Below are positions 1 through 64,000 of a stretch of 64,000 nt of DNA, piece by piece. Location of the stretch: contig CAZLDI010000003.1 of assembly GCA_964558415.1 (NCBI GenBank), positions 136,627-200,626 on the forward strand, read 5' to 3'. The number at the start of each line of letters is the position of its first letter. Positions within the stretch are counted from its first letter, which is position 1. Source of the stretch: an uncultured Dehalococcoidia bacterium. Its GTDB lineage: Bacteria > Chloroflexota > Dehalococcoidia > SM23-28-2 > RBG-16-64-32. The notes under the pieces are model-generated. The model ran no database searches, had not been told where the DNA came from, and saw nothing but the letters and a program-made list of their open reading frames with translations. Position numbers and translations under genes: made by a program.

Positions 1-1723
1 AACCGGCGGCTTCCTGCGCTACCAGGGGTTCGACCCTGTGGTGCTCGACCGCTACGACCCGCACCAGACGCAGTTCGGGCCGATGTACGCCAACCAGTCG
101 GCGGTGTTCAGCAAGCTGTATGCGTACAAGAGCCACATCCAGCCGATCTGGGACAACATCGTCCCGGACCTGGCGTCCGCCGCGCCGGAGATGATCGGAC
201 CGACGGGCGCGCCGGACACCTACATAGTTAAATTGCGCGAGGGCGTTAAGTTCCACGACACATCGGAGATCCGGCAGAACTTCCCGGAGATCGCCGGCCG
301 CGAACTGACCGCGGAGGATGTCGTGTTCAGCTACGACCGGCAGCGCAACCCGGACAGTCTGCAGAAGGGCTACTACTACCGCTCCAGCCAGTACCGGACG
401 ATCGACACGATCCGGGCGACTGACAAGTACACGCTCGAGATCAAGACGAAGGGGCCGATCGCCCCGTTCTTCCACTTTATGGCGGACACCAACGCGATGA
501 TCATCCCGAAGGAGATCGTCGATCAGTCGCCGGGGCCCGGCGGCAAGCCGCTGGACACCGTCGACACGAACAACGCGCCGCGGCCCGAAGACCGGATGAT
601 CGGCACGGGGCCGTTCATGTGGGATACGCTGAAGTTTGGCATCGAGTTCAAAGCGGTGAAGAACCCGAACTGGTTCGGCTGGGACGACCCGGCGCTGGGC
701 CGGCCGTACCTGGACGGATACGTTGTGTCGGGCAGCAGCCTGAACGACACGGCGCTGGAGGCGCTGTTCCGGCGCAAGGAGATCGATGTCGCGGGATACA
801 TCGACAACCCGCAGTGGGTGTTCGACATCAAGGAAGAGAAGCCGGAGCTGGAGTTCATTCGCTCCCATATCTCCGGCTGGATCGGCTCGCGGTTCAAGAC
901 GTTCTGCAAGCCGTTCGACGACCCGAGGATGCGGAAGGCGATACACCTGGCGACAGAACGGCAGCAGATCATCCAGATCATCGGCAGCGGCGAGTGGAAG
1001 ATGCAGGGGCCCGTTGGGCAGGCGATCACCTACTGGGCGCTGCCTGAAGAGGAGTTGCTGAAGCTACCGGGCTACCGCCAGGGTGCGGACCGGGAAACGG
1101 ACATCCGGACCGCGCGCCAGCTATACGAGGCGGCGCTGTCGGACCTGCCGGCAGACCAGAGGGACCTGCCGCAGGTGTGGTTCGCGGACATACCAAGCTA
1201 CATCCCGAACTTCATCGGGAGCTGGAAGCAGTTCATGAGCAACAACCTCGGCGTACCGGTAGACAAGCTGCGGACGATCACCCAGCCCTACGCCCGCATC
1301 TTCGAGGTCATCGCCAACGAGGCCTGCGGCGACCAGGGCGCGATGACCTGGCAGTTCGACAACGGCTGGATCGATCTGGACGACTGGGTCTACCCGTACT
1401 TCCACTCCACAGGCTCGAAGAACTCGTTCCGGCTGAAGGACCCGGACCTGGATAGCCTGCTCGATGCGCAGCGCACGGAGTTCAACTACGAGCGACGGCG
1501 CGATCTGGGGTTCCAGATCCAGAAGTACCTACTGGGCGAACAGGGCGACGGCTTGCAGAAGGGCGCGCACGCCCGCATTGACTATGCGACACCGTACACG
1601 GCGACGGTGTCCTGGCCGTATCTGAAGAACCGCGTCGGCTTCCCGTGGTTCGGGAACAGCCACTGGTCCGCCAACATCTGGCTGGACAAGAACGACCAGA
1701 GCTACAGCGGCCGCAAGTCGTAA
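1..1723 (+). CDS. ABC transporter substrate-binding protein, family 5 (peptide/nickel type), 5' end truncated by the window edge
   Basis: The 561-aa ORF is open to position 1 with no stop upstream and has no N-terminal signal peptide, so the start lies outside the window. Length and the DTSEIRQNFPEIAG...GTGPF region look like a family-5 solute-binding protein. Confidence 0.75.
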   Translation, partial: TGGFLRYQGFDPVVLDRYDPHQTQFGPMYANQSAVFSKLYAYKSHIQPIWDNIVPDLASAAPEMIGPTGAPDTYIVKLREGVKFHDTSEIRQNFPEIAGRELTAEDVVFSYDRQRNPDSLQKGYYYRSSQYRTIDTIRATDKYTLEIKTKGPIAPFFHFMADTNAMIIPKEIVDQSPGPGGKPLDTVDTNNAPRPEDRMIGTGPFMWDTLKFGIEFKAVKNPNWFGWDDPALGRPYLDGYVVSGSSLNDTALEALFRRKEIDVAGYIDNPQWVFDIKEEKPELEFIRSHISGWIGSRFKTFCKPFDDPRMRKAIHLATERQQIIQIIGSGEWKMQGPVGQAITYWALPEEELLKLPGYRQGADRETDIRTARQLYEAALSDLPADQRDLPQVWFADIPSYIPNFIGSWKQFMSNNLGVPVDKLRTITQPYARIFEVIANEACGDQGAMTWQFDNGWIDLDDWVYPYFHSTGSKNSFRLKDPDLDSLLDAQRTEFNYERRRDLGFQIQKYLLGEQGDGLQKGAHARIDYATPYTATVSWPYLKNRVGFPWFGNSHWSANIWLDKNDQSYSGRKS

Positions 1724-1906
1724 CCGCAGCACGCGGGACCGAAACTGAATCGGGTGGCGTCGATGCCAACGCCGATGTCAGGGCTTCGGCGGATGCGGGG
1801 CGGTTGTGCTCCGCCCGTCCTACGAGAGCCTCAGCACGAGCGGGAAGGGGCGTCCGCTCCCGTCCGGAAGAGCGCCGATTTCGCTTACGTGGGCCCTGGA
1901 TCGAGC

Positions 1907-2704
1907 CTACATGATCGAGGCTGTGCTGCCGCCGTCCACCTGAATAGTCGTGCCCGAGATATAGCGGGCCTGCGCTGAAGCGAGGAACGTGATGAGGTTC
2001 GCGACGTCCTCCGGGGCGCCCAGGTAGCCCATCGGCACGCGGCCTTCTTCCAGCGACACCGCCTGCTCCAGCGATATTCCCTGCCGCTTCGCGCGCTCTT
2101 CGATCAGCGATACAAGCCGCTCCGTAGCGATGTTGCCCGGGCAGACGTTGTTCACAGTGATGCCCTCCGGCGCCAGCTCCCGCGAGAGTGTCTTCGCCAT
2201 GCCGATCACCGCCAGGCGCGTGGCGTTGGAGAGCATCAGCCCGTCGATGGGTGTCTTGACGGCCACCGACGTGATGTTGATGATGCGCCCCGCCCCCGAC
2301 CTTCGCAGACAAGGTAACGCCTCGCGGACCGTCCGCACAGCCGATAGCAGGTTCTGATCAACCGCGTGCTGCCAGTAGCTCTCGTCCAGGGCGTCGAAGG
2401 CGCCCGTCGGCGGGCCGCCCGCGTTGTTGACCACTATATCCAGGCCGCCGAAGGCGGCCGCGGTGCGGCTGACGGCGCTTTTGATGTCGTCATAACGGGC
2501 CATGTCGCAGGTCAGCGGCAGCACCTCGCCGCCCGTTTCCGCGCGGATCTCGTCCGCGGCGCTGTTCAGCGTCTGTTCGTTGCGCGCGCAAATCGCGACT
2601 CTACAGCCTTCACGCGCCAGCGCGGTCGCCGTCGCCTTGCCGATCCCCTTGCTCGCGCCGCCCACGAGCGCGGCCTTGCCCTGAAGTCCCATATCCATCT
2701 GCAT
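1907..2704 (-). CDS. SDR family oxidoreductase (FabG-like short-chain dehydrogenase)
   Basis: It has an N-terminal GGASKGIGKA Rossmann motif and a 265-aa SDR architecture with a NNAG motif. Confidence 0.85.
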   Translation of the reverse strand: MQMDMGLQGKAALVGGASKGIGKATATALAREGCRVAICARNEQTLNSAADEIRAETGGEVLPLTCDMARYDDIKSAVSRTAAAFGGLDIVVNNAGGPPTGAFDALDESYWQHAVDQNLLSAVRTVREALPCLRRSGAGRIINITSVAVKTPIDGLMLSNATRLAVIGMAKTLSRELAPEGITVNNVCPGNIATERLVSLIEERAKRQGISLEQAVSLEEGRVPMGYLGAPEDVANLITFLASAQARYISGTTIQVDGGSTASIM

Positions 2705-2799
2705 CTGCTCCTCCGCTTGAGTCTGCAGCTAATTCAACGGGTACCAGTCCGTTGCGTCAAACGGTTGTCATCTGGCGTGAGCTGCTGGTATATTGAGCG

Positions 2800-2962
2800 C
2801 GAAAAGAATACAGAGGTACGGGTCTCCACGACCCTCCCGCGGCGGGCCGCTCGCCATGGGAGAGCAGGAGTCAAAAGCGAAGCCGGTGAGAGGCCGGCGC
2901 TGTCCCGCAACTGTATCCACGGGTCCGCTCAGTAGGACACCGCGGAAGTCAGGTCGCCTGCC
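2800..2962 (+). ncRNA. Cobalamin (B12) riboswitch aptamer
   Basis: The core GGGAGAGCAGGAGTCAAAAGCGAAGCCGGTGAGAGGCCGGCGCTGTCCCGCAACTGTA matches the GGUGnnAnUCCnnCGCnGnCCCGCnACUGU consensus. A B12-box-like GAAGTCAGGTCGCCTGCC follows at 2945-2962. It sits directly upstream of a B12 uptake operon. Confidence 0.7.
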
Positions 2963-3016
2963 CGTACTGATCAACCAGCCTTCGCGGAAAGGCATGGGCG
3001 TTGCGACGAGTCCGAG

Positions 3017-3045
3017 ACCCCTGCCAGAGCGCAGGGGTTTTGCAT
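3017..3045 (+). terminator. Intrinsic terminator / attenuator in the riboswitch expression platform
   Basis: A CCCCTGC-cagagc-GCAGGGG hairpin is followed by TTTTGCATT, just before the RBS AGGAGGAGG of the downstream gene. Confidence 0.6.
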
Positions 3046-3088
3046 TCGGGCCCCCTGCCTCCGCGCATTCAGGAGGAGGTATGACACC

Positions 3089-4102
3089 TTGAGGACGCGA
3101 ATCGCCAACCCCCTGTGGCTCGTGCTTGCGATCGCGCTGGCGTCGCTCGCTTTGCTATCCGCCTGCGACTCCGACGGCGAGGAAGGCGCACGCCAGCCCA
3201 CTGACCGCTCTTCGACGCCGACCACCACCACCGCTACCCCGGCCACCTTCGATTGCGACGCAGATTATCCCGGCAGCGCGGCGGACCCGGCGACGTTCCC
3301 TATCGAGATCGAAGACAGCTCGGGTGCCGCAGTCACGTTCGAACGGCCGCCGTCCCGCATCGTTTCGCTGTCGGCGGCGCACACGGAGATCTTCTACGCG
3401 ATTGGCGCCGGTGGACAGATTGCGGCGGCGGACAACTTCTCTGACTGCCCGAAGGCGGCCGAGGCGCTCGAGCATCTCGACTCCTTCGCGCCAAGCGCCG
3501 AGGCGATCATCGCGCTGGAGCCTGACCTGGTGCTGCTCTTCTTCGACCCGGGCGACCTGAGGACGTCGCTGGAGGCAACCGGCTTGAAGGTCGTCTTGTT
3601 CGACTCCCCCGCGTCGATCCGGGGAGTTTACGAGCAGATCGACCTGCTGGGCCAGATCAGCGGTCACGTGGAAGAGGCAGCGAACCTTGTGGCTTCGATG
3701 CAAGCCGGAATCGAAGGCATCGTCGAGTCGCTGGGCGACCGCGCCGGCCCGACGGTGTTCCATGAGGGCGACAACACGTTCTTCAGCGCCGGCCCGGGCA
3801 GCTTCGTCGGCGACCTGTACGACACCCTCCGCGCGGAGAATATCGCGAACGCCACCGGCGAGCCCTTCCCGCAGCTCACTCAAGAGGCGATCATCGCCGC
3901 CGCGCCGGAGGTCATCATCCTGGCGGACGAGGATGCCGGCGAGACGGCGGAGACAGTGAAGGCTCGGCCCGGCTGGGACTCGATCCCGGCGGTCCAGAAC
4001 GGCCGCATTTACACGATCGATCCGAACATCATCAGCCGGCCAGGGCCCCGGCTGGTTGAGGCTCTCGAAACACTGGCCGGCTTCCTGTACAGGGAGAGCT
4101 GA
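3089..4102 (+). CDS. btuF: ABC transporter periplasmic binding lipoprotein, cobalamin/iron-siderophore class (BtuF-like)
   Basis: It has a lipoprotein signal (LALLSAC) and the fold-class features of a B12/Fe3+-hydroxamate binding protein. It is first gene after the B12 riboswitch, with a TTG start and an AGGAGG RBS. Confidence 0.75.
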   Translation: MRTRIANPLWLVLAIALASLALLSACDSDGEEGARQPTDRSSTPTTTTATPATFDCDADYPGSAADPATFPIEIEDSSGAAVTFERPPSRIVSLSAAHTEIFYAIGAGGQIAAADNFSDCPKAAEALEHLDSFAPSAEAIIALEPDLVLLFFDPGDLRTSLEATGLKVVLFDSPASIRGVYEQIDLLGQISGHVEEAANLVASMQAGIEGIVESLGDRAGPTVFHEGDNTFFSAGPGSFVGDLYDTLRAENIANATGEPFPQLTQEAIIAAAPEVIILADEDAGETAETVKARPGWDSIPAVQNGRIYTIDPNIISRPGPRLVEALETLAGFLYRES

Positions 4103-4107
4103 ACGGC

Positions 4108-5202
4108 GTGGACGTACTCCGCCGCTCGCTGATGGTCAGCGCCGAAGCGGATGCGCTGCCAGGCCTGCGCCGCCCCTCCCTGCCACCGCGGCTGGCGCTC
4201 GGCGCGCTTGCGCTCCTCGGCGCCGCGGTAATCGGAGTCGCGCTCGGCCCGACAAGCGTCCCGCTCGATGCGACAGTGCGGATACTGCTGTCGCATCTGC
4301 CGGGCGTCGGGCTGGCCGAAGACGTCCCCGCTAGCTGGCAGAACATCATCTGGCAGCTGCGGCTTCCGCGCGTCCTCCTGGCAGGCGTGGCCGGGGCGAC
4401 GCTGGCGATGGCGGGGGCCACTTACCAGGGCGTGTTTCGCAACCCCCTGGCGGACCCGTATCTCATCGGCGTCGCCACCGGCGCCAACCTCGGTGCGACC
4501 ATCGTGTTGGTGTCTGACGTGAACGTCGCCTGGCACGGGCTGAGCGTCCTACCGCTGGCTGCCTTCGCCGGAGCGCTGATCTCCGTCGTCGCGGTGTACG
4601 GGATAGCGCGCGCCGGGAGCACGGCCTCATCGACGACGCTGATCCTCGCCGGCGTCGCGCTGTCGTCACTGTCAACGGCGATCACGTCATACCTGATGCT
4701 CCAGAGCACAACGAACACCACGCAAGTGTTCGCCGTCGTGCTCGGCGGGTTCAACACCGCATCGTGGGTGAAGCTGGCCTGGGTGCTGCCGTACGCGCTC
4801 CCCGCGGCGATCGTGGTGCTGATGCACGGTCGCATCTTGAACGTGCTCAGCCTGGACGAAGAGCAGGCGCGGCACCTGGGCGTGGACGTCGAACGGACGA
4901 AGCTGCTGCTGTTGGGCGCGGCGTCGCTCGCCGCGGCGGCGGCCGTCTCGGTCAGCGGGACGATCGGCTTTGTCGGCCTCATCGTCCCTCACGCTGTGCG
5001 GATGGTCTGGGGTTCGGACAACCGCCAGCTACTCCCGCTGGTGCTGCTGCTGGGCGCTGCCTTCCTGATCTGCGCGGACCTGGGCGCGAGGACGCTGGAC
5101 CGCGGCGAAGAGATACCGGTGGGGATCATCACCTCCTTCTGTGGGGTGCCATTCTTTCTGTACCTCCTGCGCCGGTCCAGGGGCGGCTACTCTCTGCCAT
5201 GA
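4108..5202 (+). CDS. btuC: FecCD-family ABC permease (BtuC-like)
   Basis: It is a 364-aa polytopic membrane protein with the typical FecCD-family GxxLxxAG region (LAGVAGATLAMAGATYQG). Confidence 0.8.
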   Translation: MDVLRRSLMVSAEADALPGLRRPSLPPRLALGALALLGAAVIGVALGPTSVPLDATVRILLSHLPGVGLAEDVPASWQNIIWQLRLPRVLLAGVAGATLAMAGATYQGVFRNPLADPYLIGVATGANLGATIVLVSDVNVAWHGLSVLPLAAFAGALISVVAVYGIARAGSTASSTTLILAGVALSSLSTAITSYLMLQSTTNTTQVFAVVLGGFNTASWVKLAWVLPYALPAAIVVLMHGRILNVLSLDEEQARHLGVDVERTKLLLLGAASLAAAAAVSVSGTIGFVGLIVPHAVRMVWGSDNRQLLPLVLLLGAAFLICADLGARTLDRGEEIPVGIITSFCGVPFFLYLLRRSRGGYSLP

Positions 5203-6026
5203 GCGTCCCCCTGCCGCACGCCGCCGCCGCCCCGGCGGTCGAGACTCGTTCGCTGTCCGTGGAGTACCGAGCCGGCCGACGGAAGATCGCGGCGCTGCGC
5301 GACGTCAGCCTCGCCCTCGCGGAGGGAGAGCTCGTTGGCCTGGTTGGTCCCAACGGTTCGGGCAAGACGACTCTCGTGCGGGCGATCACGAAGGCGGTGA
5401 CGCCTGCGGCCGGCGTGGTGCGAGTCTGCGGGCAGGACGTGTCTCGCTTGAGGCAGAGCTTCCTCGCCCGTCAGGTCGCGGTCGTACCGCAGGACCCTTC
5501 GCTGCCGGAGGGCTTCAGCGCCTTCGAATGCGTTCTGATGGGACGCACGCCTCACCTCCGCCTGCTACAGAACGAGGGGCAGGAAGACATCGCGGCGGCC
5601 CAACGTGCGATGGCGGCTACGGATACGCTGGAGCTTGCCTCACGGCCTGTATCTGAACTATCCGGCGGCGAAAGGCAGCGCGTGGCCGTCGCGCGGGCGC
5701 TGGCGCAGGAAACCCCGGTGCTCTTACTGGACGAGCCCACTGCGCATCTCGACATAGGCCACCAGGTGTCGGTCCTCGAACTCGTGCGATCACTCTGCCG
5801 GGAAAAGGGGAAAGCTGTGCTCGCCGTTGTGCACGACCTGACGCTCGCCGGCCAGTACTGCGATCGCCTTGTGATGCTGAGCGGCGGCGCAGTCGTCGCG
5901 GAAGGCGAGCCGGGGGATGTGCTCCGCGAGGAGCTGCTCTCGCAGGTGTACGAGGCAGCCGTCACCGTACTGCCTCACCCGCAGACAGGCCGGCCCGTGG
6001 TGGCGCCCTCCGCCCCCGCCGGATAG
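5199..6026 (+). CDS. btuD: ABC transporter ATP-binding protein (BtuD/FecE-like)
   Basis: Walker A GPNGSGKTT, signature LSGGERQR and Walker B LLLDEP are present. Its ATG overlaps the permease stop (ATGA). The long upstream extension of the ORF in the track is rejected. Confidence 0.85.
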   Translation: MSVPLPHAAAAPAVETRSLSVEYRAGRRKIAALRDVSLALAEGELVGLVGPNGSGKTTLVRAITKAVTPAAGVVRVCGQDVSRLRQSFLARQVAVVPQDPSLPEGFSAFECVLMGRTPHLRLLQNEGQEDIAAAQRAMAATDTLELASRPVSELSGGERQRVAVARALAQETPVLLLDEPTAHLDIGHQVSVLELVRSLCREKGKAVLAVVHDLTLAGQYCDRLVMLSGGAVVAEGEPGDVLREELLSQVYEAAVTVLPHPQTGRPVVAPSAPAG

Positions 6027-6129
6027 ACCGGCCCGGCCATCGCGCCCCTTCCCGCTCATCCTGAGGTTCTCGTAGGATGAGCGGGGCGACACCGTTCCGG
6101 CCGGTGCAAACGCCCCGTGGAGAAGACAT

Positions 6130-6702
6130 ATGGCCCGCTCGAAGAAATCGATGCTGTACACGCGGTCCGGGGACGCGGGCACCACCGCGCTTTTCGGCGG
6201 CGGACGCGTGCCTAAGGACCACCCACGCGTCGAGGCGTACGGCGCGGTTGATGAGCTGAACTCCACGCTCGGCGTCGCGGCTGCCTTCGTCTCGCAGCGA
6301 ACGCTCGCGAAAGCGCTGCAGAACATCCAGAACGAGTTGTTCAACGTCGGGTCGGAACTCGCGAGCGAGACGGGTGGGAAGGCGGCGGCTGCTGGCCATA
6401 TGTTCATCGACCCGGACGACAAGATCGCCGCACTTGAGCGGCTGATCGACCAGTACGACGCAAAGGCGCCGCCGCTGCGCACGTTCATCCTGCCCTCCGG
6501 CTCGCAGGCGGGGGCGCTGCTCCACCTCTGCCGGACGGTCTGCCGGCGCGCCGAGAGGGCAGTCGTGCGGCTCTCGCGAGAAGAGCCGGTGAACCCGGAG
6601 CTGGTACGCTACCTCAACCGCCTGTCCGACCTGCTGTTCGTGCTCGCCCGCTACGTGAACAAGGCGGCGAAGAAGCCTGAGACGCCCTGGCGCAAGGGGT
6701 GA
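6130..6702 (+). CDS. PduO-type ATP:cob(I)alamin adenosyltransferase
   Basis: The N-terminus is MYTRSGDAGTT and the protein is ~190 aa, typical of PduO/MMAB-type adenosyltransferases. It sits in the B12 operon. Confidence 0.8.
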   Translation: MARSKKSMLYTRSGDAGTTALFGGGRVPKDHPRVEAYGAVDELNSTLGVAAAFVSQRTLAKALQNIQNELFNVGSELASETGGKAAAAGHMFIDPDDKIAALERLIDQYDAKAPPLRTFILPSGSQAGALLHLCRTVCRRAERAVVRLSREEPVNPELVRYLNRLSDLLFVLARYVNKAAKKPETPWRKG

Positions 6703-7340
6703 CGGACGTGACCACTCGACTCTTGCTCGCCCGTCACGGCGCCTTCGACCGCAGCGGCACAATCGGTGGGCCGGACGATGGCCTCAATGCACTGGGCCGG
6801 CGCGAGGCCGAGGCGCTGGCCTGCTACCTGGCTGATCGAGACGTAGCCTCAATCTACTCCAGCACTCTCAAGCGTGCCCTGCAGACCGCCGAGATAGTCA
6901 GCGGGCAGCTGGGCCTGGGAGTCCGTCCCGAGCCACGTCTTCGCGAGTGGGACCCAGGCGAGTGGATGGGCGTCCCCGAGGAAGAGATCAAGGCGAAATA
7001 TCCTGTAGAATGGCACCGCCTTCAGACCGACCCAGGGTTCACTCCTCCAGGAGGGGAGCATCTATCTGATCTTGTCGAGCGCGTATACGAAGCGGTCGGG
7101 GAAATCGCCGGCGCGCACCCGAACGAGTCTGTGCTGCTGGTCAGCCACGGCGGTGCGCTCAGCGCGCTTATCTGCAGAGTCCTTCACGTTGATTTCGATG
7201 CGCTTTCCCGCGCCTACTTCCGCGGCGAGCCGCCGTTCACGGTGGTCAGGTGCGCCGTTTCGACAGTGGAGTTTCGCGAGGCCGGGCCCGTGCTCCTCTC
7301 CCTCAACGACGCCTGCCATCTGGACGGACTCACTCCTTGA
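6699..7340 (+). CDS. Histidine phosphatase family protein (phosphoglycerate mutase-like; plausibly an alpha-ribazole phosphatase CobC analogue)
   Basis: The RHG catalytic motif (LLARHGAFD) is present. The GTG start overlaps the PduO stop. The cobalamin-operon context suggests CobC. Confidence 0.7.
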   Translation: MTDVTTRLLLARHGAFDRSGTIGGPDDGLNALGRREAEALACYLADRDVASIYSSTLKRALQTAEIVSGQLGLGVRPEPRLREWDPGEWMGVPEEEIKAKYPVEWHRLQTDPGFTPPGGEHLSDLVERVYEAVGEIAGAHPNESVLLVSHGGALSALICRVLHVDFDALSRAYFRGEPPFTVVRCAVSTVEFREAGPVLLSLNDACHLDGLTP

Positions 7341-8041
7341 TCCCGGTCTCCGACTCCCCGCAGTCCCGCACCTTCCCCTACGTCAACGTCGCGCTCATCG
7401 TTTCCTCCGTCCTTGTCTTTCTGTACGAATTGACGCTCTCGTTGGCCGACGTCAATCGCTTCTACTTCGACCACGGCGTCGTGCCACGCCAGCTCGTCGA
7501 CTGGCTGGAGGACCCATCAGGCGTCACGGAGCCGCTGACCGTGGTGACCTCGGCGTTTGTGCACGGTGGCTGGCTGCACCTCGTGGGGAACATGCTCTAC
7601 CTCTGGGTGTTTGGCGACAACGTCGAGGACGCGCTGGGCCACGTCAAGTACGGAGCGTTCTACGTCGTGTCGGCGACCGGCGCGGTGGCGCTACAGGTGG
7701 CGGTGGACACCAACGAAGTGATCCCGATGGTCGGCGCGAGCGGCGCGATCGCAGGAGTGATGGGCGCCTACCTCGTCCTCTACCCGACGGCCAGGGTGAA
7801 CACGTTGATCTGGTTCTTCCCGGTGCCCGTGCCTGCCGTCGTTCTGATCGGCGTCTGGTTCTTGATGCAGCTCCTCAGCGGCACAGCGGCTCTCGGCGGC
7901 GACACGCTGTCAGAGCAGGCTGTCGCCTTCTGGGCGCATGTGGGCGGGTTCGTCACCGGCTTCGCGATAGTCCTGGGCGCGCGTCCGTTCATTCGCGTCC
8001 GGCCGCTGCACGCGCGCCGACGCCGGACGGATATGTGGTGA
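7337..8041 (+). CDS. Rhomboid family intramembrane serine protease
   Basis: The GASGAIAGVMGAY catalytic Ser motif, the HGGWLHLxxNM motif and a later His are present. The start is uncertain: a TTG at 7337 is chosen just after the upstream stop, while the ORF-track ATG at 7250 would overlap the preceding gene. Confidence 0.75.
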   Translation: MIPVSDSPQSRTFPYVNVALIVSSVLVFLYELTLSLADVNRFYFDHGVVPRQLVDWLEDPSGVTEPLTVVTSAFVHGGWLHLVGNMLYLWVFGDNVEDALGHVKYGAFYVVSATGAVALQVAVDTNEVIPMVGASGAIAGVMGAYLVLYPTARVNTLIWFFPVPVPAVVLIGVWFLMQLLSGTAALGGDTLSEQAVAFWAHVGGFVTGFAIVLGARPFIRVRPLHARRRRTDMW

Positions 8042-8081
8042 GCGGGCATCGCAGCGGGTGGCGATCTAGTGCCCATCAGCA

Positions 8082-8109
8082 GGGGCGCGTCATGATGCGC
8101 CCCTACGCC
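8082..8109. repeat. REP-like GC-rich hairpin palindrome (copy 1), GGGGCGCGTCATGATGCGCCCCTACGCC
   Basis: It is a near-perfect inverted repeat (stem GGGGCGC / GCGCCCC around a GTCATGAT loop) located about 80 nt upstream of the RAYT start. Confidence 0.7.
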
Positions 8110-8186
8110 GCGCATCCACTCGCCTGCTTGCCAAGGGTGACATCGGGACGTTGCATCTTCTGTGGACCGTCATTACGGTGGGCGTC

Positions 8187-8780
8187 ATGCGATACGATCC
8201 GCGAATACATCAGCGGCGATCTGTCCGCCTCCCATACTATGATTACCGCTCGAACGGGGCATACTTCGTCACAATCTGCACGCATCAACGAGAGGCTTTG
8301 TTCAATGACCACAGGTTCAAAGCAGCGACCGAAGATTCGTGGTGCGCCATCCCGCGCCATTATCCGCAGGCGGAGATCGACGAGTTCATCGTTATGCCCA
8401 ACCACGTTCACGGAATCATTCGGATTCACTGCGCAACCACCGTAGGGGCGCGTCATGATGCGCCCCTACGCCCCGAAATCCCCAGAGCCTCCGTTCTTCA
8501 GCGTCGCTCATTGGGCGCAATCGTTCTGCAATTCAAGTCGGCATCCGCTAAGCGAATCAACGAACTGAGGTCTAACCCGGGCGGCCGGGTCTGGCAGCGC
8601 AATTATTACGAGCGTGTATTGCGAGACGAGAGGGAACTGGACGCGGCGCGGGATTACATCCTGGATAACCCACGAAAGTGGGACGACGACATCAACAACC
8701 CGAAGAACATCCATCGTCTGGGGGTTCCGAAACGCCGAGGTGGGTTCTCCAGCGAAACGCAACGGTCCGGCAAGCGGTAA
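8187..8780 (+). mobile_element. REP-associated tyrosine transposase (RAYT, IS200/IS605-like Y1 transposase)
   Basis: The HuH motif NHVHGII, a C-terminal WQRNYYER catalytic-Tyr region and the N-terminal YFVTICTHQRE block are present. An alternative ATG start lies at 8151. Confidence 0.75.
8442..8471. repeat. REP-like hairpin palindrome (copy 2), CGTAGGGGCGCGTCATGATGCGCCCCTACG, embedded in-frame in the RAYT gene
   Basis: A 28-nt core is identical to copy 1 and has a longer 11-bp stem. It is translated as VGARHDAPLR within a roughly 15-aa insertion between the HuH motif and the conserved K/R-rich helix. Confidence 0.7.
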
Positions 8781-8893
8781 GTGGTGTCAGAGCGCATCAT
8801 TGACGTGCCCCCCCCCCCTCATTGACAACCCTCCGGCGCGGGTGTAGCTTTCGCTTATCCGCAGGCATATCGCGACGCAGGGGAGGTCTCACC

Positions 8894-9979
8894 ATGGCTA
8901 TCGATGTTGACGTACTGCAGAAGCTGAGCACTGAGGAGGACCTGCCCGAGCTTGACCTGAGCTGGCTGCGTCCGGACGACCACGAGAAGGTGGAGCGCGT
9001 CACGGCCGGCCGCCGCGGGATGACGCTGGACGAGATCGAGCGCGGGCGCGAGGTGCCTGCGCACGTGAGCGCCAACACCATCCGCCCCCGCGACGCGCGC
9101 GAGCGGCCCGACGCGCCGCGCACCGGCCAGTACTACTCGGATAAGGCGGACGTGTGGTCGGACAACTCGCGGCTGCTGTACGAGGAGGCGGTCCAGCGCC
9201 AGTGGTCTTCGGCCACGGACATCCCCTGGCACACGATCGAGCCGCTGCCGGACGACCTGGAGCGCGCGATGTGCCAGCTCTGCACCTTCTTGACCGAGGT
9301 CGAGTTCATCGCCGGGGACGCGCCGGCGCAGTGGCTGCGCAAGATCCCGAACGACTACTACGAGACGAAGCTGTTCCTCCTTACGCAGATCATGGATGAG
9401 GCGCGCCACCTGGATGTCTTCCGCAAGCGCGCCTTCGCCAACGGCGGCGGGCTGCTCTCCGAGAGCCAGTCCGGCCCCTCTCTGCGCATCATCCTGGACG
9501 CGAAGGACTTCACCGAGATGTCCGCGATCATGCACGTCTTCGCGGAGGGGTTCGTGCAGAGCCTCTTCCGCACCGGCGAACTGGTCTCCTTCAACGAGGC
9601 AGAGAAGACGATCTACCGTCTCTGCGCGCAGGACGAGTCACGGCACCTGGGCTTCGGCGTGATGCACCTGAAGTACATCCTGGAGAACGAGCCGGAGCGC
9701 CGGGAGGAGCTGCACCACTACCTTGACCAGGTCGAGGGCCCGCTCTCGCTGGACATCACGCAGGGGATCAGTGCCACGACGCCCTTCTTCGACGAGGCGG
9801 TGATGATCCTGGCCGGCGGCGGGCTGAAGAACGTCGACGTGGGGATGCAGAAGCTGATGGACATCCGCAAGAAGCAGGTGAACGAGTACATGCACCGCCT
9901 CGAGGTCGCCGGCCTCGGCGACCGCCGCGACCGCATGAACCCGTTCTTCCGCTCGCTGCTGGACCCGCCGCGGAATTAG
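8894..9979 (+). CDS. Ferritin-like diiron-carboxylate protein, ligand-complete (candidate catalytic alpha subunit; acyl-ACP-desaturase-like motif spacing)
   Basis: TEVE...MDEARH...FAEG...QDESRH gives E/ExxH/E/ExxH with spacings of about 35/49/31 residues. The start is placed at the ATG after a GGAGG-like site; the ORF track gives 8822. Confidence 0.55.
   Translation: MAIDVDVLQKLSTEEDLPELDLSWLRPDDHEKVERVTAGRRGMTLDEIERGREVPAHVSANTIRPRDARERPDAPRTGQYYSDKADVWSDNSRLLYEEAVQRQWSSATDIPWHTIEPLPDDLERAMCQLCTFLTEVEFIAGDAPAQWLRKIPNDYYETKLFLLTQIMDEARHLDVFRKRAFANGGGLLSESQSGPSLRIILDAKDFTEMSAIMHVFAEGFVQSLFRTGELVSFNEAEKTIYRLCAQDESRHLGFGVMHLKYILENEPERREELHHYLDQVEGPLSLDITQGISATTPFFDEAVMILAGGGLKNVDVGMQKLMDIRKKQVNEYMHRLEVAGLGDRRDRMNPFFRSLLDPPRN
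9949..9979. repeat. Direct repeat copy 1 (CCGCTCGCTGCTGGACCCGCCGCGGAATTAG) encoding the C-terminus RSLLDPPRN*
   Basis: It matches 10421-10451 at 31 of 33 positions, and both mismatches are synonymous. Confidence 0.8.
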
Positions 9980-10112
9980 GGCGGGCGATCCGCGCCCAAT
10001 ACTTTTCGACGAATCGCCCAGATGCGCCTAAGCTTCGACACGCCCACCGCGGATGGAATCAATGCGCGTCGCAAGTATTCTGTGATAACACGTATCGTAT
10101 GATAGGTAGGCT

Positions 10113-10451
10113 ATGAGTTTCGGTGAGTTGTTGGCCGTTGTTCTAGTTTACGGCACCCCTTTGGGCGTCTCCCTTGTTGTTGGCTACCGCGTGAGTCGGC
10201 TTCTACCGCAGCGGATACTTGGCGCCCTGGCAAGCGGGTTAGCTGCTCTCGCTGCGTACACGCTGTTCATTGCAGCGTTAGCGATCATCATTGACGTTAC
10301 CACTGAGGACACCGGTGATTTCCCGCAATGGTTCTACGTGGCCTCAATACTCGTGCTAGCCTCTCTGCCCCTCTTCCTTGCAGGGACGGTCGTGGGATGG
10401 TTCGGAGCGAAGCGAAGTCACCGCTCGCTGCTCGACCCGCCGCGGAACTAG
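10113..10451 (+). CDS. Small hydrophobic membrane protein (3 predicted TM) inside a lower-GC insertion
   Basis: It is a 112-aa ORF with hydrophobic segments. It lies in a roughly 470-bp segment whose GC is clearly below the surroundings, and its last 10 codons come from the direct repeat. Confidence 0.45.
   Translation: MSFGELLAVVLVYGTPLGVSLVVGYRVSRLLPQRILGALASGLAALAAYTLFIAALAIIIDVTTEDTGDFPQWFYVASILVLASLPLFLAGTVVGWFGAKRSHRSLLDPPRN
10421..10451. repeat. Direct repeat copy 2
   Basis: See copy 1. Confidence 0.8.
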
Positions 10452-10618
10452 GGGATAGGTCGGAATGGTTCGGCCAGCCCGCTATGGCCTAGGCCTTCAA
10501 TTCCTTAGCGCCCGCTAAGTTACCCCCTTGACTCGCGCGTCGCCCTGTGGCTAAATGAGGGATGCTCTCCCCGCGAAGGGGGCGCGAATCCCGGTCCTGA
10601 CCAGAAGGAGAACCGCCC

Positions 10619-12049
10619 ATGGCTGAAACAGCCACCGACATCCCCGCGGACCTGGCGCAAGTCGCCGAGGAGAAGGGCATCCCGCCGGACCTCGTGCGCC
10701 GCGCGCTGGCGCTCGGCTTCCCCGCAGATGCGATCAAGATGCAGCTCAGCCAGCCCGACGCCAGCGCCGAAGCCGCCGAGCTGTTCATCAGCGAGCAGGA
10801 GCGCATCCGCGCCGGCGGCGAGATCACGCTGTCACCGGAGCTGGCTGAGCTCGCGCGCGAACACGACTGGCCGGAGGCGCTCGTGAAACGCGCGCTGAAG
10901 CTGGGCGCGCCGGTGGAGATGATCACGAACCAGATCAAGGCCGGCGTGCGGCCCGACCAGGCGGAAGGCTTCATCCGCCAGCAGGAGATCGCGCGCGACC
11001 AGGGGGTTGAGGCGACGCTGGACCTCTCCTGGATGCATGTCCCGACGGAGTGGGGGATACGGGTGCGCCCGGGCAAGAGGGGCCTCACCGTCGGCATGCT
11101 GAACGTCAGCACCTATGCGGACATCCCTGATTTCTGGCCCCACCAGAGCGAGATGCCGCGCGGCGCCTACCCGCTGCCCGGCGTGCCCGCGATGGGCTAC
11201 AGCATCTACGAGAAGGCGGAGCTGTGGTCCGAGAACTCCGCGGACCTCTACGAAGAAGCGATCCAGCGGCGCTGGCGGCCCTCCACCGACGTCAACTGGA
11301 ACAGCATCGAGCCGCTGCCGGATGTGATCGAGAAGGCGATGTGCCAGCTCTGCACCTTTCTCTGCGAGAAGGGGCTCCTGGAAGGCGACATCGTCGGGCG
11401 CTGGCTGCCGGAGATGTCTTACGGCTACCACGAGGTCAAGCTCTACCTTTCGACCGCGGCGTTCGACTACGCGCACCAGTTCGAGGTGTTCCGCAAGCGC
11501 GCGATGAGCAACGGCGGCGGCATGGGCCTCCAGAGCCCCGGCTACTTCCACCGCGCGATCATCGACGCGCGCGCCTGGACGGAGACGTCCGTGCTCTCCC
11601 ACATCCTCTCGAACAGCCATGTGATGGGGCTTTACGAGATCGGTCTCTACGTGGCGCACAACGAGGCGGAGCACCAGATCTTCAGCTACTGCATGCAGGA
11701 CACCGCGCGCCAGATCGCCTACGGCATTCAGCACCTCAAGTACTTCCTGCTGCGCCACGACGCACGGCGCCCTGAGGTCCAGAACTACCTGAACAAAGGC
11801 GAAGCGGTGTTCAACTTCGAGTCGGAGCGCGACACGCCGATCCGAGAGGCGCTGATCATCCTGCTGGGCGGCGGCATCGAGAAGGACCAGCTTCTGGACG
11901 GAACGCGCAAGCTGGAGTACTTTAAGCAGCGCTGGGTGCGCGCCTACGTGTCGCGTCTGGCAGCCGGGGGCATAGACCGCGCGGATAAGCTGCACCCGTC
12001 CCTCAAGAAATACGTCGACGAGCCGGCGGCGGCCCAGGCCGCAGCATAA
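10619..12049 (+). CDS. Ferritin-like paralog lacking all diiron ligands (candidate structural beta subunit) with an N-terminal tandem-repeat helical domain
   Basis: It is a clear paralog of the 8894-9979 protein (shared blocks LYEEA[IV]QR, SIEPLPD, AMCQLCTFL, VFRKRA.NGGG, HLKY). The ExxH sites are replaced (DYAHQ, QDTARQ) and the carboxylates are replaced (SNS). Two ~45-aa N-terminal repeats have the pattern (IP.DLVrRALaLGfP). AAGGAG sits 8 nt before the ATG. Confidence 0.55.
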   Translation: MAETATDIPADLAQVAEEKGIPPDLVRRALALGFPADAIKMQLSQPDASAEAAELFISEQERIRAGGEITLSPELAELAREHDWPEALVKRALKLGAPVEMITNQIKAGVRPDQAEGFIRQQEIARDQGVEATLDLSWMHVPTEWGIRVRPGKRGLTVGMLNVSTYADIPDFWPHQSEMPRGAYPLPGVPAMGYSIYEKAELWSENSADLYEEAIQRRWRPSTDVNWNSIEPLPDVIEKAMCQLCTFLCEKGLLEGDIVGRWLPEMSYGYHEVKLYLSTAAFDYAHQFEVFRKRAMSNGGGMGLQSPGYFHRAIIDARAWTETSVLSHILSNSHVMGLYEIGLYVAHNEAEHQIFSYCMQDTARQIAYGIQHLKYFLLRHDARRPEVQNYLNKGEAVFNFESERDTPIREALIILLGGGIEKDQLLDGTRKLEYFKQRWVRAYVSRLAAGGIDRADKLHPSLKKYVDEPAAAQAAA

Positions 12050-12070
12050 GCGAGAACAGGAGATCTCCCA

Positions 12071-12520
12071 ATGACACAAGACGTTAAGGTCAAGGCCACG
12101 TTCCCCTCCGTGGAGTGGTTCAACGCGATCAAAGACCTGATCAACATAGACCCCGCGTACAAGCACTTCGGGACCTGCGACTCCACCGTCGGCCTCAAGA
12201 TACCGGAGCTGGAGAAGTACTTTCTCCTCACGTTCGAGGCGTTCGAAATCACGGACATCCGCGAGGTCAGCGACCGGGATGCGGAGAACACGGACTTCTG
12301 GATGGAGATGTCCTACGCGCGCTGGAAAGAGATGATCCAGAACATCAAGGACAATGGCAAGGCGGACCTCCATCACACCCTGAACACGATCGACCTCGAG
12401 GAGCCGGAGGGCCTGGCGCGTTCGAACGACGGTTACCGGCGCGACGCCTTCTACCGCTTCAACCAGTCTTACCAGCAGTACTTCGACACATCTGCGAAGA
12501 TCGACACCACCTTCCTGTAG
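12071..12520 (+). CDS. Small soluble protein, possibly SCP2 sterol-carrier-like
   Basis: It is a 149-aa ORF starting 21 nt after the beta-like gene. The SCP2 resemblance (DFWMEMSYARWKEMIQN.KDNGKADL) is weak. Confidence 0.4.
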   Translation: MTQDVKVKATFPSVEWFNAIKDLINIDPAYKHFGTCDSTVGLKIPELEKYFLLTFEAFEITDIREVSDRDAENTDFWMEMSYARWKEMIQNIKDNGKADLHHTLNTIDLEEPEGLARSNDGYRRDAFYRFNQSYQQYFDTSAKIDTTFL

Positions 12521-12548
12521 GGCGGTTTACATGGCATCGCTCGCAGGG

Positions 12549-12572
12549 GCGGCCCTTTGTGGCCGCCCTGCC
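12549..12572 (+). terminator. GC-rich hairpin after the SCP2-like gene
   Basis: A GGGCGGCC-ctttgt-GGCCGCCC 8-bp stem is present, with no clear U-tract. Confidence 0.35.
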
Positions 12573-12615
12573 CGTCTATCGCTAACCTCGCACATGATGG
12601 ACCGCGCGGGAACCC

Positions 12616-13578
12616 ATGCCTGACCGTCACCCGGGCATCCGGCAGATATCGATGCCCATCCCCTTCCCGCTGGCGGGCGTGCATTCGTACCTGATCGAGA
12701 CGGGAGACGGCTTCGCGATGGTCGACGCCGGCTTCCCCTCCGAAGAGGCGCTCGCCCGAATGCAGGCCGGCATCCGCGAGATCTGCGGCGGCCCGGAGAA
12801 GATTCGGACCGTATTCATCACCCACTATCACCCGGACCACTGCGGCCTCGCGGGCTGGCTGGAAGCGCGCGGCGCCCAGATCGTGCTGCACGAACGCGAC
12901 TGGTCGCAGGTGCAGTCGATCACGTCCAACGCGCCGCCGAAGCCCGAGGACTACGGCGGCGCAACCGTGGCCGCGATGGCGACGGCGACCAACTTCTCCT
13001 TCGAAGAGATGCGCAGCCAGGTCCAGCGCGTGCGTTACCCCGTGGAGAGCCCGCAGCTGGTGCGCGGCGGCGAGACGATCAGCGTGGGCGGCCGCGAGTT
13101 CAAGATGGTCTGGACGCCCGGTCACACGGAGGGCCATCTCTGCATCCTGGACAGCGCCGAGGACTTACTGTTCTCAGGCGATCACATGCTCGCGCGGATC
13201 ACGCCCCACATCGGCATGTGGCACAGCAACGACGGCGACAGCCCCCTGCACAAGTTCGAGGAATCGCTGGCGCTGATCGAGCAGCTCAACCCGGCCCGCG
13301 CGCTACCGGCCCACGAAGGGCCGATCGAGAACGTGGCCGAGCGGGCGCGCGACCTGATCCGCCACCACGAAGAGCGCCGCACGCGCGTGCTGGAAGCGAT
13401 GGCCGGCCCGCCACGCCCGGCGCTGGACATCGCCCAGACCGTCTTCAAGGGCCGCGAAGGCCCGATGCAGACGTTCCTGGCCCTCTCGGAGACCCTCGCG
13501 CACCTGGACGCCCTGACTCGTGAGGGGCTGGTGGTGCGCGAAGAAGGCCCCGAGCCGGCGTTATACCGTTTGGCGTAG
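12616..13578 (+). CDS. MBL-fold metallo-hydrolase
   Basis: The HYHPDH (HxHxDH) motif is present in a 320-aa protein. Confidence 0.8.
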   Translation: MPDRHPGIRQISMPIPFPLAGVHSYLIETGDGFAMVDAGFPSEEALARMQAGIREICGGPEKIRTVFITHYHPDHCGLAGWLEARGAQIVLHERDWSQVQSITSNAPPKPEDYGGATVAAMATATNFSFEEMRSQVQRVRYPVESPQLVRGGETISVGGREFKMVWTPGHTEGHLCILDSAEDLLFSGDHMLARITPHIGMWHSNDGDSPLHKFEESLALIEQLNPARALPAHEGPIENVAERARDLIRHHEERRTRVLEAMAGPPRPALDIAQTVFKGREGPMQTFLALSETLAHLDALTREGLVVREEGPEPALYRLA

Positions 13579-13611
13579 AGGCGGCCCGCCTGGCCGTCCA
13601 ACCCTCGTCCC

Positions 13612-14424
13612 CTAGCGGAACTCCACGCGCGGGCGGAACCGCTCCTCCGCGCGCGCCACGAGCTCCTCCGCGAGCGCGCTTGCGCCGCGCGATAGCAGTT
13701 GCTGCAGGAGCGGCCGCCGCGGCCGCACGTACTGGAGACGGCGTGGCACGCGGCCCATCTCGCTGGCCATGTCGATCGCGGCCTCCACATCACCCAGCTC
13801 GTCGATCAGGCCCAGCTCTTTCGCCTTCGTGGCCGTGTACATCTCTCCGGTGGCGTACTCGCGCACGACCTCGGACGGCAGGTTGCGCGCCTTCGCAACG
13901 GCGTCGACGAACCAGCCGTAGTATTCGTCGGTCAGCGCCTCCACCTTCTGCTTCTCCTCGTCGCTGGGCTCGCGCCATGGCTGGAACATCGCCTTCAGCC
14001 GGCCCTGGTGGGTGACCACCATCTTCACGCCGACCTTCTCCATCAGCTCCTGCACTACCGGTCGTGTGAAAATGACGCCGATCGATCCCACCAGCGCCGT
14101 CGGCAGCGCCACGACCTTGGACGCCCCGCAGGCGATCAGATAGCCCCCCGAAAGCCCCGCGCTCATCACGAACGCCACGGTCGGCTTCCGCGCGGAGAGA
14201 CGCTGCAGCCCGCGGAAGATCGCGTCGGACACGCTCGCTGACCCGCCGGGCGAGTCGATCTCGACGACGACCGCGCGAATGCGCGCGTCGTCTCGCAACG
14301 CCTTCAGCATGCGCACGGTCTCTGGCCCGCGCACCTGTGCGCCGATCGCTCCGGTGATCTCCACGACCGCAATGCGCGGCCGCGACCAGGGGAGGTTAAG
14401 GCGGGCCGGATCGATGACTTCCAT
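13612..14424 (-). CDS. sppA: Signal peptide peptidase SppA (S49 family, 36K type)
   Basis: The VVEIDSPGGSASVSD and SAGLSGGYLIA S49 motifs are present. Confidence 0.85.
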   Translation of the reverse strand: MEVIDPARLNLPWSRPRIAVVEITGAIGAQVRGPETVRMLKALRDDARIRAVVVEIDSPGGSASVSDAIFRGLQRLSARKPTVAFVMSAGLSGGYLIACGASKVVALPTALVGSIGVIFTRPVVQELMEKVGVKMVVTHQGRLKAMFQPWREPSDEEKQKVEALTDEYYGWFVDAVAKARNLPSEVVREYATGEMYTATKAKELGLIDELGDVEAAIDMASEMGRVPRRLQYVRPRRPLLQQLLSRGASALAEELVARAEERFRPRVEFR

Positions 14425-14491
14425 GCCGTCAGTGTAGGGATAGACGTTCAGGTCTGTCCACAGGAACTGCTACTTCGCCCGGGCGCTAACC

Positions 14492-14968
14492 TTATTCGGC
14501 CAACGCGTCCAGCTCGCGAAGCGTCTCGTCGATCGTGGGGATCTCCCATTGCTGCCAGCCCAGATACGTATAGCGCACAATCCCCTTCGCGTCGATGATG
14601 AACAACGCCGGTCGCTGGCCGAGCGAGACCATCGCGCTCTTCACGTCGTACAGGCGGTACACCTCGCGCTCCGGGTCAGGCAGGCAGGGGAACGGCATGT
14701 CGTTTCGCTCGAAGTAAGCCCGCGCGCCCTCAAGCGTGTCGACTGCCAGCGCGAGCACCCGCGCGCCGCGCTCCTCGAAGTCCGCATATCGGTCCCGCAA
14801 CTGCGAGAGATGCCGCCGGCAGAACGGTCAGCCGAAGCCCCGCAGGAACACCAGCACCACCGGCCGCCCGCGCAGCGCCGACAGCCGGACCTGCGTTCCG
14901 TCGGTCGCGGTCAACTCGAAGTCCGGCGCCTCGGACCCGGTCTGGACGGCGTCGCTCGAGACTGGCAT
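14492..14968 (-). CDS. AhpC/TSA-redoxin (peroxiredoxin-like thiol-disulfide oxidoreductase) with one in-frame TGA at 14828-14830, either selenocysteine (UxxC) or a nonsense pseudogene
   Basis: ORFs 14828-15025 and 14492-14800 are in the same frame and together read ...[66 protein letters not shown].... The stop falls exactly where the first Cys of a CPFC redox motif is expected. The start is chosen at MPVSS (14968). Confidence 0.55.
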
Positions 14969-15036
14969 GGCGCGTCCGATTCTAGGGCAGTCGCCGAGCG
15001 GCGTCAAACGAACGCGTGCTATCATCTAGCCGCGTT

Positions 15037-16177
15037 GCGCATCATCATTTTTACGGGCCGAGGCGGCAGTGGCGTCAGCACGCTCGCCGCCGCCACCGCC
15101 GTCGCGATCGCCGGCGGTGGGCAGCGGACACTCGCGTTCGGCCTCGGCCCCGGCCTCGGTGCGGTGCTGGGCGAGCTGCTCTCGCACGAGCCGAAGGCCG
15201 TTGCGAAGGGGTTGGACGCCGCTGAGGGCGGCCACCGCTACGACGCCCCGGACGAGTTCCGCGACTGGCTCGGCGACCTGCTGGACTGGCGCGGGATGCA
15301 GGCGGAGCTGGCGGAAGACCTGGCGGCGCTGCCCGGCATGAACCACGTCGGCCGGCTGCTGGACCTTGAGGAACGCGTGAGCGGCGCCCGCTACGACTGC
15401 ATCGTCGTCGACGGCGCGCCTCTCGACCAGTTCCTCGGCCTCCCCCCCGGTCTCGAAGCGGCCGCGCGCTGGCTCGAGCGCCTGTTCGCCCCCCGCGAGC
15501 AGAGCGTCTTCGAGCCGTTCATCCGCGTCTTCGCCGGCGACTACGCGGAGACCGGCGAGGAGGTCTTCGACCGCGGACGCGAGCTGCTGACGCGCCTCGC
15601 GCAGGTCCGGCAGACGCTCGTCGATTCGGATATTTGCTCGGTGCGGGTAGTGCTGCCGCCGGACGGCGACGCCCTCGCTAGCGCGCGGGGCGCGCTGTCC
15701 GCTCTCAGTCTGTTCTCCTTCGCCACCGATGCCCTGCTGCTTTCACCGGCACTGCCCGCCCCGGTCAAAGACCCTTTCTTCGCCGGACGCCTCGCTGATC
15801 AAGAACAGGCGACGAAGGGCCTCGCGGCGCTGGTCAAGCCGATGCCCGTGCTGACGTCGACGCTATCGCCGCGCCCGCCGCGCGGCGCATCCGCGCTCGC
15901 CGATCTGGCCGCTGCGGTCTATGGCAGCCGTGCGTCTACCGACGTGCTGCACCGGGGCGACGCGCACTCCGTCTCGCGAGAAGGCGGCCGCTATGTGCTG
16001 TCCGTGGTTCTCCCGTTCGCGCGCAAGGACGACCTGAGCCTGGAGCAAGGCGACGACGGCGTGGCGGTGCACCTGAACGGCCGCCGCGCGGTGTTCCCCC
16101 TGCCGGAGGAAGCGCGCCACCAGCAGGCCGTCGCCTGGACGTTCGAGCCGCCGGTGCTGCGGGTGACGTTCGGGTAG
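15037..16177 (+). CDS. ArsA/GET3-family ATPase-like protein with a degenerate Walker A and a C-terminal ArsA_HSP20-like domain
   Basis: The N-terminus reads IIIFTGRGGSGVST (canonical ArsA is GKGGVGKTT) and ArsA-family blocks follow (YDCIVVDGAP). A C-terminal beta-sandwich-like segment is present. TTG at 15037 is the first possible start, and the long upstream ORF extension is antisense to the redoxin gene. Confidence 0.55.
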
Positions 16178-16248
16178 GGGCCGCGCGGCGGGCCCCTGAG
16201 ACTAAGCTATAATGAGAATCGTCACAGTAAGGAACAGGAGACTCGCGA

Positions 16249-16434
16249 ATGCAACAGGCAATTGGGGAGAACATTTCTATCGTGCGCGTGCTGAGGGACT
16301 ACAAGCAGGTGGAGGTGGGTTTACTTGCTCGTCTGCTGGGTCGCCAGCAGAGCGACATCGAGGATGAACTACGGGTCCTTCAGGGTGTCGGCGTCGTAGA
16401 GCGAGACGGGGACAACGTCGCCCTCGCCAAATGA
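16249..16434 (+). CDS. Small (61 aa) protein, possibly a winged helix-turn-helix
   Basis: It has the pattern LARLLGRQQSDIEDELRVLQGVGVVER and sits in a region whose GC (about 45-55%) is below the flanks. Confidence 0.4.
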   Translation: MQQAIGENISIVRVLRDYKQVEVGLLARLLGRQQSDIEDELRVLQGVGVVERDGDNVALAK

Positions 16435-17033
16435 CGGTAGGGGCTGCCTTCCTTGCTTTCGGAATAGCCGCCGTTGTCACCCTGGTCGAGCTACTTACCT
16501 CGAATTACCCCCGAACGGCCGTCTTTCTTCAAAAGTCCTGGTCCCTCTATTCCATAGCGGCGATTTATGGCCTGATCGCCTTTGGTGCTCTTGTTGGCCT
16601 CGATGAACTGACAAGCAGCGATACGCTGAAGCTGGAGGGCCTCGGACTGTCAAGCGTTTGGGTACAGGCGATCGTCGTCGGCCTGTCGACAAAGGCGCTG
16701 CTACACGTGCGCTTGTTCAATGTAACCGTTGGCGCGCAGGCGTTCCCGATCGGTATCGAGTCGTTGGTGCAGCTATTCGAGCCCTGGCTCCTTCGCACCA
16801 TCACGGTCGATGAGTGGAACTCCGTGATGCACTATCTGGCGCCCCGTGCGAAGAAATATCCGGACCTGCCGAGCGTTAAACAGGCGATGAAGGACAATCT
16901 TCCGAGCAGGTTTCCGGATGCGGAAAGGACGGCCTTCGCACTCGACTTAGACAGGGCGACGGCCGTGGAACAGGCTATGGACCTGTATATCCGTTTCGTT
17001 GGTAGAACAGCCTTCGAGCGCGTCTTTCCGTAA
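16431..17033 (+). CDS. Membrane protein (3 N-terminal TM plus a soluble C-terminal domain), function unknown
   Basis: Its start overlaps the upstream stop (ATGA), implying translational coupling. It is 200 aa and lies in the same lower-GC region. Confidence 0.45.
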   Translation: MTVGAAFLAFGIAAVVTLVELLTSNYPRTAVFLQKSWSLYSIAAIYGLIAFGALVGLDELTSSDTLKLEGLGLSSVWVQAIVVGLSTKALLHVRLFNVTVGAQAFPIGIESLVQLFEPWLLRTITVDEWNSVMHYLAPRAKKYPDLPSVKQAMKDNLPSRFPDAERTAFALDLDRATAVEQAMDLYIRFVGRTAFERVFP

Positions 17034-17132
17034 ATGTAGACAGCCCGTGGGCTTGCGGGGCTGGACCGCCAAGTTCTGTACGCAAGCCGGCTGGCGTACA
17101 GAAGAAGACCCCGGCCTACGCCGCCGGCCCGC

Positions 17133-17897
17133 CTACGCCGCGCGCTGCACGCTGTCGCCGTTCGCCAGCGCGCGCATAGCCTCTTCCATCTGGTGCTTGG
17201 CGTCGCCGATGTGGCTGCCGGGGGCGATTGTGAACGGCTCGCCCACGCGGGCGTGCACCGGCGCTGGCCTGGCGTGGCGGGTGCCCGGCGGCAGGATGTC
17301 CATCGCGCCCTTGATGTAGATCGGCAGGACCGGCACGTTGTGCGCCAACGCGAGGATGGCCGGACCGCCGTGGAAGGGCATCAGCTCGCCGTTGCGAGAG
17401 CGCTTGCCCTCCGGGAAGATCAGGATCGACCAGCCGTGGTGCATCAGCCACTGCGTGTATGCCAGGGCCTCGCGCCCGCCGCCGCGGGTGATCGGGAAGG
17501 AGTTGTAGCGCAGGGAGTTCCACATCCCCTTCAACCGGTCGCGGTACATGCGGTCGGCGGCCGCCACGACGGCCGTGCGGTCGTAGATCTTTGAAGGCAG
17601 CAGGTGCAGGACGACCGCCGTGTCGAAGTGGCTGGTGTGGTTGGCGATGATGATCATTGGGCTCTCGGCGCGCTCGAGGATCTCTCGACCCTCCACCGTG
17701 AACGGCTGGCAGAGCTTCTTGATGTGGCTGTCGACAGTCCAGCGCCTGGCGAGGCGGCGGTACCAGCGGGCCCAGAACTGCAGGGCCCAGCGGTGGGGAT
17801 CGACCTCCACAAGGGCGCGTTCACGGGCGCTGCTGGCAGTGGCTTCGGCCTGGGCGGCGGAGGCTTCCGTCGTCATGGCGACCCTCCTATAGAACAA
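17133..17897 (-). CDS. plsC: 1-acyl-sn-glycerol-3-phosphate acyltransferase (PlsC family)
   Basis: The NHTSHFD (HxxxxD) and FPEGKRS motifs are present. Confidence 0.85.
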   Translation of the reverse strand: MFYRRVAMTTEASAAQAEATASSARERALVEVDPHRWALQFWARWYRRLARRWTVDSHIKKLCQPFTVEGREILERAESPMIIIANHTSHFDTAVVLHLLPSKIYDRTAVVAAADRMYRDRLKGMWNSLRYNSFPITRGGGREALAYTQWLMHHGWSILIFPEGKRSRNGELMPFHGGPAILALAHNVPVLPIYIKGAMDILPPGTRHARPAPVHARVGEPFTIAPGSHIGDAKHQMEEAMRALANGDSVQRAA

Positions 17898-17995
17898 TGC
17901 TGGGGGCGGGATGCATGTGGATTATACTACCGCTGTCAAGGGCCGCGAATGAGTCGGGCCGATGAATTTCGTATGAATGCCGTTCGACAGGCAGT

Positions 17996-18298
17996 CTATG
18001 CGGGAGTCCGGGTCTCCTCCAGGATGCGCCGCAGGGCGGTGATCATCTGCGCGATGTTCAAGTCCCCGTAGACGGGAAAGCTGAACAGCGCGCTCTCGTT
18101 GACGGTATAGCTATTACGCCGGCCTACCCGCTTTTTGGCGATGAAGCCGTGCTCCTCCAGGTCGCGCACTATCTGGTAGACGGCGCGCTCCGTGAGGTCG
18201 GTCCCGCGCGCGATCTCGCGCAGAGTGGCGCGACGGTTCTGGAAGAGGTGAGTGAGAACCAGCCCGTAGTTGCTCAAGAAGTTCCATTTTTTAGCCAT
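17996..18298 (-). CDS. Winged-helix transcriptional regulator (MarR/TrmB-like)
   Basis: It is a 100-aa protein with the HTH region ATLREIARGTDLTERAVYQIVRDLEEHGFI. Confidence 0.6.
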   Translation of the reverse strand: MAKKWNFLSNYGLVLTHLFQNRRATLREIARGTDLTERAVYQIVRDLEEHGFIAKKRVGRRNSYTVNESALFSFPVYGDLNIAQMITALRRILEETRTPA

Positions 18299-18593
18299 TT
18301 ACGTCTACTTCGCCTGTTCCGTGCGGCTTATTCTCCGTTTTTTCCCCGGGTTATTGTAACGACTAGGGTTGACAGGCTTGCGACCCGCCGATACCCTGAA
18401 TTTGCTCAATCGCAGAATTTGAATTCCTTATTGACAGGCCAATAGTACAGACTTCGCAAAGCCAATGCAAGAACCGGAAAACTACTTTACACGATACCGA
18501 TATGCAATTCAGGTGTCATTATGCGCCTGACGGAAAGCCCTGTCCAGTAGCCAGACAGCGGATTTTACCAAACAAACTCCGCACCCGCGCTGT

Positions 18594-19157
18594 ATGACAC
18601 TTACCAGGCTGTTCACACCTCCCGCCCCCGCCGCCCGCGTCGACGTCGATCGCCGCCGCTCAGAATTCTCCGAGAAGTACCGCCTCTTCTTTCCGCGGGT
18701 GTTCGCCTACGTCTACGGGCGCGTCCACAACGTGCACGTGACGGAAGACCTGGTCGCCGACGTCTTCGAGCGAGCGTTCCTCAAGCGTGAGTCTCTCCGC
18801 AACGACGAAGCCTTCTCCACGTGGCTCTTCACGATCGCCCGCAACGTCGTCATCAGCAGCGGTCGCAAGCGCTCGCGAGAGACGCTGGTGGATCACGATG
18901 TGCTGAAAGAGATAGCCCCGAGTGCCGCCTCCGTGGAAGGTGAGGTCCTCCTGCGCGAGGAACTGCGGCACGTCGCCGCGCTGATCAGCGATTTCCCGCA
19001 GCGAGAACAGGACATCGTCTCTCTGAAGTTCGACGCCGAGCTCTCGAACACTCAGATCTCCGAGATCATGGGCCTCAGCGAGGCGAACGTGCGAGTGATC
19101 CTGTTCCGCACCCTGCGCAAGCTGCGCGGGCTAATGGCCGCGCAGCCCGCCTCCTAG
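18594..19157 (+). CDS. RNA polymerase ECF sigma factor (sigma-70 family)
   Basis: A region-2-like FERAFLKRESLRNDEAFSTWLFTIARN and a region-4 HTH NTQISEIMGLSEANVRVILFRTLRKLR are present. Confidence 0.8.
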   Translation: MTLTRLFTPPAPAARVDVDRRRSEFSEKYRLFFPRVFAYVYGRVHNVHVTEDLVADVFERAFLKRESLRNDEAFSTWLFTIARNVVISSGRKRSRETLVDHDVLKEIAPSAASVEGEVLLREELRHVAALISDFPQREQDIVSLKFDAELSNTQISEIMGLSEANVRVILFRTLRKLRGLMAAQPAS

Positions 19158-19189
19158 CGCATCCCGCTGTCGGCGCGCATCCTCCCCAC

Positions 19190-19990
19190 CTACTCCCCCT
19201 TCAGGCTGTCCAGGCTGGGCACGCCCACGATGTTGTAGCCGGCGTCAACGTAGTGAATCTCGCCGGTCACTCCGGCCGCCAGATCAGAGCAGAGGTAGAC
19301 CGCCGAATTGCCTATTTCGTCGATCCCCACGTTGCGTTTGAGCGGCGCTATCTCCCGGAAGCGGGAGTGCAGCGACTTGAAGCCGGTGACGCCCGCGGCG
19401 GAGAGCGTGCGCACCGGGCCCGCGGAGATCGCGTTAACACGGATGCTCTTCTCGTGGGCGCCCAGGTCCTGGGCCAGGTAGCGCACGCTGGCCTCCAGCG
19501 CAGCCTTCGCGACACCCATGACGTTGTAGCTCGGGACCGCGCGTACGGAGCCGAGATACGTCATCGTGAGTATCGAGCCTCCGGGGCGCATCAGCGGGAG
19601 CGCGGTGCGCGTCAGGGCGGCGAGCGAGTAGACGCTGATATCCATCGCCAGGTGGAACCCCGAGCGAGAGGTGTCGTAGAATGCCCCCGCCAGGTCCTCA
19701 CGCTCGGCGAAGGCGATCGAGTGCACCAGGACGTCTATCTCGCCGAACGCGCTGCGAGCCTTCTCCATGACGATCGCGATGTCATCGTCGTTCGAGACGT
19801 CGCACGGCTCGACAAACGTCGCGCCGACGGATGCCGCGAGCGGGCGGACGCGCCGCTCCAGCGCCTCGCCGGCGTAGCTGAAGCCCAGCGTGGCGCCTTC
19901 CCGGGCGAACGCCTGCGCGATACCCCAGGCGATGCTGTGGTCGTTCGCGACCCCGAAGATGAGGGCGGTCTTACCGCTCAGCAGTCCCAT
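19190..19990 (-). CDS. fabI: Enoyl-ACP reductase FabI (NADH-dependent)
   Basis: The N-terminus is MGLLSGKTALIFGVANDHSIAWGIA and the catalytic Y..K region is present (YNVMGVAKAALEA). The start is set at the internal ATG at 19990; the ORF-track upstream extension is rejected. Confidence 0.85.
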   Translation of the reverse strand: MGLLSGKTALIFGVANDHSIAWGIAQAFAREGATLGFSYAGEALERRVRPLAASVGATFVEPCDVSNDDDIAIVMEKARSAFGEIDVLVHSIAFAEREDLAGAFYDTSRSGFHLAMDISVYSLAALTRTALPLMRPGGSILTMTYLGSVRAVPSYNVMGVAKAALEASVRYLAQDLGAHEKSIRVNAISAGPVRTLSAAGVTGFKSLHSRFREIAPLKRNVGIDEIGNSAVYLCSDLAAGVTGEIHYVDAGYNIVGVPSLDSLKGE

Positions 19991-21269
19991 GCGCCACTTC
20001 CTTGCTGTCGCTCCCGACTCCGATGATCCCCTGCTCGCGCAGCTGCGATATATCGTCCCAGGTATAACCTGCCTGCAGCAGCACCTCTTCCGTGTGCTGG
20101 CCGAACTCCGGCGCCGGCGTGCGAATGATTCCGGGCGTGGCGCTGAGGTGCGGGGCCGGCGCAACGATGGGCAACGACCCGTGTGTTGGGTGCTCGAGCG
20201 TGGTCAGCATGCCGTTGCCAACGACTTGCTCGTCGGCCGCGAGGTCGCTGTAGTCCTGGACGATTTCGGCGAGCAGGTCGCGACCGCGAAAGAGGTCGAG
20301 CCACTCCGCGGCGGGCCTGGCAAGGAAGAGCTGATCCAGCTTCGCGATAAGTTCCATCAACTCGACAGCGTGATGACGCAGCCAGCCGACGCTCATCTCC
20401 TCCGGGCCCAGCAGCTCTCCCGTGGCCTTGTGCATCACCTCGCGGAACGCCGGCCAGTGCCGCCCAACCTGCGCCATGCCGAGCATGAGCCATCTCCCGT
20501 CCTTCGCCTTGTAGTGGTTCCAGGTGGGGCTGGTGAGTTTTCGCGGGATCCGCGGGACCGGGGAGCCGGCATAAGTGCCGGTCATCAGGTAGCTCGAGAT
20601 GTTGAACGCCTGCAACGCGATCTGCCCCTGAAGCAGCGAGCCGTTGACCATCTGCGCCTCGCCCGTGCGCTCGCGATGGAATAGCGCAACCGCGATGCCG
20701 TAAGCGAGCAAGAAGGCGCTCACCTGATCCGCCATACCGCCAAACGTGCGCGTAGGGGGCGCGTCCGGCTCCCCGGTCACGCTCATCAGGCCTCCGCGCG
20801 CCTGCGCCAGCGGGTCCAGCGCGGGCCGCTGCGCGTCCGGTCCGTCAAGACCGAATCCCGACGCCGCGCAGTAGATGACGTGATCGTTGACCGCGCGCAG
20901 TGCGTCATAGCCGATACCCAGCCTGTCCGCAACGCCCGCGCGAAAGTTCTGTACCACAATGTCGGCATCCTTCACGAGACGGTAGAACACCTGAAGGCCC
21001 GCTTCACTCTTGAGGTCAAGCACTATCGCCCGCTTGTTGCGGTTGTGCGTCTCAAAGTAGGCGTTGGGGCCGCCCTGTCCCACTTCGAACCGCACCAGTG
21101 AGCGCCCCGGGTCCGGCGAGTCCGGGCCCTCTATCTTGATGACGTCCGCCCCCCAGTCGCCCAGCATGGCGGTCGCCATTGGCCCCTGTTGCCAGATCGT
21201 GAGGTCCAGGACGCGGATGCCGTCGAAGGCGGTCATAATGCGTCGCCCGACTGAATGTTTCCGAGCCAT
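19971..21269 (-). CDS. CoA-transferase family III (CaiB/BaiF)
   Basis: The N-terminus GIRVLDLTIWQQGPMATAMLGDWGADVIKIE is typical. The start may instead be at 21236 (MTAFDG). Confidence 0.85.
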   Translation of the reverse strand: MARKHSVGRRIMTAFDGIRVLDLTIWQQGPMATAMLGDWGADVIKIEGPDSPDPGRSLVRFEVGQGGPNAYFETHNRNKRAIVLDLKSEAGLQVFYRLVKDADIVVQNFRAGVADRLGIGYDALRAVNDHVIYCAASGFGLDGPDAQRPALDPLAQARGGLMSVTGEPDAPPTRTFGGMADQVSAFLLAYGIAVALFHRERTGEAQMVNGSLLQGQIALQAFNISSYLMTGTYAGSPVPRIPRKLTSPTWNHYKAKDGRWLMLGMAQVGRHWPAFREVMHKATGELLGPEEMSVGWLRHHAVELMELIAKLDQLFLARPAAEWLDLFRGRDLLAEIVQDYSDLAADEQVVGNGMLTTLEHPTHGSLPIVAPAPHLSATPGIIRTPAPEFGQHTEEVLLQAGYTWDDISQLREQGIIGVGSDSKEVAHGTAER

Positions 21270-21321
21270 TCCACGAAAGACATCGATTCTCTTGCTGTTT
21301 CCCAGAGCCGTCTGTCCGCGG

Positions 21322-21612
21322 TCACGAGTGTTCCCTCCTGCCGCATTCGACTAGTTCCGTCGTGGTGATATCGAGTGCGCTCATAGCATCACGCCTGCTG
21401 AGAATTCGATTTACGGATTCCCGCCGTTGCTCGAGTTCGAGCGCAGTCGGTCTTAGCAGCCTGACTCGAAGCGCATCAAGTCCACTCAGAGAGCCCGGTT
21501 CGGGCTGCATGAACTCTGCCAGGTCCTCTTCGGTTATCCGGATTCGGCGGCCCACGCGCTGAGCCATCAGGCGTCCCGAGCTGATATGCCGTCGGACGGT
21601 GGTCCTGTGCAA
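21322..21612 (-). CDS. Excisionase/MerR-family HTH DNA-binding protein (HTH_17-like)
   Basis: The TVRRHISSGRLMAQRVGRRIRITEEDL pattern matches the excisionase family. It has a TTG start. Confidence 0.5.
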   Translation of the reverse strand: MHRTTVRRHISSGRLMAQRVGRRIRITEEDLAEFMQPEPGSLSGLDALRVRLLRPTALELEQRRESVNRILSRRDAMSALDITTTELVECGRREHS

Positions 21613-21704
21613 TCGGAGCCTGTCGGCGACCTCACCACTGTGAGCAAGTTACTCATGCGATGATGATACTTGAAGTGAGATGAGGTAGCAGTAGATGACC
21701 TGTG

Positions 21705-22511
21705 TTAGCTTGAACGCGCATCGAGTCCCCTGATGTTCGCCACCACCAATGGCAGCGCCTCCCCCGCGGGTGCCCGCAGCACCACGTCGCACATCGCGGT
21801 TAGCGGCGTTTCGTTCGGATTGACTTCGATGAGAGCGCCCCCGGCGCGGCGCACGTCCTGAGGGAACTGCGCGGCGGGATAGACAACGGCGCTGGTGCCG
21901 ATCAGTAGCATGCAGTCGCAGAGGCTGGTCTGCTCGATACACTCCTGAAGGGCGTCGCGCGGTATAGGCTCGCCGAACATCACGGTGTCCCCCTTCACCG
22001 TCCCGCCGCAGTCCGGGCAGTGTGGCGGCAGGTCGTCCAGCGAGAACGCCTCGAGGTCCCAGCGCCTGCTGCACTGAATGCAGCGCACCTTCGTGCGATT
22101 GCCGTGGATCTCGGTGATCGCCTGGCTGCCGGCGATCTGGTGCAGGTTGTCGATGTTCTGGGTGATGATGTGTTTCAGATGCCCCGCCTCCTCCATCGCC
22201 CGCAGCGCGAAGTGCCCCTCGTTCGGCACGGCCGAGTCCAGCGCGTCCACCAGCTCGCGGTACTGCGAGCTCCTGCTGATGCGCTCGTGCCACCACGTCG
22301 CCGGGTCTTGCAAGAACCGCTCGTAGCCGTTCATGTCGGGCTCGCCGTACTTCGTCCACAGCCCGCCCTCCCCGCGGAATGTCGGCACGCCGCTCTCCAC
22401 CGAGAGTCCGGCGCCCACGAGCGCGACGACATGTCGCGCGCCCGCGATCATCCGCGCCGCCGCTTCTATCGAGCCTTCGAGGTTGGACTCGGGGGAGCTC
22501 ACGTCGCCCAA
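21705..22511 (-). CDS. cobB: NAD-dependent protein deacylase (Sir2/CobB sirtuin)
   Basis: GAGLSVESGVPTFRG and the zinc ribbon CIQC...CPDCGG are present, together with a GTSAVVYPAA motif. Confidence 0.85.
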   Translation of the reverse strand: MGDVSSPESNLEGSIEAAARMIAGARHVVALVGAGLSVESGVPTFRGEGGLWTKYGEPDMNGYERFLQDPATWWHERISRSSQYRELVDALDSAVPNEGHFALRAMEEAGHLKHIITQNIDNLHQIAGSQAITEIHGNRTKVRCIQCSRRWDLEAFSLDDLPPHCPDCGGTVKGDTVMFGEPIPRDALQECIEQTSLCDCMLLIGTSAVVYPAAQFPQDVRRAGGALIEVNPNETPLTAMCDVVLRAPAGEALPLVVANIRGLDARSS

Positions 22512-22564
22512 TTATATCTCTAAACTTGACCCACCGGGGCGCCGCTTCTTACCGTTGCCTTGTC

Positions 22565-23374
22565 ATGCCAAGCGTACTGATCATCGCCGGCTCCGACTCG
22601 AGCGCCGGTGCGGGCATCCAGGCGGATCTGAAGACCTGCGCCGCCCTCGGCGTTTACGCGACGACCGTGATCACCGCGCTCACTGCCCAAAACACACTCA
22701 GTGTCACCGCCGTGCACGAGACGCCTCCGGAGATCGTCGCCGCGCAGATCGACGCTGTCGCCAGCGATATCCCGCTCGACGCCGTGAAGACCGGCATGCT
22801 TTCGAGCGCGCCCATCATCGACGTGGTCGCCGCCAAACTGAGGGAGCATGGGTTGGGGAACGTCGTCGTCGACCCGGTGATGGTCGCCAAGAGCGGCGAC
22901 CGCTTACTGCGCGAGGACGCCGTGCACGCGCTTGTGGAGTTACTGTTACCGCTGGCGGACGTGCTCACGCCCAACGTGCCGGAGGCGGAGGTCCTGGTGG
23001 GGCGGGCGCTCGCGACGGACGCAGACCTGCGCGCGGCCGCGCGGGAGATACATGCGATGGGGGCGCGGAACGTCGTGATGAAGGGCGGTCACCGCGAGGG
23101 CGGCAGAGTCGTCGACCTGCTCTATGACGGCCACGAGTTCCACGAGTTCTCGTCGCCCCGAGTGGACACGACGAGCACCCATGGCACCGGCTGCACCTTC
23201 GCCTCCGCCATCGCCTCCTACCTGGCGCGAGGCGAATCGGTCGCTGAGGCAGTGCGCCTGGCGAAAGAGTACGTGACGGGGGCGCTGCGTCAGGCATATC
23301 CCATCGGCCGCGGCCACGGACCGGTGAACCACTTCTGGCGGTGGACGGAGCCGGGAGCAACGCACGACGACTGA
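22565..23374 (+). CDS. thiD: Hydroxymethylpyrimidine/phosphomethylpyrimidine kinase ThiD
   Basis: It begins VLIIAGSDSSAGAGIQADLKT and has the DPVMVAKSG and GTGCTFASAIA motifs. Confidence 0.9.
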   Translation: MPSVLIIAGSDSSAGAGIQADLKTCAALGVYATTVITALTAQNTLSVTAVHETPPEIVAAQIDAVASDIPLDAVKTGMLSSAPIIDVVAAKLREHGLGNVVVDPVMVAKSGDRLLREDAVHALVELLLPLADVLTPNVPEAEVLVGRALATDADLRAAAREIHAMGARNVVMKGGHREGGRVVDLLYDGHEFHEFSSPRVDTTSTHGTGCTFASAIASYLARGESVAEAVRLAKEYVTGALRQAYPIGRGHGPVNHFWRWTEPGATHDD

Positions 23375-23714
23375 AGCAGCGACGGTCGGTGCCGGCCGGC
23401 GGCGCGGTCAGCGGGTCGAGATCGCGACCGACGATAATATGGGGCGTACGGACGACGGCTCAGCCGCGCCCTCTGGCTACGGTAGGTTCTTCGCCAGCTC
23501 CGACCACTCGCTGGTCAGGATAATGGCCGCCGCCGCGAACGCGATTACCGTCAGCGCTGTCGCCACCAGTGTCCCGAACATATTCTACCTCCCCTTCATC
23601 CAATGTCCGCCCGCCGACGCAGCCGGTCAATAAGCTGTTAAACACACAGGGTGAACGTTCGGTGAACTTCGCGGCGTTGACCCGCTCGTGCTCCGCTGCT
23701 ACTCTGAGGCTGGA

Positions 23715-23825
23715 TCTAAAAGCGGGAGCTCGGGTATCCGCCCCAGGCGGAAGGCCGGGCTGAGAGGCCCCGACCGTTCGGGGCGACCGCCGAACCTGAT
23801 CTGGGTAATGCCAGCGAAGGGAGCG
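23715..23825 (+). ncRNA. TPP (THI-box) riboswitch
   Basis: GGGCTGAGAGG followed by GAACCTGATCTGGGTAATGCCAGCGAAGGGAG matches the CUGAGA...ACCUGAUCUGGAUAAUGCCAGCGUAGGGA consensus. Confidence 0.8.
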
Positions 23826-23847
23826 CTTATGAGACACCTACGCCGCC

Positions 23848-23873
23848 GGCGCCGCCCAGCGGCGCTTTTCTTT
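23848..23873 (+). terminator. Intrinsic terminator (TPP riboswitch expression platform)
   Basis: A GGCGCCGC-cca-GCGGCGC stem is followed by TTTTCTTT. Confidence 0.65.
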
Positions 23874-23881
23874 AGAGTGCT

Positions 23882-25309
23882 GTGCGCCACGTAGTCTCGG
23901 CGCTGTCCGTCAGGGCTCCGGCAGACTCGGACGTCCGTCCGGTGCCCGAGGACCGGCGCACATTGCGGGGGTTCGACCTCGCCGTTCTCTGGGGCGATCT
24001 CGCCGTCAGCCTGCTTGTCATGGTGGCCGGTAGCCTGCTCGTGCCCGGTCTCGGAACGCGCGAGGCGTTGCTGGTGATAGTCGTTGGTACCGCGTTCGGC
24101 ACCGTGCTGCTCGCCCTCGCGGGGATGGTCGGCAGCGATACCGGCGTCCCGAGCATGGTGGGGCTGCGCGCGGCCCTGGGCGTCCGCGGCTCCTATCTCT
24201 CGTCGGGTCTGAACATCGTGCAACTGGTGGGCTGGGCGGCGCTGGAGATCATCATCATGGCGCAGGCGGCGCGCGCTCTCAGTGACGAGTACTTCGGGTT
24301 CTCCGGCTACTACCTCTGGCTGCTGTTCTTCGGCTTCGTCGGGATGCTGATGGCGGTGGGCGGACCCGTGGTTGTGGTGCGGCAGTGGATGCAGAAGTTC
24401 GGCGTTTGGGTGGTGATCGCGGCGTCCGCCTGGCTGACGTACCACCTGTTCGACGCCTACGATGTCGGCGAGATCTGGCGGCGCAAGGGCGAGGGCGGCT
24501 TCCCCAACTTCTTCCAGGGGGTCGACCTTGTAGTCGCGCTGCCGGTCTCGTGGCTGCCTCTGGTCTGCGACTACAGTCGCTACGCGCGTCGCGGGGCATC
24601 GGCAGCCCTCGGGACGTACATCGGCTACGGCATCGCCAACGCCTGGTTCTTCGTGCTGGGGATGCTCTACGTGCAGGCGCTGCAGGCCAATCCCGGCACC
24701 TTCATCGATGCGCTCGTCACGATGCTGCTGCCGCTCGCGGCCGGGTGGCTTGCGCTGATGGTGCTGCTGGTCGGCGAGACAGACGAGGCGTTCGCGAACA
24801 TCTACTCGACGGCGGTCTCGATCCAGAACCTCGTCCCGCGCCTGACGCAGGAAGTACTCGCGGTTGGCGTGGGGATCGCGGCGATCATCGTGGCGATGAG
24901 CATCGACCTGGTGCAATATGAGAGCTTCCTGCTGCTGATCGGCGGCGTCTTCGTGCCACTGTTCGGCGTCTTCATCGCCGACTACTTCGTCGTGCGCGGG
25001 CGCCGGTATTTGCTGGATGACCTCTACGGCGATTCCGGCGCCTACTGGTACACGGGCGGCGCCAGCGCCCTGGGCATCGGCGTCTGGTTAGTTGGCTTCT
25101 TCGTGTACGCCGTCGCAGCGCAGCCGCCGTGGCTGCTGGACAACGCGGACTTCGTGTCGTGGGCACCGGGCTGGATGACCCACCTGGGCGGCACCCTGCC
25201 GGCGTTCGCCTTCAGCTTCGGCGCGTACTGGGCCGGAGCCCGGTTCTTGCCCGGGTTCGGCGCCTCAGCGACGGGGCCGAGGATAGCCGCGGCGGAAGCG
25301 GTAGAATGA
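23882..25309 (+). CDS. NCS1-family permease, probable HMP/thiamine-precursor transporter (CytX-like)
   Basis: It is a 475-aa, roughly 12-TM protein directly downstream of the TPP riboswitch, with a GTG start. Confidence 0.7.
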
Positions 25310-25335
25310 TGGGGCGCAGAAGCGCGGGTGAGGCG

Positions 25336-26121
25336 ATGATGGCAGAAGATACTCTTACGATAGCGGGAAAGCCCTTTCGATCGCGGCTGATCGTCGGCAC
25401 GGGCAGGTACCGGACGCTGGAGGAGATGCGCGATGCGATAGACGCGTCCGGAGCGGAGATGGTCACGGTGGCGATCCGCCGCCTCCCCCTGGACCGGCCG
25501 GATGAACCGAACCTGATGGACTACCTGGACTGGGAGCGCTACACGGTTCTCCCGAACACCGCCGGTTGTAAGACTGCGGATGAGGCGGTGTTCACGGCCC
25601 GCCTGGCGCGCGAGCTGACGGGAAGCAGTTGGGTGAAGCTGGAAGTGATCCCGGACCCAAAGTACCTGCTGCCGGACCCCGTGGCGACCCTTGAGGCGGC
25701 GGAGATTCTCATCGCCGACGACTTCGTCGTCCTGCCGTATATCCACGCCGACCCAGTCCTCGCGCGCCGGCTCGAGGGGATCGGCTGCGCGACGGTGATG
25801 CCGCTTGGCTCCCCCATCGGCTCCGGCCGTGGCATCTTCACCCGCGAGGAGATCGAGATCATAATAGAGAACGCGACGGTCCCCGTGGTCGTGGACGCCG
25901 GTCTCGGCGCGCCTTCGGACGCCTCGCTGGCGCTGGAGATCGGCGCCGACGCGGTGCTCGTGAACACGGCGATCGCGCAGGCAAGGGACCCGGTCGGTAT
26001 GGCGCGGGCGTTCGCATTGGGTGTGGAGGCTGGCCGCGCGGCGTACCTCGCCGGGCGCATCGCAGCGAAGCAACTCGCGGAGGCATCGAGCCCGACAGAA
26101 GGCGTCGCGCGCCCCGCCTGA
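25336..26121 (+). CDS. thiG: Thiazole synthase ThiG
   Basis: The typical RLIVGTGRY...LPNTAGC...[11 protein letters not shown]...[10 protein letters not shown] motifs are present. The ORF-track upstream extension is rejected. Confidence 0.9.
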
Positions 26122-26804
26122 TGGCGCAACTCGATGGGGCGCCGGGCGTCCACGCTACGCCGTATGCGCGTCTCCCCCTGCCCTGCCTCATGTTGGTCAC
26201 GGACCGCAAGGCTTGCGCTGGCGTAGACAACCTCGTTCAAGCCGTCGTCGCCGCGATCGAAGGCGGCGTGAATGCGGTTCAACTGCGCGAAAAAGACCTT
26301 TGCTCGGCGGAATCGCTGACGCTCGCCCGGCGTATGCGTAAGCTCACGGCTGGTCGTGCGCTGCTTCTCGTGAACGGTTCGCTCGAGGTAGCGCTGGCGG
26401 CTGGTGCGGACGGCGTGCACCTCCCAGAAGGCGTCGCGTTTCCGGATCGCCCTTCGCGGCCCTTTCTCGTCGGGCGTTCCGTGCATTCCGTTGAAGCGGC
26501 GAAAGCAGCCTGGGCGGAGTGTAGCGACTACCTGATCGCCGGTCCGGTGTACCGGACAGCGTCGCACCGAGGATCGGCGGCGGCGGGCGTGCGACTCGTC
26601 GAAGCGATCAGCGCAGCGGTTGCCGTGCCGGTGATCGCCATTGGAGGGATCACGGCGGAGCGTGTCGCAGACGTAATTCGCGCCGGAGCGAGCGGCGCGG
26701 CCGTGATCTCGGCCCTGCTCCGCGCCGATTCCCCGCGGGACGCCGCTCGCGAGCTGAGTGAGGCGCTCCACGGTTCGTTCGTCCTCAGGGATGAGCGAGA
26801 GTGA
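26121..26804 (+). CDS. ThiE-family protein (thiamine-phosphate synthase paralog, possibly a TenI-like thiazole tautomerase)
   Basis: It has the ThiE fold pattern ([33 protein letters not shown]). A second, more canonical thiE lies at 28104-28736. The order thiG / thiE-like / thiS / thiO resembles the Bacillus tenI-thiOSG arrangement. Confidence 0.7.
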
Positions 26805-27013
26805 TCACGATCACGCTCAATGGAAAGCCGAAAGAATTGAGTGGTTCACACACGGTGGCGACTCTGCTAGACTCACTCAACATAAACTCCATGCAAGTGG
26901 CGGTGGCGGTCAACGGTGAGGTCGTGCGACGCAGGGATTGGCCGGAGGTGGTAATCACGGATAACGACGCAGTTGAGATAGTACGCGCTGTCGGCGGCGG
27001 GGCCGTGGTTTGA
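26801..27013 (+). CDS. thiS: Sulfur-carrier protein ThiS with a 3-residue extension beyond the Gly-Gly
   Basis: It is a 70-aa protein ending ...RAVGGGAVV* and overlaps both neighbours. Confidence 0.7.
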
Positions 27014-28107
27014 GCATCGTCGTCGTCGGCGGTGGGATCATCGGCTGCTCGATCGCGTACCACCTTGCGAAGGAAGGCGCGGACGTCATCCTGGTGGAGC
27101 GCAGCGAGATCGCGGGCGAGGCGTCCGGCGCAGCTGCGGGATTGCTGATACTCCCTGACCGCGCGGGGCCTGCGGGCCCGTTCCGCGATCTCTGCGTCGC
27201 GAGCCTGGCGGCGTATCCTGGGCTCATTGAGCGCGCGCAGGAGGAGTCCGGCGTTGATGTCCGCTGTCTCGTTTCGGGAATGCTCGTCACGGCGCGCTCG
27301 GAGGAGCGGGCCGGGATTCTGCGCGCATACGCGGGTCAGCAGCGGAGGCGAGGCGCCGATGTGACGTGGGTAGACGCATCGACGCTGAGGGAACTGGAGC
27401 CCGCGCTCTCGCCGGGGCTCGTAGGGGCGGCGTACTCAACAGGCGACCTCAACGTCGACCCAGGGCGACTGACGATGGCTATCGCTGGGGCGGCTGAGGC
27501 TGCCGGCGCGTCAGTCCGGGTAGGTACGATGCTCACGGGCTTCATGACGGCGGAAACGAAAGTGCATGCGGTGAGGACCAACGGTGACGTGATCGAGGGC
27601 GTCGATGCGGTTGTGCTTGCCGCCGGTCCCTGGACCGAGAACCTGACACGTCGGCTCGGCCGCTCGTTGCCAACGCCGCCGATGCGCGGTCAGATGATCG
27701 CTTATCGATCGACTGCACTGCGCCACGCTATCTGGGGTGAAGACGGCTACCTGGTACCCAAGACAGGTGGCATCCTCTACGCCGGCGCTACCGTGGAAGA
27801 CGTTGGCTTTCGCAAGCGCACCACGCCGCGGGCGCTCGCCGGACTCCGTGCGATGGCAGCCGGCTTGGTGCCAGCGCTGCGAAAATCCGAGGTCGTGAGC
27901 GAGTGGGCCGGACTGAGGCCGGGATCGCCGGACGGCATGCCGGTTATCGGGCAGGTGTCGGGAATGGCCAATGCGTACGTCGCTACCGGTCATTTTCGAA
28001 ACGGCGTGCTGCTGGCCCCGATTACGGGCTCGCTGGTGGCCCAGATGGTGCTTAAGGGGCGCGTTGACCGATTGCTGAAGGCGTTTAGCCCGGCGCGGTT
28101 CGGCTAA
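27010..28107 (+). CDS. thiO: Glycine oxidase ThiO (FAD-dependent)
   Basis: It has an N-terminal GGGIIGCSIAYHLAKEG FAD motif in a DAO-family protein, with a TTG start. Confidence 0.85.
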   Translation: MSIVVVGGGIIGCSIAYHLAKEGADVILVERSEIAGEASGAAAGLLILPDRAGPAGPFRDLCVASLAAYPGLIERAQEESGVDVRCLVSGMLVTARSEERAGILRAYAGQQRRRGADVTWVDASTLRELEPALSPGLVGAAYSTGDLNVDPGRLTMAIAGAAEAAGASVRVGTMLTGFMTAETKVHAVRTNGDVIEGVDAVVLAAGPWTENLTRRLGRSLPTPPMRGQMIAYRSTALRHAIWGEDGYLVPKTGGILYAGATVEDVGFRKRTTPRALAGLRAMAAGLVPALRKSEVVSEWAGLRPGSPDGMPVIGQVSGMANAYVATGHFRNGVLLAPITGSLVAQMVLKGRVDRLLKAFSPARFG

Positions 28108-28736
28108 GAGAACCGCGCCGCCAGCCGCCCTGCCGCCTCGCATACATCCGGCGCGGCCGCCACCGCCGCGATCACGGCGATCATATCGGCGCCCGCCGCG
28201 ATGACCTGGCCCACGTTAGACTCATCGATGCCGCCGATGGCGCAGACAGGCACTGACACCGCAGCCTTAATGGCGCGCAGGGTATCCAACGAGGCGGGTC
28301 GTGTATCCATCTTGGAGCCGGTCGGGGACAGACGGCCGACCGCGACATAACTGGCGCCGGCGGCCTGCGCTTGCAGCGCCTCAACGGTGTTGTTGGTGGA
28401 GCAACCCACGATCCAGTCCTCCGGTACGAGGCTGCGCACGACCGCCACGGGCAGATCCATGGGCCCTACGTGCACGCCGTCCGCGCCCGCCGCCAGCGCG
28501 AGGTCAGAGTGATCGTTAACAATGAACGGCACGCCCGCCGCCCGGCAGAGATGCGCCAGCGCCTCCGCGACCGGCAGCTGCAAGCCCTTCTCGCGGGTCT
28601 TGTCCCGCAGCTGGATCACGCGTGCGCCGCCCGAGATCGCCTGGCGCGCCACCTCGACCTCAGCGCGTCCTGACATGACTGCGTGATCGATGATCACGTA
28701 GAGTCCGTGCAGCATTTCACGGTGTTTCTGGCTCAT
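28104..28736 (-). CDS. thiE: Thiamine-phosphate synthase ThiE
   Basis: The canonical ThiE blocks [31 protein letters not shown] and CAIGGID are present. Confidence 0.85.
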   Translation of the reverse strand: MSQKHREMLHGLYVIIDHAVMSGRAEVEVARQAISGGARVIQLRDKTREKGLQLPVAEALAHLCRAAGVPFIVNDHSDLALAAGADGVHVGPMDLPVAVVRSLVPEDWIVGCSTNNTVEALQAQAAGASYVAVGRLSPTGSKMDTRPASLDTLRAIKAAVSVPVCAIGGIDESNVGQVIAAGADMIAVIAAVAAAPDVCEAAGRLAARFS

Positions 28737-28759
28737 CGGTACGGACTTACAATACCACC

Positions 28760-29962
28760 ATGGGCGCGCGTGCTACACATCTGCTCCGGCGGTACTGGCT
28801 GGCGACCGTGATAGTGACGTGGTTCCTCCTGATCCTGGGCGTCGTCTGGTCCATCCGAGATACCAGGGTCGGCGTGATGACAGTATTCATGTCCGTCGAC
28901 CTCTTCCTGGACCCTCCCGTGAGCCCGCTGAAACTTCTTGGCGACGATGTAGTGCGCGAAGAGGTCTGGATCGACGCGCCCCTTGGGCGTGGGCGAGTGG
29001 TTGCCGACGTGTACCGGCCGGATGATGGAGAGACGCACGGGGCGATACTCCTGAGCGTCGGGGCAGCGCCCAACATCCGTGAGCACGAGGGCATCATCAG
29101 GTTGAGCACCACCGCCGCGCGTTCGGGCATCGTGGTGATGATCCCGGAGCTGTACTATCCGTTCAGCGAGAACGACCTGCCGGAGAACGTACAGGGTCTG
29201 GTGCACGCGTTTTCTACCAACATCGAAGAGGTCATCGCGTCCTACCGCTGGCTGGAGCAACAGCCGTTCGCGGACCGCGAGCGCGTCGGGCTGTTCGGGG
29301 CGTCGGCCGGAGGGGGGATCGCGTTCGTCGCGGCGGCGGACGCCCGTATTCGCACCGACCTGGACTTCTTCGTGTCGATCGGCACGTACTACGACATGGT
29401 GGACTTGATCAGCGCGATCACTACGGAATCCATCTCGTACAATGGCCGCAGCGAGGAGTGGGAGCCGTGGTTGAAGAGCGTGCGCGTTCTACACCGCTCG
29501 ATCATCTCGTTCCTGCCGGACATACGGGACCAGGAGATCCTGCGCAGGATCTTCCTGGATGAGGAATCGACGGCTCGACAAGATGTCGATCAGCTATCTG
29601 CTCAGGGTCGCGAGGTATACGAGGCGTTCGAAGCGAAGGACCCCGACCGCATTCTGGCGTTCTGGGGAGAGTTATCGCCGCAGGATGTCGGCAGCCTGCG
29701 CGATATCTCCCCGTCGCAGTTCGTGGCGGACGTGCACACCGAGGTGTTCATTCTGACGGACCGCAGCGACCCGTACATCCCTTACGTGGAGTCCCGCCGC
29801 CTGCGCGATGCCGTTTCGGATAATGGGAACCGCATCCACTACGCGGAGTTCGACTTCCTCAACCACGTGGAGCTGACGAGCCCTTCGAACCCGGCATCGT
29901 TCGGCGCGGACTTCCTGAAGCTCGTGTATCACTCGTGGCGCCTGATGCTCCGTCTACAGTAG
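28760..29962 (+). CDS. Membrane-anchored alpha/beta hydrolase
   Basis: It has an N-terminal TM segment and the GASAGGG (GxSxG) nucleophile elbow. Confidence 0.65.
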   Translation: MGARATHLLRRYWLATVIVTWFLLILGVVWSIRDTRVGVMTVFMSVDLFLDPPVSPLKLLGDDVVREEVWIDAPLGRGRVVADVYRPDDGETHGAILLSVGAAPNIREHEGIIRLSTTAARSGIVVMIPELYYPFSENDLPENVQGLVHAFSTNIEEVIASYRWLEQQPFADRERVGLFGASAGGGIAFVAAADARIRTDLDFFVSIGTYYDMVDLISAITTESISYNGRSEEWEPWLKSVRVLHRSIISFLPDIRDQEILRRIFLDEESTARQDVDQLSAQGREVYEAFEAKDPDRILAFWGELSPQDVGSLRDISPSQFVADVHTEVFILTDRSDPYIPYVESRRLRDAVSDNGNRIHYAEFDFLNHVELTSPSNPASFGADFLKLVYHSWRLMLRLQ

Positions 29963-29972
29963 TCTGTGAGCT

Positions 29973-30272
29973 ATGGGCGTGAGCAAGTTCGCGCAGTGGC
30001 TCGTCCCGGTCGGCTGGCTCGTATTGGCCGGCGGTTGGGTGCTGGCCGTCGTCGCCTTCCTTGCGATCGGGACGGAGACGTGCACCACGGTGAACGATGT
30101 GCCGCTCGTCGGGCCGCTTGAGGCCTGCACTGACACGACAGCGTCTGCCGTCATCCTCTTCGTGGTCGTCGGCTTCTCCGCGACACTGGGATCCACGTTC
30201 CTGTGGACGCTGCGCTACGCGCTCAATGTACTGGAACAGATCGAGGCCAATACGCGTCCGAGTCGCAAGTAA
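29973..30272 (+). CDS. Small membrane protein (2-3 TM)
   Basis: It is a 99-aa hydrophobic ORF between two paralogous hydrolase genes. Confidence 0.4.
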   Translation: MGVSKFAQWLVPVGWLVLAGGWVLAVVAFLAIGTETCTTVNDVPLVGPLEACTDTTASAVILFVVVGFSATLGSTFLWTLRYALNVLEQIEANTRPSRK

Positions 30273-30321
30273 CATAGCGGACGGGAACGATGGCACCCAG
30301 GATCAGTATCGTCACGCGACG

Positions 30322-31485
30322 ATGAACCGGCAGTTCGCAGGGGGGCCGCGCTGGAGGAGGGGACTCCTCATCCTTCCGGGCGTAGTGCTGGTCGGCGCAG
30401 CCACGCTCGCGGGCGGTGGGTGGTACTACTCTGAGTCGCTGAAGAACGGCGCACTGGAGCCCGATCACGACCCTCCGGAGCCCGATCTCGAGGTTGTTGC
30501 CGTCGCGGAGGGACGCATCACTCTGCGCGCCACACGCCTCGCCGCCAAGGACGGTGACTGGACCGTGGACGGCGTCTTCGGGCTCGAGTGGCAAGGCGGC
30601 TACAGCCAGGTCGGCGCGATTCTACAGCGGGACGAGACGGATGTCGTCCGCGAACTGCTGCAGTCAGGGGACGTTCCGAACGTGGGAGACCGGGTCAGGC
30701 TGGATACCTTCGCCTACGCCGGAGACCCGCGACAGGCTCGCGGTATCCTGTTCGAGGACATCGCGTTCCCTTCCAAGCTCGGCGACTTGCCCGCCTGGCT
30801 TGTAGAAGGGTCGACCGACACCTGGGCGATATTCGTCCACGGCAAGGGCGCCAGGCGCGAGGAGGCGCTGCGCATGCTCCCGGCGGTCAACGATCTGGGG
30901 GTCTCATCCCTGGTGATCACCTACCGTAACGATCTCGGCGCTCCGCCGAGTGCGGACGGCTTCTACCGGTACGGGCAGACAGAATGGGAGGATCTTCAGG
31001 CGGCGGCGGACTACGCCGTGGAGCACGGCGCGGAGCGCTTGCTGCTTGTCGGCTACAGCATGGGCGGGGGGATCGTCACGAGTTTTCTCCTGCAATCTCC
31101 CCTGGCCGAACGGGTCGCCGGGGTAGTGCTGGACTCGCCGATGCTGGACTTCGCCGCGACGGTGGACCTCGGCGCCCGCCGGCGTGGTCTGCCCGGATTT
31201 GTCACCTCGGTCGGCAGGACGGTCGCCGGGATACGGTTCGACATCGACTGGAGCGAACTCGACTACCTTGAGCGGGCGGACGAGCTAGACTCCCCCGTCC
31301 TCCTGTTCCACGGCGACGAAGACGATCGCGTTCCTGTGGAGACGAGCGACGCCCTCGCGGAGGCGCGGCCGGACATCGTGACGTATATCCGCACCCCTGG
31401 CGTCGGCCACGTCCGCAGCTGGAATGCTGATCCGGATGCCTATTCGGCGGCCGTGAGCGAGTTCCTGGCGGGTGTCATGCGATAG
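30322..31485 (+). CDS. Membrane-anchored alpha/beta hydrolase (paralog of 28760-29962)
   Basis: GYSMGGG (GxSxG) is present. The start is set at MNRQFAGG before the TM segment; the ORF-track upstream extension is rejected. Confidence 0.65.
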   Translation: MNRQFAGGPRWRRGLLILPGVVLVGAATLAGGGWYYSESLKNGALEPDHDPPEPDLEVVAVAEGRITLRATRLAAKDGDWTVDGVFGLEWQGGYSQVGAILQRDETDVVRELLQSGDVPNVGDRVRLDTFAYAGDPRQARGILFEDIAFPSKLGDLPAWLVEGSTDTWAIFVHGKGARREEALRMLPAVNDLGVSSLVITYRNDLGAPPSADGFYRYGQTEWEDLQAAADYAVEHGAERLLLVGYSMGGGIVTSFLLQSPLAERVAGVVLDSPMLDFAATVDLGARRRGLPGFVTSVGRTVAGIRFDIDWSELDYLERADELDSPVLLFHGDEDDRVPVETSDALAEARPDIVTYIRTPGVGHVRSWNADPDAYSAAVSEFLAGVMR

Positions 31486-32380
31486 CGCCTCCCTGGGCCA
31501 GATCTTGCAGGAAGTCCAGCAGGATCCGGTTCAACTCCTCCGGCTTTTCCTGCTGTGTCCAGTGTCCGCAGTCGCGGATTAGCATCTTACGCAGGTTGGG
31601 CACGCGCGTCTCCATCCCTTCCGCCAGCGCCGGGGTGAGCACCGGATCGTTCTCCGCCATCACCATCAGCGATGGTTGCGTGATCAATTTGCCGTCGAGG
31701 TTCGCCGTGAGTCCCCAATTCCGATCCATGTTGCGATAGGAATTCAGCGGGCCGCGCATGCCGCCGGCCGAGAAGGCGTCCACGTACACCTGGAGGTCTT
31801 CGTCGCTCAGGAAATCCGTCTGTGCGGTGATCCCACCGTAGAAGCGGCGGATCGAGCGGGGCAGGTTGCTCTCGAAGAACTGCTCAGCCCGGCCCTCCTC
31901 CTGAAAGAACACTATGTACTGTACACGCGGGCTGTTAGATGCCTTGATCAGCGATATCGGCGGTATCGGCGGTCGTGGTAGCGCGGGCGTGTTGACCCCG
32001 ATCACGCGCTCGAACCGCTTCGGCGCCATAAGCACAGCCGGCCACATGATCAGTCCGCCCCAGTCGTGTCCCGCAACTACCGCTTTCTCTATATCGAGCG
32101 CGTCCATCAGTCCGGTCAGGTCGCCCGCGAGATGCTCGATGTCGTAGGCTTCGATCTCGTGCGGCTTGTCTGTGCCTCCGTAACCGCGCAGGTCCGGCGC
32201 GATGACGCGCAGGCCGACGGCCGCCAGCGCGGGAATCTGGTACCGCCATGAATACCAGAGCTCCGGGAAGCCGTGCAGCAGGATGACCGGGAAGCCCTCA
32301 CCCTGCTCCACGTAGTGGATGCGGATGCCGTTGGCGTTCGCGTGGTGGTGGGTCCAGGTCTCAGCGTTCACCCGTGTCAC
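31475..32380 (-). CDS. Alpha/beta hydrolase, epoxide hydrolase / haloalkane dehalogenase-like
   Basis: HGFPELWYSWR (oxyanion HGxP), GHDWGG and a C-terminal DCGHW triad are present. Confidence 0.8.
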   Translation of the reverse strand: MTRVNAETWTHHHANANGIRIHYVEQGEGFPVILLHGFPELWYSWRYQIPALAAVGLRVIAPDLRGYGGTDKPHEIEAYDIEHLAGDLTGLMDALDIEKAVVAGHDWGGLIMWPAVLMAPKRFERVIGVNTPALPRPPIPPISLIKASNSPRVQYIVFFQEEGRAEQFFESNLPRSIRRFYGGITAQTDFLSDEDLQVYVDAFSAGGMRGPLNSYRNMDRNWGLTANLDGKLITQPSLMVMAENDPVLTPALAEGMETRVPNLRKMLIRDCGHWTQQEKPEELNRILLDFLQDLAQGGAIA

Positions 32381-32775
32381 TTTCTATCCGCCTTGCGAAT
32401 AACGAACTTGGTGGCGGCATGCGTGTCGGAGAAACGAACTACCTTCACGTCCACCAGCCCGGACTCCAGGCCGAGCCGCAGAACGTCGTTCTCGTTGAAG
32501 TCCTTGCGACCCTTGCGGAACACCGCCCACACCGCTCCGTTAGGCTTGATGCTGGCGCGGAGCGCGGGCAGCCGCTTCATTTCGTTCGGGCCTTCGACGC
32601 TGAGGAAGATTGCGTCGCTTTCCGAGAGCGCGTCGCCGATCGAAACGTCCTGCGTGCGCGCACGGAGGTCGGCCATGAATGCTGGATCATCGACGGCGAG
32701 GATGGAGACGCGGGCGCCCGGCTTCACGCCGAGCTTGTCGAGAAGAGAACGGTGTTCGTAGGACTTCTCAGGCAC
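32377..32775 (-). CDS. DUF3052-like hypothetical protein
   Basis: It is a 132-aa conserved hypothetical protein with the actinobacterial DUF3052 pattern (LRLGLESGLVDVKVVRFSD). Confidence 0.45.
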   Translation of the reverse strand: MPEKSYEHRSLLDKLGVKPGARVSILAVDDPAFMADLRARTQDVSIGDALSESDAIFLSVEGPNEMKRLPALRASIKPNGAVWAVFRKGRKDFNENDVLRLGLESGLVDVKVVRFSDTHAATKFVIRKADRK

Positions 32776-32783
32776 TCACGCGC

Positions 32784-33398
32784 CTATCGGCCGCCGGTGA
32801 CGCCGCCCGACGCCGCCAGCATCTCTTCAAGATGCATCTGCCACTCCAGAGCCAGACGGCGCTTCGCCGGGGTGTCCGCAAGCTCCTCGTAGATCGCCTG
32901 TCCCCAACGGATGTGCTCCTCTTCGTCGATCAGGATGAACTTCAGCATCCGCACCGTCGGGGAGTCGCAGACCTGGTCCGTGACCGCGACGTGATGGCGG
33001 TAGTAAACGGCGAGGTGCGGCTTGAGTACGCGATATAGCCCCACCAGCCTCAGCAATTCGTCGTCCTGGTCCTGCATCTCCTGCACGAAGCGAGCGAACT
33101 CGTCGTTGGCCGGGCGGCGGACATCAGCGACTCGCAGAGTGGGCGGGATAGACATATCGACGTTCTCCTGCACGCGCAACTCCGGCAGGCGGCGGCCCAG
33201 GGCGTCCGCATGAAGAGAGTCCTGGTAGGCGTGCTCCGCCAGCGCGATCTTCAGCTTCGGCGCGGCCATCGTCGCCGCCCATCCGGCCTCTGCCTCCATG
33301 CTCGCAATCTCAGCGTACCGATAGCAGATGATGCGGCGCGCACTCTCCTCCACGGAGAACGCGCCCCCCACCTGACGAACGTCTACCGCCAGTTCCAC
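32784..33398 (-). CDS. Ferritin-like / heme-oxygenase-like diiron family protein
   Basis: It is 204 aa with the candidate ligands AEHAYQD and IDEEEHIRW. Confidence 0.4.
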   Translation of the reverse strand: MELAVDVRQVGGAFSVEESARRIICYRYAEIASMEAEAGWAATMAAPKLKIALAEHAYQDSLHADALGRRLPELRVQENVDMSIPPTLRVADVRRPANDEFARFVQEMQDQDDELLRLVGLYRVLKPHLAVYYRHHVAVTDQVCDSPTVRMLKFILIDEEEHIRWGQAIYEELADTPAKRRLALEWQMHLEEMLAASGGVTGGR

Positions 33399-33404
33399 GC
33401 GCGG

Positions 33405-33725
33405 TTAGCCGCTCCCAGCGATCTTCAGCACCTGCGACTCCGCGTATGAGCGGATTCCCAGTCTGAGCTGCCGCCGATCCTTCGCCCAGGCGCGGGCGCG
33501 CACCTTGGCCGCCTCCAGATTGTCCGGCGCCGGTAGGATCTCCGCATTGTGCTCGATGCATTGCATCGGACAGACCTGCGCGCAGATGTCGCAGTCGATG
33601 CAGCCTTCGGGGTCGATCCAGTGCTTGCGATTGGGTTGGTCGAAGTAGTGGATCGTGTCCGTGGGGCACTCGCGGCGACACCACCAGCAGTTGATGCAGC
33701 GGTCCTGGTCGATGACGTAAGCCAT
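33405..33725 (-). CDS. 2[4Fe-4S] ferredoxin
   Basis: It has two CxxCxxCxxxCP clusters (CINCWWCRRECP and CIDCDICAQVCP). Confidence 0.85.
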   Translation of the reverse strand: MAYVIDQDRCINCWWCRRECPTDTIHYFDQPNRKHWIDPEGCIDCDICAQVCPMQCIEHNAEILPAPDNLEAAKVRARAWAKDRRQLRLGIRSYAESQVLKIAGSG

Positions 33726-33783
33726 GATGACACTAACACTCGGCTGGGGACGGACGAGCTGCGTGTCCGTCCCGCGGCCTGGT

Positions 33784-34575
33784 CTAGGGGGTCGCGGTCT
33801 CCTGCATCGACGTGCCGACGAAGGTTCGCGCCATCTGTCGCAGCATCGCTAACTGCTTCTCGAACTCCTCCTGCGCGGCGCGAGCACGCTCCTTACGCCA
33901 CGGTTGCGCCTGCGAAAGCTTCTCCACCCAGTAATCGCCCAGCGCCACGTGCGTGACCTCGTCCGCCATGTTGTAGTCGTGACAGTGTGCGACCAGCTCC
34001 TCCCCCATGTCCTGCGCCAGTTGGCGCGTTTCCTCGAAGGACGTCAGCGCGAATCCCTCCAGCGCCACATTAATGCGCGCGAGGAGAACGGCGGGGTCCA
34101 GGTCCTCCGCTGGTATCTCATCTCCCCGCTGCGGCCCAAGGATGATGTCTGGATACTCGCCGACGAATGAGCCCAGATGCTCCAACAGCTTCATGTTCAA
34201 GAGCGTGTGCCGCGACTCGTCGAACGTCTGGCGGGCGAATCCGAGCGTCATCTGCCAGGGCACGTCATATTCTTCGCTCTCCACGGTGAAGCGCCCGAAG
34301 AAGTCGATGCCGCGAAACTCCGCGCTGAGGATCGACATAATCAGCGGCGCCAGGAATCGGCGGTCCTTGCGCGCCATCTCGCGCAAGATCACGGGGTTGT
34401 AGTTCTGAACCCCGCCGAGCTTTCCCGCGACCTCATTCTGTTCGTCGGGGGTGAGCTCGAAGAAGCTGCGGTAGGGCGGCTCCCTCTTGGCACCGCCGAA
34501 CTCCAAGCGTTGCCGTAGCGGTCTGGCCATGCTGGGCTCCCTTCCGGCGAATCGCCGCTCGCCTTGACGGGTCAT
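33784..34575 (-). CDS. Ferritin-like diiron-carboxylate protein
   Basis: Two ExxH motifs (FDESRHTLL and MADEVTHV) are present, plus conserved glutamates. It is 263 aa. Confidence 0.45.
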   Translation of the reverse strand: MTRQGERRFAGREPSMARPLRQRLEFGGAKREPPYRSFFELTPDEQNEVAGKLGGVQNYNPVILREMARKDRRFLAPLIMSILSAEFRGIDFFGRFTVESEEYDVPWQMTLGFARQTFDESRHTLLNMKLLEHLGSFVGEYPDIILGPQRGDEIPAEDLDPAVLLARINVALEGFALTSFEETRQLAQDMGEELVAHCHDYNMADEVTHVALGDYWVEKLSQAQPWRKERARAAQEEFEKQLAMLRQMARTFVGTSMQETATP

Positions 34576-34669
34576 TCTCCTGGTGCGATATTATACCCTC
34601 ACGCGAACGTTCACGTTAAGTGACGCCAATCACTCCGTCCCCCGATAGATCTGGAACCCGGAGGTCCCC

Positions 34670-35923
34670 ATGAAATTCGGCCTCTTCTACGAGCACCAGC
34701 TACCGAAACCACGCGACCGCGAGCAATGGGACGCCGAAGACGAACATAAGCTCCTCAAGGACGCGCTTGACCAGGTGGAGCTGGCCGATAGCCTGGGCTT
34801 CGATTATGTCTTCGAGGTGGAGCACCACTTCCTGGAGGAGTACTCGCATTCCTCCGCGCCAGAAATATTCCTGGCCGCGGCGAGTCAGCGCACCAAGAAC
34901 ATCCGCCTGGGGCACGGCATCGTCATCATGCCCCCTCGTACCAATCACCCCGCGCGCGTCGCTGAGCGTGTGGCGACGCTGGACCTGGTCTCCGACGGCC
35001 GGGTCGAGTTCGGCACCGGTGAGTCAGCTTCTGAAATGGAACTCGGTGGCTTCGGCGTGGCGCGTGAAGAGAAGAAGATGATGTGGGAGGAGGCGACGCG
35101 CGAGTGCGTGCGTATGATGACCGAGACGCCGTACACCGGCGTCGAGGGCGCGTACTTCGGGATGCCGCCTCGAAACGTCGTCCCCAAGCCGCTGCAGAAG
35201 CCGCACCCCCCGCTCTGGGTGGCGTCGTCGCGGCGAGAGACGACGATGGTAGCGGCCCGCCTGGGGATGGGCTCGCTCGGATTCGCCTTCGAGACGCCCG
35301 AGGAACTCAAGGAGCGCGTCGACCAGTACTACGAGTTGGTACGCGACGAATGCTATCCGATAGGCAAAGCGATCAACCCGGCGCTTGCCGTGCTCTCTGT
35401 GCTGAGCTGTTTCGATGATGACGATGAGGCGATCGCGAAAGGGCAGGAGGGCGCGCAGTTCTTCGCCTACTCCCTCGCCTATTACTACAACCCGTTCACC
35501 GGCGGCAACCACAAGCCCGGAGCGACGAACATCTACCAGAAGTTCATCGACTCGCCGCCGGAGCAGCGCTGGGGGCCGTTTGGCGAAGGCTTCCGCGGCT
35601 TCGGCGGCTTCCAGGGGGCGCCGATCACAGAGGAGCCAAAGGACGAAGTGACCAGGGCCCTGTGGCGCGCGAACCAGCGCGGAGGCTGCATCGGCACGCC
35701 GGAATTCATCAAAGACACGCTGCGCAAGTACGAAGCCGCGCACCTGGACCTGATGATCTTCGTGGCGCAGTGCGGCGCGCGCAAGCACGAGGACATCATG
35801 GACTCCATCTACCGCGCCGGCACGAAGGTGATTCCGGAGTTCAAAGAGCGGCACGAGGACCACCAGCGCTGGCGCGAGCGACAGCTGGAGGGTGTTGGGC
35901 ATCCGGTGAACTCGACCATCTGA
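34670..35923 (+). CDS. LLM-class flavin (F420/FMN)-dependent oxidoreductase, luciferase-like monooxygenase
   Basis: MKFGLFYEHQ...VFEVEHHF is present and the architecture is a TIM-barrel LLM protein. Confidence 0.8.
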   Translation: MKFGLFYEHQLPKPRDREQWDAEDEHKLLKDALDQVELADSLGFDYVFEVEHHFLEEYSHSSAPEIFLAAASQRTKNIRLGHGIVIMPPRTNHPARVAERVATLDLVSDGRVEFGTGESASEMELGGFGVAREEKKMMWEEATRECVRMMTETPYTGVEGAYFGMPPRNVVPKPLQKPHPPLWVASSRRETTMVAARLGMGSLGFAFETPEELKERVDQYYELVRDECYPIGKAINPALAVLSVLSCFDDDDEAIAKGQEGAQFFAYSLAYYYNPFTGGNHKPGATNIYQKFIDSPPEQRWGPFGEGFRGFGGFQGAPITEEPKDEVTRALWRANQRGGCIGTPEFIKDTLRKYEAAHLDLMIFVAQCGARKHEDIMDSIYRAGTKVIPEFKERHEDHQRWRERQLEGVGHPVNSTI

Positions 35924-35956
35924 GCGACCTTCCGAGGGCGGTATACTGATTGTGTC

Positions 35957-36280
35957 ATGGTCATAGACGTGCGCTCACGGTTGGGGGTATCGGACGAGGT
36001 TCTGGCGGCATTCTGTCGGCGCTGGAAAATCTCGGAGCTGGCGCTGTTCGGTTCCGCGCTTCGCGAGGACTTTCGCCCCGACAGTGACATCGATCTGCTC
36101 GTAACCTTTGCGCCGGACGCCAGCTGGAGTCTGCTGGATCATGTCAAGATGGACGAGGACCTAGAAGGGCTGCTTGGCCGACAGGTCGATACTCCGACCA
36201 GGCGATCTGTCGAGATGAGCCCCAACTGGATCCGGCGGAGGGCGATCCTCGAGAGCGCCCGGGTAATTTATGCGGCCTGA
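35957..36280 (+). CDS. mntA: Nucleotidyltransferase antitoxin MntA-like
   Basis: The GS...DSDIDLLV nucleotidyltransferase motif is present in a 107-aa protein. Confidence 0.75.
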   Translation: MVIDVRSRLGVSDEVLAAFCRRWKISELALFGSALREDFRPDSDIDLLVTFAPDASWSLLDHVKMDEDLEGLLGRQVDTPTRRSVEMSPNWIRRRAILESARVIYAA

Positions 36281-36620
36281 TGATGCAAGTCTCCTTGATA
36301 TCGCGGAAGCGGCACGCCTAATAGTGGAATTTCAGCAAGGCTTCGACTACAACGCGTTCGCCCGAGATGACAAAACCCGAGCGGCGGTCCTTCATGAGCT
36401 ACTTATCATCGGCGAGGCGGCGAAGCGCCTGTCTCCTGAGTTTCGTGACGAGCATGGGCAAATCGACTGGCGCTCGATCGCCGGCATGAGAGACAGGCTG
36501 ATTCACCAGTATGACCAGGTAGATTTAGAGGAAGTCTGGAGAGTGGTAACTCGAGACATAGGACTCCTAACTGAGTTTCTTAAGCCGCTGCTACCATCGC
36601 TCCCCAAGGAGCAGGCCTGA
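36270..36620 (+). CDS. hepT: HepT-like (DUF86) RNase toxin
   Basis: The Rx4HxY motif (RDRLIHQY) is present and the gene overlaps mntA by 11 nt. Confidence 0.75.
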   Translation: MRPDDASLLDIAEAARLIVEFQQGFDYNAFARDDKTRAAVLHELLIIGEAAKRLSPEFRDEHGQIDWRSIAGMRDRLIHQYDQVDLEEVWRVVTRDIGLLTEFLKPLLPSLPKEQA

Positions 36621-36946
36621 TGTCCGCCAAACTAGACCGCATCAAGGATGACTCCCTTCGCGGGTCCCTGACCCAGGCGCAGGCGTCGCTGCGCGCGAAC
36701 GACTTCTCGGACGTGGTCCACCGCGCTTCGGACGCCTACCTGGAGCTGCTGCGCCGGAAGCCGGAGATGCTGCAGGGTCCAACCGCGCTGCGAAGCCTCC
36801 TGTTCTTCCCCCGGCTCGGCGCCCGCATGATCCAGGAGAGCGATGGCTCGCCGACGGTGATCTATGATCGCGAGAAGTTCACGTTCTCCGAAGCGATCAC
36901 GTACTTCGAGTTCGCGGTGGACAACCTGGCCAGGGAAGGTCTTTAG
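36620..36946 (+). CDS. Hypothetical protein translationally coupled to hepT
   Basis: Its ATG overlaps the hepT stop (TGATG). It is a 108-aa protein with no recognised motif. Confidence 0.4.
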   Translation: MSAKLDRIKDDSLRGSLTQAQASLRANDFSDVVHRASDAYLELLRRKPEMLQGPTALRSLLFFPRLGARMIQESDGSPTVIYDREKFTFSEAITYFEFAVDNLAREGL

Positions 36947-37057
36947 CCGGCTTTCGGACCCGCCCGCGGAACCCTCTTGTAAATACCTCTCTGACGGTGG
37001 TATCGTCGCGCTTGCTGGTGGCGCATCGCGCGTGGCCGTAGGGAAAGGATCGCAATC

Positions 37058-39097
37058 ATGATCCCCGCACTGATCGTCCTGGGCATCGTCCTCCTGGTCC
37101 TTCTGATCCTGATCTTCCCGGGCGGAATGCTGGTCAACGTGGGTGGCCAGCAGGTCGGCATTATCGAACGCCGCTACGTCGGGCGCTCTCTGCCCGAGGG
37201 CCGCGTTGTCGCGATGAAGAACGAGATCGGTGTGCAGGCGCGCGTCCTGCCGCCCGGGCTGCACTTCATGTGGCCGTTCATCTACATCATTACGAAGACG
37301 ACAATGATCGCCATCGGCGAGGAAGAGGTGGGTATCCTCGAGTCCATCGACGGGCGGCCGCTTCAACCGGGCCGCATTTTCGCCAGGCATGTTGAGGGCC
37401 TTGACTCGTTCCAGGACGGCGAAGCGTTCCTGCTCAACGGTGGCCAGAAGGGGCCACAGGTCGATGTTCTGCCGCCCGGCCAGTACCGGATCAACACGTA
37501 TCTCTTCACAGTTCGCGTCCAGCCGGTACTAACGATCGCCAAGGGTCAAGTCGGCATCGTGAGCGCCCGGGACGGCGAGCCGATCCAGCCCGGACGGCTC
37601 CTGGCCCACAAGGTGGAAGGCCACCAGGCGTTCCAGCACGGCGAGCTGTTTCTGACAAACGGTGGCCAGCTCGGGCCCCAGATCGAAGTCATCCTGCCGG
37701 GTCGCTACCGCATCAACACTGAGCTGTTCAGCGTGGAGGTACTGCCGGCCACGATCATCGAGGCGAATCAAGTGGGTTTGACAACGGCGAAAGATGGCGC
37801 GCCGCTGCCCGCCGGCGAGCTCGTAGCCGCCAGCGTCGCCGGGCACAACGACTTCCAGGACGCGTCCGCGTTCCTCGCCAGCGGTGGCCAGCGCGGACCA
37901 CAGTTCGACCTGCTGAAGCCCGGCACATACTACATCAACCCGCTGATGTTCGATGTGCAGCTGGATGAAGTGGCGACGGTCCAACGGGGAGAGGTAGCTG
38001 TGTTGGTCTCGAACGTTGGGAAGGAGCCCGGGGACATCCCGCACGAAGAGCGGCTGGCTGGCAAGGAACGGTACGTCGTGCCGGCGGGATTTCGGGGCAT
38101 CCAGTCGGAAGTGGCTGGACCCGGCGTATACTACCTGAACCGCTGGGCGTACATCGCCTACATCATTCCGACGACGAACCTGACAATCGACTGGGCGGAA
38201 GAAGGGTTGGTGGCCCAGGACGACGACACCACGCCCGGCACGCGCCGGGTGCAACTCTTCAATCCCCTGGCTGTGATCAGCCGCGACGGTTTTGAGATGC
38301 GGGTGAGCGTCAAGGTCGTGATCCGCGTGCGGCCGGACCAGGCGCCGCTGATGGTGGCAAAGATCGGTTCCATCGAGAATCTGATAGATCACGTGGTGCA
38401 CCCGATGATAGACTCATCGTTCCGCAACCAGGCGTCGTCGTCCGAGGCGATGAGCTTCATGCAGGACCGCGCTGACGAGCAAGCGAAGGCGGAGGCGCGG
38501 GCACGGGTGGAACTGGAAAAGTACCACGTGGAGTGCGTCTCGGTGCTGATTTCGCAGATCATCCTGCCCCAGGAGCTGATGGAGATCCACACGCGACGTG
38601 TCATCGCCGCGCAGCAGCAGGCGATGTTCATCGAGCAGCAGAAGGCGGAGCAGGAACGTATCGCCACCGAAAACACGCGCGCCAAGGCCGACAAGCAGAT
38701 AGAGCTGGTCGCGGCGCAGATCGGCGTTCAGATCGCCGATCAGACGAAGAAGAAGACGATCATCGAGGCTGAGGGCCGGGCGCGGGCGGTGCAGGTGGAA
38801 GGACAGGCTGAAGGCACGAGAATCCTCGCGGTCGGCACGGCGACGGCGGAGGCCTATCAGAAGCAGGTGGATGCGGTCGGCCAGCTGAACCTCGCCGGGA
38901 TCGAGGTAACGAAGTCGATCGCCGGGGCGGGGCTCAAGATCACCCCGGACATCATGGTGGGCGGAGACGGCGCCGGCGGCGGGGGCGGGGCAAACGTATT
39001 CACCGCCTTCATCGCGCAGCTGCTGGCCAGCAACCGCACGGCGATAACGCCGCCAAATGGCGCCCAGAGCGCGGGTCCGCCGGAGCAATCGCCTTAG
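37058..39097 (+). CDS. Flotillin-like SPFH (band-7) membrane protein with 4-5 N-terminal ~75-aa tandem repeats
   Basis: The N-terminal TM is followed by repeats of the pattern vG.....dG.P.qPG....h.veG...FQ.g..FL..GGQ.GPQ...L.PG.Y.IN...F.V. An SPFH core and an EA-rich flotillin coiled coil (AQQQAMFIEQQKAEQERIA...) follow, then a Gly-rich tail. Confidence 0.7.
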   Translation: MIPALIVLGIVLLVLLILIFPGGMLVNVGGQQVGIIERRYVGRSLPEGRVVAMKNEIGVQARVLPPGLHFMWPFIYIITKTTMIAIGEEEVGILESIDGRPLQPGRIFARHVEGLDSFQDGEAFLLNGGQKGPQVDVLPPGQYRINTYLFTVRVQPVLTIAKGQVGIVSARDGEPIQPGRLLAHKVEGHQAFQHGELFLTNGGQLGPQIEVILPGRYRINTELFSVEVLPATIIEANQVGLTTAKDGAPLPAGELVAASVAGHNDFQDASAFLASGGQRGPQFDLLKPGTYYINPLMFDVQLDEVATVQRGEVAVLVSNVGKEPGDIPHEERLAGKERYVVPAGFRGIQSEVAGPGVYYLNRWAYIAYIIPTTNLTIDWAEEGLVAQDDDTTPGTRRVQLFNPLAVISRDGFEMRVSVKVVIRVRPDQAPLMVAKIGSIENLIDHVVHPMIDSSFRNQASSSEAMSFMQDRADEQAKAEARARVELEKYHVECVSVLISQIILPQELMEIHTRRVIAAQQQAMFIEQQKAEQERIATENTRAKADKQIELVAAQIGVQIADQTKKKTIIEAEGRARAVQVEGQAEGTRILAVGTATAEAYQKQVDAVGQLNLAGIEVTKSIAGAGLKITPDIMVGGDGAGGGGGANVFTAFIAQLLASNRTAITPPNGAQSAGPPEQSP

Positions 39098-39165
39098 CTT
39101 GACCCTGCTCGCAGGGAGGTCTACATTGTCGTCAAACGCCGGACATTAACCTCAAAGGAGGCGGC

Positions 39166-39765
39166 ATGGGACTCTTCGCGTTCTTGTTCAAGACCCCCAT
39201 CGGGATCATCATTTCGATGTTTTCCGGCGTGATCATGTTTGCGGTGATTGTGGTGGTCGTGGTCGGCGTTATGGCGTTCTCGGGCGGGCCGGCCGCCTGC
39301 ACGCCCGGCGGCGGCGTGATAGTGATAGACGCCGCGAACGCCGACTCGTTCGACGCGAAGTGGGACCAGCTCGACGCCGCGCTGGGCAGTGGAGACCCCG
39401 GTTCCATCGTCCTGAACGAGAGCGAGGTTAGCTCGCGCGCGAACGAATATATCGACAGCAAGGCGAGCGACCTGGGCGACGTGCAGGTCTGTATCCACAA
39501 TGGCGTCGGTGAGGTCACCGGCGAGGTCGACGTCTTCGTGGGTACGGGTAAGTTCAAGGTAACGGGCACCGTGGACCTGTCCACCGGAGTGCCCGTTGTC
39601 GACTTCCAGGATATCGAAGTGGGCAACGTCCCAGGCTTCGTTCTAGGGCCTTTCGAAAGCGCTGTGGAGGACGCGATCCAGGAGTTGCTGAACGATTTGG
39701 ACCTGGACCACACCTACGTCCCGACCTTGACCGAGGGCCAGGCTCAGATCGACGGCACTCCCTAG
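39166..39765 (+). CDS. Membrane-anchored hypothetical protein
   Basis: It has an N-terminal hydrophobic segment and is 199 aa. Confidence 0.4.
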   Translation: MGLFAFLFKTPIGIIISMFSGVIMFAVIVVVVVGVMAFSGGPAACTPGGGVIVIDAANADSFDAKWDQLDAALGSGDPGSIVLNESEVSSRANEYIDSKASDLGDVQVCIHNGVGEVTGEVDVFVGTGKFKVTGTVDLSTGVPVVDFQDIEVGNVPGFVLGPFESAVEDAIQELLNDLDLDHTYVPTLTEGQAQIDGTP

Positions 39766-39769
39766 CGCG

Positions 39770-40081
39770 TTACTGCACGACCTCGCTGATCTGAATCGTC
39801 GGCTGGATGTCCGTGTAGTTCGGGACGTCGGACATAATCGCCCCGGCGTGCGCCCCGAAGGCCTGCTGGAACTCCGGCACGGAGTTGAAGAACATGTGCA
39901 CGGCAGCGACGAAGGGCGCCGGCACGCCCGGCGGCATTCCCGCCAGGCCTTTGTCGATCTCGCACCGTATCATCGCCGGTCCCACCTTGTCCGCTATCAT
40001 CGCGATGTGGCTATTCGAGTAGTAGTCGTGGTCGAAGCGTTTGCCTTCGCTGTTCGGGTAGAGAACTGACACACGGATCAT
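39770..40081 (-). CDS. EthD / Dabb-like stress-responsive small protein
   Basis: It begins MIRVSVLYPN.EGKRFD.DYY..HI. The ORF-track start at 40114 is also possible. Confidence 0.5.
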   Translation of the reverse strand: MIRVSVLYPNSEGKRFDHDYYSNSHIAMIADKVGPAMIRCEIDKGLAGMPPGVPAPFVAAVHMFFNSVPEFQQAFGAHAGAIMSDVPNYTDIQPTIQISEVVQ

Positions 40082-40132
40082 GTGAGCCTCCTTCTGTTGC
40101 CTGTAGGCAGCCATTTTAGCAGAGGGCGTCCG

Positions 40133-40843
40133 CTATCGCGCCATCCTCTCGACGGCGCGGCGGAAGGCAGTGTGCGCCTTGCCTTTGATAACGCCGCTGT
40201 GCCCGAAGCAAGCAGAAGCGAACTCCAGTGCGGCCAGCTTGCGCATGCTCTCTCTCGCCTGCGCCATATCCTCCGTGAACATCCCGAGCGGCGCGCCGAC
40301 TCGGCCGAACATGTTTCCCGCGGCGTCTCCGGCAAACAGGACGCCGCGGTTCCGCGGCCAGAGATAAGCGAGGTGGCCCGCGGTGTGACCGGGGCTATGA
40401 ATCACTGTGATTCCGCCAGCGATCGGCAGCTCCTCTCCGTCCCCGACCTCGTCCAGGGTTTGCACAGTCTCCAGCCTGGGATGAAAGAAACGGTCGACAA
40501 CGGGGCCCAGTGTCCTTCCGGAGAGCGTCGCTCTGTTTGCCGTCGGCATCGGTCGCTCGCCGCGCACTAACGGCGCGTCCAGCGGATGAATATAGACCTT
40601 CGCGCCGGTTGCCTTGACGAGTGCGGCGAGACTGCCGGTGTGGTCCACGTGGTGATGAGTTATCAGGATGTGCTTGAGGTCTGTCGCCTGCCGTCCGAGG
40701 GCGAACAGCGTCTTGAGAAACTTCTCCGATCTGCCTGAAAGGCCGGAGTCAACCAGCGTGACCTCTTCATCTGAGATAAGGAAGGCGTGCACATACAGCA
40801 TGCTGATGTCGTAGACGCCCGGCAGGACCGGTTCCGGAGACAT
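40133..40843 (-). CDS. MBL-fold metallo-hydrolase
   Basis: The ITHHHVDHTGS (HxHxDH) motif is present. Confidence 0.8.
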   Translation of the reverse strand: MSPEPVLPGVYDISMLYVHAFLISDEEVTLVDSGLSGRSEKFLKTLFALGRQATDLKHILITHHHVDHTGSLAALVKATGAKVYIHPLDAPLVRGERPMPTANRATLSGRTLGPVVDRFFHPRLETVQTLDEVGDGEELPIAGGITVIHSPGHTAGHLAYLWPRNRGVLFAGDAAGNMFGRVGAPLGMFTEDMAQARESMRKLAALEFASACFGHSGVIKGKAHTAFRRAVERMAR

Positions 40844-40846
40844 CCG

Positions 40847-42340
40847 TTAGACCTCCTGACCTCTCCTCAGCAACCGTCCCGAGTGCAGCGCCGTCTGACG
40901 TCCACGCTCCGCGGCTACCTCTCCGTTCACGACGACGTAGTCGATCCCCTCGGGGTACTGTCGAGGATCCTCGTACGTCGCCCGGTCGACGATCCGGTCC
41001 GGATCGAACACAACTATGTCCGCAAACCAGCCCTCCCGTAGTTGGCCGCGCTTCGGCAGATTCATGCGCTGCGCGGGAAGCGAGGTCATCTTCCGCACGC
41101 CTTCTTCGACGGTGAAGAGACGGTGGTCTCGCACATACGGCCCAAGCACGCGCGGGAACGTCCCGTAGAGCCGCGGGTGCGGCTTTCCGGTAGGTGAGGG
41201 GATGCCGTCCGAACCGATCATGCACTGAGGGTGCGACATCACGCGTTGGACGTCGGGCTCGTCCATGGCCCAGAAGACCGCCACCGCGCCGGGGTCCTCG
41301 GAGACGACGCGCCGGCCGGCTTCCATGGGCGAGACCCCCAGCATCTCACCAAGCTCGGTCAGCGACTTGCCTTCCCACTCGGGCCGTCCCCGCACGCTGG
41401 CGGCCATCACGCCGTCTATGTCCCGGCCTGCGGCCTGGCCAATGACGATCGCCATTATCGTGCTGGCTGCCGTGTACGGATACGCGTCGAACGTCACGTC
41501 CAAGCCGCCATCGCGCTCTCGCTCGATGAGCGCGATGGAGTCCACAGTCTTGCCGAAGTTAGGCGGGTCAGAGGCTTTGTGGTGCGATATCTCGACCGGC
41601 AGCCCCGCCTCGCGACCGATCGTGATCGCCTCAACTACGGCTTCCAGCAGTCGTTCGGACTCGTTCCGGATGTGGCTCATGTAAATGCCGCCGTGCTTCG
41701 CGGCGCCCTTCGCCAGCTCGATGATCTCCCCAGTGGCCGCGAAGGCGCCGGGAGGGTAGATCAGGCCCGTCGAAAGACCGAGAGCGCCGGCAGTCATACC
41801 CTCCTCCACGTCTTCGCGCATCGCCGCCAGCTCGCGGCCGTCCGGCGCGCGCCGCTCCATGCGGAGGTGGCGGTGCCGCACCGGGCCGTGCGGCACGAAG
41901 CAGCCTACGTTGATGGCGGGACGGGCCTTCGCCACCGCAGACATATACTCGCCGAACGTCTGCCAGGTAATCTCGGGGAGAGAGCCGAGGACGTTCTGCA
42001 CGCCGGGAATCGTCAGCGTGCGGCTCTCGTCCAGGGGCGCCACGCCCGCGCCGCAGTTGCCGACGATATCCGTGGTGACGCCCTGCATCAGTTTGAAGTC
42101 CATCGGCGTGCTCAGCACCGCTGCGTCGTCATGCGCGTGGACATCAATGAAGCCGGGCGCCACGCTCAGCCCGGAAACATCCACTACGCGCCTGGCCGCG
42201 CCCAGATCGTCGCCGATCGCCACGATGCGGTCGCCGCGTATCGCGATATCAGCGGGGAAGGAAGGGGCGCCGGTACCGTCGATGATCGCGCCGTTGCGGA
42301 TTAGAAGATCGAACTCGGCATCGGGCATGAGTGGCTGCAA
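40847..42340 (-). CDS. N-acyl-D-amino-acid deacylase (D-aminoacylase, amidohydrolase family)
   Basis: The N-terminus LIRNGAIIDGTG...GFIDVHAHDD and its 497-aa length fit the D-aminoacylase family. Confidence 0.85.
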   Translation of the reverse strand: MQPLMPDAEFDLLIRNGAIIDGTGAPSFPADIAIRGDRIVAIGDDLGAARRVVDVSGLSVAPGFIDVHAHDDAAVLSTPMDFKLMQGVTTDIVGNCGAGVAPLDESRTLTIPGVQNVLGSLPEITWQTFGEYMSAVAKARPAINVGCFVPHGPVRHRHLRMERRAPDGRELAAMREDVEEGMTAGALGLSTGLIYPPGAFAATGEIIELAKGAAKHGGIYMSHIRNESERLLEAVVEAITIGREAGLPVEISHHKASDPPNFGKTVDSIALIERERDGGLDVTFDAYPYTAASTIMAIVIGQAAGRDIDGVMAASVRGRPEWEGKSLTELGEMLGVSPMEAGRRVVSEDPGAVAVFWAMDEPDVQRVMSHPQCMIGSDGIPSPTGKPHPRLYGTFPRVLGPYVRDHRLFTVEEGVRKMTSLPAQRMNLPKRGQLREGWFADIVVFDPDRIVDRATYEDPRQYPEGIDYVVVNGEVAAERGRQTALHSGRLLRRGQEV

Positions 42341-42401
42341 CGTAGCAGGCGGCGGGACGAGATGTCAATCGTCGATCTGCACGGGGCCGGCGGCCGGTTG
42401 A

Positions 42402-44678
42402 GTGCCGTTCACCCCTTGGCACACGCTCCCCGGGCGCATAGAATCCCGACCTGACATGATTACCCTAATGACCGCAGACCACCAGCGGGAAAACGGTTAC
42501 AGCGCCGACGCTGAGGACTCGACGCTCCTCGCAGCGCTCAAACAGTACTTCGGGTTCGAGGCTTTCCGCCCCCACCAGGAGGACATCATTCGCGATTCGC
42601 TGTCCGGGCGCGACGTCTTCGCGCTGCTGCCGACGGGTGGCGGGAAGTCGCTCTGCTTCCAGCTGCCGGCGCTCGTGCGGCCCGGCCTCACCCTCGTCGT
42701 TTCGCCCCTGATCGCACTGATGAAGGACCAGGTGGACGGGCTGCGTTCGATGGGCATCGAGGCCACGTTCGTTAACTCATCCCTCGCTCCGAACGAGGCC
42801 CGCGCTCGCCTCCGTGGCGTGGAAAGCGGGGCCTATCGCCTGCTCTACGTCGCGCCAGAGCGGCTGATGCAACCCGGCTTCCTGGCGGACCTGCAACGCT
42901 GGAACGTGGGCCTCTTCGCCATCGACGAAGCCCACTGCATCAGCGAGTGGGGCCACGACTTCCGCCCGGAGTATCGGGAGCTGGAGCAGTTGCGCCGGAT
43001 GTTTCCGGAAGTACCGGTGATGGCACTGACCGCGACGGCCACCGAGCGCGTCCGCGCGGACATTATCAAGCAGCTGCGGCTGCGCGCAGCGGCGTGCCAC
43101 GTGGCGAGCTTCAACCGGCCCAACCTTACATACCGCGTCATCGCCAAGAGCAAGCCGTACCAGCAGGTGCGAGAGTTGGTCCGCAGGCGACCGTCGGAAA
43201 GTGGCATCGTCTACTGCCTCAGCCGGCTCGGGGCGGAGAGCGTGGCGAGGAGGTTGCGGGCGGACGGCGTGAAAGCCGCCCCGTACCATGCGGGACTGGA
43301 GAAGGAGGAACGCTCGGCGAACCAGGAGCGCTTCCTGCGCGATGAGGTGCAGGTGATCTGCGCCACGATCGCCTTCGGCATGGGCGTCCACAAGCCGAAC
43401 ATCCGCTTCGTTGTCCACTACGACCTGCCGAAGAGCGTGGAGGGCTATTACCAGGAGACGGGGCGCGCCGGCCGCGACGGCCTGCCCAGTGAGTGCCTGC
43501 TGCTCTTCAGCCCCGGCGACGCCGTGAAGTACCAGCAGTTCATTGAAGAGAAGCCCGACGAGCGTGAACGCGAGGTCGCCCGGCAACAGCTGCGACAGAC
43601 CGTTGAATATGCGGAATCCGCAGCCTGTCGCCGGTACGACCTGCTCCGATACTTCGGTGAGGAGTTCGCCGCGTCGGGCTGCCAGGCGTGCGACAACTGC
43701 CTGTCGCCGCGCCAGACGTTCGACGGCACCGACGCGGCCCGGAAGCTGCTCTCAGCGGTCTATCGGATCCGCGAGAGGAGTGGGTTCGACGTTGGCCTGA
43801 AACACATCGCCGAAGTTCTGACCGGCGCCAACACGGAGAAAGTGCGCAGCATGGGACACGAAGGACTTTCCGTATACGGAGCCGGAAAGCAGCATTCCCG
43901 CTCTGCGTGGGCGGCCATCGGACGTGAGCTCGTGCGCCTCGGCTACCTCCGTCAGGCATCGGGCCGGTTCAGTGTCGCCGAATTAACCCCCGCCGCCTAC
44001 GACTTCATGCGCGGGAGCGCGCCGCTTACGCTCACGAAACCCGATGTACCCACTGACGCGAAGACCGGTTCCGCCGGCTCGATCGAGTGCGACGAGGCGC
44101 TGTTTGAGCGCCTGCGCGCCCTGCGCAAACGGTTGGCCGACGAGCGCGGCGTCCCGGCCTATCACGTCTTCTCGGACGTGGCGCTCCGCCAGATGGCTCG
44201 CGACTACCCTGCCGCGGAAGCGCAGCTCTCCCGCATCAGCGGTGTTGGAGCGAGCAAGCTGCGCGAGTTCGGGGCCGTCTTCATGAGCGAGATCGCGGAG
44301 CACCTGCGCGTGAACCCGCGAATGGAGTTCGGCGGCGGCACGCCGCCCCCGCCGGCACCGGTACCTTCGCGATTGGGCGACACCCATCACGAGACGTTGC
44401 GCCGCTTCCGTGCGGGCCAATCTGTGCCGGAGATCGCACTCGAACGTGGGCTGGTCGCCGGAACCGTCTGGGGGCATCTTGCGGATGCGGTGGAAGCCGG
44501 CGAAGAGATAGACGTGGACAGCCTGCTGACGCCCCAGGACAAGCGGGACATCGGGGACGCGTTCTCTAAACTGGGCTTCGCGAACATCGTGGGCGTACGC
44601 GAGATGCTTGGAGAACGGTTCAGCTACGGGCTGCTGAAGATATTTCGGGCAACGGAACAACGCTCCGTTTCAGCGTAG
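42402..44678 (+). CDS. recQ: ATP-dependent DNA helicase RecQ
   Basis: The FGFEAFRPHQ, DEAH (IDEAHCISEWGHDFR), RQC zinc cysteines and HRDC motifs are present. An alternative start lies at 42456 (MITLM). Confidence 0.9.
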   Translation: MPFTPWHTLPGRIESRPDMITLMTADHQRENGYSADAEDSTLLAALKQYFGFEAFRPHQEDIIRDSLSGRDVFALLPTGGGKSLCFQLPALVRPGLTLVVSPLIALMKDQVDGLRSMGIEATFVNSSLAPNEARARLRGVESGAYRLLYVAPERLMQPGFLADLQRWNVGLFAIDEAHCISEWGHDFRPEYRELEQLRRMFPEVPVMALTATATERVRADIIKQLRLRAAACHVASFNRPNLTYRVIAKSKPYQQVRELVRRRPSESGIVYCLSRLGAESVARRLRADGVKAAPYHAGLEKEERSANQERFLRDEVQVICATIAFGMGVHKPNIRFVVHYDLPKSVEGYYQETGRAGRDGLPSECLLLFSPGDAVKYQQFIEEKPDEREREVARQQLRQTVEYAESAACRRYDLLRYFGEEFAASGCQACDNCLSPRQTFDGTDAARKLLSAVYRIRERSGFDVGLKHIAEVLTGANTEKVRSMGHEGLSVYGAGKQHSRSAWAAIGRELVRLGYLRQASGRFSVAELTPAAYDFMRGSAPLTLTKPDVPTDAKTGSAGSIECDEALFERLRALRKRLADERGVPAYHVFSDVALRQMARDYPAAEAQLSRISGVGASKLREFGAVFMSEIAEHLRVNPRMEFGGGTPPPPAPVPSRLGDTHHETLRRFRAGQSVPEIALERGLVAGTVWGHLADAVEAGEEIDVDSLLTPQDKRDIGDAFSKLGFANIVGVREMLGERFSYGLLKIFRATEQRSVSA

Positions 44679-44712
44679 CCTTTGTTCGTCGAGCGGGCTG
44701 CCTCCGTGTCCA

Positions 44713-45198
44713 TCACAACCACGGCGGCAGGAAGCGCTTCGCGAGAAGCCACAGACGCGCGTATATCGGCGTCTCCAGCGAGAAGTCCTGCGACAGAGCC
44801 CGTTCGGGCGTAACGACAAGAGTAATCTCGGCGCTCTGCTCTATCGCCTCGCGAGAGATGCGCTGATACGCGGCCCCCGCCACTCCGCCGAGGTAGTGGC
44901 GGGCCATGTCTTTGGCCAGCCCCTCGGCTTCCGGCTCGATCGTCGCCCTTCCGTGAATGGTTACGCTCTTGTACGGCGGCCTTTCGTCCTGCACGCAGAT
45001 CGTGACCCGTGGGTCGCGGCGCACGTTCATCGCCTTGATGCTCTCCAAGCCCGTTCGGATGAGGAACCGCCCATCCCGATAGAGGTACCAGATGGGGGTG
45101 AGGACCGGCTCTCCCGCCGGGCCGATGGTTGCGAGAACGCAGACGTGGCGTCCGCGCAGGTACCGCTCCCACTCTGGCTTGCTTAGACGCTTTGGCAT
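44713..45198 (-). CDS. PPOX-class F420-dependent (pyridoxamine 5'-phosphate oxidase family) enzyme
   Basis: It is a 161-aa split-barrel protein with the VCVLATIGPAGEPVLTPIWY pattern. Confidence 0.75.
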   Translation of the reverse strand: MPKRLSKPEWERYLRGRHVCVLATIGPAGEPVLTPIWYLYRDGRFLIRTGLESIKAMNVRRDPRVTICVQDERPPYKSVTIHGRATIEPEAEGLAKDMARHYLGGVAGAAYQRISREAIEQSAEITLVVTPERALSQDFSLETPIYARLWLLAKRFLPPWL

Positions 45199-45249
45199 TG
45201 CGGCTGCAACGTAGCAGGACAGGGACGCGCAGTCAACGCGCGGTGGCGG

Positions 45250-47943
45250 TCAGATGAGTTCCAGCTTCGTGGCGGCGAGGACCGCCTCCGCCCGGTTCTT
45301 CGCGCTGAGCTTCGTCATGATGGCGCCCAAATAGTCCTTCACTGTATGGGGACTGAGGAAGAGGGTGGCCGCGATCTTCTTGTTCGTCAGCCCCTGCGCT
45401 ACCAGCTCGAGAATGCGGATGTCCTGCTCGGACAGCCGCAGCGCCGCCTGCGCGTCCTCGCCACGCCGCAGTCTGCGCGCCACGGAACCCTGGGGGTGCA
45501 AGGCGTCTTTCGGACGCGATTCCGCCGCGATACCGCTCTGGGTAACCGTGTACAGGAAGTCTTCCTGTTCGGCGTCGAAGGTCCCTCCTTGTTGCGCGCT
45601 TCGAGCCAGGGCCAGGTCGGTCATCCGGCGCTCGATGGCGATGCTGGCTATGTGAACGGCGACCTCCACGCTGGTGCTCTCAAGTGGCTGTGGTGTGTGT
45701 GGGGCGCGATAGTACATTGCCAGCGTGCCCAGCACGCGGCCGGCAGTTGAAAGGATGGGCGTGGACCACGCGGCCTGCAGTCCGTGACCAAGCATGAGGT
45801 CGCGGTTGTCTACCCAGAGCGGGTCACTGGCGATGTCTGAGCAGATTACCGGCAGCGCCCGGTAAGCGGCCGTGCCGCAGGATCCTGACCGCGGGCCGAT
45901 CGGGACCCCGGTCTCCAGCGCCTGCGTGAAGGAATCGGGAAGGCTCGGGGCGGCCACGATCACAAGCGCGGTCCCGTCCTCGTTGACCAGGCAGACGGAG
46001 CAAAGCGCTGCCGGCGTGAGGCCTTCCACCATCTGCGCCAGCGCGTCCAGCACATCCTCCATCGCGATGCCGGCGGCGATCATCTCCAGGAGACGGTTCT
46101 GCTGCTCCAGCAGGTATTGGCCGCGTCTTCGGTCGGTAACGTCTCGCGAATTCACGATGGCAACCAGTTCACCTGACTCGGCCGGTTCGACGCGCCCAAC
46201 TGACTCCAGGTAGCGCCACGCCCCGGACTTGTGGAGCACTCGCATCTCCGCCCGCTGGACTGTTCCCGGCTCCTGCGCGGCGGCGTTGAAGACCGCGAGC
46301 ACCGGCTCGCGGTCTTCCGGATGGATAAAGTCGAAGACGTTTCTGCCTAACCGTTCCTCCAGCATGTATCCCAGAACGCGGGTCACGGCGTCGCTTTCGT
46401 ATTTGATTGTCCCATCCAGGCCAAGGACCACGATGATGTCGGAGACGTTCTCCGTAAGTGATCGGAAATGGCTCTCGCTCTTCCGCAGAGCGAGCTCGGC
46501 CTCCTTCAGCTGCGTAATATCGACAACGGACGCGAATACTCTGGACAGCGACTCCTCATGACCGGGTGGTATTGAGAGTTTGAACCTGATATGTATGCGT
46601 TCACTTGCAAGTGTGTAATTAACCGTCTCAGCCTCGAACTCCGTCTGGCCGGCCGCGAGCGCCACGAGCTCCTGCTCGAACACCTTGTACGATTCTTCGC
46701 CAAAGATGACGCCCAGCCCGCTCACAAACGCGTCTACGTTGTGGGCCTTGTACAGGGCGAGTGTGGCGCGGTTCACGGCGATGACCTTCACCATAGCGGC
46801 GCACGCGGCGACGTCCTCCGGATGATTTGCCAGATAGGCAGCGAAGTCCTCGACGCCGCTTCGGGAACGGGAGTCGAAGAACGTCTTCACCTCCGACATG
46901 TCCGCTTCCCACAGCGAGATGGGCGAGTCTTCGAACAGGACCCGGTGGTTTTCGGCGCTCTTCTTTAGCTCAAGTTCCATCTGCTTGCGCTCAGTGACAT
47001 CCCTGGAGACGGTGACGATGAAGGTTGCGCCGGATTCGTCGCTCTGGGCCCTCCCGAGACTTTCGATGTAGTGCCACGTGCCGTCGCTGTGGAAGGCGCG
47101 GATTTCTGCACGCGCGACACTGCCGGGATCCTCGATGGCTCCGCGGAAGGCGCTTACGACGATACTGCGGTCGTCCGGGTGAACGAAGTCAAGTATCGAT
47201 CGTCCGACCCGCTCGGCCGCCGTATATCCGAGTACATGCTCCGACCCAGCGGCCTCGTAAAGGACGTTTCCGTCCGTTCCGACAACGGCGAAGAAGTCCG
47301 GCGCCTGGTCGGCAAGCGAGCGTAAGTGCTGCTCGGAACGCTGCAAGGCCCACTCTCTTGCGGCGGCCCTGCCGATCGCTTCCCCGATCGACTTTAGCGT
47401 AGTCACGATGCGATCGTTAGTCTCCCGGGGCTCCCGGCTGAAGAGGGCGACCACGCCGCTTACCTCCCTGCCCGAGCCAAATGGGAAGGCGCAGGCAGAC
47501 CCCAATCCGGCCTCCGTGGCGGCGTCCCTGCGCAAGAAGATCGGGTCAGCGGCAAGGTCCGTGATCCATTCCGGTCTACCGCCGGACCACACCCGGCCAA
47601 CCAGACCGGTGCCCCTCCCAAGGGCGCCCTTACGGGCCATCGCCTCGAATCCCTCGGCATCTACAGAGGGCTCGTTCCAGAGCGCCTTCAGGCGCAATAG
47701 TTCGGCATCGCGGTCGACCACCCAGATCTCCGCCAGCTGCCAGCCGAGATTCCCGCAAAGCGCCTGGAGCAGCCTGGGCGCCGCCTCGGAGAGCGTGTAG
47801 TGTTGCTCGAGAATATCGGTGACCGCGGCGAGCGCACCCTCAAGATCCGTATCGGGGGCGGCGGTACGCGAACTCGAACGGCGAGGCGGCGGGCGCTTGG
47901 GGATGGCCGGCTTGGCGCTGGCTTTCGGGCTCATTGGTGACAT
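45250..47943 (-). CDS. LuxR-family transcriptional regulator with GAF and multiple PAS sensor domains
   Basis: A C-terminal LuxR HTH (LSEQDIRILELVAQGLTNKKIAATLFLSPHTVKDYL) is preceded by GAF and PAS repeats. It is 897 aa. Confidence 0.85.
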   Translation of the reverse strand: MSPMSPKASAKPAIPKRPPPRRSSSRTAAPDTDLEGALAAVTDILEQHYTLSEAAPRLLQALCGNLGWQLAEIWVVDRDAELLRLKALWNEPSVDAEGFEAMARKGALGRGTGLVGRVWSGGRPEWITDLAADPIFLRRDAATEAGLGSACAFPFGSGREVSGVVALFSREPRETNDRIVTTLKSIGEAIGRAAAREWALQRSEQHLRSLADQAPDFFAVVGTDGNVLYEAAGSEHVLGYTAAERVGRSILDFVHPDDRSIVVSAFRGAIEDPGSVARAEIRAFHSDGTWHYIESLGRAQSDESGATFIVTVSRDVTERKQMELELKKSAENHRVLFEDSPISLWEADMSEVKTFFDSRSRSGVEDFAAYLANHPEDVAACAAMVKVIAVNRATLALYKAHNVDAFVSGLGVIFGEESYKVFEQELVALAAGQTEFEAETVNYTLASERIHIRFKLSIPPGHEESLSRVFASVVDITQLKEAELALRKSESHFRSLTENVSDIIVVLGLDGTIKYESDAVTRVLGYMLEERLGRNVFDFIHPEDREPVLAVFNAAAQEPGTVQRAEMRVLHKSGAWRYLESVGRVEPAESGELVAIVNSRDVTDRRRGQYLLEQQNRLLEMIAAGIAMEDVLDALAQMVEGLTPAALCSVCLVNEDGTALVIVAAPSLPDSFTQALETGVPIGPRSGSCGTAAYRALPVICSDIASDPLWVDNRDLMLGHGLQAAWSTPILSTAGRVLGTLAMYYRAPHTPQPLESTSVEVAVHIASIAIERRMTDLALARSAQQGGTFDAEQEDFLYTVTQSGIAAESRPKDALHPQGSVARRLRRGEDAQAALRLSEQDIRILELVAQGLTNKKIAATLFLSPHTVKDYLGAIMTKLSAKNRAEAVLAATKLELI

Positions 47944-47996
47944 GTTGGTATTAACACTTTAGAACGCCGCGATTCAAGACCGGTTATAGCAGGGTC

Positions 47997-48035
47997 GGCC
48001 TCAGAACACCCCCCCGAATGGGGGGTTCTGAGGCC
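47997..48035. promoter_or_regulatory. Long interrupted inverted repeat / hairpin in a divergent promoter region, GGCCTCAGAA-ca-CCCCCC-cgaat-GGGGGG-TTCTGAGGCC
   Basis: It has 10-bp plus 6-bp arms. A second CCCCCCGAA(C)GGG half-motif repeats at 48049-48064. It lies between the LuxR-family gene (-) and the tasA-like gene (+). Confidence 0.5.
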
Positions 48036-48156
48036 CCCGAGCCATCCTACCCCCCGAACGGGCGTCCTGATACGCGTTACGCCGGCCGCGTGGTGCGGTC
48101 TTTGTGAGTGAATGCTCCATACAGGGTAGTGAGCATGAAAACAAGGAGGCTCTTTT

Positions 48157-48753
48157 ATGAAGCGCAGCAAGCGAATCCTCGCGGTTATCCTCGCCGTCGG
48201 CGCGGTGGCCGCCGTATTCGGCGGCATCAGCAACGCGCTGTTCACGGACTCGGACCCGGTGGGTAGCAACACGATGGACTTCGGCACGATCAGCCTGACC
48301 ACGTCGCCGGCGAGCGCAATCTGGGCGCCGCTCACGGCGGCCATGCCCGGCGACCGCGCAACCGGGTCGCTGACCGCTACGAACGCGGGCTCAGGGCAGC
48401 TACGCTATGCAGTGACCGGATCCAACACCAACGCCACTGTGGCGGCGGCGATGAACCTGCGCGTTGCCCTGCGTGGCGGAGCGTCGTGTGACTTCCCGTA
48501 CCACAACACGGATGGCACGACCACAAGTCTCACCGACGATACCCAACTGTTCGCGGGCCTGCTTAACGTGGCGGCCCTGATCGGCAGCAGCGCGCAGGGC
48601 GCTCAAGCCGGAGACCGCACGCTGGCGGCCGCCGCGAACGAGGTGCTGTGTTTCGGGGTTGTCGCTCCGCTGAGCGCTGGCAACTCGCTGCAGGGTCTGG
48701 CGAACACGGCGACGTTCACCTTCGACTCCGAGCAGACATCTAACAACCCGTAG
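48157..48753 (+). CDS. TasA/camelysin-like secreted protein with a SipW-cognate-class signal peptide
   Basis: The N-terminus MKRSKRILAVILAVGAVAAVFGGISNALFTDSD fits the SipW-cognate signal class. An AAGGAGG RBS lies 7 nt upstream. Confidence 0.7.
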   Translation: MKRSKRILAVILAVGAVAAVFGGISNALFTDSDPVGSNTMDFGTISLTTSPASAIWAPLTAAMPGDRATGSLTATNAGSGQLRYAVTGSNTNATVAAAMNLRVALRGGASCDFPYHNTDGTTTSLTDDTQLFAGLLNVAALIGSSAQGAQAGDRTLAAAANEVLCFGVVAPLSAGNSLQGLANTATFTFDSEQTSNNP

Positions 48754-48770
48754 ATTTATCTGGACGGTAT

Positions 48771-48817
48771 CACGAAACCCGTCCCGGCGAGGAGTATCTC
48801 GCGGGACGGGTTTCGTG
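48771..48817 (+). terminator. Very stable near-perfect hairpin (15-bp perfect arms, extended to about 20 bp) between the tasA-like gene and sipW
   Basis: CACGAAACCCGTCCC...GGGACGGGTTTCGTG. No U-tract follows, so it is a likely intra-operon attenuator or processing signal. Confidence 0.5.
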
Positions 48818-48855
48818 CCGGAAGCCTATGCAACGAAAGTTAAGGTGACATTAAC

Positions 48856-49437
48856 GTGACGACGATAGAGAGAGCGACGGGACATCAGGCCGGGCAGGCG
48901 TGGGCAACGCGCCCGGCTGGATGGCCCGCGCAGGTCTCCTGGTTCGTCATATCGGTCACTGCGGCCGTGCTCCTGCTTGGGGTTGTCGCCTACGGTGCAG
49001 CGCCTCTCCTCGGATACAACATAAAGGTTGTCGGCGGAGGCAGCATGGAGCCCGACGTGCCGCGAGGGTCGCTCACTATCTCGCGCCTGGCGGACTCCGA
49101 AGATCTGCGGATCGGAGACATCATCAACTTCCGCTACCCGCAGGCGAATGCCAGCCTCACCCACCGGATCATCGCGATCAGGGAGGTTGAGGGTCAGCGT
49201 ATGTTCACGACGAAAGGGGACGCCAACCTGACCCCTGACCCGTTGGAGGTGGAACTGGGCGCCGGAGCGAACCGGGTGGAGCGCGTCGTGCTGCACGCTG
49301 GCTTCCTGGTGGCATTCGCCCGCGGCACGTCCGGCTTGTTATTGACGGTGGCCGCTCCCGTGCTGGCATTACTGGCAATGTACCTGTGGGAGCCGAGAAA
49401 CAACGGGAGTAAGGAAGCGAAGCCCGCACAGGGATGA
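48856..49437 (+). CDS. sipW: Signal peptidase I, SipW type (S26B, archaeal-type)
   Basis: It has a TM segment and then GGGSMEP (catalytic Ser), with a conserved HRII block. It has a GTG start. Confidence 0.75.
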   Translation: MTTIERATGHQAGQAWATRPAGWPAQVSWFVISVTAAVLLLGVVAYGAAPLLGYNIKVVGGGSMEPDVPRGSLTISRLADSEDLRIGDIINFRYPQANASLTHRIIAIREVEGQRMFTTKGDANLTPDPLEVELGAGANRVERVVLHAGFLVAFARGTSGLLLTVAAPVLALLAMYLWEPRNNGSKEAKPAQG

Positions 49438-49438
49438 G

Positions 49439-50380
49439 ATGTCAGATCTCAGCTGGAAGCGGGTGGCCGCCTTCACTGCCGCCCTGATCGGCGCGGCTGT
49501 GCTCACTTTCACCGCCGTCAGCGTCGGCTACGCCGTGTTCTCGCAAGCACTGGGCGTTGGCAGCAATACCGTCACGTTCGATTCATTGAACGCCCCCACG
49601 GGGGTGGGCGCGACCGGCGGCACGTCGGTAAGTCTTACCTGGACGGCCACCTCAGACACCTATGCGAGCGGCCACCGCGTGCTCCGCGGGACTGCGGCGG
49701 GCGGGCCGTACGCACAGATCGCCGAGATCACTCCCCGCACGACCACCACCTATGTCGATAGCCCGGGCAACGGGACGTTCTACTACGTCGCCCGCGCCTT
49801 CTTCCAGAACTGGGAGAGCGCGAACAGCAATGAGGCGTCCGCAACAGTCGTTATCAACACCGGGTACTTGAGCTGCACCGCCAACGCCGCGGTGACCGCG
49901 AGCAGCGGCGACAACAACGGCTTCCAGCTGAATCCAGGCAACGCCTGCGCGGATGACGCCGCGTTCGCCGAAGACACAAATAGCGGTACGAACACCACCG
50001 CGAACTGCACTAACACCGGCAAGGACCGCCACATCTATCGTGACTACGGCCTCTCCATCCCCGCAGGGTCCACGATCAACGGCGTCGAGGTGCGGCTGGA
50101 CGCCTGGGCTGACAGCACGGTCGGCAGCCCTTACCTGTGCGTGGAGTTGTCCTGGGACGGCGGAACGACGTGGACAGCGACGCAACAGACGACGACGTTG
50201 ACCACGGCGCAAGCAACATACACCCTCGGTTCAGCGACGGACACGTGGGGCCGCACCTGGGCCGTCGGCGACTTCACCAACGCCAACTTCCGCGTGCGCA
50301 TCACGAGCGTAACGGGCAACAACAACCGCGACCCGCGGTTGGACTGGGTGCCCGTGCGCGTGACCTACAACCCACTGTAG
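49439..50380 (+). CDS. Secreted protein with a SipW-cognate-like signal peptide and a fibronectin-III-like domain (TapA-position accessory protein)
   Basis: The N-terminus has a TM/AVFSQALG segment. An FN3-like block (SVSLTWTATSD...YYVARAF) and a Thr-rich region follow. Its ATG sits 2 nt after the sipW stop. Confidence 0.55.
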   Translation: MSDLSWKRVAAFTAALIGAAVLTFTAVSVGYAVFSQALGVGSNTVTFDSLNAPTGVGATGGTSVSLTWTATSDTYASGHRVLRGTAAGGPYAQIAEITPRTTTTYVDSPGNGTFYYVARAFFQNWESANSNEASATVVINTGYLSCTANAAVTASSGDNNGFQLNPGNACADDAAFAEDTNSGTNTTANCTNTGKDRHIYRDYGLSIPAGSTINGVEVRLDAWADSTVGSPYLCVELSWDGGTTWTATQQTTTLTTAQATYTLGSATDTWGRTWAVGDFTNANFRVRITSVTGNNNRDPRLDWVPVRVTYNPL

Positions 50381-50450
50381 CGGGCCAGATCGACTCTCAG
50401 GCACCCGCCTCGGCCCGATACTACTTCAGAACAAACGCTCTGAAATAGTA

Positions 50451-50478
50451 TTGACTTGCGCACCCGGGGCGTTACAAT
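50451..50478 (+). promoter_or_regulatory. Sigma-70-like promoter (TTGACT-16 nt-TACAAT) preceded by the inverted repeat TTCAGA-N8-TCTGAA at 50425-50444
   Basis: Near-consensus -35 and -10 hexamers lie about 30 nt upstream of the 50509 ATG. Confidence 0.5.
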
Positions 50479-50508
50479 TGGGGGAAGCGAAGACGCAGCT
50501 TAGCATTT

Positions 50509-51621
50509 ATGCCAACGATCCTTCACACCGCCGATGTTCATCTGGACCGCGCGTTCAGCGGGCTGGGTATGGTGTCCTCGATCGCTGCGGCTCGCCGCCG
50601 GGAGCTTCGCGACGCTGTTGTTCGGTTCATCGACCTGGCGCTTGATCTGCGCGTGGATGCCATTACTATCGGCGGAGACCTGTACGAACACGACCGAGTC
50701 ACCGCCGATACCGGCCATTTCTTGCGCCAGCAGTTCGAGAGACTGGGCGCGGTACCGGTGCTGATCGCCGCCGGCAATCACGACCCCTGTATGCCGGGCT
50801 CCACGTACAGGCGGGTCGATTGGCCGGCGAACGTCACGATTTTTGGCGAGCCGCGCTTCCAACCCGTGCAGGTGGCGCCGGCGCTGACGGTCTGGGGCGC
50901 GGGGCATGACGGCCCATCCCTTCGCGAAAACTTGCTCGATGGCTTCCGCGTCTCCGGCGCGGGCCGGCACGTTCTCCTTTTTCACGGCTCCGATGTCCAG
51001 TCGGTTCCGGAGGGCAAGCTCACGCACGCTCCGTTCCAGCCGGCAGATGTCGTCGCCACGGGCGCGGACTTCGCGTTGCTGGGCCACTATCATGGCGCGC
51101 GGCTACACCCGCAGGAGAACCCTCTGTATGGCTACCCGGGCAGCCCAGAACCCCTGGATTTCTCCGAGTCCGGGGATCATCACGTGCTTCGCGTCGATGT
51201 GGATGACGCCGGCGTGCGTCCGCAACTCATCCCGTTCGGGACGGTTCGTTATATCACGAGAGTCGTCGACGTCAGCGAGATGCTTACGTCCGAGCAGATC
51301 CGTGCGGCGGTTGACGCGCTCCCCGGCGACGCGATCACGCGCGTCCTGCTTGAGGGCTGGCTCCACCCGGAGCTTGATCTGGATGCCCCGGCGCTCTATG
51401 ACGCGTGCGCCGAACGCTTCCCCTATCTGGATATCGTCAACCGGAGTGAAGCCGCGTATGACTTCGATCAGCTTGCTGAAGAGACCACGACAAAGGGGGC
51501 GTTCGTGCGCATCCTCCAGGAGCGGATGGCCCGAGCCGATTCGGACGAGCGCGAAGTGATCCGCCGCGCGTTACTGCTGGGTCTGCAGGCGTTCGAACGG
51601 AAGGATCTGCGCGTAGCATGA
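50509..51621 (+). CDS. SbcD/Mre11-family metallophosphoesterase (YhaO-like DNA repair exonuclease)
   Basis: The metallophosphoesterase motifs ADVHLD, GGDLYEH and GNHD are present. Confidence 0.8.
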   Translation: MPTILHTADVHLDRAFSGLGMVSSIAAARRRELRDAVVRFIDLALDLRVDAITIGGDLYEHDRVTADTGHFLRQQFERLGAVPVLIAAGNHDPCMPGSTYRRVDWPANVTIFGEPRFQPVQVAPALTVWGAGHDGPSLRENLLDGFRVSGAGRHVLLFHGSDVQSVPEGKLTHAPFQPADVVATGADFALLGHYHGARLHPQENPLYGYPGSPEPLDFSESGDHHVLRVDVDDAGVRPQLIPFGTVRYITRVVDVSEMLTSEQIRAAVDALPGDAITRVLLEGWLHPELDLDAPALYDACAERFPYLDIVNRSEAAYDFDQLAEETTTKGAFVRILQERMARADSDEREVIRRALLLGLQAFERKDLRVA

Positions 51622-53909
51622 AGATCCGCCGCCTGGAGCTCGCCGGCTTCGGCTGCCTGCGGGGCTTCGAGGCCGATCTTGCGCCGGGATTGAACCTGTT
51701 CTTCGGCCTCAACGAGGCGGGTAAGTCGACGCTGCAGCAGGCAGTCTGCGCGCTGCTGTACGGGTTCTATGATGCCGATCGAGCGCGTCCGGACGAAATA
51801 GCGCGCCACGAGCGGTTCCGGCCGTGGCAGGGCGGCCCGTTTCGCGGGGCGCTGGAGTATGAACTCGCGGACGGGCGCGGCTTCGAGGTCCGGCGCGATT
51901 TCGGACATCCGGACGTCCCAACGCAGCTGATCGATTCCTCGACTGGACTAGACATCGTCACGCGGTTCGGGCAGAGCCGGCACGGGAACGTCCCGTTCGC
52001 CCGTAAGCACCTGGGAATGACCCGCACTGTCTTCCAGAGTAGCGCCTTCATCTCCCAGGGCGAGATCTTCGACGTCGCCCGCGAGTCGCCACGCCAGATC
52101 GGGGACGCCATCGCGGCACTCGCGGACTCCGCCCGCAGAGATGTCTCCGCGGCGGGAGCCATTGCGCGGATCGACGGCGTCCTTTCGAAGCTGGGCAGTG
52201 ACCGCGCGCGCACGGCCGAGCTGCCCAGGGCGCGCCACTCCTTGAAGGAGGCTGTCGCCGAGCTAGACGGCCTCACCGCCTCGCAGCGAGAGCTCGCGTC
52301 CAGAGAGGTTGAACTGGAAGAGACAGCCCGGCGTTCCACGGGGGTCTCGGACGAGGCGATTCGCCTCGAGCTGCTGCTGGCGCAGTCGCAGGCCGCGGAA
52401 CTGCGTGCTCTCCTTGAAGCCGTACGGGCAGCGGAAGCGGAGATCGAGCGTGCACGCTCGGCCGCGCAGGAGCACGCTGAGTATGAGAACTTCCCGAGTC
52501 AACGGCGCGACGAGATGATCGTCCTGCGAGAGCACGTGCGGCAGGCTCGAGAGACCCTCAGGAACACTCTCGAGGCGCTGGATCTGGCAGACCAAGGGCT
52601 TCCCGCGGGGGATCGCCTTGAGTTTGAATCTCTACGTATCTCCGTCGCCGCGCTCTCCGCGGAGCAACTGGAGGAGCTGCGAACCACGGCGTACACGGCC
52701 GCAAGCAGGGTCGATTTGCTATCCATCGTCGCATCCGCAGCGCACTCGATCGTTCGAGCGTTGCGCGGTCTGATATTGCGCCTTCTCCGCCGGACTCCAC
52801 CGGGACCCGCCGCCCCTGTCTTTCCGCGAGTTTCGCAGGACGAAGCGTTAGTCCTGCTGGAACGCCACACTCGCTTCCTGTCACTGCGGCCCGTCGTCGA
52901 GAACGTCGCCAGGCTGCAGCGGCAGTCGGAGGAGGAACGCGTCCGGCTGGAGGCGATAGAACAACGGCTGCGGGGATTGTTCGACGAAACGAGACTCGAT
53001 AGACAGGGAGAGGCCGACGATCTATGCGTAGCGTTCCTTGAGGCCTGCGACAGACACACCAGGTACAAACTTGCTCTTGCATCGGAGGCAACCTCCCGGC
53101 GATCGCGAGTAACGCTCCTGTCGGGGCGCTCGCCGCGCGAGCTGGAGGTCGATCTCGGCGAGCACGAAGATCACGCCCGGCGGCTCCTGGCGGCGAGACC
53201 GCATCTACTGGGCAGCGAGATCGACGCCGCGCCTACGGAGCTCTCCCGCCGGCTGGATGGCCTGCGCCGGGAGCAGCGAGAGTTGGACGTCCGCGGTGCG
53301 ACGCTGGGCGAGGAAGCCCGCCTTTTGAGGGAGCGCCACCGACCCGCCGCCGAGATCGAGGAAGATGTCGAGCGCTGGCGCCGGGAAGTGGCCCGCCTGG
53401 AGCTCGCCCGCGCGGCGCTCCAGGCGGCGCGAGGAGCGATCGAGGAGGCGATGACCTCTGTGCATCGCAACTTCGTGCCGCGCGTCAACGCCTTTCTGAG
53501 CGAGGGGATGGAGTCCGTCACCGGCGGGCGCTACCGTCGTGCTCATGTCGACCCCGGGAGCCTGCGTATTTCACTCCTGGTGCCGGAAACGGAAATGGTG
53601 GTCACGGACCCTCCGGTGAGCCACGGCACGCGGACGATCGCTTACATACTCATGCGCCTGGGCCTGGCGCGACATATGAGCGCCATCGGCGAGCCTGTCC
53701 CGCTGATTCTGGACGACCCGTTCGTGGATGTGGACCATGAGCGGCTGCCGCGCATTTTGGAGTTCCTCAGCCGTCTGAGTGAGGATTCTCAGGTACTCGT
53801 CTTCACAAAGGACGAAGCGATCGTCCGTTGGCTTGAGCGTGAGCCGGCTGGTCAGCGCCACATGCTGCATCAGCTACCGTCCGCAATTTTCGTCGCCACG
53901 GGCGTGTAA
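51618..53909 (+). CDS. SbcC/Rad50-like AAA ATPase (YhaN-like) with a long coiled coil
   Basis: An N-terminal Walker A (GLNEAGKST) and C-terminal signature / Walker B (LILDDPFVDVD) flank a coiled-coil middle. Its ATG overlaps the sbcD-like stop. Confidence 0.8.
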   Translation: MKIRRLELAGFGCLRGFEADLAPGLNLFFGLNEAGKSTLQQAVCALLYGFYDADRARPDEIARHERFRPWQGGPFRGALEYELADGRGFEVRRDFGHPDVPTQLIDSSTGLDIVTRFGQSRHGNVPFARKHLGMTRTVFQSSAFISQGEIFDVARESPRQIGDAIAALADSARRDVSAAGAIARIDGVLSKLGSDRARTAELPRARHSLKEAVAELDGLTASQRELASREVELEETARRSTGVSDEAIRLELLLAQSQAAELRALLEAVRAAEAEIERARSAAQEHAEYENFPSQRRDEMIVLREHVRQARETLRNTLEALDLADQGLPAGDRLEFESLRISVAALSAEQLEELRTTAYTAASRVDLLSIVASAAHSIVRALRGLILRLLRRTPPGPAAPVFPRVSQDEALVLLERHTRFLSLRPVVENVARLQRQSEEERVRLEAIEQRLRGLFDETRLDRQGEADDLCVAFLEACDRHTRYKLALASEATSRRSRVTLLSGRSPRELEVDLGEHEDHARRLLAARPHLLGSEIDAAPTELSRRLDGLRREQRELDVRGATLGEEARLLRERHRPAAEIEEDVERWRREVARLELARAALQAARGAIEEAMTSVHRNFVPRVNAFLSEGMESVTGGRYRRAHVDPGSLRISLLVPETEMVVTDPPVSHGTRTIAYILMRLGLARHMSAIGEPVPLILDDPFVDVDHERLPRILEFLSRLSEDSQVLVFTKDEAIVRWLEREPAGQRHMLHQLPSAIFVATGV

Positions 53910-53970
53910 CGCTGCCGCTGGCTCAGCCGTCCTCACATTAGACGCATTAACGTCAGTTTGCTTTTAGTTC

Positions 53971-54735
53971 ATGAGCGCATCACTAGAAACCAAGAAGCCC
54001 GCTGCGGCTGTCGCCGCCAGGACAGCGTATGTCCTGGCCGAGCCCGAGGTCTGGTCACAGGCGCTGGAGGATGCCCTCCAGGGACTGGGACTGGATGTTC
54101 TGTCCTGCTCTCAGCTGCATGAGCTGTTTGAAATGTCCCGCGAGCAGCCCGGGGCGCTACTTGTCCTGGCGCAGAGGAACGGCCCGTTCGCCGTTCGTGC
54201 CTGCAGAGTGATTCGCGGCCTTCAGGACGTTCCGGCGATAGTGGTGATGGCGCGCGAAGGTGACCTGATCCCCGTACTCGATGCCGGAGCCGACGATGCT
54301 GTCGTGGCACGAGTGGACCCGGCGGTCTTCGCAGCCCGGGTGCGAGCGCTGATGCGTCGCGCTCAACCGGCATCGCGGAGCGGCGGCCATCTGGTGATCC
54401 GCGATCTCGTGATCGATCTGGAAAAGTACCGGGTCACGATCGGCGACAAGCCGGTGGCGCTGACCCCCACGGAATTTCGCCTTCTGGCGGTGCTGGCCCA
54501 GCAGGCCGGGCGAGTGGTAGATCCAAGAGCCCTGCTGTCTGCTGTCCATCAGCACGACTATAGCGAACGAGATGCTCAGAACCTGGTGAAGGTCCACATC
54601 GCCAACCTGCGGCGCAAGATGAACGACTCCGGTACCGCGAGCCGCTACATCCTCTGCGTGCGAGGATTCGGTTACATGTTGGAGCGCCGTTCTCAGATAC
54701 GTGAAGACGACCCGCTGGCCGAGCTGATCGAGTAA
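53971..54735 (+). CDS. OmpR/PhoB-family winged-helix regulator with an atypical receiver domain lacking the phosphoacceptor Asp
   Basis: The C-terminal wHTH is LTPTEFRLLAVLA...VHIANLRRKM. In the receiver the usual DD pair is AEPE and the D57-equivalent LLVLD reads LLVLAQ. Confidence 0.65.
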   Translation: MSASLETKKPAAAVAARTAYVLAEPEVWSQALEDALQGLGLDVLSCSQLHELFEMSREQPGALLVLAQRNGPFAVRACRVIRGLQDVPAIVVMAREGDLIPVLDAGADDAVVARVDPAVFAARVRALMRRAQPASRSGGHLVIRDLVIDLEKYRVTIGDKPVALTPTEFRLLAVLAQQAGRVVDPRALLSAVHQHDYSERDAQNLVKVHIANLRRKMNDSGTASRYILCVRGFGYMLERRSQIREDDPLAELIE

Positions 54736-54876
54736 CCCTTCTCCCGGCGCGCCGCGTCGGAGCCCGCGCTGGGCTTTACCTCTTCTGAACCAGACCCGAA
54801 CCATTTCTTTACCGGTATTGCGTCACAAGTTGGTCTCGCATCTGCTACGCTGACCCCCGACGACTCAGTCAGGGAG

Positions 54877-55347
54877 GTGGAGATGGGATCGGAAACGATG
54901 GGCCGTACGGTCACGCAGAGGGGTAGGCAGGACCAGGATGCCAGGCGCAGGCGATTCGCCGCTTTCTTCCCGCGATTATTCGCCTTTGCGCTTTCGATGG
55001 TGGGCAATGAAGCCCATGCCAGGAAGGTCGTGATCGAGACATTCAGTCAAGTCTTCGCCCATCCGGCGCACCTGAGCGACCAGCAGTTTTCGATGGCGGT
55101 TTTCAGCCTGGCGCGCAGCCTCTGCCGGGATGCGCGTCCCGACGGCAGACGCAATGACGGCGACCTGCTGGGTAGTGAGCGGGAAGTATTGTCGTTGCTC
55201 TTTGACGCCCAGCTCAGCCGCGGTGAGGTGGGGATGGTTACGGGCCTGGAAGACGAAGAGGTTAGGGCGGAAATGGTGAGCGGGCTGCGGAAGCTGCGCG
55301 GGCCGAACGGCGGCTCTATCATCCCGGCCTTTTTGCGGCGGCGCTAG
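54877..55347 (+). CDS. Hypothetical protein with weak sigma-70/ECF region-2 and region-4-like segments
   Basis: It is 156 aa and Arg-rich. The similarity is low, so this is a tentative call. Confidence 0.3.
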   Translation: MEMGSETMGRTVTQRGRQDQDARRRRFAAFFPRLFAFALSMVGNEAHARKVVIETFSQVFAHPAHLSDQQFSMAVFSLARSLCRDARPDGRRNDGDLLGSEREVLSLLFDAQLSRGEVGMVTGLEDEEVRAEMVSGLRKLRGPNGGSIIPAFLRRR

Positions 55348-55352
55348 CGGCC

Positions 55353-56018
55353 TCAATACTTTGAGACGTTGAGCTCCTTGATCCTGCCTTCGACCAGATA
55401 GACCACGCGCTCGCAGATATTCGTCACTCTGTCTGCGATTCGTTCCAGGTTGTGAGCGACCCACAGCAGCCAGGTGGCACGCTGGATCGTCTTGGGATCG
55501 CGGATCATGTATGTCAGCAGCTCGTGGTAGACCTGCTCGTACAACGCGTCCACTTCGTCGTCGCGGTTGCACACAACGGCCGCCAGCTCTACATCTCGCT
55601 GCTTGAACGCCTCCAGACCGTCCATCAGCATCCCGGTTGCGATCTCGGCCATGCGAGGGATGTCGATATACGGCTTCAACGGGGGCTCGTCGGCCAGCAT
55701 GAGCGCGATCTTGGCTATGCCTTCCGCATGGTCGCCCATTCGCTCCAGGTCGACGATGATGTGGAGCACCGCAACGATCGTCCGCAGGTCACCGGCCAGC
55801 GGCTGCTGCATGGCGATCAGCTCGAGGCATTTTTCTTCCGTCTCGTAACGCTTACGGTCGATCGCTGAGTCATCTGCTATCACCTGCCGCGCGAGTTCAA
55901 CGTTGCGGGTCTTTAGCGCCTCGATGCCGCGCTCTATCGCTGCCTCAACCCTTCCTGCCATCACCAGCATGTCTTCCTGGATCTCCGTGAGCTGCCTTTC
56001 GAACGCCGTCCGTGTCAT
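55353..56018 (-). CDS. phoU: Phosphate-signalling regulator PhoU
   Basis: It has the two PhoU repeats with conserved E/D..H metal sites and is 221 aa. Confidence 0.9.
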   Translation of the reverse strand: MTRTAFERQLTEIQEDMLVMAGRVEAAIERGIEALKTRNVELARQVIADDSAIDRKRYETEEKCLELIAMQQPLAGDLRTIVAVLHIIVDLERMGDHAEGIAKIALMLADEPPLKPYIDIPRMAEIATGMLMDGLEAFKQRDVELAAVVCNRDDEVDALYEQVYHELLTYMIRDPKTIQRATWLLWVAHNLERIADRVTNICERVVYLVEGRIKELNVSKY

Positions 56019-56033
56019 TTCTACCCCGCCGTC

Positions 56034-56933
56034 CTAGCCGAAGCGGCCTGTAATGTAGTCCTCTGTACGCTTGTCCTTCGGGTTCGTGAAGATCTCGTTC
56101 GTGTGGCCGTACTCAACCAGGCGGCCACGCAGGCCGTGTTCCTGCGCGAGCATGAATGCTGTGTAGTCCGACACCCGCGCTGCCTGTTGCATGTTGTGGG
56201 TCACGATGATGATCGTATACCGATTCACCAGCTCGCGGATCAGGTCCTCAATCTTCAGCGTGGCAATCGGGTCCAGCGCGGAGCAGGGCTCATCCATCAG
56301 GATGACGTCAGGCTGCACCGCCAGCGCCCGCGCGATGCACAATCGCTGCTGCTGACCGCCGGAGAGGGCCAGGCCGGATTTCTTCAAGTCGTTCTTCACT
56401 TCGTCCCAGAGCGCCGCCTGCCGCAAAGACCGCTCCACCAGCTCGTCCATGCTTCCCTTATGCCCGTTCACGCGGGCGCCGAAGGCCACGTTGTCGTAGA
56501 TGCTCTTTGGGAACGGGTTGGGCTTCTGGAATACCATCCCGATGCGCCGGCGCACTTCGACGGGGTCAACACTCGGCGCGTAGATATTCTGCCCGTGGTA
56601 CTCGACACGCCCCACCGTCTTCACACCGGGTATCAGGTCGTTCATCCGGTTGAGGCAGCGCAGGAACGTGCTCTTTCCGCAGCCAGACGGTCCGATCAAC
56701 GCAGAAACGCGGTTTAACGGCAGCTTGAGGCCAACATCTGCGAGCGCCTGCTTCGTTCCGTACCAGAGGCTGAGCTCCGACACGGAGAAGACGGCCGGTT
56801 CGCTCGGTTCCAGTATCGAACCGGTCGGTGGCCCGGAGATCAGCGATTCCGTCATCTGCAGGAGGTCCTTTGAAAGCTGCGGCGATCCAGGGATCAGCGT
56901 CAATTCTCTCACCTTAACGGGCTGCTGTTCCAT
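56034..56933 (-). CDS. pstB: Phosphate ABC transporter ATP-binding protein PstB
   Basis: [18 protein letters not shown] and ILMDEP are present. The true start may be internal. Confidence 0.9.
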
Positions 56934-56938
56934 GTCGC

Positions 56939-57835
56939 TCAGTTTCGCCGGAATCTCTCTCGAATCAGTGCGGCCACCAGGTTCAGGCTGAGTACCGCCA
57001 CCATCAGCACTATGATGGCCGCAGCGGCGTTCTGGCGGAACGCCTCTTGCGGCCTGATCGTCCAGTTGTATATCTGAATTGGGATCGTAGTGAAGTCGTC
57101 TGTCGGACTGGTGTTGTCGAAGGCGATGAAAGCGAACGCCCCGATCATGATGAGCGCTGCGGTCTCCCCTGCGGCCCGCGAGACAGCCAGGATGATGCCA
57201 GTCATGATGCCGGGCATCGCCCCGGGCAGGACGTGGTGCCGCACCGTCTGCCAGTCTGTGGCGCCGAGCGCGAGCGACCCGTCGCGGATGCTGGGTGGGA
57301 CCTGCCTGATCGCTTCCTGCGACGCTATCACCGTCATCGGAATGATCATCAGCGAAAGTGTGAGGGCGCCGGCAAGGATGCTGGGGCCCAGATTGAGGAA
57401 TCGCGAGAAGATCGCCAGACCCAGCACACCGTAGATGATGCTCGGGACGCCAGCCAGGTTAGCGAGGTTCAGCTTCACGAAGCCAAGCAGCCGGTTCCGC
57501 GGCGCGAACTCCTCGACCCAGATTGCCGTGCCCACAGCTATCGGCAGAGCCACCGCCACTGTGATGCCGAGCACCCAGGCGGTACCGAGAATGGACGAGC
57601 GCAGACCCGCCTCTTCAGCCTTTCGGGACGGATAGCTGGTCAGGAAATCCCAGCTGAGCCGCCCGGCGCCTTCCCTGAGAGTGTCGTATCCGAGCAGGTA
57701 GAAGAGGACGACCACACCGACGAGGCTGGCGGCGAGCAGAAAGTAGCGCGAGACGCGCGAGATGAACTGGCGGCGGGCCACCGCCCCTGTCGCACGCAAC
57801 TCAACCGGCTGCGGTAGGGCCCCCGTCTGCGCCAC
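56939..57835 (-). CDS. pstA: Phosphate ABC transporter permease PstA
   Basis: It has a 6-TM permease architecture with the EAA-like loop of the PstA family. Confidence 0.85.
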
Positions 57836-58860
57836 TATTGGTACGCCTCCCGGTAGCGGGTGATTATCCGCTGTGCGGCCACGTTGAAAAGGAAGGTTAT
57901 CAAGAACAACATCAGGGCGACGGCGAAGAGCGACTGGTAGTCGATGGTGCCGCGGGCGGCGTCTCCCAGGCCGACCTGGAGCATGTATCCGGTCATCGTC
58001 TGGATGCTTTCCAGCGGGAACAGGGTGAGGTTGGGGGTGGAACCGGCGGCGATAGCGACGATCATCGTTTCACCGACGACACGGGCGATCGCCAGCAGCA
58101 CTGCCGCGACGACGCCTGACAGCGCCGCCGGCAGCACGACGCGGATCGCAACCTCCAGACGCGTCGCCCCAAGGCCGTACGCCGCTTCGCGCAGGTCTCG
58201 TGGCACGCTCGCCATGGCGTCCTCGGATACCGACGCGAGGGTAGGCAGGATCATGACCGCCATCATCGTGCTGGCGGCAAGCGCGTTAAAGATGGGGACG
58301 TCGTCCCCGAAGACCGGACGCAGGACGTCCAGGGTCACGAAGTTGAGAGCGAAGTAGGCGAAGACCACGGTGGGTACCCCGGCCAGCGCCTCCAGGATCG
58401 GCTTCAATACGCGCCGAGTGCGCCGATCTGCATACTCGCTGAGGTAGACCGCCGTCGCGAGACCTATCGGCAACGCCATGGCGAGGGACCAGAACACAAT
58501 ATTCGCCGTTCCCGCGACGAGTTCCCAGATGCCGAAGGACGTAGGCTTGAAAAGCGGCTGCCAGTTCGTGTCCAGGAGGAAGTCGGCGAGAGAGACCTCC
58601 TGAAAGAAAGAGGCGGACTCTGTAACGAGGACGATGATTATGAGGGCCGTGGTCAGCAGCGAGACCGCTGCACAGGCGAGCAGCAGGTTCTTTATTACGA
58701 ACTCGTCCACGCGCCTGAAACGGCGCCTCAGGAGCGCGGAATTGACGGATGTTGGATCCAGGCTGCGTGTCATTCGGCGCCTCGAGGCGGGCAGGGGATA
58801 ACGACGCGTTTCTGCACTGTCAGAGATTGCGGAGCGAGGCGGCCCGGCGGAGGCCACCAC
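57835..58860 (-). CDS. pstC: Phosphate ABC transporter permease PstC
   Basis: It is a 6-TM permease of the PstC family. The true start is probably internal to the ORF. Confidence 0.85.
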   Translation of the reverse strand: MVASAGPPRSAISDSAETRRYPLPASRRRMTRSLDPTSVNSALLRRRFRRVDEFVIKNLLLACAAVSLLTTALIIIVLVTESASFFQEVSLADFLLDTNWQPLFKPTSFGIWELVAGTANIVFWSLAMALPIGLATAVYLSEYADRRTRRVLKPILEALAGVPTVVFAYFALNFVTLDVLRPVFGDDVPIFNALAASTMMAVMILPTLASVSEDAMASVPRDLREAAYGLGATRLEVAIRVVLPAALSGVVAAVLLAIARVVGETMIVAIAAGSTPNLTLFPLESIQTMTGYMLQVGLGDAARGTIDYQSLFAVALMLFLITFLFNVAAQRIITRYREAYQ

Positions 58861-58896
58861 TTTGCCGCCTCGCGAATCATATTCGGGTTCGCGCGC

Positions 58897-59910
58897 CTAC
58901 GGCAAGAACGGCTCTAGCTTGGCGAACTGCTCGTCCAACAGGCTCTCGGGGATATTGACGTAGCCGACCTCTGCCACAAGCTCCTCCGCGTTTTCCAGGT
59001 AGAAGTTGGCGAAGCCAAGGACCTCGGGACTATCGCTCAGGAACTTCTCGCGTGTGTAGATGAAGAGCGGGCGGCTCAGCGGCTTGTACGTGCCATCCAG
59101 CGCCGCGTCGAAGCTGGGTTCCACGCAGCCCGCGCCACCGTCGACGGCAACTGCGCCGAGCGCCTGGCCTGCTTCCTGGAAGTAGGCGAAGCCGAAGTAA
59201 CCGATGGAGAATTCGTCGCCCTCGACGCCCTGGGCGAGGACGTTGTCATCCTCGGAGGACGTGCCGTCAGCGCGGTGAGTGGCCGTCTCTTCCACCCCCT
59301 CGATAATCGTCTCCACGAAGTAGTCGAACGTCCCGGAGTCTGTGCCCGGGTAGTACGGGATGATAGTTTCGTTCGGGAACGAGGGATCGACCTGGTCCCA
59401 GGTTTCGAAACCGTCGGCCCTAAAGATGTCGTGCAGCTGCTGCGTCGTGAGGCAGGTCGCGTAGTCGTTCGATGGGTGAACAACGATTGACAGGGCGTCG
59501 ATCGCCACCTGCAACTCGACCACGTCCGTGATGCCGTTGCCGGCGCACGCATCCAACTCGGCCTGCTTGATCGGCCGCGAGGCGTCCGCGATCTGGATCT
59601 CGCCGCGGCAGAAGGCTTCGAAACCGCCTCCGGTCCCGGAGAAGCGCACGTTTACCTGGGTGTCGGCGATCTTACTGAACTCTTCCGCTACGGCCTCCGA
59701 GATCGGGAAGACCGTGGACGATCCGTCAATGTCAATCTGCCCGCTGAGAGAGCTGTAATCGATGCCGTCGGATGACGAGGCGCCGGCTCCGGGCGTACCC
59801 TTGCCGTTTTCCTCCCCGCCACCGCAAGCCGCTATGGCAAAAAAAGAGGCCGCAATCACAGCGGCCTGTACGAACCGAATGGGCATCGCGCCCATTGGCG
59901 ACATTTGCAT
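58897..59910 (-). CDS. pstS: Phosphate-binding lipoprotein PstS
   Basis: A lipoprotein signal (AIAACGG) and PBP-superfamily phosphate-binding blocks (SGTGGGF) are present. Confidence 0.85.
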   Translation of the reverse strand: MQMSPMGAMPIRFVQAAVIAASFFAIAACGGGEENGKGTPGAGASSSDGIDYSSLSGQIDIDGSSTVFPISEAVAEEFSKIADTQVNVRFSGTGGGFEAFCRGEIQIADASRPIKQAELDACAGNGITDVVELQVAIDALSIVVHPSNDYATCLTTQQLHDIFRADGFETWDQVDPSFPNETIIPYYPGTDSGTFDYFVETIIEGVEETATHRADGTSSEDDNVLAQGVEGDEFSIGYFGFAYFQEAGQALGAVAVDGGAGCVEPSFDAALDGTYKPLSRPLFIYTREKFLSDSPEVLGFANFYLENAEELVAEVGYVNIPESLLDEQFAKLEPFLP

Positions 59911-60354
59911 TAAGGACTTTCCTCCATACGTCTAATCGCGGTTGTGTGAAGTGGTCGGACATCGCGAGGCGAGCATTCCGTCTTCCTGGTGTTGCGACCT
60001 CCATTCCTGCAGAAAAAAAGAGGCGCCCTGAGGCGCCACACTGATTTCCGTGTGAATTCGACGGTTCACTGTCTGCAGGCTAGCATGGGCGATCCCTATC
60101 AGTCAACATCTGGTGAATAGAACGACTCTATTCCTGCTAGTGCGCCGGCAGGGACGGTTCTGGGCTAATCGTTGCGAACCCCGCGGCCGCAGGCGCGCTC
60201 AGCCAACCGACGTCGGCCTCAGGAGAAGTTCAAGCTATGATGAGCGACATCGACATCAATCGAACATCCTGCTGATCTTGTGAGTGCTGACCCGGACACA
60301 GACCTGAGAGCGTTGCGGGGCCGCACTCCGGAGCGGTACGATTTCAAGCAGCGG

Positions 60355-60429
60355 GGGCCTGTAGCTCAGCGGTAGAGCTCCGGACTTTTAATCCGGGAGT
60401 CGTGGGTTCGAATCCCACCGGGCCCTCCA
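60355..60429 (+). tRNA. tRNA-Lys (anticodon UUU)
   Basis: A manual cloverleaf fits: acceptor GGGCCUG/CGGGCCC, U8, D-arm GCUC-AGCGGUA-GAGC, anticodon stem CCGGA/UCCGG with loop CUUUUAA, T-arm GUGGG-UUCGAAU-CCCAC, and an encoded CCA. Confidence 0.85.
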
Positions 60430-60523
60430 CAGATTTCATGTACGCAGCGCCAACTGAAGGCGCTCTAGAATCGCGCGTCTCGGTTCGTTTGACATCAGGG
60501 CTGGCAGCAACCTGAACGCGAAA

Positions 60524-61351
60524 TTAGATTATCTCGCGCCGCGCGAACAGCCAGGCCGCTGCAACGATTGGTATGGCCGCCCAGGCAGCGAGTGCCGCGG
60601 AGAGGATGGCGGTGGCGCCGGTGGCGCCGACGCTCTCCAGCAGGTACGAGCCGAACGGGCCCAGCACCTCGAGGTCTGGTTCGAGCTGGATGATCGCCAG
60701 GACGCGTACGACCTCCACGGGGTTGAGCAGAAGAGCGACGAGCAAACCAGTCCCACCGAGAGATGTCTGCGACACCGCGCCGATAAGGACAAGGTCGAAG
60801 AACAGCACGGCCACGAACCATACCATCATGGCGACGCCGAGCGCTTGCACGCGGCTGGTGGAAACGACCGAGATGAGCAGGCCGAGGCCAGTCATCACAG
60901 CGGTTAGCGCGAGGATGAGGCAGACAAGCGTGATGTAGGTCGAGACATCGACTGACGAGGCAAAGGTAGCGATGACGACGCCCCCAACACCGAATCCGGC
61001 GATGGTGGCGATGGCGATGGCAGAGGTTAGCCCGACGAACTTACCAAGAAGCAGGTCGAGCCGGCTGATCGGCTGCGAGAGCAGGTACGTGAGGCGCCCG
61101 CGGTCCCGCTCGCCGGCGATGCCCCCGGCGCCGAGAGAGAGCGCGATGAGCGGCGACAGCAGCAGACACAGGTTCAGGAGACTGGCTGTGGTGCGGCTGA
61201 AGTTCTCGAACCCAAGACCGCCCAGGTTCTTCTGGCCGAGGTACGAGAGGCCGAACGCCAGGGCCGCAAACACGGCGGCGTAAAGGGGGAGCCAGCGCCC
61301 GGCAACTGCGTCCTGGACCTCCTTGCGCGCGATCGTCGTCACGGCGTTCAC
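60524..61351 (-). CDS. nosY: ABC-2 type permease, NosY-like
   Basis: It is a 6-TM ABC-2 permease downstream of nosF/nosD-like genes. Confidence 0.7.
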   Translation of the reverse strand: MNAVTTIARKEVQDAVAGRWLPLYAAVFAALAFGLSYLGQKNLGGLGFENFSRTTASLLNLCLLLSPLIALSLGAGGIAGERDRGRLTYLLSQPISRLDLLLGKFVGLTSAIAIATIAGFGVGGVVIATFASSVDVSTYITLVCLILALTAVMTGLGLLISVVSTSRVQALGVAMMVWFVAVLFFDLVLIGAVSQTSLGGTGLLVALLLNPVEVVRVLAIIQLEPDLEVLGPFGSYLLESVGATGATAILSAALAAWAAIPIVAAAWLFARREII

Positions 61352-62193
61352 GGCCGTGCCTCCTCGCCGTCTCGGCGCGATGCGAGTTCCCGGCTGAGCG
61401 CGGTTTCGATGTTCGTCTCCTCAGGCGAGATGTGGTCTGGCTTGATTCCGACGTCAGCGAGCGCCGAGAGGAAGGCAGCCGGGGCGGTGCCGTTCAGGGT
61501 CACGACGAAGCGATTTTCCGCCCGGCGGTTGGCCAGCTCTGCAGCGGACATGTCGAGGATAATGTGGCCACGCTCCAGGACGATGAAGCGGTCAGCCAGC
61601 CCGCTGATACTCTCGGTGAAGTGGGTAGACAGGGCAACCGTCTTGCCCTCACTCCGCAGATCTCGCAGCATGTCGTGGAACTGCTGGCGACTCTCCAGGT
61701 CCAGGTTGGCTGTAGGTTCGTCCAGCAGCAGAACCGGCGGGTCCGAAAGCAGCGCAGCGGCCAGGGCGAGTCGCTGCCGCATGCCGCCCGAGAGCTCGCC
61801 GGCCTTCATCCGCCGCTCTTCGAACAAGTTGACTCGCCGTAGCAAGGTCTCGACCCGCGCGGGCCCGACACCCTTGAGTCCGGCAAAGAACTGCAGCGCG
61901 CCCTCGGTGGTGTCGGCTGCATCAAACGCCGGCGTCTGCGGCAGGTACCCGATGAGCCGCCGAGCGTCCTTGCCCCGGTCGCGGACGGACTTCCCGCCGA
62001 CCTCGACAGAGCCCTGGAAGCTGGTGATACCGAGGATGCACTTGAATGTAGTTGTCTTGCCCGCTCCGTTTGGCCCCAGGAGCGCAACGATTTGGCCGGG
62101 CTTCAGGGCGAACGTGAGGTTGTCGATGGCTGTGGTACGGCCGTAGCCCTTGGTCAGGCCGGTCACGGCTACGGCAGGCGCCAGTTCCGTCAT
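61348..62193 (-). CDS. nosF: ABC transporter ATP-binding protein, NosF-like
   Basis: GPNGAGKTT, LSGGMRQRL and LLLDEP are present. Confidence 0.8.
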   Translation of the reverse strand: MTELAPAVAVTGLTKGYGRTTAIDNLTFALKPGQIVALLGPNGAGKTTTFKCILGITSFQGSVEVGGKSVRDRGKDARRLIGYLPQTPAFDAADTTEGALQFFAGLKGVGPARVETLLRRVNLFEERRMKAGELSGGMRQRLALAAALLSDPPVLLLDEPTANLDLESRQQFHDMLRDLRSEGKTVALSTHFTESISGLADRFIVLERGHIILDMSAAELANRRAENRFVVTLNGTAPAAFLSALADVGIKPDHISPEETNIETALSRELASRRDGEEARP

Positions 62194-63737
62194 CCCACCC
62201 TCCCCGCTAGTCTGACGAGCCGCCCGACGGCGCGCCCCAACACATAGGTCGCATCCACGTCGAGGAACGCCTGCAGAAGTGCGGCTGACAGGAGCAACAG
62301 AAGCGCACTCACGATCAGCAGATTCGCGTTGAGCCCGGCGTCACGGGCCAGCGCCGGGCCGGGCGCCTCCATCAGCGGTCCACTGTCGCGCATCACCGCG
62401 TCGTACTCGTACACAGGAAACATATCAGCGGCGATGTCGATCGCCTGCTGAGCCACCGTGAACTGGAAGACTCTCAGGCCGTCGGCGCTGGCGAGCCCTC
62501 CGGCGAACGGGGGCCGGGGCTCGTAGGGCCTGTCGCCGACACCGTCGCCGTTCGCGTCGTACCCGCTGTAATCGCTCCAGTAGTTCCCCCGGCCACTGAG
62601 GGTCCACACGGCCGACTCCGGGCGGGAACTCGCTGAGGGTGTCGGCACGCTCTGCGAGCCCGTTTGCCCGGAGTGACCGTTATGGCTGGTGTTGGCGGGG
62701 GCGGATTCTGTCGATGGGGCGGCTCCGTGGCTGAGCGCACCACTGAGCGCCTGCACCTGCACGGTATTCTCTATCATCGCATTTTCTACGAACGTGATCG
62801 GCGCGTTCGTGAACAGACCGATGCCGGTGTCGTTGAGGGCAAGGGTGTTGGCTAAGAATGTCGCAGATGCGCCTGCCGAGTTCGGAGTGCCCTCAACCGT
62901 GATTCCGTACTTGTTGCGGAGGATGTTGTTGCCTTCCACGAAGATGTTATCGACGTCCTTGATCAGCATGCCGGCGCCGCTGGCGCCTTTTCGGTTGTTG
63001 GAAAGCTCGTTGTCCTTCAGCAGCAGGTCGTGCGAGAACATGAGGACCGCACCGGCAAGATTGTCCCGGAACGTGTTCTCCAGGATGCGATTGTTATCGG
63101 ACGACATGAAGTGCAACGCATAGCGGCTGTCGGTCACGGTGTTCTGCCCGATGCCGTTGTCGTCCGAGAATTCGAGGTGGATCCCGTCACCAGAGTGAGT
63201 GATGTTGTTCGCGCGAATCGCCGCCCCCTCAACCTCCCACAGGTAGATGCCATGTCCGCGCCTCTCCTGGGGGATGTCAGCGCCCTGGTCGATGTCGTTG
63301 AACGCTATCGTCGCGTGGTGGCTGCCCGTCACGTGTATTCCGTACAGGGAGTCGCGTATCTTGTTCGATCGAATGGCTGGCTCGTGAGCGTTCACGACTT
63401 TTATCGCCGCGCCCTCTTGGGACACGGCGCGCCCGCTGCCCACGATTTCGAATCCGGAGAGGGTGACGCCAGCAGCTCCGATGATCGTCACGACGTCGCC
63501 CTCGCCACCGCCGTCGATTATGGGTGAACCTACGCCGACAAGGGATAGCGGCTTGTCGATGATGATGTGCTCGCGGTAGACGCCTCCCTCAACGGTTATG
63601 CTGTCCCCGGGCGCCGCGGAGTCTATGAGCGCCTGGAGGGCGGCCGTGCCTGCGTCAGCGCGATCCGTCGAAACGGTCGAAGCGAAGGCGGCAAAGCCCA
63701 GGAGAACCGCCACGAGCAGGCAAGCGGCTTTTGGCAT
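62190..63737 (-). CDS. nosD: NosD-like periplasmic right-handed beta-helix (copper-enzyme maturation) protein
   Basis: It has a signal peptide and repeated parallel beta-helix (PbH1) units with IxxNxI periodicity. It is 515 aa. Confidence 0.7.
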   Translation of the reverse strand: MPKAACLLVAVLLGFAAFASTVSTDRADAGTAALQALIDSAAPGDSITVEGGVYREHIIIDKPLSLVGVGSPIIDGGGEGDVVTIIGAAGVTLSGFEIVGSGRAVSQEGAAIKVVNAHEPAIRSNKIRDSLYGIHVTGSHHATIAFNDIDQGADIPQERRGHGIYLWEVEGAAIRANNITHSGDGIHLEFSDDNGIGQNTVTDSRYALHFMSSDNNRILENTFRDNLAGAVLMFSHDLLLKDNELSNNRKGASGAGMLIKDVDNIFVEGNNILRNKYGITVEGTPNSAGASATFLANTLALNDTGIGLFTNAPITFVENAMIENTVQVQALSGALSHGAAPSTESAPANTSHNGHSGQTGSQSVPTPSASSRPESAVWTLSGRGNYWSDYSGYDANGDGVGDRPYEPRPPFAGGLASADGLRVFQFTVAQQAIDIAADMFPVYEYDAVMRDSGPLMEAPGPALARDAGLNANLLIVSALLLLLSAALLQAFLDVDATYVLGRAVGRLVRLAGRVG

Positions 63738-63746
63738 GCCCCTACC

Positions 63747-63989
63747 TCAACCCTGGCGTCCAGCCGCCTGCGGCGTGGAAGCCCGAGGCGTCGCGATAGG
63801 CGAAGAATGTGGCCAGCGCTGCTGCAACCATCGAACGGCTAGAGGCAGGAACGTGATGGCCACCGCTGCCAGAACCATCAGATAGAAACCAATCTCGAAC
63901 CCCGTCTCCGAGTTAAAGTTCCAGACCTTGGTTGATCCGAGCACTTTGGGCGTGAAGTCGCCGGTGTTGAGGGCGGCTTCCGGATTCAT
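63747..63989 (-). CDS. Small membrane protein (1 TM) upstream of the nosD-like gene
   Basis: It is an 80-aa ORF with one hydrophobic helix and sits adjacent to the window edge. Confidence 0.35.
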   Translation of the reverse strand: MNPEAALNTGDFTPKVLGSTKVWNFNSETGFEIGFYLMVLAAVAITFLPLAVRWLQQRWPHSSPIATPRASTPQAAGRQG

Positions 63990-64000
63990 GGTGTGCCCGT

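Follow-up and report, generated by a model that had tools for sequence, protein, structure and literature searches.

Why does a gene for a REP-associated tyrosine transposase (RAYT, or TnpAREP) carry, in frame inside its own coding sequence, the same kind of hairpin that stands beside it? The gene in question lies in a 64,000-nt stretch of DNA (hereafter the window) from an uncultured Chloroflexota-like bacterium. A preliminary description of this DNA had called the RAYT gene, noted one palindrome about 80 nt ahead of it and another within it, and proposed either an in-frame insertion into the gene that mobilizes the element or a structured element put to use by its host. We examined the copies of the palindrome, the protein, the genomic surroundings, and the same site in related genes to ask which explanation best fits.

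Three REP copies at one gene

An exact 28-nt repeat, GGGGCGCGTCATGATGCGCCCCTACGCC, occurs at positions 8082–8109 and 8445–8472 of the window, bearing out the report of one palindrome upstream of the RAYT gene and one inside it. The 22-nt core of the repeat was found at 2 sites in the 64-kb window, compared to 0 expected from 100 dinucleotide shuffles, and no further site appeared in the 64 kb with up to 3 mismatches allowed.

The upstream REP (8082–8109, minus strand) consists of the core GGGGCGCGTCATGATGCGCCCC followed by TACGCC, and lies 40 nt past the stop codon of a rhomboid protease gene and 77 nt ahead of the RAYT start codon (ATG at 8187). The internal REP (8441–8470) is a “double-foot” element, CGTAGGGGCGCGTCA followed by TGATGCGCCCCTACG, and forms a 30-nt near-perfect palindrome, CGTAGGGGCGC...GCGCCCCTACG, whose stem has 13 bp and one G:T pair and which bears a GTAG foot on each strand. 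The extended palindrome had been attributed to both copies, but it is confined to the internal one: with CAGGGGC as its 5′ side, the upstream copy shows a GTAG foot only on the minus strand. The upstream copy also folds more weakly, at −11 kcal/mol as single-stranded DNA and −19.7 kcal/mol as RNA, vs. −15.1 kcal/mol (z = −5.2) and −25.2 kcal/mol for the internal copy. As first described, the reading frame runs through the internal copy, giving (T)VGARHDAPLR, and in the open reading frame from ATG 8187 the palindrome corresponds to residues 86–95 (V-G-A-R-H-D-A-P-L-R).

A gapped search revealed a third, decayed REP at 8789–8811 (plus strand), AGAGCGCATCATTGACGTGCCCC, which begins 9 nt past the RAYT stop codon and is followed by a run of C up to 8818. 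It carries 3 substitutions and 1 insertion and has lost its folding. Searching the window with up to 4 edits allowed gave no other additional site. Because ~0.65 such sites are expected per 64 kb, its occurrence within ~60 nt of the stop codon is unlikely to be due to chance.

The REP copies in the 64-kb window are just these three at the RAYT gene, with no dispersed copies of the RAYT-associated palindrome seen elsewhere in it. An Rfam scan of the whole window gave no match at the hairpins, and a scan of positions 7900–9000 for promoter and terminator consensus sequences found nothing.

An intact transposase with a disordered loop

The RAYT gene (8187–8780, plus strand) encodes a 197-aa protein that Pfam, its homologs, and its predicted fold together identify as a Y1 HuH nuclease of the TnpAREP subclass 2.4 type. 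Its frame is open to 8780, as had been stated, and its N-terminus, MRYDPRIH, agrees with homolog starts (MRYDP or MRFDP). The Pfam family Y1_Tnp (PF01797) matched at 34 bits against a cut-off of 23, with the match ending at residue 86, where the insert and the palindrome begin. The NCBIfam equivalog model for REP-associated tyrosine transposases (NF047646, REP_Tyr_transpos) scored 74.5 bits, below its cut-off of 80, with the alignment split into two stretches by the insert. We note that this cut-off is a model threshold rather than a biological criterion. An IS200-type transposase was considered and rejected, as the NCBIfam model transpos_IS200 (NF033573) scored 24.4 bits against a cut-off of 55 and the tyrosine motif is not of the Y---Q form.

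The protein has more than 7,800 relatives in the database, and we use “invariant” for residues that do not vary in an alignment of the RAYT with its 30 closest homologs (alignment A1). In the HuH motif, N72-H73-V74-H75 (8400–8411, plus strand), residues N72, H73, and H75 are invariant, as are W136-Q137 (8592–8597, plus strand) and R146. By homology, W136, Q137, and R146 are the counterparts of residues W94, Q95, and R104 of the Escherichia coli TnpAREP, which touch the GTAG guide according to the subclass survey discussed below (PMC6006769). The predicted catalytic tyrosine is Y157 (8655–8657, plus strand) in the motif YILDNP, where Y157 and N161 are invariant. The distance from W136 to Y157 is 21 residues, the same spacing as from W94 to Y115 in the E. 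coli enzyme, and Y157 sits in a helix (148–167) of the predicted structure. The catalytic tyrosine region had been called intact, and Y157 is indeed present. However, a tyrosine of the segment WQRNYYER is not the catalytic one, since homology to the E. coli TnpAREP numbering points to Y157 instead.

An AlphaFold2 model of the protein had a mean pLDDT of 77.5, with values of 88–98 over most of the core, a short extra helix (55–58) after helix 42–53, and a low-confidence tail (180–197). Between strand 73–80 and helix 109–128, residues 81–108 had no secondary structure, and pLDDT fell below 50 at residues 84–94 and 99–101. This combination suggests that the palindrome-encoded residues 86–95 lie in a floppy loop. 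All of the top 30 Foldseek matches were TnpAREP or IS200/IS605 transposases, the first being 4ER8 (E = 2.7e-7), followed by the ISDra2, IS608, and IS200 transposases. The link to 4ER8 comes from fold comparison only, as a sequence search of the PDB returned nothing at E ≤ 0.01. In 4ER8, the REP-associated transposase of E. coli is seen in complex with a REP. Overall, the motifs and fold of the enzyme are intact.

A discrete unit with an empty site in a relative

Upstream of the RAYT gene lie genes for a histidine phosphatase and the rhomboid protease, and downstream lies a gene for a 361-aa ferritin-like protein. In a related Chloroflexi metagenome-assembled genome (MAG; locus L181), the rhomboid gene is followed after 136 nt by the ferritin-like gene, with no RAYT between them, and the ferritin-like protein is 86% identical to that of the window. 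The REP-RAYT-REP unit (“REPtron”; 8076–8812, plus strand) is therefore lacking at the orthologous intergenic region. The deletions that best restored the alignment to L181 ran from 8076/8096 to 8804/8812 and removed 717–729 nt. The left boundary can be placed only to within ~20 nt and the right one to within ~8 nt, with 8076–8804 and 8096–8812 scoring about equally and flanks that are 72–78% identical. Homology to L181 picks up again at CCTCATTGACA, directly after the decayed REP. The empty site of L181 itself holds a weak REP-like stretch, GTGCGATGACCCACC.

This empty site indicates that the REP-RAYT-REP arrangement was gained or lost as one unit of ~720 nt. The GC content is 0.55–0.59 across the unit vs. 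0.65–0.70 in the flanks, which favors gain. The empty site and the third, decayed copy extend what had originally been observed at this locus. A JGI contig (L179) with the same three features was 99.93% identical to the window over 17 kb and therefore gives no independent evidence. Two further relatives of the downstream gene (L180 and L182) had other upstream neighbors and were not informative on the empty site.

The same loop is occupied in most of the family

The preliminary description raised the possibility of a lineage-specific insertion, and the 28/28 identity of the internal and upstream copies, which includes 6 nt beyond the palindrome, does point to a recent copying event. By contrast, homologs with only 44–60% identity to the window RAYT, from Chloroflexota, Meiothermus, Nitrospinota, Flavobacteriales, and other groups, have a REP-type palindrome in the corresponding position. 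P0002, P0003, and P0005, the closest three distinct homologs at 59–60% identity, read VGARHDAP or VGAHHDAPL there. The site was thus occupied long before the lineage of the window arose, and only the sequence now present may be recent. We therefore regard it as very unlikely that a REP entered a canonical RAYT gene, in frame, recently and in this lineage alone: the alignment of homologs overturned this proposal, with most of them bearing a REP-type palindrome in the same β3-αC loop.

To describe this occupancy more broadly, we assembled 78 readable loci (74 of 80 metagenome loci, L064, L077, L090, and the window) with ~40–55% identity. Between the HuH and WQ motifs, 58 of the 78 had a perfect stem (≥9 bp, loop ≤10 nt), while control coding stretches of the same genes contained such stems in only 3 of 75 and 1 of 78 cases. 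In homologs as in the window, the hairpin is located in the β3-αC loop, between the HuH strand and helix αC. The DNA of this loop usually consists of GTAGGGGC, 4–6 variable nt, a short loop, the complement, and then GCCCCTAC, and some homologs have two or more palindrome copies or long spacers separating the halves. The distance from HuH to WQ is 64 aa in the window RAYT, to which the insert adds ~19–20 residues; across the family it ranges from 44–45 aa (L125, L127, and L176) to more than 100 aa. These three shortest members are insert-free and have intact catalytic motifs.

Could the palindrome be a mere by-product of a peptide, VGAxHAxPL, that the protein needs, with the extragenic copies being coincidental or fragments of the gene? 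Among the 30 closest homologs, residues G87, A88, P93, and L94 hardly vary, as such a need would predict. Nearly all of the best 120 of the >7,800 homologs have a variable stretch after NHVHGI, in which VGARHDAPL, VGAQHAAPL, VGARHASPL, VGATHASPL, and VGAQGLAPL occur. However, GRGSPSPL, VGAGFPRPY, and GTACRAPT are found at this position among the same 120, and other stems give VGAGFPRPY, GSRTAPT, or GGETPPLQ. The same DNA foot is also read in two phases: GTAGGG is split as GTA-GGG in 46 cases (VGA...PL) and as xGT-AGG in 18 (RG...APT), which yields unrelated peptides, and in 0 cases does it fall in the phase that would make TAG a stop codon. Two phases with differing peptides indicate that conservation applies to a DNA palindrome, subject to the need for an open frame, rather than to a peptide.

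The pattern of substitution in the stem agrees with this. Among 23 loci whose 28-nt palindromes share one register, the outer 8 bp (GTAGGGGC/GCCCCTAC) are essentially invariant, and the inner 5 bp change in a compensatory fashion. In the inner stem, 97.3% of cells were paired, compared to ~40–48% in slid registers, and double-sided changes numbered 56, whereas shuffling gave 15.9, and 0 of 500 shuffles attained 56. The level of pairing is partly circular, because the hairpin set was picked as hairpins; the control coding regions (3/75 and 1/78) are a fairer comparison and address this circularity only in part. Together with the covariation at the DNA level and the two phases, the predicted disorder of the segment, the existence of insert-free members, and the dispersed, intergenic-type extragenic copies with GTAG feet in other genomes make a peptide-level origin highly improbable. 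At the level of the peptide, the palindrome is accordingly not “simply part of the protein family”, the alternative that the preliminary description had allowed for.

The internal copy often matches its own flanking REPs

We next compared each internal palindrome with the DNA just outside its own gene. With the full internal palindrome as a probe (≤2 mismatches over 20–24 nt) and only loci with at least 700 nt on both sides considered, 17 of 36 loci proved to have a copy immediately outside the gene, vs. 1.9% of cross-locus control pairs. Flanking copies were typically offset from the internal copy by ~−260 to −450 or ~+240 to +490, and about half of the 36 loci had no matching flanking copy. 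Probes of 12-nt arms were dropped, as the shared foot dominates short probes and raised the cross-locus background to 14.5%, compared to 1.9% for full-palindrome probes. This matching of internal copies to their own flanking REPs, far above chance, implies a part for the internal copy in the turnover of REPs.

A scan of the genome collection with GGGGCGCRTCATGAYGCGCCCC returned 98 stretches, all of them from organisms other than that of the window. An Acidobacteria MAG contained 53 copies of GGGGCGCATCATGATGCGCCCC, each with a one-sided GTAG foot and some in doublets; the repeat lies on both sides of a RAYT homolog that has no internal copy. An Anaerolineae MAG held 9 copies of the window core or one-base variants of it, mostly double-foot. 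Two Flavobacteriales RAYTs had one or two internal copies, read as GARHDAPL, and in one Flavobacteriales locus a truncated upstream RAYT paralog carried another palindrome at the equivalent internal position. In a Terriglobia RAYT, a REP copy was located ~35 nt upstream of the start. Extragenic copies in other genomes were dispersed, in intergenic-type contexts, and bore GTAG feet.

The call of a RAYT gene and the identification of its internal palindrome as a cognate REP sitting in frame, as originally suggested, are thus supported.

Relation to known systems

[quoted passage not shown] (2017). According to that study, the inserts of subclass 2.4 lie between HuH and Y, keep the reading frame, and form a loop modeled as a peripheral extension. 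Its members are characterized by the motifs NH[IFV]H, WQ, and YIxNNP, a median length of 194 aa, a median HuH-Y distance of 88 aa (vs. 58–67), an 8-aa insertion at the end of αB, and the lack of a conserved C-terminal tail domain (PMC6006769). In the window RAYT these motifs read NHVH, WQ, and YILDNP, the last departing from the consensus once (D for N), and at 197 aa the protein has an enlarged distance of 82 aa from H75 to Y157. Its unstructured residues 81–108 correspond to the variable β3-αC insertion. The double-foot internal REP, GTAGGGGCGC...GCGCCCCTAC, is of the GT[AG]G...C[TC]AC type, and the gene has flanking GTAG REPs in addition to the in-frame REP between HuH and Y. The family of the window RAYT and subclass 2.4 alike have a patchy distribution over several phyla. 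With an intact REP upstream and a decayed one downstream, GT[AG]G-footed REPs occur within ~1 kb of the gene, as is characteristic of class 2 TnpAREPs. In its Table S1, the same study (PMC6006769) gives 28-nt double-foot REPs for subclass 2.4, such as GTAGGGGCACAGCGCGCTGTGCCCCTAC from Chloroflexus aggregans, and this REP is identical to the internal palindrome of one of our loci (L155).

By sequence and model, then, the window protein fits subclass 2.4 in motifs, spacing, fold, and REP type, in all features tested. Besides the tyrosine motif, some differences exist: PMC6006769 stresses Cyanobacteria and Bacteroidetes, whereas our host is Chloroflexota-like; the window palindrome, with its loop GTCATGAT, was not found among the legible REPs of Table S1; and an empty-site comparison for such a cassette was not found in the available portion of that paper. 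In the portion of the TnpAREP/RAYT literature compared, no enzymatic activity is reported for any subclass 2.4 member.

The E. coli TnpAREP (YafM; 4ER8; subclass 2.2, RAYT group 2) shares the Y1 HuH fold with the window RAYT, conserves the GTAG-guide residues W, Q, and R, and is likewise encoded by a gene flanked by its own REPs. However, it is only ~19% identical to the window protein, its motifs are DHLH, WE, and YIHYNP, its REPs have a bulged stem, and its gene has neither an internal REP nor a β3-αC insert. Similarly, IS200/IS605 TnpA (subclass 1.1) resembles the window RAYT in its HuH/Y1 fold, its gene bracketed by subterminal hairpins, and its insertion as a discrete unit; unlike it, the window gene encodes YILDNP rather than Y---Q, has no tnpB, and is accompanied by hairpins that are GTAG REPs.

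GTAG-tagged REPs and REPs within other genes have also been described (Di Nocera et al. 2013; PMC3733652). The Rickettsia RPEs and the GTAG/CGTC REPs found in open reading frames are likewise short GC-rich palindromes tolerated in frame, adding 10–30 aa to functional proteins (PMC3733652). In those cases the host genes are unrelated to the mobilizing enzyme and the sites differ between genes, whereas here the host is the cognate transposase gene itself, occupied at one and the same site throughout the family.

A tolerated passenger or a maintained element?

Our preferred explanation, to which we assign a probability of roughly 0.7, is that the locus is a TnpAREP subclass 2.4 (RAYT group 4) REPtron and that the REP within its gene sits in frame in a disordered loop, where the insertion is tolerated. 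In this account the cassette of ~720 nt consists of a GTAG-footed REP hairpin, a gene for a 197-aa HuH/Tyr single-stranded DNA nuclease, and a second REP that has since decayed. The enzyme would bind REP hairpins in single-stranded DNA, read the GTAG foot, and cut and rejoin the strand, as has been shown for the E. coli TnpAREP; this predicted activity rests on the analogy with that enzyme and on the conserved guide-binding and catalytic residues. Its products would land preferentially near the gene or at existing REPs. The way internal copies agree with flanking ones from locus to locus, together with the 28/28 identity in the window, suggests such local reinsertion or replacement. Copies that land in the gene would survive only if they are in frame, free of stops, and structurally harmless, which would restrict them to a peripheral loop; such a filter on frame and location is shown by the lack of any copy in the stop phase and by there being only one permissive loop. 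Once there, the internal copy would continue to be replaced or homogenized along with the local REP population, so that occupancy of the site would be old and the internal sequence now present, identical at 28/28 positions to the upstream copy, would be young.

The main competing explanation holds that the internal hairpin is a maintained cis-element. The transposase might bind or cut its own gene (as transient single-stranded DNA) or its own mRNA and thereby sense itself or limit its own expression, or the internal copy might serve as a protected REP master copy or template. If true, self-regulation or a template role would explain why one loop is occupied by a cognate hairpin throughout a deep, multi-phylum family. 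The occupancy of this loop in 58 of 78 family members from several phyla is consistent with such selection, as is the retention of the palindrome at the nucleotide level, including at synonymous or disordered-loop positions. Likewise, the internal copy is the best formed of the three in the window (13 bp, double foot), while the downstream one has decayed, and it would form a strong RNA stem of −25 kcal/mol.

Yet a required element is difficult to reconcile with insert-free members that retain intact catalytic motifs (L125, L127, and L176), or with the Acidobacteria RAYT that is flanked by the same REP and has no internal copy. In many internal copies, moreover, the feet are degraded, parts are duplicated in tandem, or spacers are long, features that look more like drift and slippage than like a constrained operator, and the scan of positions 7900–9000 revealed no terminator- or promoter-like signal nearby. 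Further, the only published view (PMC6006769) regards the insert as peripheral and likely to be neutral. We therefore consider a maintained cis-element unlikely, though clearly the most credible of the alternatives.

The data are explained by a tolerated insertion without any function of the internal hairpin. That one loop is filled so consistently in so deep a family might also reflect selection for the hairpin, but tolerance needs none.

Implications

The arrangement seen here has been known since 2018 as the hallmark of subclass 2.4 (PMC6006769), and a single further locus adds little to that description. It is nevertheless a clean example, in which an intact enzyme, perfect and decayed flanking REPs, an identical internal REP, and the empty site of a relative are all found together. 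The wider survey shows that the in-loop hairpin phenomenon holds in much larger metagenomic samples, with stems in 58 of 78 loci and covariation of the inner stem. If the internal copy were a master copy linked to its gene, the enzyme and its substrate would co-evolve, and the REP population of the genome would be renewed from within the gene.

Genomic setting of the RAYT cassette

Across the 64-kb window, Rfam returned only two matches: a cobalamin riboswitch at 2803-2979 on the forward strand (RF00174, 54.8 bits) and a tRNA gene at 60355-60426, also on the forward strand (RF00005, 74.7 bits). The riboswitch is followed on its 3' side by a run of genes encoding a periplasmic-binding protein, FecCD, an ABC-ATPase and Cob_adeno_trans, and together these form a B12 uptake and salvage cluster. 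The end of this cluster directly precedes the histidine phosphatase and rhomboid genes. Downstream of the RAYT gene, a forward-strand gene at 8894-9979 encodes a 361-aa protein that has no match in Pfam and more than 2500 relatives; in MAGs of Chloroflexi and Dehalococcoidia, some of these carry the name "ferritin-like domain-containing protein". The protein belongs to a widespread uncharacterised family.

The right-hand junction of the cassette is marked by a run of 11 C (8808-8818) straight after the decayed downstream REP. At this position, the empty site of a related Chloroflexi MAG (L181) has CCCACC. The C run may have arisen as an artefact at the junction during insertion, or it may be a tract prone to slippage. 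We also note that the empty rhomboid/ferritin-like spacer of L181 holds GTGCGATGACCCACC at 2520-2545, which bears a weak likeness to half of the REP core. The resemblance could be due to chance; alternatively, the stretch could be what an excised cassette left behind, or a site that is preferentially targeted.

Variation of the REP-holding loop

Several homologs have an enlarged REP-holding loop, with in-frame tandem repeats of a partial hairpin arm or of adjacent codons (L116, 1615-1864; L130, 4219-4540; L163, 2233-2536; L149, 281-527; L121; and L173). Repeat units among these loops include NVGAVQ (four copies), (N/H)(V/M)G(A/T/M)T (~10), PQNPS (seven) and PTPV (five). These expansions suggest hairpin-driven slippage, which would render the RAYT loop hypervariable.

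The RAYT gene of locus L102 (4001-4582) contains a REPIN-like doublet with 21-bp arms and a 70-nt spacer, and these arms recur as pairs 84 nt apart on either side of the gene, at near-symmetric offsets of -363/-279 and +350/+434. Locus L090, from a Flavobacteriales MAG (JADKJM010000004.1), contains a tandem pair of RAYT genes (L090 positions 3100-4330). The upstream copy is truncated or frameshifted and has the internal palindrome GTAGGGGCGGCGAATTCGCCGCCCCTAC. The downstream copy is intact and has GGGGCGCGTCATGACGCGCCC(C) internally twice, 106 nt apart. The paralogs carry differing REPs at an identical protein position.

A REP core shared across phyla

Dispersed copies of the REP core were found in Acidobacteria MAG-255, where GGGGCGCATCATGATGCGCCCC occurs in at least 53 identical copies (JAEUQQ010000600.1 and ~40 other JAEUQQ01 loci). 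These have single GTAG feet, and several form doublets 36-126 nt apart. The RAYT gene amid these copies lacks an internal REP, and its product is only 36% identical to the window RAYT. Therefore, RAYTs of different phyla that diverge widely from one another are served by an identical REP core.

Follow-up and report, generated by a model that had tools for sequence, protein, structure and literature searches.

A conserved Dehalococcoidia module of an R2-like protein, its ligand-less paralog, and an SCP2-fold protein: a possible lipid oxidase

Genes and features at the locus

We analyzed a 64,000-nucleotide stretch of DNA from an uncultured Dehalococcoidia bacterium (the window), on the plus strand of which lie three genes that we call A, B, and C. 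Gene A (8894..9979, +) encodes a ferritin-like (R2-like) protein of 361 residues in which the dimetal-carboxylate ligand set is complete. Its open reading frame spans 8822-9979, and we placed the start at the ATG at 8894 based on the N termini of homologs (MAID...) and a GGGAGG ribosome-binding site. The six-ligand E / ExxH / E / ExxH site has Glu as the first carboxylate and lacks the radical Tyr; the ligands are E137 (codon 9302-9304), E169 (9398-9400), H172 (9407-9409), E218 (9545-9547), E248 (9635-9637), and H251 (9644-9646), all on the plus strand. This set is unchanged in 40 homologs and in 52 of 52 A-type genes from the GTDB loci considered below, and in HMMER alignments both ExxH motifs pair with metal ligands of R2lox. 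A preliminary description, made from the letters of this locus, had reported these motifs and a full set, which we confirm; of the two glutamates in its TEVE motif, however, E137 is likely the ligand because residue 135 differs (Q, G, S, M, or T) among otherwise ligand-complete relatives while residue 137 never does. The fold of A is predicted to be ferritin-like from a structural model of B and the A–B alignment; a Pfam search with A gave no match.

Gene B (10619..12049, +) encodes a 476-residue ligand-less paralog of A. The two proteins are 38% identical over 344 residues (E=3e-80), which confirms their paralogy, with the aligned region of B spanning residues 134-469 (nt 11018-12025, +) and its helical ferritin-like core residues 207-450 (nt 11237-11968, +). 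At the positions aligned with the ligands of A, B carries A/G, Y, Q, N, T, and Q, and the ligand set is degenerate in 78 of 78 B-type genes from the GTDB loci. In sister clades B keeps both His, with Lys in place of E248 (pattern QAAHGKH), and these proteins might still bind something. Within its own clade, B is 65-76% identical. In a neighbor-joining tree A is monophyletic and B is monophyletic, indicating that the ligand-less lineage is old and has been maintained; the pairing of a ligand-complete with a ligand-less protein is real and is kept across many genomes. No family HMM of Pfam or NCBIfam scored above threshold with B, and the NCBIfam R2lox models did not match it.

The N terminus of B carries two repeats, which we delimited by internal BLASTP and the structural model. 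Repeat 1 (residues 11-67; 10649..10819, +) is built of three short helices and then a long one (H10-18, H23-31, H36-43, and H50-64 in the model), and repeat 2 (residues 74-129; 10838..11005, +) has the same architecture. The halves are 42% identical over 60 residues (E=1e-9), so the repeat noted earlier is genuine, but its period is 63 residues (IPPDLVRRAL at residue 21, WPEALVKRAL at residue 84) rather than about 45. The suggestion that it is a novel domain was not supported: the repeats are confined to one clade, repeat 1 weakly matches the Ddi1 UBA domain (E=0.1), and the region equivalent to repeat 2 in B of a sister clade scores 33-38 bits against the SinI gathering score of 31.4 in 3 of 8 proteins scanned, reaching the cut-off only as a sum of weak stretches. 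The B protein of the window itself gave no match to Pfam SinI (PF08671) at E<=1. We conclude that the repeats look like SinI/UBA-type helical motifs, not an unprecedented domain.

Gene C (12071..12520, +) starts 21 nt past the stop codon of B, has an AGGAG ribosome-binding site, and encodes a 149-residue protein with the SCP2 fold, which may carry hydrophobic ligands. The SCP2 alpha/beta fold anticipated for this protein was found. The C protein of the window did not match Pfam PF02036 (SCP2), the best of its relatives reached 14.3 bits against a cut-off of 21.3, and PDB sequence and profile searches with C returned no match. A C-terminal motif, ARSxDGYRRDAFYRFNQ, is highly conserved and was matched by no profile in Pfam, NCBIfam, or PDB.

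Between A and B, the window holds an insertion that is not part of the conserved module (9949..10453, +), recognized from its repeats, blastn matches, and GC content. It is 472 bp long and edged by 33-nt direct repeats (9949-9981 and 10421-10453; repeat family D4) that copy the last codons and stop codon of A according to blastn, and its GC content is 0.56 compared to 0.66 in the flanks. Inside it lies an open reading frame for a 112-residue membrane protein (10113-10451, +) that forms a singleton protein cluster. The preliminary description had overlooked both the insertion and this open reading frame, while the four it listed are all present. The insertion is missing in relatives, where annotated A–B spacers are 163 and 302 nt (L003, L004), and in the genome of the window it may uncouple A from B–C transcription. 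An Rfam scan of 8000-14000 gave no match, a scan for promoters and terminators did not exceed shuffle expectation, and a GC-rich hairpin after C was not significant (z=-1.8).

Distribution and gene order

Scanning GTDB, we found 572 related stretches, of which the best 80 loci, from species-level genomes, were kept for neighbor comparison. Clustering at 90% leaves 2531 homologs in the family and clustering at 50% leaves 760 clusters, while species-level genomes carry at least 572 sites. The preliminary description had staked its proposal on synteny in other genomes; when all open reading frames of the 80 kept loci were clustered, only the A/B and C families recurred, and the module is conserved across Dehalococcoidia (Chloroflexota). 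The MBL hydrolase gene at 12616-13578 (Pfam Lactamase_B, E=2.9e-25), previously counted with the unit, does not belong to it: none of the 80 related loci has an MBL homolog adjoining the module, and tblastn gave a single weak match, 73 residues long and about 7.8 kb upstream in L053. The reported lack of an adjacent reductase or ferredoxin extends to relatives, as none adjoins the module in the window or is conserved among the 80 loci. Other neighbors reflect clade-local synteny (a B12-salvage ABC ATPase, SDR, rhomboid, and S49 peptidase), and proteobacterial and SAR202-type loci have mixed neighbors (ABC exporters, DUF3604, acyl-CoA dehydrogenase, OYE, and glycine cleavage).

C lies directly 3' of B in 67 of 73 loci. 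In 39 of 69, A is the close upstream neighbor of B, and in about 40% it is apart from B–C. Thus, the tightest genetic link is B–C, not A–B, and A may act alone. These counts could mean that B and C are a unit of their own, a metal-free ferritin-like scaffold with an SCP2 carrier serving lipid binding, transport, or regulation, and that A is an independent, loosely linked homodimeric oxidase. Several A-type paralogs stand solo beside unrelated genes, in keeping with such independence, and ligand-degenerate proteins make up about half of the diverse representatives of the family, suggesting that ligand-less forms radiated widely on their own. Nevertheless, we hold a separate B–C unit to be unlikely, if plausible, for the following reasons: The order A-B-C(-C2) is fixed wherever all three genes are present, and in eleven loci A and B are 0-6 nt apart, a spacing suggestive of coupled translation. 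A–B pairs without C exist (L045, L080, L082, and the second pair of L024), and three MAGs with split loci carry A on another contig. Finally, the block YEEAxQRxW...D..W is invariant in both A and B, which fits a shared interface or structural core.

Downstream of one solo A-type paralog in another genome are two SCP2 proteins with CrtO-like flavoproteins between them, and one of these SCP2 proteins passes the Pfam SCP2 threshold (22.1 versus 21.3 bits); this recurrence of SCP2 favors the main reading given below. CrtO-like flavoproteins beside solo A paralogs were seen in one MAG only (L002, L085), and neither the window nor any other locus has them; we therefore treat them as a lead outside the A/B/C model.

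A proposed role in oxidizing hydrophobic substrates

Our main reading, to which we assign a probability of about one half, is that the module represents a new family of R2-like oxidases that act on a lipid-like substrate together with a pseudo-subunit and an SCP2 carrier. The three would form a self-contained conserved module of aerobic Dehalococcoidia. A would be the catalytic component, its six ligands holding an O2-activating pair of metals, Fe/Fe or Mn/Fe. B, an old paralog in which the metal site has been lost and which appears to be under purifying selection, would most likely pair with A as a non-catalytic, pseudo-symmetric partner, for which yeast Rnr2/Rnr4, PaaA/PaaC, and the alpha/beta subunits of multicomponent monooxygenases provide precedents. 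In the clade of the window, B would have gained its two SinI/UBA-like helical repeats presumably for protein–protein contacts. C would either pass a hydrophobic substrate on to A/B or take up the product, and the general ferredoxin or reductase pools of the cell would supply the electrons. We expect that the module most likely oxidizes a hydrophobic substrate; the SCP2 fold and analogy point to this class, with long-chain alkyl, fatty, or isoprenoid compounds as candidates.

A bolder version, which we offer tentatively and consider improbable as a whole, is that A/B/C perform an undescribed O2-dependent lipid or hydrocarbon oxidation in which metal-free B, permanently coupled to SCP2, is the substrate-delivery half of the R2-like Mn/Fe or Fe/Fe oxidase A. 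The system would then be characteristic of aerobic Dehalococcoidia including marine SAR202. If true, metal-free B and SCP2 as a delivery half would represent an architecture new to ferritin-like oxygenases, and the system would be a candidate route for oxidation of long-chain or recalcitrant aliphatic carbon, or for lineage-specific lipid synthesis. The A/B pair also offers a natural case for studying how a metal-free paralog comes to be retained.

Comparison with known families

A, B, and C belong to no described family. None of the three had a match above threshold in Pfam or NCBIfam, PDB sequence and profile searches with A gave marginal matches to VlmB and R2lox only, and Foldseek against PDB gave no match at E<=1e-3. 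These searches agree with the preliminary description, which could not assign the pair, and they did not give the outcome that it had named as counting against a two-subunit enzyme, placement of both proteins in a well-characterized single-subunit family. Literature combining ferritin-like or diiron proteins with SCP2, SAR202, or Chloroflexi yielded no description of the family. This is a large family in a globally abundant lineage for which we found no Pfam or NCBIfam model, structure, or published description.

Membership of the ferritin-like superfamily, the source annotation (ferritin-like domain-containing protein), and the presence of RNR R2 among the top structural matches would be compatible with A and B serving iron storage or detoxification (ferritin, Dps, or rubrerythrin-like) or as an RNR beta subunit. 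We rejected the ferritin or iron-storage identity for both proteins, and class I RNR beta on a Ribonuc_red_sm score of 13.1 bits (cut-off 33.6) and on Phe176 of A (H172+4), which is invariant at the position of the radical Tyr; such roles are very improbable.

In yeast Rnr2/Rnr4, PaaA/PaaC, and the alpha/beta subunits of bacterial multicomponent monooxygenases, a metal-complete ferritin-like subunit and a ligand-lost paralog are encoded next to each other, as in A/B; those proteins pair as heteromers, as A and B may do. The alpha/beta parallel drawn earlier is a fair analogy, and it could be taken further, with A/B/C as a true multicomponent monooxygenase (sMMO, phenol, or toluene hydroxylase) or PaaABCE-type epoxidase that uses aromatic or CoA-thioester substrates and has C as a small effector or bridging subunit. 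The alpha subunit of multicomponent monooxygenases is about 500 residues long and belongs to Pfam Phenol_Hydrox. None of the HMMs of the heteromeric-pair families match A/B, and the module has no reductase, effector, or PaaB-like component. Specifically, we found no Phenol_Hydrox match, MmoB/DmpM-type effector, or operon-encoded NADH reductase (with or without a Rieske ferredoxin) on the one hand, and no PaaA/PaaC HMM match, PaaB bridging subunit, or PaaE reductase on the other; we rejected membership of either group, which is very unlikely.

The VlmB azoxy synthase and other AurF-clan diiron oxygenases, together with cyanobacterial aldehyde-deformylating oxygenase (ADO), share only 11-14% identity, have a single subunit type, and lack an SCP2 partner; Pfam AurF (PF11583) did not match A. 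UbiJ/UbiT of ubiquinone biosynthesis resemble the role proposed for C in that SCP2 proteins assist presentation of lipid substrates to hydroxylases, although Ubi-pathway genes are unlinked to the module. The partners of UbiJ are flavin or U32-type hydroxylases, not R2-like proteins.

R2lox, the closest relative that has been characterized, is similar to A only marginally in sequence (PDB E about 0.02; NCBIfam NF006200 and NF006202, 32.5 bits against a cut-off of 194 and 16 bits against 315). Its hallmarks include a Mn/Fe cofactor and a long-chain fatty acid bound as ligand. It forms a Tyr-Val ether crosslink through a Tyr five residues before the third carboxylate. By helix-register counting only, the register of this residue (Tyr162) is occupied in A by Met213 (E218-5), which is nearly invariant. 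A and B, unlike R2lox, have an extra conserved N-terminal arm of about 100 residues, and to our knowledge R2lox has no obligate ligand-less paralog. The function of R2lox is a long-standing open question. In haloarchaea, genes for R2lox lie in clusters with genes for ferredoxin and sterol carriers, and hexadecane induces them, as stated in PMC9314684 citing Kumar et al. 2020; this is a precedent for the main reading, and the A/B/C module has no counterpart of the linked ferredoxin. As a sister family of R2lox whose SCP2 partner is fixed and whose pseudo-subunit looks obligate, the A/B/C module would provide a cleaner genetic handle on the lipid role of R2-like ligand-binding oxidases.

Gene order and conservation of the module

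The four open reading frames reported at 8822-13578 in the preliminary description were all found as described. On the plus strand, A (8894-9979), a 361-residue protein with a predicted ferritin-like (R2-like) fold, has its best start at ATG 8894, with homologs beginning 'MAID...' and GGGAGG 8 nt upstream. It is followed by B (10619-12049, plus strand), a 476-residue paralog of A, and by the 149-residue SCP2-fold protein C (12071-12520, plus strand), which starts 21 nt past B and has an AGGAG site. We scanned one genome per GTDB species, which returned at least 572 related stretches, and kept 80 loci, SAR202 among them. When all ORFs of these loci were clustered, the only families in common were A/B and C; no reductase, ferredoxin, or MBL hydrolase was common to the 80. 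Thus, the earlier remark that neither reductase nor ferredoxin lies adjacent extends to the related loci, while the MBL hydrolase (12616-13578; Pfam Lactamase_B, 2.9e-25) must be dropped from the unit: in none of the 80 loci does a homolog of it adjoin the module, the only tblastn match being a weak one of 73 aa, about 7.8 kb upstream in L053. This hydrolase scores 164 bits to the NCBIfam Strvi_7410 family (cut-off 525), a GC-rich hairpin (~12546-12568) separates its gene from C, and a distant second MBL paralog lies at ~40136-40822 on the minus strand.

The synteny of A, B, and C that the preliminary description had proposed to check was found. C comes immediately after B in 67 of 73 loci. 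In 39 of 69, A is upstream of B by no more than 1.2 kb, with a gap of 0-6 nt in eleven of those; the tightest link in the module is therefore that between B and C. The main rival to a joint A-B-C system takes B-C as a unit of its own, with A acting independently, and is supported by this weaker A-B linkage and by the many solo A paralogs. In three MAGs with B-C and no adjacent A, A is on another contig (L025/L076, L008/L078, and L032/L084). In distant clades C is usually joined by another SCP2 paralog, in the order A-B-C-C2, with examples in a more distant Dehalococcoidia/SAR202-type clade (L040-L079, e.g., L055:6870-9911 and L062:4828-7991). Solo ligand-complete paralogs with ~62-64% identity to A have different surroundings (L085:6001-11500, L002:7640-11086, L086, and L087): in one MAG their neighbors are CrtO/CrtI-like FAD oxidoreductases and a pair of SCP2 proteins, and in three genomes the solo paralog is transcribed divergently from the genes of an ethylbenzene-dehydrogenase-type molybdoenzyme (EB_dh, Fer4_11, and Nitrate_red_del in 3/3; molybdopterin subunit seen only in L085).

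For A, B, and C we counted 2531, 850, and 647 homologs, respectively, the named sources all being Chloroflexota or Dehalococcoidia MAGs, and exhaustive searching gave 760 clusters at 50% identity. The A-B-C-C2 cluster also appears in a complete chromosome labelled Gammaproteobacteria (L083, OZ244128.1, Ca. Azotimanducaceae, 6793-9847), one of the loci kept, and in MAGs that bear the labels 'Proteobacteria' and 'Klebsiella pneumoniae' (L074, L058), reflecting either horizontal transfer out of Chloroflexota or mislabelled bins.

Upstream of the module lie a BtuD/FecE-like ABC ATPase (within 4764-8041), a PduO-type cobalamin adenosyltransferase (6130-6702), a histidine phosphatase (6699-7340), and a rhomboid protein (7250-8041); the downstream side has a convergent S49 peptidase (13612-14424), an AhpC/TSA fragment, and an ArsA-like ATPase (all within 13612-16177). 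The synteny of both flanks does not extend beyond the clade of the window. A gene resembling those of REP-associated tyrosine transposases (8151-8780; NCBIfam REP_Tyr_transpos, 74 bits vs an 80-bit cut-off; Pfam Y1_Tnp) has a 27-32-nt palindrome (AGGGGCGCGTCATGATGCGCCCCTACG) just upstream (8081-8112) and again inside it (8444-8475), with no more copies in the window. The A-B spacer holds a 472-bp segment (9949-10453; 56% GC vs 66%) bounded on each side by a 33-nt direct repeat, a duplication of the end of A with its stop codon; the segment encodes a 112-aa multi-pass membrane ORF (10113-10451) ending in 'RSLLDPPRN', as A does. Relatives lack the segment (annotated spacers of 163 and 302 nt), which resembles a recent insertion that duplicated its target.

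Ligand sites and the N-terminal repeat of B

A and B are 38% identical over 344 residues (E=3e-80), which bears out their paralogy, and alignment to homologs upholds the claim that A keeps a complete ligand set while B has replaced every ligand. The A set (E137, E169-x-x-H172, E218, and E248-x-x-H251) is invariant among 40 aligned homologs, and both ExxH motifs fall on metal ligands of Geobacillus R2lox in a HMMER alignment; the corresponding residues of B are A/G, Y, Q, N, T, and Q. The second Glu of 'TEVE' (E137) is the probable ligand because, in otherwise ligand-complete 50%-identity representatives, position 135 varies while 137 never does. A has Phe176 at the RNR radical Tyr position (H172+4) and Glu as first carboxylate, features known from class Ic R2 and R2lox, the positions being matched by register counting.

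Reading the aligned residues from ORFs called in all kept loci, we found 52 of 52 A-type genes ligand-complete and 78 of 78 B-type genes degenerate. The B pattern is E-A/G-x-Q/H/W-N-x-Q in the window clade and Q-A-A/N-H-G-K-H in a more distant one, where both His are kept, all carboxylates are lost, and Lys occupies the E248 site; the latter may form a metal-free yet structured site. A and B are each monophyletic in an NJ tree and hence stem from a single old duplication, after which the ligand-less lineage was retained over the long term. Among full-length 50%-identity representatives (P0361-P0510), about half are ligand-degenerate, and Phe at the RNR-Tyr position is near-universal in both classes; some have other N-terminal additions (e.g., a SnoaL-like domain in P0412), and P0509 fuses an AurF-passing core to a lycopene-cyclase-like fragment.

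The two-repeat N-terminus attributed to B is real, its first 130 residues having arisen by genuine tandem duplication (halves 42% identical over 60 aa, E=1e-9), with a period of 63 aa and not the ~45 aa first given. Each repeat is predicted to comprise three short helices and one long helix. The sole match of the window's repeat region was weak, to the Ddi1 UBA domain (E 0.1-0.4), and the equivalent sister-clade region reached the Pfam SinI gathering score in 3 of 8 proteins scanned (33-38 bits vs 31.4). We read the repeats as a putative pair of small helical protein-interaction modules, SinI/UBA-like, and no longer as a domain without precedent. They are clade-specific, occurring only in B proteins at least ~46% identical to that of the window; distant B proteins (~355-375 aa) lack them.

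Family placement and proposed function

A, B, and C matched nothing above threshold in Pfam or NCBIfam, in keeping with the preliminary description, which could not assign the pair to a described enzyme family from sequence alone, and literature searches found no description of the A/B/C family. The best NCBIfam match of A was R2lox (32.5 bits vs a 194-bit cut-off), and PDB sequence and profile searches gave only marginal matches, to a VlmB homolog and R2lox. Structural comparison gave 22.6 for the VlmB homolog 6d9f, 21.1 for ADO, 20.4 for R2lox, 20.1 for RNR R2, 19.8 for MMOH beta, 15.1 for PaaC, 14.0 for PaaA, 13.9 for AurF, 13.8 for acyl-ACP desaturase, and about 11 for ferritin/Dps; no Foldseek match was better than E=5e-3. 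These results together place the A/B family, through the model of B and its alignment with A, among O2-activating R2-like enzymes, with a fold near R2lox, VlmB, and ADO and without a close solved relative, and displace the desaturase/PaaA likeness first proposed. Membership tests of the module as R2lox, BMM, PaaABCE, RNR beta, or AurF/VlmB failed for each.

The results demonstrate an R2-like protein with all its ligands, a conserved paralog that lacks them, and an SCP2-fold protein, in tight operon-like linkage with one another. The alpha/beta-type diiron oxygenase reading is partly supported: it keeps its ligand-complete/ligand-less pair and C, and loses the MBL hydrolase and the desaturase/PaaA resemblance. 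We propose that A would bind an Fe/Fe or Mn/Fe pair and activate O2, with B as a pseudo-subunit partner by analogy to Rnr2/Rnr4, PaaA/PaaC, and BMM alpha/beta. ADO and soluble desaturases draw electrons from general ferredoxin pools, and A could do likewise. C would present a hydrophobic substrate. That this substrate is lipid-like is supported, by analogy, by two contexts. A passage in PMC9314684, citing Kumar et al. 2020, describes haloarchaeal R2lox genes as clustered with those for ferredoxin and sterol carriers and as hexadecane-responsive. In another Dehalococcoidia MAG (one genome only), two CrtO-like flavoproteins and two SCP2 proteins come after a solo A-type paralog, and one of these SCP2 proteins scores above the Pfam cut-off for SCP2.

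The module is a large, conserved, uncharacterised candidate enzyme system in an ecologically important lineage. Its architecture has precedents: we liken the module to a ferritin-like oxygenase of heteromeric type that is served by a lipid carrier, and conclude that it is a new family-level variant whose superfamily and architectural logic are both known.

Follow-up and report, generated by a model that had tools for sequence, protein, structure and literature searches.

Two neighbouring genes in a 64-kb stretch of Chloroflexota DNA (referred to below as the window) code for unrelated proteins that end in the same peptide. One is a ferritin-like diiron-carboxylate protein, alpha, and the other a small membrane protein encoded between alpha and its paralogue beta. 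Does the common end reflect a function of the peptide, or is it a trace of the event that brought the two genes together? A first-pass annotation of the window had considered both possibilities. Two points go beyond it: the small ORF is chimeric, and the same architecture is found at the ends of alpha-family genes elsewhere.

Direct repeat and insert behind alpha

Both alpha and the small ORF terminate in RSLLDPPRN followed by a stop codon. The sharing of this end had been recognised before, one residue short (SLLDPPRN); the peptides have nine residues in common. No further ORF ending in RSLLDPPRN occurs in any of the six frames of the window. At the nucleotide level, the common end belongs to a direct repeat, CCGCTCGCTGCTGGACCCGCCGCGGAATTAGGG in copy 1, with a period of 472 nt; the two copies enclose 439 nt of unique DNA. 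The repeated unit is composed of the terminal 31 nt of alpha plus 2 nt. Copy 2 matches copy 1 at 31 of 33 positions; the mismatches, CTG/CTC (Leu) and AAT/AAC (Asn), are both synonymous, with CTG...AAT in copy 1 and CTC...AAC in copy 2. Length, identity, spacing and synonymous differences of the repeat had all been described correctly in the first-pass annotation. When up to three mismatches were allowed, the 33-mer was found in the window at these two sites only, with none expected (100 shuffles). Coordinates are listed in Table 1.

Table 1. Features of the alpha-beta region, in window coordinates
Feature	Position	Strand	Remarks
Alpha, ferritin-like diiron-carboxylate protein, 361 aa	8894..9979	+	native host gene and insertion target; GC3 0.92
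Direct repeat, copy 1	9949..9981	+	begins with the last base of a Phe codon, followed by the final 10 codons of alpha, stop codon and GG; contiguous upstream with native alpha
Inserted foreign DNA, 439 nt	9982..10420	+	131 nt of upstream region and body of the small ORF minus its own end; absent from all orthologous loci
Weak terminator-like hairpin and T-rich run	9983..10007	+	consensus scan; extreme left end of the insert; fold z = -1.1, not above shuffles
Chimeric gene for small membrane protein, 112 aa, 3 TM	10113..10451	+	residues 1-103 foreign; residues 104-112 (RSLLDPPRN) and stop codon from the duplicated alpha end
Direct repeat, copy 2	10421..10453	+	runs straight into the native alpha-beta spacer
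Native spacer with conserved beta promoter region	10454..10618	+	palindrome CTTAGC-N4-GCTAAG at 10504-10519; -35 TTGACT at 10528-10533; -10 CTAAAT at 10551-10556; RBS
Beta, paralogue of alpha (38% identity), most metal ligands replaced	10619..12049	+	ligand inspection; synteny

The boundaries of the insert are sharp. Smith-Waterman alignment of positions 9982-10420 with 10454-10892 scored no better than shuffles, and because similarity stops at 33 nt, an old tandem duplication of a 472-nt unit was ruled out. GC content of the insert is 56.3% against a window mean of 64.5% (sd 3.7% for 300-nt windows) and reaches the lowest ~1%, in accordance with the AT-richness of the intervening DNA noticed at first sight. 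The insert is single-copy, with no similarity elsewhere in the window, and nothing credible was found in a search for known RNA families between positions 7900 and 10800.

The start of alpha at 8894 was set by gene calls and by the conserved N-terminus MAI.... Database matches to alpha are weak only, to R2lox and VlmB-like proteins. The two paralogues had been described as diiron proteins. This suits alpha, which retains the E...EXXH...E...EXXH ligand pattern, but not beta, in which five of the six ligand positions are substituted (by inspection).

Orthologous loci and the small membrane-protein gene

Alpha orthologues that are 75-86% identical reside in rhomboid-alpha-beta synteny. In all eleven such orthologous loci, alpha and beta are 162-175 nt apart and the small ORF is missing. 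The corresponding gap in the window measures 639 nt (167 + 472). Since it equals a native spacer plus 472 nt that are absent from the 11 orthologous loci, the additional DNA is a lineage-specific insertion. Behind copy 2, the sequence can be aligned collinearly to nine orthologous spacers, among which the promoter elements show little or no variation. An insertion at the 3' end of alpha with duplication of the terminal 33 nt, and a comparison of orthologous loci as the way to recognise it, had been proposed in the first-pass annotation; the eleven empty loci, the composition of the gap and the collinear spacer behind copy 2 bear this out. Conservation of the small ORF together with the repeat in relatives, which had been named as the pattern that would speak against an insertion, was not observed, and five homologues of the small protein are without the tail.

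In relatives, the spacer behind alpha also holds varied cargo (DinB_2, ODP/MBL, DUF5615/PIN, AMP-binding). Repeats are missing from other inserts of this spacer. Relatives with other cargo behind alpha could act as donor lineages. A DNA pattern across copy 2 and the spacer, used as query for the empty site, gave no match in a collection of metagenome contigs that apparently does not include the source sample.

The tail itself, LDPP[RKA]N with the stop codon, is kept in alpha orthologues down to ~55-63% identity. Judged from these sequences, it is native to alpha and not to the small ORF. A block located ~30-100 nt 5' of the alpha stop codon is likewise conserved, being 92% identical over 74 nt between clades with ~66% protein identity.

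The 112-aa ORF encodes a real, very rare 3-TM protein. The earlier description as a small membrane ORF with three transmembrane segments agrees with three hydrophobic segments on the Kyte-Doolittle scale. Remote homologues were detected by HMMER (E = 3e-10, 1.5e-9, 2.5e-4 and 3.4e-4). Among 5.8 billion proteins, it is the sole member of its 90% cluster, and profile search retrieved a family of six members in all, the window protein and five remote homologues, which share the motif DYPDWFYVA. The cargo shares 46% identity with its closest homologue. The small ORF has a GC3 of 0.655, compared to 0.89-0.92 in neighbouring genes; all of its homologues are low in GC3 as well (0.60-0.67, host GC3 0.75-0.89), and their genomic contexts are unrelated. 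Search against PHROGs gave no hits that would point to phage origin, and with regard to defence PADLOC returned transmembrane effector models only, with E > 0.01.

Family homologues stop 5-18 residues past a conserved GW (GL in P0003) with other tails, and the tail of alpha is absent from all five. In the window protein, the changeover to this tail takes place 7 residues past GW. The small ORF is thus chimeric: its own end was lost and it is read in frame into the duplicated end of alpha. By chance, the reading frame stays open in 2.7% of shuffles. The homologue in L039 (46% identical) natively ends ...CACCGCTCGC..., and the same 10-mer spans the right junction in the window, with a two-codon offset in ungapped alignment that leaves the register uncertain. 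This match to one distant relative may reflect microhomology at the illegitimate junction.

Similar events at other alpha-family gene ends

We wondered if the same organization also occurs behind other members of the alpha family. Locus L070 contains a sodC gene flanked by a perfect 19-nt copy (19/19) of the end of its alpha homologue; loci related to L070 (8-10% away in alpha) are without the sodC insert. This insert retains the native stop position of sodC, 5 nt before the junction, and the duplicated tail is read out of frame. Best homologues of the L070 sodC are 82-83% identical, none of them beside an alpha gene where the context is visible. In L018, the cargo is an alpha/beta hydrolase gene flanked by a 31-nt copy (27/31 and one gap), and the duplicated tail is cut off by a nonsense change. 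The same layout arose independently at alpha-family gene ends in these two other lineages. In addition, a MazE/PIN pair lies between copies of a 74-nt repeat in L076, where the repeat is located in the spacer. A further candidate, L056, with a 21-mer repeat inside alpha, turned out to be an assembly chimera, its parts joined by NN, and was discarded.

In all three tail-duplicating events (window, L018 and L070), foreign DNA begins 0-2 nt past the stop codon (2, 1 or 0 nt). When L076 is included, cargo is co-oriented in all four events and ends within ~15 nt of its natural stop codon. A control screen of 769 gene ends revealed 3' ends repeated downstream only at these alpha ends and at tandem paralogues; tail duplication amounts to three events at alpha versus none among ~600 other gene ends. 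Repeats of the window (33 nt), L070 (19 nt) and L018 (31 nt) correspond to each lineage's own tail and have no common core. Their lengths vary and each copies the local target, which speaks for target duplication rather than for a site brought by an element. Terminator hairpins were looked for at the breakpoints: when the initial 45 nt of each insert and of the native DNA downstream were folded, only one structure exceeded shuffles, a REP-like hairpin after copy 2 in L018.

Possible origins of the insertion

Site-specific integration of a cassette had been one suggestion of the first-pass annotation, a reading that the gene content of the locus and the ends of the insert do not support. Integrases and recombinases are absent from the 439-nt insert and from the Pfam-labelled called genes, which cover about 1.4-20.5 and 23.7-64 kb (~57 kb) of the window. 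The sole exception among these genes is a REP-associated Y1 transposase (RAYT) at 8187-8780, which gave no match in PDB sequence search. Involvement of RAYT and REPs was rejected: the REP palindrome GGGGCGCGTCATGATGCGCCCC is found only at 8082 and 8445, neither in nor beside the insert. The insert shows neither terminal inverted repeats nor arm-type repeats or dyad symmetry, and folds of its ends are not above shuffles. No imperfect palindrome of attC type is present at its right end, no GTT core at either junction, and no second copy in the window. Integron, MITE or IS origin was ruled out on account of the missing terminal inverted repeats and attC-like structures.

On balance, we lean towards recombinase-independent illegitimate recombination, by which a horizontally acquired gene would have been placed directly behind the alpha stop codon with duplication of the alpha tail. 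The locus displays several features of such a product, namely a lineage-specific foreign insert, sharp junctions, no recombination machinery nearby and, in the small ORF, a donor gene cut at an arbitrary point so that a fusion results. A single foreign gene for a rare 3-TM protein, together with its own upstream region, would have been captured immediately 3' of the alpha stop codon. The incoming ORF would have lost its own last codons and stop codon, and copy 2 would supply the nine borrowed residues. The C-terminus of alpha would be preserved because the event re-copied its last 31 nt plus 2 nt. The shared peptide fits best as a by-product of recombination.

As to the enzymology, the donor and the question which copy is donor-derived, all of which we infer, homology-facilitated illegitimate recombination is the favoured variant. 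The donor DNA may stem from a related lineage that had the cargo downstream of its own alpha. The donor strand would pair with the recipient through the conserved 3' block of alpha, which probably served as anchor, and homology would run out at the stop codon. The heterologous free end would then be joined to, or re-primed on, the recipient 31 nt 5' of the stop codon, and the tail would thereby be duplicated. The start of foreign DNA 0-2 nt past the stop codon fits this scheme because homology between diverged lineages would end there. A mosaic alpha with a donor-derived 3' part gave no signal in L070 or in the window, a comparison that is uninformative because the nearest relatives are 8-15% divergent and thus too distant to tell.

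The same product would result from a template switch or from fill-in of a staggered break. FoSTeS/MMBIR templated insertions, known mainly from eukaryotes, place DNA from elsewhere between two short copies of the site at which replication departed and resumed, and their product resembles the layout in the window. We know of no documented case for horizontally acquired bacterial genes.

Illegitimate and homology-facilitated illegitimate recombination at microhomologies are experimentally documented, HFIR/DIR being anchored with one side on homology or with both sides on microhomology (PMC6382021; bioRxiv 10.1101/2023.11.22.568220). HFIR and DIR/SPDIR in natural transformation share with our locus the lack of a dedicated recombinase, sharp junctions and a donor gene cut arbitrarily, and perhaps also anchors of homology or microhomology. 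The described cases differ in being laboratory events in Acinetobacter, Streptococcus and Pseudomonas, usually with deletion in the recipient or with patches of 3-100 bp. Here, in contrast, a gene-sized piece of 439 nt is accompanied by a 33-nt target duplication in an uncultured member of Chloroflexota, and the event recurs at one gene family. It speaks against the favoured origin that the cases in these papers are deletions or short patches and not duplications of 19-74 nt. Moreover, co-orientation and near-completeness of the cargo can be explained by it only if a complete gene was selected for and heterologous length was steeply penalised.

A miniature non-autonomous integrative element is rather unlikely, although it shares one hallmark with the locus. 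The 33-mers would be attL and attR, and a recombinase whose gene lies elsewhere would have integrated a 472-nt circle carrying the small gene and a mimic of the alpha 3' end; the insert might also be what is left of a larger, decayed island. As in islands residing in the 3' ends of genes, the flanking direct repeats of attL/attR type equal the 3' end of the target gene, which is restored. The states CTG...AAT and CTC...AAC, when compared with outgroups, are compatible with a reciprocal crossover between positions 13 and 28; the two mismatches fit such a crossover between slightly different sites as well as later substitutions. Recurrence at alpha-family ends and co-oriented cargo look targeted, too. 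Against this stand the lack of integrase and serine recombinase among the called genes mentioned above, the small size of the insert, which is devoid of arm-type repeats and dyad symmetry, and the absence of repeats from other inserts of the same spacer. Three unrelated cargoes with repeats of 33, 19 and 31 nt would require a custom mimic of the host tail each time. Viral contigs contain no match to the repeat when its 30-nt core, with degenerate letters at the two variable sites, is used as query.

Transposons also leave their insert flanked by a directly duplicated target. In their case, duplications have a fixed length of only 2-15 bp, and the element brings terminal repeats as well as a transposase and is present in multiple copies. 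The window insert shows none of this. Integron gene cassettes resemble it in adding a single small co-oriented ORF to an existing gene, but here the attC hairpin, GTTRRRY core and intI are missing and the repeat stems from the coding end of a gene that is conserved and syntenic. From the same phylum come the ssrA-specific islands of Dehalococcoides, in which a direct repeat copies the 3' end of the target (20 bp), the target remains intact and GC content is low, some tandem islands being without an integration module (PMC3146451). These islands share the 3'-end repeat, intact target and low GC with our locus. They differ by their length of kilobases, by a CcrB-like serine recombinase module, carried or ancestral, and by the use of one conserved site, whereas the insert described here measures 439 nt, shows no recombinase, and has a repeat whose sequence and length vary by lineage.

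Alternatively, the stop-proximal end of alpha-family genes may be a dedicated landing site at which a so far unrecognised target-duplicating mechanism of Chloroflexota adds single co-oriented genes, an idea that we consider unlikely. Each gene would be trimmed to a few codons from its stop codon, and the host tail would be regenerated and sometimes grafted onto the cargo. Instead of chance illegitimate recombination, a recombinase acting in trans or a replication-coupled "gene-end capture" would be at work. Co-oriented, near-complete cargo would be accounted for more directly by a dedicated mechanism.

Very unlikely is the descent of copy 2 from a second, tandem alpha, in which case the cargo once lay between two alphas and a deletion left only the final 33 nt. 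Tandem alpha paralogues do exist in relatives L005 and L015, and their 3' ends also score as repeats (30/37 in L005). Deletion would, however, have to extend exactly from the last codons of the cargo to 31 nt before the stop codon, and this in three lineages, while the gap in the window is exactly a native spacer plus 472 nt. Identities of 31/33 and 19/19 are far above those of known tandem paralogues.

That the peptide is a selected functional tag, for instance a docking or sorting signal used by the membrane protein, had been the alternative of the first-pass annotation and is highly improbable. The peptides are identical with synonymous differences only, the tail is strongly conserved in alpha, and by the positive-inside rule the tail of the membrane protein would be located on the cytoplasmic side, together with alpha. 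In R2 proteins, which are distantly related, the C-terminal tail is a docking peptide. On the contrary, the tail is native to alpha only; homologues of the small ORF lack it, no other ORF of the window has it, and the cargo genes of L070 and L018 have it out of frame or truncated. The lack of nonsynonymous changes in 9 codons carries little weight, its neutral chance being ~0.1 by rough estimate.

An assembly artefact, whether a chimeric contig or the collapse of a circle at a common k-mer, is represented in our comparison set by a real case (L056, joined at its shared 21-mer) but can be dismissed for the window because the longest exact run within the repeat is 14 nt, under any assembler's k, and three other assemblies of this population, made from different read sets (one JGI contig and two Logan contigs; 99.6-100% identity, ungapped), show this arrangement too and agree base for base over both junctions.

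The locus represents a clean natural record of the gain of a single gene without mobile-element machinery, and it demonstrates that such an event can build a chimeric protein by grafting the C-terminus of a neighbour onto the newcomer. A practical warning follows: identical C-terminal peptides on adjacent unrelated ORFs are not necessarily tags. The part most worth pursuing is the recurrence, which concerns one gene family, three lineages and foreign DNA no more than 2 nt from the stop codon. If, in line with the illegitimate recombination that we favour, the conserved coding block is the recombination anchor, accessory genes would be shuffled between diverged lineages and a laboratory phenomenon would become visible in nature. 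The other possibility is that alpha-family gene ends are used by a targeting mechanism that is yet to be described.

Insertion between alpha and beta

With alpha, the ferritin-like diiron-carboxylate protein gene, as query, species-representative genomes and metagenomes yielded about 120 loci, nearly all from Chloroflexota/Dehalococcoidia MAGs. Gene order in the closest clade (75-86% identity) is rhomboid protease, alpha, its paralogue beta and a 149-aa protein. The alpha-beta spacer is 162-175 nt long in eleven of these loci; the insert is absent and the two genes are adjacent, the comparison which the first-pass annotation had proposed. In the window, the spacer measures 639 nt, exactly 167 + 472. 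The 165 nt located 3' of repeat copy 2 are collinear with native spacers from alpha stop codon through beta start, including an invariant palindrome (CTTAGC-N4-GCTAAG), -35 TTGAC, -10 GGCTAAATG and ribosome-binding site. Since native DNA is continuous to the left of copy 1 and to the right of copy 2, everything between is extra. Thus, 439 nt plus one repeat copy are a lineage-specific insertion, and in its core the earlier reading, an insertion that duplicated the end of the gene, was correct.

Both repeat mismatches, CTG/CTC (Leu) and AAT/AAC (Asn), are synonymous in alpha and in the small ORF because both read the repeat in the same frame. This confirms the 31/33 identity and shared C-terminus described previously, the common peptide being RSLLDPPRN. 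No other ORF in six frames of the window ends with it, and no further match to the 33-mer with up to three mismatches occurs in the 64 kb (chance expectation none). The insert was also said to be AT-richer than its flanks; indeed, its GC content is 56.3% against 64.5% for the window, within the lowest ~1% of 300-nt windows. GC3 is 0.655 in the small ORF, 0.92 in alpha, 0.91 in beta and 0.89-0.90 in the next two genes.

Similarity ends abruptly at the limits of the 33 nt. Old tandem duplication was rejected, since the segments following the two copies (9982-10420 and 10454-10892) align no better than shuffles. Assembly artefact is excluded as well: the longest exact run inside the repeat is 14 nt, and the identical arrangement is found without gaps in a JGI contig (19 kb aligned, 99.93%) and two Logan contigs (99.6% and 100%), all from other read sets.

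Coordinates of the features
Locus	Feature	Positions	Remarks
Window	RAYT insertion	8042-8820	GC3 0.667
Window	REP copies	8081-8112; 8444-8475	32 nt, near-perfect palindrome
Window	RAYT gene	8187-8780	
Window	Alpha promoter	8822-8827	TTGACA, conserved
Window	Alpha	8894-9979 (+)	
Window	Repeat copy 1	9949-9981	CCGCTCGCTGCTGGACCCGCCGCGGAATTAGGG
Window	Insert	9982-10420	439 nt
Window	Small ORF	10113-10451 (+)	112 aa, 3-TM
Window	Repeat copy 2	10421-10453	two mismatches
Window	Palindrome and beta promoter	10504-10556	TTGAC-17 nt-CTAAAT
Window	Beta	10619-12049 (+)	
Window	Direct repeat, 17 nt	42333-42349; 45202-45218	GGCTGCAACGTAGCAGG, perfect
L001; L044	Region with extra DNA after alpha	3693-3990; 3718-4010	~125 nt extra
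L070 (Ga0114129_10006338)	End of alpha homologue; copy	4060-4078; 4786-4804	...CAGTTCCTGGACAACTAGC, perfect 19-mer
L018 (JBKKBW010000552.1)	Last 31 nt of alpha homologue; copy	3076-3106; 3912-3941	27/31, one gap
L076	MazE-type antitoxin and PIN toxin genes after alpha homologue	4123-5068	74-nt direct repeat, 67/74
L017	Direct repeat	9817-9847; 10623-10653	31 nt, perfect
L125	Direct repeat	1983-2006; 3639-3662	24 nt, 22/24
L056	Assembly chimera	1862-2063	NN at join

In all orthologous spacers (alignment A2), the palindrome lies directly upstream of the conserved beta promoter and looks like an operator for some regulator; alpha and beta seem to form separate transcription units. Beta shares 38% identity with alpha and is extended at the N-terminus by ~115 residues; five of its six canonical diiron ligand positions are occupied by Y, Q, N, T and Q. 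Beta probably serves as a non-catalytic partner subunit. No Pfam family is matched by either protein.

The closest orthologous loci, L001 and L044, contain extra DNA at the same spot, directly 3' of alpha stop codon. A 10-nt inverted repeat (AGCGCTGAGC / GCTCAGCGCT) delimits this DNA, which represents another small insertion or hairpin expansion.

Origin of the small gene and its tail

Alpha orthologues end with F[RK][SA][LF]LDPP[RKA]N*, and LDPP.N is kept even in relatives with only 55-63% identity. The tail is therefore native to alpha and borrowed by the small ORF. Word-indexed search of 5.8 billion proteins returned only the small ORF itself. Exhaustive HMMER search of 1.84 billion representatives detected four homologues, P0003 (E = 3.4e-10, 45% identity), P0004 (E = 1.5e-9, 46% identity), P0005 and P0006; one more match was a spurious repetitive protein. 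Profile search added P0007, giving a family of six members in all. The homologues (78-104 aa) share three hydrophobic segments and a conserved DYPDWFYVA motif, and their genes sit in unrelated housekeeping contexts. They stop 5-18 residues past conserved GW (GL in P0003), with tails such as GARR*, AKRQPD* or HRSRSD*. The window protein matches the family through GWFGAKRSH and then continues with alpha's RSLLDPPRN*; the small gene is thus real, foreign and chimeric. On arrival it lacked its final codons and stop, and the duplicated alpha end is used instead. GC3 of the family is 0.60-0.67 in every host, compared with 0.75-0.89 in neighbouring genes, which marks it as an itinerant accessory gene.

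At L125, the locus of P0007, a direct repeat surrounds two other low-GC3 ORFs; 46 nt separate its second copy from the small gene downstream, beside rplC-rplD.

Gene gain behind alpha homologues

For 145 gene ends of the alpha and beta families, the terminal 45 nt (+5) were compared with downstream DNA in search of a second copy. Besides the window, the screen revealed two further events and one tandem-paralogue pair. The L070 repeat encloses 707 nt with a Cu/Zn superoxide dismutase gene (sodC) and its promoter-like upstream region. This sodC has two frameshifts relative to homologues, and its native stop position, as judged from an 83%-identical sodC, lies 5 nt before the junction. Relatives of L070 (alpha 8-10% apart) have no insert, about 72 nt being present there, and homology of L073 to L070 restarts exactly at the second copy. 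Cargo of L018 is an alpha/beta-hydrolase gene running in frame into the second copy, where a CAG-to-TAG change truncates it. At L076 the repeat, which encloses the MazE/PIN pair, consists of spacer sequence and includes a GC-rich hairpin.

Foreign DNA begins 2, 1 and 0 nt past the stop codon in the three tail-duplicating events. In all four events, cargo is co-oriented and ends at most about 15 nt from its natural stop. As a control, gene ends of every family in the same 830 kb (769 in total) were screened, and only the three alpha ends and tandem paralogues in L005 and L027 matched. Other cargo occupies the spacer after alpha without a repeat: DinB_2 (L048), ODP/MBL-fold protein (L057), DUF5615/PIN on the opposite strand (L045) and AMP-binding enzyme (L046). 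Alpha's downstream spacer is a hot spot for gene gain.

The L017 repeat surrounds ~775 nt with a PadR regulator gene and a partial ORF; it corresponds to codons 4-13 of an adjacent purC-like gene on the minus strand, a geometry unlike simple target duplication. L056, a public metagenome contig, proved to be a chimera of two alpha-family genes joined at a shared 21-mer, and calls for caution in repeat-based inference from such contigs.

Mode of insertion

Repeats of the four events (33, 19, 31 and 74 nt) are each lineage's own sequence, differing in sequence and length, and the cargo is unrelated. This argues for a target duplicated during the event, as opposed to an attachment site borne by the element. 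DNA near the alpha 3' end is 92% identical over 74 nt between clades with ~66% protein identity; unlike this block, spacers diverge and carry different accessory genes. Given breakpoints at the stop codon and the conserved 3' block, homology-facilitated illegitimate recombination is favoured. We infer that a donor strand comprising the 3' part of alpha, spacer and cargo would pair with recipient alpha, leaving a heterologous stretch unable to pair. Its free end would be joined or re-primed via microhomology near the anchor (in the window, 31 nt ahead of the stop), and the recipient tail would be copied a second time. An identical product would arise by template switching, or from a staggered break that was filled in once a fragment had been captured. 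The stop codon would then be the end of donor-recipient homology, not a junction, and foreign DNA would be expected to start there. Cargo that is just complete may reflect selection for intact genes together with a penalty that rises steeply with the length of heterologous DNA. The small-gene homologue at L039 natively ends ...CACCGCTCGC...; the same 10-mer spans the right junction in the window, in uncertain register, which hints at junction microhomology. There is experimental precedent for uptake at microhomologies that does not depend on a recombinase, whether a homologous anchor is present or not (PMC6382021; bioRxiv 10.1101/2023.11.22.568220).

Integration of a mini-element at an att site is unlikely. 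Like the window insert, ssrA islands of Dehalococcoides, from the same phylum, are flanked by copies of the target's 3' end (20 bp), and some have no integration module (PMC3146451); the two repeat mismatches also fit reciprocal crossover. However, the insert is tiny (439 nt), a custom mimic of the host tail would be needed for each event, and none of the called genes with a Pfam label, which cover about 57 kb of the window, is an integrase or recombinase. The insert contains neither terminal inverted repeats nor an attC-like palindrome and has no second copy; no Rfam, PHROGs or credible PADLOC match was obtained. The sole mobile-element gene found encodes a REP-associated tyrosine transposase (RAYT), whose REP palindrome occurs in the window only at 8082 and 8445.

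The RAYT gene lies in a second lineage-specific low-GC3 insertion on the opposite side of alpha, which separates the rhomboid gene from the conserved alpha promoter; in orthologous loci this interval is only 40-270 nt. One REP is upstream of the gene, the other inside its ORF, in frame (...GARHDAPL...) between the HUH motif and the catalytic Tyr region, where the NCBIfam match is split. Elsewhere, the 17-nt direct repeat surrounds RecQ helicase and PNPOx-like genes; its length is borderline for chance given the amount of sequence screened.

Reading copy 2 as what is left of a tandem alpha paralogue is unparsimonious. The functional tag, proposed earlier as an alternative, fails on the comparison of loci which the first-pass annotation had itself invited. 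L070, where cargo reads the tail out of frame, and L018, where the tail is cut off, contradict it as well. The observation stands, and the peptide common to both proteins is a scar left by recombination. In isolation, the window event would count as a minor curiosity; its recurrence at a single gene family, always at the stop codon, is only partly explained and merits systematic survey.
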